A stretch of DNA of 14,135 nt, from assembly GCA_963811165.1 (NCBI GenBank), contig CAWEQH010000006.1, forward strand, positions 1 to 14,135, written 5' to 3'. The position numbers and the translations under genes are program-made. Shown here piece by piece: positions 1 to 14,135 of this stretch (position 1 is the stretch's first letter; every line of letters begins with the position of its first letter). The notes below the pieces were generated by a model. That model was given only the letters and a program-made list of their open reading frames with translations, had not been told where the DNA came from and searched no databases. The stretch comes from an uncultured Nitrospiraceae bacterium. Lineage in GTDB: Bacteria > Nitrospirota > Thermodesulfovibrionia > Thermodesulfovibrionales > UBA6898.

Positions 1-1
1 G

Positions 2-478
2 ACTATCGCCCACGCGGTCGAAAAAGAACTTCACGACCGGGGCATCAGGACCTATGTCCTCGACGGCGACAACGTCCGTCACGGCCTCAACGCCAACCTC
101 GGGTTCAACCCTGAGGACAGGAAAGAGAATATACGCAGGATCGGCGAGGTCGCGCGATTGATGGCCGATGCCGGCGTGCTCACCTTTGCCGCCTTTATCT
201 CCCCTTACAGGGAAGACAGGGACGCGGTCAGAAGGCTCTTTAAGGACGACAATTTTATTGAGATATACGTGAAGTGCTCCGTTGATGAATGCGAGCGGCG
301 CGACCCGAAGGGCCAGTATAAAAAGGCGCGTGCCGGCATCATAAAAAACTACACAGGCATCTCCGCGCCCTATGAGGAGCCCGAGACTCCCGAACTCGTC
401 ATAGATACGGAGGAGATGGACCTGGAAGGATCGAAAAGATGCGTCATAGAGTATCTCTGCGAAAAGAAGATCATTTAA
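2..478 (+). CDS. cysC: Adenylyl-sulfate (APS) kinase, 5' end outside the window
   Basis: Frame is open from base 2: [35 protein letters not shown]...[19 protein letters not shown]...FISPYREDR...[44 protein letters not shown] and RDPKG.Y are characteristic APS kinase motifs. The ORF-track start at 158 is internal. Confidence 0.95.
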
Positions 479-482
479 AAAC

Positions 483-498
483 AGTGAATAGTGAAAAG
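483..498. repeat. 7-bp tandem repeat AGTGAAT AGTGAAA AG
   Basis: Read directly, just after the cysC stop. Its reverse complement (ATTCACT) matches the ATTCACG/ATTCACA units inside manC. Confidence 0.5.
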
Positions 499-547
499 CT
501 GTCAACGACAGTGCGTAGTTAAAATACTGAACGCTCAATGCCAAATA

Positions 548-1411
548 ATGAATTTGACTGCTGAACAGGAGAACGAACAATGGACCTCGGTCATCCGCTC
601 CCGGACCAGGTGGTTCGATCTGAACTTGCCCGAGCTTTGGAAGTACCGGGACCTGATCATGCTCTTTGTGAGGAGAGACTTCGTCGCGATTTACAAGCAG
701 ACGGTCCTTGGTCCGCTGTGGTTCTTACTGCAGCCTCTTTTCTCGACCCTCGTCTTCACCGTCATCTTCGGACGGATCGCCCATATACCCACCGACGGCC
801 TGCCGCAGGTCGTCTTTTATATGGCGGGAATCGTCACCTGGAACTATTTTTCCTCATGCCTTACCAAGACCTCCGACACCTTTACCTCAAATGCCGTCAT
901 ATTCGGAAAGGTCTACTTCCCGAGGCTGGCGGTGCCTGTGTCCGCAGTGATAACGAACCTCCTGACCTTTGGGATCCAGTTCGTTCTGTTCCTTCTGTTC
1001 ATGGCCTTCTTTTCCCTTAAGGGCTCCGCAATCAGGCCGAATTACTGGGTCCTCCTGACCCCTTTGTTGCTGCTTCAGATGGCGGCGCTCGGCCTCGGTT
1101 TCGGGATACTGGTGTCGTCCCTCACCACAAAGTACAGGGACCTCACCTTCGTCGTAGGCTTCGGGGTCCAGCTCTGGATGTACGCAACCCCGGTCGTCTA
1201 TCCGATGTCCCAGATCCCCCGGAGATGGCAGTGGCTTTATACGCTCAATCCGATGGCGGCAGTCGTCGAGACCTTCCGCTTCGCCTTCCTCGGTGCAGGG
1301 TCTATCCAGGCGTGGCAGCTCGGCCTTAGCCTTCTCGTCACCTCGTTGGTGCTCCTCTTTGGGATCATACTCTTCAGCCGGATCGAAAAGACGTTTATGG
1401 ATACGGTCTGA
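548..1411 (+). CDS. wzm: ABC-2 polysaccharide/O-antigen exporter permease (Wzm/RfbA family)
   Basis: ELWKYRDLIMLFVRRDFVAIYKQTVLGPLW, KVYFPRL, YRDL and YATPVVYP motifs; about 6 hydrophobic segments; upstream of a Wzt ATPase. ATG 548 is preferred over GTG 491, which lies in the repeat. Confidence 0.93.
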   Translation: MNLTAEQENEQWTSVIRSRTRWFDLNLPELWKYRDLIMLFVRRDFVAIYKQTVLGPLWFLLQPLFSTLVFTVIFGRIAHIPTDGLPQVVFYMAGIVTWNYFSSCLTKTSDTFTSNAVIFGKVYFPRLAVPVSAVITNLLTFGIQFVLFLLFMAFFSLKGSAIRPNYWVLLTPLLLLQMAALGLGFGILVSSLTTKYRDLTFVVGFGVQLWMYATPVVYPMSQIPRRWQWLYTLNPMAAVVETFRFAFLGAGSIQAWQLGLSLLVTSLVLLFGIILFSRIEKTFMDTV

Positions 1412-1441
1412 ATCAAAAAAACTGTTCTTGGATATGCGCGA

Positions 1442-1541
1442 AGTGCTTAGTGCTTTGTTGAGAGTATAAAAAGGACGAACAAAGAACAAAAGATATGAAA
1501 ATAACCAGATTCGAAGATATAGGGACTAGGGACCAGGAATG
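1442..1541. repeat. Cluster of 7-bp tandem repeats: AGTGCTT x2 (1442-1455), GAACAAA x2 (1477-1490), AGGGACT AGGGACC AGGAATG (1521-1541)
   Basis: Read directly. TGCTTTGTT (1451-1459) and AACAAAGAA (1478-1486) are also an imperfect inverted pair. Confidence 0.65.
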
Positions 1542-1545
1542 GTGA
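1495..1545 (+). pseudogene. 16-aa micro-ORF MKITRFEDIGTRDQEW*, probable 5' remnant of a four-helix-bundle (TIGR02436 / 23S rRNA IVP-like) gene
   Basis: MKITRFEDI resembles the typical N-terminus of this family (MKIxRFEDL/IxxWQ, recalled). The similarity stops where the AGGGACT heptamer array starts. Its TGA overlaps an in-frame GTG of wzt (GTGA, 1542-1545). Confidence 0.6.
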
Positions 1546-2903
1546 GCAACAGCGTTGTTATTCGTATAGAAAACCTCTCCAAGGAATACCGGCTCGGGAC
1601 TATCAGCCACGGCACGCTCCAGCGCGATCTTCAGAGCTGGTGGGCGAGGATACGGGGCAGGGAAGACCCTAACTCGATAATCGGCATAGAGCAAAGCGAA
1701 AGGAGCATAGCGCATAGAGCAAAGCGAAACGCACCGAACGCTATGCAAGAAAATCCCCATTTCCTCGCTCTCGACGACGTTTCCTTCGAGGTGCATCAGG
1801 GCGAGGTGCTCGGCATCATCGGCAGAAACGGCGCCGGCAAGTCGACGCTGTTAAAGATATTGTCCAAGGTGACAGCGCCGACACGCGGTATCGTCAAGAT
1901 AAAAGGGCGCATCGCAAGCCTTCTTGAGGTGGGCACAGGTTTTCACCCTGAGCTGACGGGCCGTGAGAATGTGCACCTCAACGGCGCCATCCTCGGCATG
2001 ACAAAAAAGGAGATCGCCTCGAAGTTCGATGAGATCGTCGCCTTCTCGGAGATCGAACAATTCATCGACACCCCGGTGAAGCGTTATTCCTCCGGCATGT
2101 ATGTGCGGCTCGCCTTCGCAGTGGCGGCCCACCTGGAGCCTGAGATACTGATTGTCGATGAGGTGCTTGCCGTGGGAGATGCGGCGTTCCAAAAAAAATG
2201 CCTGGGGAAAATGGGAGATGTCGCAAAGGAAGGAAGAACGGTGTTGTTCGTGAGTCATAATATGGATGCGGTACTGAGACTTTGCAAGGCAGCGCTGCTC
2301 CTTAATAGGGGAACTATCCAGGCTGAAGGCAGCACAGAGGATGTAATCAATGTGTATTTGAAAGAAAATGTCGGTTCATCAGCAACTAAGCGATGGGATT
2401 TTTCTAAAGCACCGGGCGACGAAATAGTAAAGCTCCTTGAAGTATATGTTCATGATGAAAACAGAGAAGTCAAGGACAATTATGATATCTCAAAACCTCT
2501 AGGCATAACAATGAAATATGAAGTTCTAAAGGGGGGGTATGTTCTGTCACCTGCTTTTAATTTCTTCAACAATTATGGCTTGAATATATTTGATTCTCAC
2601 GATACAACTCCTGACAGACGTAATATTCCCAAACAGCCGGGAGTATATGTCTCTACAGTCTGGCTACCCGGCAATTTGCTTTCCGAAGGAATAGTAATTG
2701 TTGGCGCAGCAATGGTAACACCAGGTCCGTTCATCGTTCATTTTCAGGAAAAAGATATAGTTGCATTTACTATTATCGATACTTTTCAGCAAATATCTGC
2801 CAGAGGTGAATATGTGGGTTCGTTCCCTGGGGTGATAAGGCCTCTATTAAAATGGGATATTGGGTTAGAGGCCAATGCAAGAGGAGCAGGCAATGGCCGT
2901 TGA
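1539..2903 (+). CDS. wzt: ABC polysaccharide exporter ATPase with C-terminal carbohydrate-binding domain (Wzt/RfbB family)
   Basis: Walker A GRNGAGKST, signature YSSGM, Walker B ILIVDEVLAVGD, H-loop VSHN, plus an extra ~180-aa beta-rich C-terminal domain. The start may be ATG 1539 or GTG 1542. Confidence 0.95.
   Translation: MVSNSVVIRIENLSKEYRLGTISHGTLQRDLQSWWARIRGREDPNSIIGIEQSERSIAHRAKRNAPNAMQENPHFLALDDVSFEVHQGEVLGIIGRNGAGKSTLLKILSKVTAPTRGIVKIKGRIASLLEVGTGFHPELTGRENVHLNGAILGMTKKEIASKFDEIVAFSEIEQFIDTPVKRYSSGMYVRLAFAVAAHLEPEILIVDEVLAVGDAAFQKKCLGKMGDVAKEGRTVLFVSHNMDAVLRLCKAALLLNRGTIQAEGSTEDVINVYLKENVGSSATKRWDFSKAPGDEIVKLLEVYVHDENREVKDNYDISKPLGITMKYEVLKGGYVLSPAFNFFNNYGLNIFDSHDTTPDRRNIPKQPGVYVSTVWLPGNLLSEGIVIVGAAMVTPGPFIVHFQEKDIVAFTIIDTFQQISARGEYVGSFPGVIRPLLKWDIGLEANARGAGNGR
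1684..1746. repeat. In-frame heptamer array in wzt: GCATAGA GCAAAGC GAAAGGA GCATAGC GCATAGA GCAAAGC
   Basis: Exact 18-bp direct repeat GCATAGAGCAAAGCGAAA at 1684-1701 and 1712-1729 (offset 28 = 4x7). CGCTATGC (1739-1746) is the reverse complement of GCATAGCG (1705-1712). Confidence 0.85.
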
Positions 2904-3019
2904 ATAAAAAGATGATGAACGTTGTCATGGGCTGGTCGGCCCTTGCCCGTCTGGAAAGCTACCGGCAATAATAATGGGCCGTGACTCGTTGGACGCAAGA
3001 AATGAATGGGTCTTGCGCC

Positions 3020-3050
3020 TTGGCACATTCAAACCCTTATACGTTATAAT
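3020..3050 (+). promoter_or_regulatory. Possible sigma70 promoter for the gmd-like gene
   Basis: TTGGCA (3020-3025), 19 nt, then a perfect TATAAT (3045-3050). The spacer is longer than optimal. Confidence 0.3.
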
Positions 3051-3099
3051 AGCTCTCGTTGGAGCGGGCGCAGTACTTTGATTGTTCTGCCTCTGTGTA

Positions 3100-4077
3100 A
3101 TGAAAATGCATAAAAAGAAAGCTCTTATTTGCGGCGTATCAGGACAGGATGGGGCGTATCTTGCCCGTCTTTTACTCAACAAGGGATACGAGGTCTACGG
3201 GACATCCCGGGACGCCCAGGTCTCTTCGTTTCGTGGTCTTGCGAGTCTCGGCATTCGCGATAAGGTCGTCCTGGACTCCATGGCGGTCAATGATTTCCGC
3301 AGCGTGCTTCAGACCCTGTCGAAGGTCGCGCCTGACGAAGTCTATAACCTTGCGGGACAGAGCTCTGTGGAGCTCTCTTTCCAGCAGCCGGTGGAGACGC
3401 TCGAAAGCATCAGCGTAGGGGTCCTTAACCTGCTTGAGGCGATCCGTTTTATCGGCCTGCCCATCAGGTTCTATAACGCAGGGTCGAGCGAATGTTTCGG
3501 AGACACCCTCGGAGCGGCGGCCGACGAGACCACCCCTTTTCATCCCCGGAGCCCATACGCAGTGGCCAAGGCCACGGCCTTCTGGGAACTGGCCAACTAC
3601 CGCGAGGCCTATGGCCTTTTTGCCCTTACCGGCATCCTCTTTAACCATGAATCTCCGCTAAGGCCCGAGCGCTTCGTCACAAAAAAAATCATTAAGACGG
3701 CCTGCCGGATCGCCTCGGGGAGCAATGAAAAGCTTCACCTCGGAAATATATCCATCGCCAGGGACTGGGGCTGGGCCCCTGAATACGTGGAAGCGATGTG
3801 GATGATGCTTCAGGAGCCGCAGCCCGAAGACTTCGTGATCGCTACCGGAGAGACACATCACCTGGAAGAATTTGTGGCGGAGGCCTTTACTTGTGTCGGA
3901 CTTAACTGGCGCGACCATGTGGTCACTGACCCTTCCCTTTACAGGCCGACCGAGATCTCAATAGGGAGAGGCAATCCTGCCAAGGCTGAGAAGGTCCTCG
4001 GCTGGAAGGCCCGGTACAAGATGCCTGACGTGGTCCGTATGATGATGGAGCATGAACTCACATCGACAAAAGGGTAA
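3100..4077 (+). CDS. GDP-mannose 4,6-dehydratase-like SDR enzyme (short, divergent paralog)
   Basis: [11 protein letters not shown]ossmann motif, YNLAGQSSV, AGSSECFG, PRSPYAVAK (YxxxK), [16 protein letters not shown] and RDWG. Start is ATG 3100 or 3106 rather than TTG 3082. Confidence 0.88.
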   Translation: MKMHKKKALICGVSGQDGAYLARLLLNKGYEVYGTSRDAQVSSFRGLASLGIRDKVVLDSMAVNDFRSVLQTLSKVAPDEVYNLAGQSSVELSFQQPVETLESISVGVLNLLEAIRFIGLPIRFYNAGSSECFGDTLGAAADETTPFHPRSPYAVAKATAFWELANYREAYGLFALTGILFNHESPLRPERFVTKKIIKTACRIASGSNEKLHLGNISIARDWGWAPEYVEAMWMMLQEPQPEDFVIATGETHHLEEFVAEAFTCVGLNWRDHVVTDPSLYRPTEISIGRGNPAKAEKVLGWKARYKMPDVVRMMMEHELTSTKG

Positions 4078-4096
4078 TTGTGGTATATATTTTTTG

Positions 4097-4225
4097 CTGT
4101 CATTCCCGCAAGAGAAGCGCGTCGGGAATCCAACCCCCCTCTACCCCCCTTATCAAGGGGGAAGGGGCAGACCCTCCCCTGATACGGGGAGGCAGGGAGG
4201 GTTATCGGACAAGCCGGAGTGACAG
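4097..4225. repeat. Nested REP-like palindromic element
   Basis: Outer arms CTGTCATTCC (4097-4106) / GGAGTGACAG (4216-4225); hairpin ATTCCCG/CGGGAAT (4102-4108/4123-4129). An inner unit AACCC...GGGTT (4132-4203) has hairpins CCCCCTT-ATC-AAGGGGG (4145-4161) and CCTCCCC-TGATAC-GGGGAGG (4173-4192). Confidence 0.85.
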
Positions 4226-4271
4226 AGCGAAAACAGTCACTTAAAAAGCATAACAACAAGGAGACGATATA

Positions 4272-5357
4272 ATGAAGACAGCTTTGATTACCGGCATTAC
4301 GGGACAGGATGGCGCCTATCTTGCTGAATTTCTTCTGGATAAGGGGTACGCGGTCCACGGGATAAAGCGGAGGGCGTCTCTTTTTAATACCGACAGGATC
4401 GACCATCTCTATAAAGACCCCCATGAAAGAGGGGTGAAGTTCAAGCTCCATTACGGGGACCTGACCGATGCGACGAACCTCATCCGCATTATCCAGGAAA
4501 CCAGACCTGACGAAATATATAACCTTGCCGCCCAGAGCCATGTCATGGTCTCTTTCGAGACTCCTGAGTACACTGCGAATGCCGACGCCCTCGGTGCCTT
4601 AAGGCTCCTTGAGGCGATCAGGATCCTGGGGCTTTCGCAAAAAACGCGTTTTTACCAGGCCTCCACTTCGGAATTGTACGGCAAGGCACAGGAGTCACCC
4701 CAGACGGAAAAAACCCCCTTTTATCCAAGGAGCCCTTACGGCGTTGCAAAACTCTATTCCTACTGGATCACGGTCAACTACCGCGAGGCCTACGACTTCT
4801 TCGCCTGTAACGGCATCCTCTTTAACCATGAGTCCCCTGTCCGCGGCGAAACCTTTGTGACCAGGAAGATCACCCGTGCGGTGGCGAGGATAAAACTCGG
4901 GCTGCAGGAGAAACTCTTTCTCGGCAACCTCAATGCAAAACGCGACTGGGGCCATGCAAAAGACTATATAGAGGCGCAATGGCTGATACTCCAGCAGGAC
5001 AAGCCGGATGATTATGTCATCGCAACCGGCAAGCAGCATTCCGTCAGAGAGTTCGTGGAGAGTTCGTTTCATGAGATCGGCATCGATATCGGCTGGAAAG
5101 GCGACGGCAGCGACGAAAAAGGATATGACAAGGGCACAGGGAATGTCATTGTCGAGATAGACAAGCGTTATTTCCGGCCGACCGAGGTGGAAACGCTCCT
5201 TGGGGACCCTTCAAAAGCAAAGGAGAAGCTCGGCTGGTCGCCGAAGGTCGGCTTCAAGGAGCTGGTCAGCGAGATGGTCCGTGAGGACCTCAAAGAGGCA
5301 GAGCGGGACCAGCTTTGTAAAAGGGAAGGGTTCCGGACGTTTAAGTATCATGAATAA
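4272..5357 (+). CDS. gmd: GDP-mannose 4,6-dehydratase
   Basis: Canonical sequence: [82 protein letters not shown]-like AAGGAG at 4258-4263. Confidence 0.97.
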
Positions 5358-6279
5358 GTCCTCGAAAATCTACGTCGCCGGACACCGCGGGCTTGTCGGG
5401 ACGGCAATCTGCAGAAGGCTTGGATCTGAAGGATACCGCAACCTGGTTCTGAGGACCAGCAAGGAACTCGACCTCATCAGGCAGGCCGATGTTGAGGCCT
5501 TTTTTGAGAAGGAGAGGCCGGAATATGTCTTCCTTGCTGCGGCCAAGGTGGGGGGCATCTTCGCCAATGACACCTATCGCGCCGACTTCATTTACAACAA
5601 TATCATGATGGAGGCAAACGTAATCCATTCCTCCTGGCAGCATAGCGTAAAAAAACTTCTGTTCCTCGGAAGCTCATGCATCTACCCGAAGTTCTGCCCC
5701 CAGCCCATGAAGGAGGAATATCTCCTCACGGGGGAGCTCGAACCGACGAACGAGCCGTATGCGGTCGCAAAGATAGCGGGAATTAAGATGTGCCAGGCAT
5801 ATAACGCGCAGTATAAGACAAATTTTATTTCTGTGATGCCTACTAACCTTTACGGGCCGTTCGACAACTTCAACTTAGAGACGTCCCATGTCCTCCCCGC
5901 ACTCATTCGGAAGTTTCATGAGGCCAAAATGGAGAATAAATCCTCGGTTGCCATCTGGGGCACGGGTACCCCCCGGAGGGAATTCCTTTATATAGACGAC
6001 CTCGCAGAAGCCTGCGTCTTTCTTATGGAAAACTATGACGGCCCTGGGATCGTAAACATCGGCACAGGAGAAGACATTTCGATCGCCGATCTCGCAATGT
6101 TAGTCGGCGAGGTAGTAGGGTATAAAGGCGCCATCGTCTATGACAGCTCGAAACCGGACGGCACCCCCAGGAAACTCCTCGAGGTGTCAAGACTGCGCTC
6201 CCTCGGCTGGAAGGCAAAAACAGGCCTCAGGGAGGGAATCGCGAAGACATATGAGTGGTACTTGGAAAATAAAGGCTAA
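5350..6279 (+). CDS. fcl: GDP-L-fucose synthase (GDP-4-keto-6-deoxymannose epimerase/reductase)
   Basis: [61 protein letters not shown] and [11 protein letters not shown] 5350 overlaps the gmd stop (ATGAATAA); the ORF-track start at 5200 is over-extended. Confidence 0.96.
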
Positions 6280-6340
6280 GGTTATGAAACTGAGGTCAAG
6301 GTTCAAGGAATACATTCTCGGCCTCGATCTGAACCTGGGT
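6272..6340. repeat. 6-bp degenerate arrays in inverted arrangement: AAGGCT AAGGTT ... GAGGTC AAGGTT, then CTCGGC CTCGAT CTGAAC CTGGGT
   Basis: Read directly at the fcl 3' end and intergenic region. AGGTTCA (6299-6305) can pair with TGAACCT (6330-6336). Confidence 0.55.
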
Positions 6341-6383
6341 CCGTTGGCCTAGCAATATATTTTAGTAACCCGGAGGGAATTCA

Positions 6384-7886
6384 ATGAAGGCCATCATCCT
6401 TGCAGGCGGAAGCGGGACGCGTCTCTGGCCCCTTTCGAGAAAGAACTACCCGAAGCAGTTTTTGAAAATCAACAGCTGCACCGAGGGGGCCGGTTGCGCC
6501 TTTGACAGGGGGTCCCTTATCCAACAGACGGTTACACGACTCCTGAAAGCCCTCAGTCCCCAAGACGTCCTGATCATGACCAACGACGAATATAAGTTCC
6601 ATGTGAAGACTGATCTCGATTCCCTGTCTGAAGACGTGTCGGGCAATATCGTTTTAGAACCCTTCAAGAAAAACACCGCCCCTGCCATCGCCCTTGCTCT
6701 TAGATACTGCGTAGACAAGCTCGGTTGTGGTGACGACGAGGTCGTTTTCATCTCTCCTTCGGACCATATAATCGAGCCCGAGCCAAAATTCATTCAGTAC
6801 CTTGGAGCAGCGGAGAAAGCGGCAAAACAGGGAGTTATCGTAACCTTCGGGATAAAACCGCTCTATCCTGAAACGGGATACGGGTATATAAAATGCAAAG
6901 AGCAAAAAGCACCAATCAGTCAGCGTTCTGCCGTCGGCGATCAGCTGCCGGATGTCGATTCACGATTCACAATTCACGATTCAGCTGGTTCTGAACCATA
7001 TCTCGAAGTGGAGAGGTTCGTCGAAAAACCTGACGCACTAACGGCAAAAAAGTATCTGAAGGACGGGGGATATTACTGGAATTCCGGGATGTTTGCTTTC
7101 ACGATCGGGACGATGATAAAGGAGTTTCGGAGGCATGCCCCCGAGATAGCGGCACTCTATGACTCAGGGTATGACAATATGGTTTCGTCTTTCGAAGAGA
7201 TGCCGGACATATCGATCGATTACGCGGTGATGGAGCGGGCGGACACTGTGGTCACCATGCCGATGGACATCAAATGGAACGACGTGGGCTCCTGGGACTC
7301 CATGTTCGAAGTCTTCCCCAAAGACCAGGCAGGGAATGTAAAGATCGGGGACGTGATTTCGCACGATACGAAGAACACGCTGATAATAAGCGACAAGAGG
7401 CTGATCGCCGCGGTAGGACTCGAGAACCTGCTCGTCGTCGAGACGGACGATGCCATACTCATCGCAAAGCGCGGCGATGCGCAGAAGGTAAAGCATATTG
7501 TCGAAACACTGAGCGCGGAGGGACGGAGGGAGGCGTCGGAGCACACCACGACCTACAGGCCCTGGGGCAGTTATACCATTTTAGAGGACGGGCAGCGGTA
7601 CAAAATCAAGAGGATAGTGGTAAACAAGGGGGAAAAACTCAGCCTCCAGATGCACCTTCACAGAAGCGAACACTGGGTGGTAATCAAGGGGACGGCCCGG
7701 GTGACTATCGGGGATGAGCTTAAGTTCGTGCACGAAAATGAGAGCATCTACATCCCCAAGTCGACACTTCACCGTCTCGAAAATCCGGGCAAGGTCCCTC
7801 TTGAGATCATCGAGGTCCAAAACGGAGAATACGTCGAGGAAGACGACATCATACGGGTGGACGATATCTATGGAAGAAAGAAATAG
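6384..7886 (+). CDS. manC: Mannose-1-phosphate guanylyltransferase / mannose-6-phosphate isomerase (bifunctional)
   Basis: ILAGGSGTRLWPLSR..YPKQF, NTAPAI, PSDH, ETGYGYI, FVEKP, WNSGMF, SIDYAVME and WNDVGSW; C-terminal cupin RPWGSY...SLQMHLHRSEHW...HRLENPG...EVQNG. SD-like GGAGGG upstream. Confidence 0.96.
   Translation: MKAIILAGGSGTRLWPLSRKNYPKQFLKINSCTEGAGCAFDRGSLIQQTVTRLLKALSPQDVLIMTNDEYKFHVKTDLDSLSEDVSGNIVLEPFKKNTAPAIALALRYCVDKLGCGDDEVVFISPSDHIIEPEPKFIQYLGAAEKAAKQGVIVTFGIKPLYPETGYGYIKCKEQKAPISQRSAVGDQLPDVDSRFTIHDSAGSEPYLEVERFVEKPDALTAKKYLKDGGYYWNSGMFAFTIGTMIKEFRRHAPEIAALYDSGYDNMVSSFEEMPDISIDYAVMERADTVVTMPMDIKWNDVGSWDSMFEVFPKDQAGNVKIGDVISHDTKNTLIISDKRLIAAVGLENLLVVETDDAILIAKRGDAQKVKHIVETLSAEGRREASEHTTTYRPWGSYTILEDGQRYKIKRIVVNKGEKLSLQMHLHRSEHWVVIKGTARVTIGDELKFVHENESIYIPKSTLHRLENPGKVPLEIIEVQNGEYVEEDDIIRVDDIYGRKK
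6895..6984. repeat. In-frame composite heptamer arrays in manC
   Basis: GCAAAGA GCAAAAA (6895-6908); TCAGCGT TCTGCCG TCGGCGA TCAGCTG (6920-6947); GATTCAC GATTCAC AATTCAC GATTCAG (6957-6984). Translates within KEQKAPISQRSAVGDQLPDVDSRFTIHDS. Confidence 0.85.
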
Positions 7887-7905
7887 AGAGAGTCAAATCG
7901 GTGAC

Positions 7906-7982
7906 TGAGGTCTTAGGTCAGAGGCATTGATAAATTTTACCGCCTTACGCCTCGCGCAACAATCCTCAATAATCAGACCTCA
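7906..7982. repeat. Heptamer arrays with inverted arms between convergent manC and cytochrome genes (possible bidirectional terminator structure)
   Basis: TGAGGTC TTAGGTC AGAGGCA (7906-7926); CGCCTTA CGCCTCG (7941-7954). AGACCTCA (7975-7982) is the reverse complement of TGAGGTCT (7906-7913). Confidence 0.6.
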
Positions 7983-7998
7983 CTAGGCTTACTCATTG

Positions 7999-9312
7999 CT
8001 ACTTTCCCTTTGGCTTTTCCGCAGGCTTTTCCGCTTCCGGTGCTTTTCCGGGTGTTTTCCGGTCATAATTGTATGTCTTATGGCACCCCGGCGAGCATTG
8101 TCCGCCGGTCTCCGTCTTTACATATCTAAGAGGAAGTTCCCATTTGCCAAAAGGAGTGCTCTCCGCAATAAGCTTTGGGTTTGGGCTGCCATGTACACTG
8201 TGACAAAGCCTGCAGGTCCTTCCCTTCTCTTTGTTGACATGGAGATAATGCAAGTTCCTATCGCCGTCCCTGAAACCGGTAGCAAAAGATGTGTCCGGAA
8301 AACGAAGCAAGTCCCTGTTGTGGCAGCTGAAACATAGCTCATATTCCTTATCGGTGTAAGTGGCATACACATCGGAAGGAAATTCCTTGACCAAAAGCTT
8401 TTGGTTCTTCGAGCCGTGGGGATTATGACAGGGCGTACACTTACCGGCTGCGATCGGCCCGTGGAGGAACTTCATGTTCTTTTTTATAATGTTCTTATGG
8501 CACCCGAGACAGAGGTCCTTCCCCTGCTTCACGAGGAGTTTATCGTTGTCGCTTGAATGAGGGGAATGGCAGGAGACGCATCCCTGCTCACTCTTTACAG
8601 GAGCGTGAACGACCTTGGCCTTTTCAACTGTTTCTTCGATCTGAGGATGACACTGAAAGCAGACTTTTCCCCCAACCTCAGGCAACAACTTTTTGAAGGA
8701 AGAACCATGAGGATTGTGGCATGAAGGACACCCGCCAAGCACAGCCCCATGAATGACTTTTTTCTTCATCATATCCTCCATGTCCGTGTGACAGCCGAAA
8801 CACAACTCAGGGCCGCCTTTTAAAAGCAGCTTCTCGTTATCGGATTCATGAGGGGAATGACAGGCAGTACAATCTCCCGCTGAAGTAGGACCATGCAAAT
8901 ATTTGAAGTTCACCTTGTCCGGATGACATGATAAACAGAGGTCCTTCACAGGCTGCGTCAGCAATTTAGATTCATCTGATGAGTGAGGATTATGACACGT
9001 CGTGCACATGCCGTCCTTGACGGGAGGATGGATATGAGGTTTTTTCCCGAACGGCGTATGGCACGTAAAGCAAAGATCAGGGACATTCTGGTTGAGCTTG
9101 AAGGTCTCCTTGCCTTTCTGAGGGTGCGGTGACGACGCCGACTGATGGCAGGTGTCGCACGGCTCTGCGACGGGATGGACATCTTTTCCCTTTAGCAGCG
9201 TCGGATGGCACTGACCGGTGACGCAACTCTCTTCCGCCGTCACCCGCGTATTTAGCGCAATAAAGACAGTTGCCATAGCAAAGAAGACCAGCAGTAACGA
9301 TAATTTCTTCAC
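7999..9312 (-). CDS. Periplasmic multiheme c-type cytochrome (doubled-CxxCH repeat family), 15 predicted hemes
   Basis: Signal peptide MKKLSLLLVFFAMATVFIALNTRVTA; 13 CxxCH motifs plus CVTGQCH (CX4CH) and CSPGCH (CX3CH); repeating H.P...G.CxxCH.PH.S....LL......LCxxCH unit of about 40 aa; GTG start. Confidence 0.93.
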   Translation of the reverse strand: MKKLSLLLVFFAMATVFIALNTRVTAEESCVTGQCHPTLLKGKDVHPVAEPCDTCHQSASSPHPQKGKETFKLNQNVPDLCFTCHTPFGKKPHIHPPVKDGMCTTCHNPHSSDESKLLTQPVKDLCLSCHPDKVNFKYLHGPTSAGDCTACHSPHESDNEKLLLKGGPELCFGCHTDMEDMMKKKVIHGAVLGGCPSCHNPHGSSFKKLLPEVGGKVCFQCHPQIEETVEKAKVVHAPVKSEQGCVSCHSPHSSDNDKLLVKQGKDLCLGCHKNIIKKNMKFLHGPIAAGKCTPCHNPHGSKNQKLLVKEFPSDVYATYTDKEYELCFSCHNRDLLRFPDTSFATGFRDGDRNLHYLHVNKEKGRTCRLCHSVHGSPNPKLIAESTPFGKWELPLRYVKTETGGQCSPGCHKTYNYDRKTPGKAPEAEKPAEKPKGK

Positions 9313-9322
9313 ACCAATTTGA

Positions 9323-9352
9323 ATTATAACAAAATATTTTTTTAAAAAACAA
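9323..9352 (-). promoter_or_regulatory. Sigma70-type extended -10 promoter for the cytochrome gene
   Basis: Minus strand reads TTGTTT-18 nt-TATAAT with a perfect TGTTATAAT (9331-9323), ending 10 nt before the GTG. Confidence 0.6.
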
Positions 9353-9485
9353 GCACCCTGCTGCCAATAATTTAGAAGGTAATTAGGTTAGGTTAGCCGC
9401 CTCACGTCAGTGGACAGGACATCTGAGGCAAATTTTTAATAATAAGCGAGCATACTAACCCAAATTTTATAGCGCCGGGAACAGC

Positions 9486-9540
9486 TGACTTTTGCCATCA
9501 TTGCTTTGGTCAAATGACCGATTGGATAGGTAATTTTCCC
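9486..9540. promoter_or_regulatory. Three phased candidate enhancer (UAS) sites for a sigma54 activator
   Basis: TGAC-TTTT-GCCA (9486-9497), GGTC-AAAT-GACC (9508-9519, palindromic arms) and GGTA-ATTT-TCCC (9529-9540). Spacings are 22 and 21 bp, about 100-150 bp upstream of the -24/-12 element. Confidence 0.55.
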
Positions 9541-9637
9541 GGACACGCGGCTTACCGGCTACCGAGGCCGGCCGAAGGAACGTGAATTTTTCCCCATAAA
9601 TAAGCCCTTTCCTTTTTCCGCCGACAACTCAGAATCA

Positions 9638-9653
9638 TGGTATAAGAATTGCT
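9638..9653 (+). promoter_or_regulatory. Sigma54 (-24/-12) promoter for the REC-PilZ gene
   Basis: TGGTATAAGAATTGCT: GG-N10-GC with TTGCT, matching the TGGYRYR-N4-TTGCW consensus. A sigma54 activator is encoded in the neighbouring operon. Confidence 0.7.
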
Positions 9654-9666
9654 TATTTTTTAGACG

Positions 9667-10341
9667 GTGAAGAAAATTCTTGTCCTTGATAATAGTCCAT
9701 TTATTCGCTATCTCCTGACGCGTACGCTTCAGAGCGATGTCACGTCCGTGGTAACGGCGTCGAACATCGAGAAGGCGTTCGTCGCGGTCAAGGAGCAGCC
9801 GCATGATCTTTTTTTCCTTGACATGCAGATGCTGAATAATTCTTCCATGGGAGAGACATTAAGGTCACTCAAGGGACTTTCCCCTCAAATTAAGATCATG
9901 ATGATGTCGGAGACCTATCCCGGCGATGAGACGTTCAGAGAACTTAATGAAATGATGGACGTGTTCATACCGAAACCGTTCTTCCCGTCGGAGATCAGGC
10001 GTCTGGCCGGTCAATCCCTGGGACTGGGCGAGCATTACTGGGACCGCTATGAGACGATCGAAGATACTACAATTTCCCAAAAAAGGCGGGAGGATAGGGT
10101 CCCGGCCACAGAGACAATAGATTTTACGGTGAGCACCGTACGGGGCGGAAGCGAGTCGGTCAGCCTGAAAGGGAACGTCATCAATAGAAGCCCTTCCGGG
10201 ATCGGAATGCTTACGGAATACCCGATCGTCCCGGGCAACCTCGTGATGCTTACTAACGGGACGGAGCTTCATGAAGGCATCGTCACCTGGAGTCGCAAGA
10301 TGGACGATACTACATACAGCGCCGGGATCTTTTTTGTTTAA
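9667..10341 (+). CDS. Response regulator: receiver domain plus PilZ-like C-terminal domain
   Basis: REC: KKILVLDNS...LFFLDMQM (phospho-Asp)...MMMSE...FIPKPF. C-terminus has RREDR (RxxxR) and NRSPSG (D/NxSxxG), then G.VTWSR......YSAGIFF, typical of PilZ barrels. Confidence 0.8.
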   Translation: MKKILVLDNSPFIRYLLTRTLQSDVTSVVTASNIEKAFVAVKEQPHDLFFLDMQMLNNSSMGETLRSLKGLSPQIKIMMMSETYPGDETFRELNEMMDVFIPKPFFPSEIRRLAGQSLGLGEHYWDRYETIEDTTISQKRREDRVPATETIDFTVSTVRGGSESVSLKGNVINRSPSGIGMLTEYPIVPGNLVMLTNGTELHEGIVTWSRKMDDTTYSAGIFFV

Positions 10342-10352
10342 ATCAGAGGGGT

Positions 10353-11747
10353 TTATTCCAGCCCGAATTTTCTGATCTGGTAACGGAAAGAATCGTAACT
10401 CATATTAAGAAGTTTTGCGGCGCCTGACTTGTTATTCTGTGTCCGCTCAAGTGCCTGCTTTATCAAATCCCTCTCCAGGTCCTCAAGTGAAATACCCTCC
10501 GCAGGGAGGGTAAATCCGTCCTTCCGCAACTGCTGTTCTCCGGGCTTATCGAACAGCCAATTCGGGAGATGTTCGGGAACGATTTCTTCCGCATTCTCAA
10601 GCACGACGATCCTCTCGATGAGGTTCTTGAGTTCTCTCACGTTACCGGGCCACGCGTATGCATTCAGAAGCTTTTCCACGGCAGGTGAAAAACCCCTGAA
10701 CATTTTTTTATTGTATTTCCCCGAAAAAAGCGAGAGAAAGTGTTCGGCAAGGACAATGATATCCTCCCTTCTCTCCCTCAGCGGGGGTATATGAAGATAA
10801 AAGGCACTCAGCCGGTAGAAGAGGTCCTTTCTGAACGAGCCGTTTTTCACCGCGTCGGCGAGGTCGCGGTTCGTCGTGGCAATCACCGTGACTTCGATTG
10901 GGATATCGTCCTTTCCACCGAGACGTCTGACCGTCCGCTCCTCGAGGACACGAAGGAGCGCAGTCTGCAGATGGGGTTCCATCTCGCCGACCTCATCAAG
11001 CAATATGGTGCCGCCTATCGCTAGTTCGAACAGGCCTTTCTTGTCCGCACGCGCATCCGTGAACGCACCTTTCTCGTACCCGAACAGTTCGCTCTCCAGC
11101 AGGTGGTGCGGCAATGCAGCACAGTTGACGCCCACAAACGGCTCGCGCCGCGCATTGCCTTCATCGTACATGAGATTGTGGATATACCGCGCGAGAACTT
11201 CTTTCCCTGTGCCGCTTTCTCCCGTAATCAGGATACTCGTCACGCGCGCATCCGCCATCTTGGCGACCTTAGCCTTGATATCTACTATCGCCGGCGACTG
11301 TCCAACCAAATCGCCCTTCATGTAAGTAGAGTTGACCTTCCGCAGGTAATCGACCTCCTGCTCAAGCCTCTTGTTTTCAATCACTTTGCCGATGACGATT
11401 TTTACCTCTTCGATATTGAAAGGCTTGGTCAGATAATCGGCCGCTCCGAGCTTCATGGCCCTGACCGCTGTTTCGGCCGTATCGTCCGCAGTCAGCATGA
11501 CGACCTTGGCCGGGAGTCCGCTTTCGCGGATTTCCTGAAGGATATCGATGCCGTTTCGGCCGGGAAGATTTACATCGAGCAATACCACATCCGGAAACCA
11601 CGCCCTCACCTTGTTCAAGACGTCTACCGCGGTCACATCGGACATTATCTCATAGCCTTCCCTCTCGAGTGCCCTTGACAGGGTCAGCACAATGAGTTCA
11701 TCGTCTTCGATAATGAAAAGCTTCCTTTTCTTCCTCAAGGATTTCAT
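10353..11747 (-). CDS. Sigma54-dependent NtrC-family response regulator (REC-AAA+-Fis HTH)
   Basis: IIEDD...LLDVNLP...LTA...KPF receiver; GESGTGKE Walker A; ESELFGYEKGAFTDA; LLDEVGE Walker B; FRKDLFYRL; WPGNVREL; C-terminal NKSGAAKLLNMS HTH. 4-nt ATGA overlap with the kinase gene. Confidence 0.96.
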   Translation of the reverse strand: MKSLRKKRKLFIIEDDELIVLTLSRALEREGYEIMSDVTAVDVLNKVRAWFPDVVLLDVNLPGRNGIDILQEIRESGLPAKVVMLTADDTAETAVRAMKLGAADYLTKPFNIEEVKIVIGKVIENKRLEQEVDYLRKVNSTYMKGDLVGQSPAIVDIKAKVAKMADARVTSILITGESGTGKEVLARYIHNLMYDEGNARREPFVGVNCAALPHHLLESELFGYEKGAFTDARADKKGLFELAIGGTILLDEVGEMEPHLQTALLRVLEERTVRRLGGKDDIPIEVTVIATTNRDLADAVKNGSFRKDLFYRLSAFYLHIPPLRERREDIIVLAEHFLSLFSGKYNKKMFRGFSPAVEKLLNAYAWPGNVRELKNLIERIVVLENAEEIVPEHLPNWLFDKPGEQQLRKDGFTLPAEGISLEDLERDLIKQALERTQNNKSGAAKLLNMSYDSFRYQIRKFGLE

Positions 11748-13189
11748 AGACAGTTCCTTGTTTGCGGGAAAGAGATCGTAAACGTCGCCCCGCCATCCGG
11801 ATTGTTTTCGACCCCTATCGCCCCCTCATGCTGTTCAATAAGGCGCTTAATGATTGCCAGGCCCAGGCCGGTCCCTTTGCGTTTCGTCGTAAAAAACGGC
11901 TGGAATATTTTGCCCATGCACCCCTCTTCGATCCCCTTTCCCGTATCGGAGACCCGTACCCCGATTGTTTGGCTCGACTGCTCATAGAAGGTTTTCACGT
12001 GCAGCGTCCCGCCCTCGGGCATGGCCTCGGCCGCGTTTAGGAGGAGGTTAAGGAATATCTGTCTAAGCTGCAGGGGGTCCGCCGGCACATTAGGGATATG
12101 TTCTTCGAAATCTTTGACGACCATAATCGCCGTTCCGTTACGCAAAGTAAAAGAAGGATGCTTCAGGGCGAAGGAAACGATCATAGAGAGGACGCTGTTG
12201 ATATCGACATCCACGTACTGCGGCTTCGGCGGCTTTGCGAAGTTCAGCAGGTCTTTCATCAGCGATTCAATCCGGATCACGTCTTCGACCGCCTTCAAAA
12301 GGAGCGCCCTGTCCTGCGGCGCAACATTAGATTCCTGGGAAATGAGCTCTATGGCGCCCCTTACGCCGGCAAGCGGGTTTTTGATCTCATGGGCCAATCC
12401 TGCCGCCACTTCCCCCAGCACGATGCCCTGCTCGATCCGCTGCATCTTCGTGAAGTGCTCTTTCAAAGAGCCGGCCATTTCGTTCATCGAACTCGCCACC
12501 TCTCCAAATTCCTGCTGCAATCCTTCTACCCGGTAATCGAGGTCGCCCTCTTTCAAGCGTCTCGTGGCATAGAGAAGTTTGTTCATCGGGCGCGTAAACG
12601 TCCTGATAAAGAAATAAGACAACCCGAAAATAAGAAGCGGCCCCATAAACAGGAGCACGTAAAGGATGATCTTTGTGCCGGAGATCTTCGTGAGGGTCGC
12701 CTGGGTCCGTTGTTGGAGTCTCTTCGTCGTGAGCGCGACCATGTCATCAACCTTGGTCATCAGGTTCTGCCCTATCGCAAACGCAGCGTCTTCTTCTTCT
12801 CCCAGCCTCTTTACGTCGGCGTGAATGGTAAAGGCCCTGCTCAATGAATTCCTGTACTCATCTATGAGACCCCTTATGTTATTGATCCTTCCCGTTACGG
12901 TTTCGTTATGATGACAGGACAAACAGGCGTCAGCGACGCGCTGCAGGTTTCTGACGTCTTTGACCACAATATCAGTACCTCTGGCATAGCGCGTATTTTT
13001 GAGACTTAGGTCGGACTGGACCCGTTTGATCTGGAGCTGGAGATGCTCCCGCAATATCTCAACCTGATGCAGCAGGATCAGCTCGTCAAGAGACGACGTT
13101 GACCGCTCGATAGAAAAAATAATATAGAACACGCCGATGACAAACATCAGCGAGAAAATACCCAGTCCGACGATAATTGTTCTTTTCAT
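11744..13189 (-). CDS. Membrane sensor histidine kinase with periplasmic CxxCH heme-c motif, HAMP, HisKA and HATPase domains
   Basis: Two TM helices flank a ~145-aa helical periplasmic region containing CLSCH (12911-12925). HAMP RPMNKL...GDLDYRV...EFGEVASSMNEM; H-box AHEIKNPL; N-box NLLLNAAEAM; DTGKGI; FQPFFTTK; GTGLGL. Confidence 0.95.
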   Translation of the reverse strand: MKRTIIVGLGIFSLMFVIGVFYIIFSIERSTSSLDELILLHQVEILREHLQLQIKRVQSDLSLKNTRYARGTDIVVKDVRNLQRVADACLSCHHNETVTGRINNIRGLIDEYRNSLSRAFTIHADVKRLGEEEDAAFAIGQNLMTKVDDMVALTTKRLQQRTQATLTKISGTKIILYVLLFMGPLLIFGLSYFFIRTFTRPMNKLLYATRRLKEGDLDYRVEGLQQEFGEVASSMNEMAGSLKEHFTKMQRIEQGIVLGEVAAGLAHEIKNPLAGVRGAIELISQESNVAPQDRALLLKAVEDVIRIESLMKDLLNFAKPPKPQYVDVDINSVLSMIVSFALKHPSFTLRNGTAIMVVKDFEEHIPNVPADPLQLRQIFLNLLLNAAEAMPEGGTLHVKTFYEQSSQTIGVRVSDTGKGIEEGCMGKIFQPFFTTKRKGTGLGLAIIKRLIEQHEGAIGVENNPDGGATFTISFPQTRNCL

Positions 13190-14095
13190 TTAATTCGTGT
13201 AGTCGTAAGTAGAAAGATCGAGATGGATTCCTTCAGCATACCGCCGTACGGGTTCAAAGTCGGCGTCAGTTGTCGGGATAAATCTCTGCGCCCCGAAATC
13301 ACTTAGTACGGCTTTGCCTTCCGGATCGTTGTTCATGGTCAGCAGCGCCTCCCTCAGCCTCCCTTTGATTTCTTCGCCGATGTCCTTTCTGAGCGCCAGG
13401 CTGTTCTCCGGCACCTCGGGCGACCTCTGAAGTATAACCAAATCCTCCCCTATCCTGTTGTCCGCCTTCGCAAGCCTCTCAAAAATAGTATTCTTTGCCG
13501 CACCGATATCGGCCTTCTTATTCAGCACATCGTAGATTACATCTTCGTGGGTCCCGGCAAAATAGGTCTCCCTGAAAAAAGCATGGAAGTTTTTAATGCC
13601 GTTCTTATGAAAGTAGTGCAGGGGCAAGAGGTACCCCGCCGTCGTTGCCTTATCCACGAAGGCGAATCTCTTTTCCCGCATGTCTGCGGCCGTTTTAATG
13701 CCGCTGTCCTTGCGCACAAAAATCAGCCCGTAGTAGGTCGATATACCCTCAGGAGTTTCCGGCCGTGCAACGGCCTCAACCCCGAGCTTCGCGTGTGCAA
13801 GGGTGTAGGTGAAACTCCCGAAAAAAGCACCGTCCATCCCTTTTGAAACGAAGGTATCGATGATGTTGCCGTAACGGGGAAGGACGACCAGATTTATTTT
13901 GTATCCCGTACGCGCCTGCAGATATCTGGCAAGCGGTTCATAACGTTCCATCTGATTGAAGATATTCTGTTCAGGGATGAGCCCTATTACCAGGGTTTTC
14001 AGGGGAGGCTGCTTATTGACGGTCACCGCTTTTTTTTCGCTGCATCCAGCCAAAAGCATAACGCCCATGCACCAGGCAATAATAAAGACCTTCAC
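13190..14095 (-). CDS. PhnD/PtxB-family (phosphonate/phosphite/oxyanion) periplasmic binding lipoprotein
   Basis: Lipobox LLAG-C; IGLIPEQ, TYYGLIFVRKDSGI, RFAFVDKATTAGYLLP, FAGTHEDVI and SPEVPE...RKD are PhnD-family features. Its stop abuts the kinase ATG (TAAATG); GTG start. Confidence 0.9.
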   Translation of the reverse strand: MKVFIIAWCMGVMLLAGCSEKKAVTVNKQPPLKTLVIGLIPEQNIFNQMERYEPLARYLQARTGYKINLVVLPRYGNIIDTFVSKGMDGAFFGSFTYTLAHAKLGVEAVARPETPEGISTYYGLIFVRKDSGIKTAADMREKRFAFVDKATTAGYLLPLHYFHKNGIKNFHAFFRETYFAGTHEDVIYDVLNKKADIGAAKNTIFERLAKADNRIGEDLVILQRSPEVPENSLALRKDIGEEIKGRLREALLTMNNDPEGKAVLSDFGAQRFIPTTDADFEPVRRYAEGIHLDLSTYDYTN

Positions 14096-14101
14096 CTTAT
14101 A

Positions 14102-14132
14102 ATTATAATATTTTACATAAAGGGAAGGTCAA
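14102..14132 (-). promoter_or_regulatory. Sigma70 promoter of the binding protein-kinase-regulator operon
   Basis: Minus strand: TTGACC (14132-14127), then overlapping TATTAT (16-nt spacer) or TATAAT (19-nt spacer, 14107-14102), ending 6 nt before the GTG. Confidence 0.6.
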
Positions 14133-14135
14133 GTC

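Follow-up and report, generated by a model that had tools for sequence, protein, structure and literature searches.

In the AioX/AioS/AioR, ArxXSR and ArrXSR systems, a solute-binding protein of family PF12974, a histidine kinase and an AtoC-type sigma-54 activator are encoded in that order with no transporter, and the output of AioXSR-type systems is respiratory, as far as the available text of PMC5908839 goes. In XylFII-LytS, TorT-TorS and HptA-HptS, a separate binding protein likewise acts on the periplasmic domain of a kinase. These binding proteins belong to families other than the one described below, and we know of no heme motif described for the sensors of these systems. TtrS and ThsS also sense through a PhnD-like domain, which in these receptors is fused within the kinase. 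Periplasmic CxxCH motifs occur in the membrane receptors DcrA, GSU0582/GSU0935/GSU0303, Tll0287 and Cache_heme, all of PAS or Cache fold in the accessible portions of PMC8396549 and bioRxiv 10.64898/2026.05.25.727664. In Geobacter sulfurreducens, a kinase and sigma-54 activator pair, GSU2507/GSU2506, adjoins omcS; GSU2507 is annotated as a Cache_1/HAMP kinase of 621 aa, and its partner GSU2506 has a PAS domain (PMC10599522), and the available part of PMC11077965 describes an effect of the pair on cytochrome expression. The signal that turns on cytochrome nanowire and extracellular electron-transfer genes is largely an open question, especially outside Geobacter.

We analyzed a 14,135-nucleotide window that is the entire contig of an uncultured, anaerobic Nitrospiraceae bacterium, and all five genes claimed in a first-pass annotation of this DNA were found in place. 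Three of them form a triad with the AioXSR order and no transporter: genes for a PhnD-fold solute-binding lipoprotein (13190..14095, minus strand, 301 aa), a membrane sensor histidine kinase (11744..13189, minus strand, 481 aa) and an NtrC/AtoC-type sigma-54 response regulator (10353..11747, minus strand, 464 aa). The tight coupling noted earlier is evident at both junctions, where TAA is followed directly by ATG (0 nt) between binding protein and kinase, and kinase and activator overlap in ATGA. A REC(-PilZ) gene (9667..10341, plus strand) converges with the regulator gene, and a periplasmic multiheme cytochrome c gene (7999..9312, minus strand) diverges from the REC-PilZ gene. We think it probable that the locus encodes a binding-protein-assisted two-component system, with heme as a second input, that drives REC-PilZ and OmcS/OmcE/MtrC-like genes. 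Four parts of this reading are seen directly: gene order, domain content, motif invariance and a conserved enhancer with a sigma-54 promoter. The triad works like AioXSR yet is not a member, since it lacks the arsenic cysteine and has a different sensor fold; identity to the arsenic systems is about 23-25%. AioXSR targets arsenic molybdoenzymes, whereas the predicted targets here are multiheme cytochromes. No aio, arx or arr molybdoenzyme gene recurs near the triads among the neighbour representatives scanned, and the six molybdopterin loci of the source genome all lie on contigs other than that of the triad.

The binding protein matches PF12974 in a Pfam profile search and scores 182.5 bits against the PhnD equivalog TIGR03431, under the cutoff of 261.1. 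Its lipobox is LAGC18, and cysteines occur only at positions 9 and 18, in agreement with the earlier statement that the mature chain has none past the lipid anchor. The pocket is lined by E42, Y75, G93 (the AioX Cys position), T96, Y121, T151, T152, A153, H183, K201 and N231, and its cleft is strongly conserved in the family (E42 and Y75 in 79/80 members each, H183 in 76/80, K201 in 75/80). Relative to the AioX pocket (Tyr88, Tyr131, Ser161, Ser163, His192 and Asp210), Tyr75, Tyr121, Thr151 and His183 are kept, while Ser163 becomes Ala153 and Asp210 becomes Lys201; in place of the last Ser of the S-T-S triad known from PhnD and PtxB, 64 of the 80 members have Ala. The proposed difference from AioX, a GAFFGSFTY segment in place of the arsenite Cys, was borne out: its Gly, Gly93, aligns with the Cys of ArrX, and none of the 80 members has Cys at the AioX106 position. 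In the accessible portion of PMC5908839, AioX Cys106 corresponds to PhnD Gly65, and pocket residues do not fix specificity in the PhnD/AioX fold. The top fold matches of our model are ligand-bound ArrX structures (ArrX TM 0.87), and the pocket is anion-like; a sulfur oxyanion is our leading, if tentative, guess for the ligand because the genome has dsrAB. The match to TtrS, which is to an NCBIfam kinase model, is weak (E 8.5e-4); unlike TtrS and ThsS, the triad has its PhnD-like protein as a separate gene product and its kinase has its own domain with a heme motif.

By sequence, the best matches among solved structures are PtxB. This would suit a subunit of a phosphonate or phosphite ABC transporter with its permease past the contig end, which lies just upstream of the gene, or elsewhere, and with only an incidental link to the kinase and cytochrome; a second binding protein, of family PF04392, also precedes the gene in some relatives. 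However, no PhnE scored over the cutoff in the source genome (95% complete), and neither phnC nor phnE was recognised among the recurring neighbours of relatives, including relatives with 10 kb of upstream sequence. In a quick, small tree lacking AioX and ArrX sequences and with one outgroup row mistranslated, a branch with SH-aLRT 100 separates the 32 family rows, as a single group, from the 13 others; the anticipated separation thus holds for the transporter PhnD and PtxB proteins included. Together with the kinase synteny and predicted complex described below, these results largely refute a transporter subunit, which we consider very improbable, and, with the co-occurrence data, they uphold the proposal of an orphan binding protein partnered with the kinase. 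The protein had also been called the first gene with its own promoter. A sigma-70-like site (14105..14132, minus strand) lies 3 nt short of where the contig stops and scores highest (10/12) among 9 such sites, with 5.7 expected by chance, and in relatives the gene is often downstream of unrelated same-strand genes; the promoter is a candidate, unproven because only 40 nt of sequence precede the start codon.

The kinase has two TM segments followed by HAMP, HisKA and HATPase domains, with H267 at the phosphoacceptor position. Between the TM segments lies a sensor domain (12665..13120, minus strand; residues 24-175), modelled as an up-down bundle of four helices with no strand. The periplasmic CxxCH that had been pointed out is present as CLSCH at residues 89-93, within a CxxCHH heme-c attachment motif (12908..12925, minus strand; residues 89-94) that lies in helix 2, at its membrane-proximal end. 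This motif and H41 are invariant in 121/121 sensor domains, and CxxCH is kept in 81 of 82 relatives, the exception being a locus, L112, that has the binding protein. The sequence makes it likely that CxxCHH carries a c-type heme, and the genome encodes homologs of the maturation genes ResB and CcsA. Searches against Pfam, NCBIfam and PDB sequences assigned the domain to no family and gave no match. A Cache or PAS identity was rejected on the all-helical model and on the lack of any Cache or PF11845 match among 23 members. An up-down four-helix bundle set between two TM segments and followed by HAMP is the layout of Tar/NarX/4HB_MCP/CHASE3-like periplasmic sensors. Fold matches were to Vc1313, LytS, Adeh_2942, McpN and NarQ at Z 12-15; the match to the LytS sensor (5xsd; Z 14.7, rmsd 2.0 over 117 residues), which is among the top ones, shows fold and not kinship, since helical bundles commonly match one another at Z 13-15. 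Atlas look-alikes scored 0.92-0.94 with fewer than 170 shared features. AioS, in contrast, has an sCache-like sensor in the available text of PMC8050422, and the triad domain differs from the PAS/Cache heme-c sensors in being all-helical, outside any Pfam family and paired with a binding protein.

To what extent the kinase and binding protein belong together is indicated by their neighbourhoods: among 78 loci selected solely for their kinase domain, 54 have the binding-protein gene directly upstream of the kinase and 24 have none adjacent. In 301 Nitrospirota genomes, as counted from listings, the sensor domain occurs in 73/75 genomes having the binding protein and in 45/45 having an activator ortholog. 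The binding protein is not obligatory, because at the cutoff used, with at most 7 candidates scored per genome, none was detected in 25 of the 98 genomes that have the sensor domain, nor in 15 of the 45 with the activator. These 15 genomes and the 24 kinase loci without an adjacent binding-protein gene are what would be seen if the heme receptor were the primary sensor, of redox potential or of a gas such as NO or O2, and the binding protein a constitutive accessory or modulator without an important small ligand, as are the frequent Ala in the S-T-S triad and the lack of any recurring oxyanion reductase or oxidase in the scanned neighbourhoods. QseG acts as such an accessory for QseE. Against this stand the conserved cleft residues, the ligand-bound ArrX structures that best match the model and a predicted interface that uses both lobes of the binding protein, and we rate it as quite unlikely.

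That interface comes from a modelled complex of the lipoprotein with the kinase periplasmic domain, which supports the suggested interaction (ipSAE 0.85 versus 0.00 for the best control; the mark used is reached by 116/157 solved pairs and 2/215 mismatched pairs). Runs share at least 98% of contacts, with partner pLDDT of at least 91. The predicted dock is at the membrane-distal tip of the bundle, where S117 and T121, two residues of the interface, are the same in 74/74 paired kinases. It does not reach the CxxCHH motif, which, with the lack of CxxCH in L112, is consistent with the binding protein being the sole signal and the motif a structural element, either a disulfide or a bundle-stabilising heme, with no sensing of redox or gas. 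We hold this to be unlikely, as almost all members retain the motif together with H41 and H94, even in genomes without a detected binding protein, and a simple disulfide would give no reason for the His that invariably follows CxxC. In the two-input mechanism that we favor, the PhnD-fold lipoprotein likely captures a small anion and would dock on the sensor tip through both lobes, while the CxxCHH heme, for which H93 would be the proximal ligand and H41 or H94 a candidate for the sixth, would supply the second input. The signal may then pass through TM2 and HAMP to H267 and on to D58 of the activator; the phosphorylated activator, on its enhancer, would switch on the REC-PilZ and electron-exporting OmcS/OmcE/MtrC-like cytochrome genes, presumably matching the rate of extracellular electron transfer to the redox state of the periplasm and to soluble anion availability.

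The activator carries the receiver Asp D58, a GAFTDA loop and a Fis-type HTH, and rpoN, a -24/-12 promoter and an upstream enhancer complete the set expected of a sigma-54 enhancer-binding two-component system. The REC-PilZ gene is a conserved fourth member, present in 26/36 regulator-bearing loci. Its earlier designation stands in part: RxxxR and NxSxxG are present, but Pfam finds REC alone in the window protein, and PF07238 was matched in 5 of 7 relatives scanned. Upstream of it lies a sigma-54 promoter (9637..9653, plus strand) with 8/9 consensus positions, and such a site precedes REC-PilZ in 23/27 loci versus 0.57 in shuffles. A tandem palindromic enhancer (9507..9541), consisting of two 14-bp sites 21 bp apart with a consensus of approximately TGGTGAWWTCACCA, is the predicted binding site of the activator; when left out of training, 20/23 scored above all 100 shuffles. 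Enhancer and sigma-54 site together occur in 31/36 activator loci, a count inflated by training of the enhancer model on REC-PilZ promoters, compared with 7/65 other-receptor loci and 0/22 loci with the binding protein only. The REC-PilZ gene is a predicted direct target.

Multiheme genes were found in 24/36 activator-bearing loci versus 11/64 others, an enrichment whose p of 1e-6 is overstated because kin are not independent. In activator loci the enhancer and sigma-54 pair precedes 17/40 multiheme ORFs versus 38/374 other ORFs, and the multiheme genes so headed are OmcS-, OmcE- and MtrC-like; the other 23 have no pair within 1.8 kb, some being downstream operon members. The pair also stands before 7 of 20 OmcE-like genes gathered separately, where 0.01 was expected, and predicted cytochrome targets match OmcS 6EF8 (9e-68) and 7TFS (1e-16). 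In one genome (G032) the enhancer precedes an OmcE-like gene although the best activator is just 46% identical, so that the site may be recognised by related activators as well. At the level of the family, these data support the suggestion that the system controls respiratory electron-transfer genes. Within the source genome, three of the 252 sigma-54-like sites score 23-28, well clear of the next two at 15.0 and 10.7, and at one of the three the enhancer and promoter pair heads an OmcE-like gene; the pair precedes none of 42 ORFs with at least 4 CxxCH, and two intact OmcE-like genes lack it. The window cytochrome, described as having 15 hemes, has 13 canonical CxxCH motifs, the remainder being one atypical CX4CH and one atypical CX3CH. 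Its gene shares the intergenic enhancer with REC-PilZ, lacks a canonical sigma-54 site (best 3/9 positions) and is missing next to the triad in L031, L033 and L034, the three closest relatives whose sequence extends downstream, so that its membership in the regulon is uncertain.

The output side, REC-PilZ and multiheme cytochrome genes with a conserved enhancer and sigma-54 promoter, is new; the layout resembles that of GSU2507/GSU2506, which differ in their Cache_1 and PAS domains. The triad offers a compact, testable chain of two expressible soluble domains with a modelled interface, a candidate site for heme, the activator, an explicit enhancer and target promoters, and searches with the enhancer motif can predict electron-transfer regulons of uncultured bacteria from sediment and groundwater. 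If correct, the pairing of a heme-c four-helix bundle with a docking binding protein would represent a new architecture for a receptor, the heme-c sensors in the available literature being PAS or Cache. More speculatively, it may define a receptor class and coincidence detector that reads redox or gas membrane-proximally and a ligand-loaded binding protein distally and, via one sigma-54 activator and a defined enhancer, acts as a master switch for OmcS/OmcE nanowire and MtrC-type genes in uncultured Nitrospirota and Desulfobacterota-like bacteria. The four-helix sensor architecture is reused in relatives with varied outputs, sitting on kinases, kinases with PAS or GAF, hybrid kinases and GGDEF-EAL proteins.

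The binding protein, kinase and sigma-54 activator form a real, conserved variant of binding-protein-assisted two-component signalling, and apparently an undescribed one. All five genes lie where the first-pass annotation had placed them: the binding-protein gene (14095-13190, minus strand), the kinase gene (13189-11744, minus) joined to it at a 0-nt junction, the activator gene (11747-10353, minus) with its ATGA overlap, a REC-PilZ gene (9667-10341, plus) and a divergent multiheme cytochrome gene (9312-7999, minus). The lipobox of the binding protein, the lack of Cys in its mature chain beyond the lipid anchor, and the periplasmic CLSCH of the kinase also agreed with a check of the sequence. 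Of the 15 hemes ascribed to the cytochrome, 13 have canonical motifs and the remaining two are atypical. Only 40 nt of the window precede the binding-protein start codon, and the sigma-70-like match there, at most a candidate for the gene's own promoter, is one of nine found, with 5.7 expected. A peat-metagenome contig, 95% identical, covers 8014-14135 in one piece and continues past the window; the arrangement is therefore no assembly artefact. The window comprises contig C6 of its genome (G000) in full length, and no overlap with other contigs was found. G000 encodes rpoN, ResB and CcsA homologs, 42 ORFs with at least four CxxCH motifs, and dsrAB in frameshifted pieces. Among named organisms, Candidatus Sulfobium mesophilum has the kinase most like that of the window (85% across the sensor region), as befits a Nitrospirota anaerobe.

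The first-pass annotation had noted that no ABC transporter genes accompany the binding protein, and this holds more widely. The protein scores under the PhnD equivalog cutoff, no PhnE exceeds its cutoff in G000 (95% complete), and phnC/E were not seen in relatives with long upstream sequence, where the genes are unrelated (from a scan that took in 77 of the 88 neighbour clusters). The family comprises 3925 clusters at E <= 1e-40. In a quick tree search, whose rows did not include AioX or ArrX and whose Cupriavidus outgroup row was uninformative, the 32 sampled members fall on one side of a branch (SH-aLRT 100) separating them from transporter PhnD, PtxB, selenate proteins and other orphan PhnD-fold proteins. 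On the lack of a PhnE above cutoff, the neighbours without phnC/E and the separate clade, a transporter role was rejected.

The structural model of the binding protein (pLDDT 93.6) best matches ligand-bound ArrX, followed by PtxB and AioX. Alignment with the AioX-type pocket, as given in the available text of PMC5908839, shows that Tyr75, Tyr121, Thr151, Thr152 and His183 are retained. Gly93 occupies the position of the arsenic-binding Cys, which is found in 0 of 80 family members; on this absence and a different sensor fold, an arsenic sensor was rejected. The third pocket Ser is replaced by Ala153 (Ala in 64/80 members), and Lys201 stands in place of AioX Asp210 and PhnD Asn175 (Lys in 75/80). 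To judge from these residues, Lys201 suggests a fully deprotonated anion as ligand; in this fold, according to the portion of PMC5908839 available, specificity is not set by pocket residues alone. We tentatively put forward a sulfur oxyanion as the leading candidate, at less than even odds. A ligand of the phosphate or phosphite type seems unlikely, a nitrogen oxyanion or a small carboxylate is improbable, and some other molecule equally so.

Related PhnD-fold proteins occur in other settings. A subclade of the binding protein lacks any receptor and lies behind cutA (loci L040, L042, L044, L046-L053, L055, L058 and L059), often adjoining a DNA ligase gene; the heme-motif receptor is encoded at another place in some of the genomes concerned, pointing to action in trans. 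In five loci (L041, L097, L101, L109 and L110) the binding-protein and receptor genes directly follow a recurring gene block, which encodes a 9-heme cytochrome, a porin resembling MtrB/PioB and a binding protein of PF04392. G000 has further PhnD-fold domains with a link to chemotaxis (contigs C4:196759-199608, C8:568362-570890 and C10:50293-51189): two chemoreceptor-like proteins end in a C-terminal PhnD-fold fusion, one of them with CxxCH, and a free-standing PhnD-fold protein lies inside a che gene cluster.

Residues 24-175 of the kinase have no meaningful Pfam, NCBIfam or PDB sequence family match, and Foldseek returned no match at E <= 0.001. The model of this domain (pLDDT 84) has four helices and resembles the sensors of Vc1313, LytS, Adeh_2942, McpN and NarQ, with Z-scores of 12-15, a range common among bundles. 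C89, C92, H93, H94 and H41 are invariant in 121/121 close homologs, and 81 of 82 receptors from the fetched loci carry CxxCH. Judged solely by helix boundaries, this motif lies where helix 2 ends close to the membrane. H41, in helix 1, is at the same height and so is a candidate for the sixth heme ligand. A sensor-domain profile search gave 312 representatives at 50% clustering and was positive in 98/301 Nitrospirota genomes and in 26/401 genomes from the phylum to which a record named 'uncultured delta proteobacterium' belongs. Outputs attached to the sensor include kinases with and without PAS or GAF domains, hybrid kinases and GGDEF-EAL proteins. One GGDEF-EAL form (L195:5691-12085) has the binding protein downstream and adjoins cbb3-type oxidase genes, a hint that this receptor senses oxygen or redox.

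The proposed pairing of binding protein and kinase is supported by gene neighbourhood and by complex prediction. Among 80 loci fetched by kinase-domain hits, a set taken from the stronger hits with several per genome, 78 had room upstream, and in 54 of these the binding-protein gene lies directly ahead of the receptor (own class 16/18, other phylum 18/20, family f22 20/40). By hand count of listings for the 301 Nitrospirota genomes, the sensor is present in 73/75 genomes with the binding protein and in 45/45 with the activator ortholog; with at most seven candidates scored per genome, no binding protein at E <= 1e-75 was found in 25 of the 98 sensor-positive genomes. The predicted complex of binding protein and sensor scored 0.85 (best control 0.00), with contact agreement of at least 98% and a pLDDT no lower than 91 for either partner; the score mark is reached by 116/157 solved pairs and 2/215 mismatched pairs. 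Both lobes of the binding protein touch the membrane-distal tip of the sensor (kinase residues ~72-83 and ~113-128), away from CxxCH, and S117 and T121 of the predicted interface are invariant in 74/74 paired kinases. The modelling supports the predicted docking of the binding protein on the sensor tip; likeness to solved binding-protein and bundle complexes may contribute to the score. Distances among paired binding proteins and sensors correlate (Spearman 0.49), which is no evidence of co-evolution because shared ancestry gives an equal correlation.

The output of this system, which the first-pass annotation could only guess, is visible in the DNA. A receptor is followed by an activator ortholog in 36 loci (activator loci), and 26 of these carry a convergent REC or REC-PilZ gene. 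A sigma-54 promoter lies upstream of the REC gene in 23/27 cases (0.57 in shuffles), including the window, where a motif scan of the upstream region places it at 9637-9653. Motif search above these 23 promoters yielded a palindrome approximating TGGTGAWWTCACCA, which occurs in tandem, mostly spaced 21-23 bp; the window has its two copies at 9507-9520 and 9528-9541. When each site was left out in turn, 20/23 exceeded all 100 shuffles. This predicted enhancer together with a promoter was found in 31/36 activator loci (training sites included), 7/65 loci with other receptors and 0/22 with the binding protein only. Among 252 sigma-54-like sites in G000, three stand out: one upstream of the REC-PilZ gene, one on C7 ahead of an OmcE-like gene truncated by the contig end, and one at C10:738526 (minus strand; locus L200), behind which lies nothing but a hydrophobic ORF of ~40 codons, perhaps for a small membrane protein or else a small RNA. 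Strong enhancer pairs lacking a paired sigma-54 site occur at C4:757104 and C10:538746 (scores 24.5 and 25.5), the former a short way ahead of a further gene pair for a kinase and a sigma-54 regulator.

Multiheme cytochrome genes are the predicted targets. Over all receptor loci their enrichment is weak (22/81, vs 15.6% of 20-kb windows in G000); it becomes clear only after a split by activator presence, chosen once the loci had been seen, with genes for at least four hemes in 24/36 activator loci vs 11/64 other receptor loci, kin not being independent. Within activator loci, enhancer and promoter lie <=1.8 kb upstream of 17/40 multiheme vs 38/374 other ORFs; in the other two groups the multiheme counts are 2/12 and 0/3. 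Seven of the 17 enhancer-headed genes are OmcS-like, one matching 6EF8 at 9e-68 and six further ones at 36-78%; one is OmcE-like and some are MtrC/OmcA-like. Among OmcE-like genes found by protein search, 7/20 have enhancer and promoter (0.01 expected), one of the seven having been seen beforehand and two belonging to genomes that had also supplied training sites. In G000, a strong enhancer and sigma-54 promoter precede the contig-cut gene at C7:35508-36007 (L201:13509-14008), which is frameshifted in its signal-peptide region; the fragment shares 60% identity across 50 residues with a four-heme protein that matches 7TFS, the OmcE filament structure. Two further OmcE-like genes of G000 lie at C8:641287 and C10:896646. 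At one further locus (L198:13311-17135), a single enhancer is shared by divergent sigma-54 promoters of an OmcE-like cytochrome gene and of resB-ccsA (cytochrome c maturation), the latter co-oriented with the triad.

From these upstream sites, the regulon of the family likely includes multiheme cytochrome genes, and the DNA supports a putative link between the heme-motif four-helix receptor and electron-exporting cytochromes. The regulon is likely selective within one genome, and related activators may share it, because enhancer and promoter occur on 0/42 G000 multiheme ORFs, two intact OmcE-like genes of G000 lack them, and another genome (G032) has an enhancer site but no close activator ortholog. 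Control of respiratory electron-transfer genes is likely at family level and doubtful for the 15-heme gene of the window, whose promoter is predicted not to be sigma-54-driven. This gene has the REC-PilZ intergenic enhancer in common, yet no canonical sigma-54 site lies upstream; the only candidate is a GG-N9-GC near-match, one base under sigma-54 spacing, and none of the indels listed for four compared stretches falls there. The 95%-identical peat contig retains the whole arrangement, 15-heme gene included; in the nearest relatives (L031, L033 and L034) the gene is not beside the triad, so that a constant place for it in the locus is not supported.

The first-pass annotation did not recognise a characterised system, and full-text literature, subscription papers and supplements lying outside its scope, yielded no description of the receptor or enhancer. 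AioXSR, ArxXSR and ArrXSR work in a similar way (PMC5908839; PMC8050422), but the window system lacks their defining residues and sensor fold, as far as the accessible text describes them. XylFII-LytS shares the principle of a binding protein on a bundle. GSU2507/GSU2506 beside omcS are a parallel in position only; GSU2507 is annotated as Cache_1 in the part of PMC10599522 available and, compared by annotation alone, was rejected as the same receptor. The heme-c sensors in the accessible portions of PMC8396549 and bioRxiv 10.64898/2026.05.25.727664 have PAS or Cache folds. The accessible text of a 2026 OmcE cluster survey mentions Nitrospirota homologs; neither kinase nor RpoN was found in its main text.

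Elsewhere in G000, C7:27800-35300 and C8:231910-234154 hold many frameshifts, with a kinase, sigma-54 regulators, a cytochrome and dsrAB in pieces, and are probably assembly errors. Two molybdopterin enzymes with in-frame TGA (C8:341236 and C10:105376) are probably selenocysteine formate dehydrogenases. The remainder of the window (2-7886) is an ordinary polysaccharide cluster with wzm/wzt, two GDP-mannose dehydratases, a GDP-fucose-synthase-like epimerase, manC and an adenylylsulfate-kinase-like fragment recognised by eye. In freshwater genera, glycosylation genes come after OmcE clusters, according to the available part of PMC13712944, so a link with this cluster is possible.
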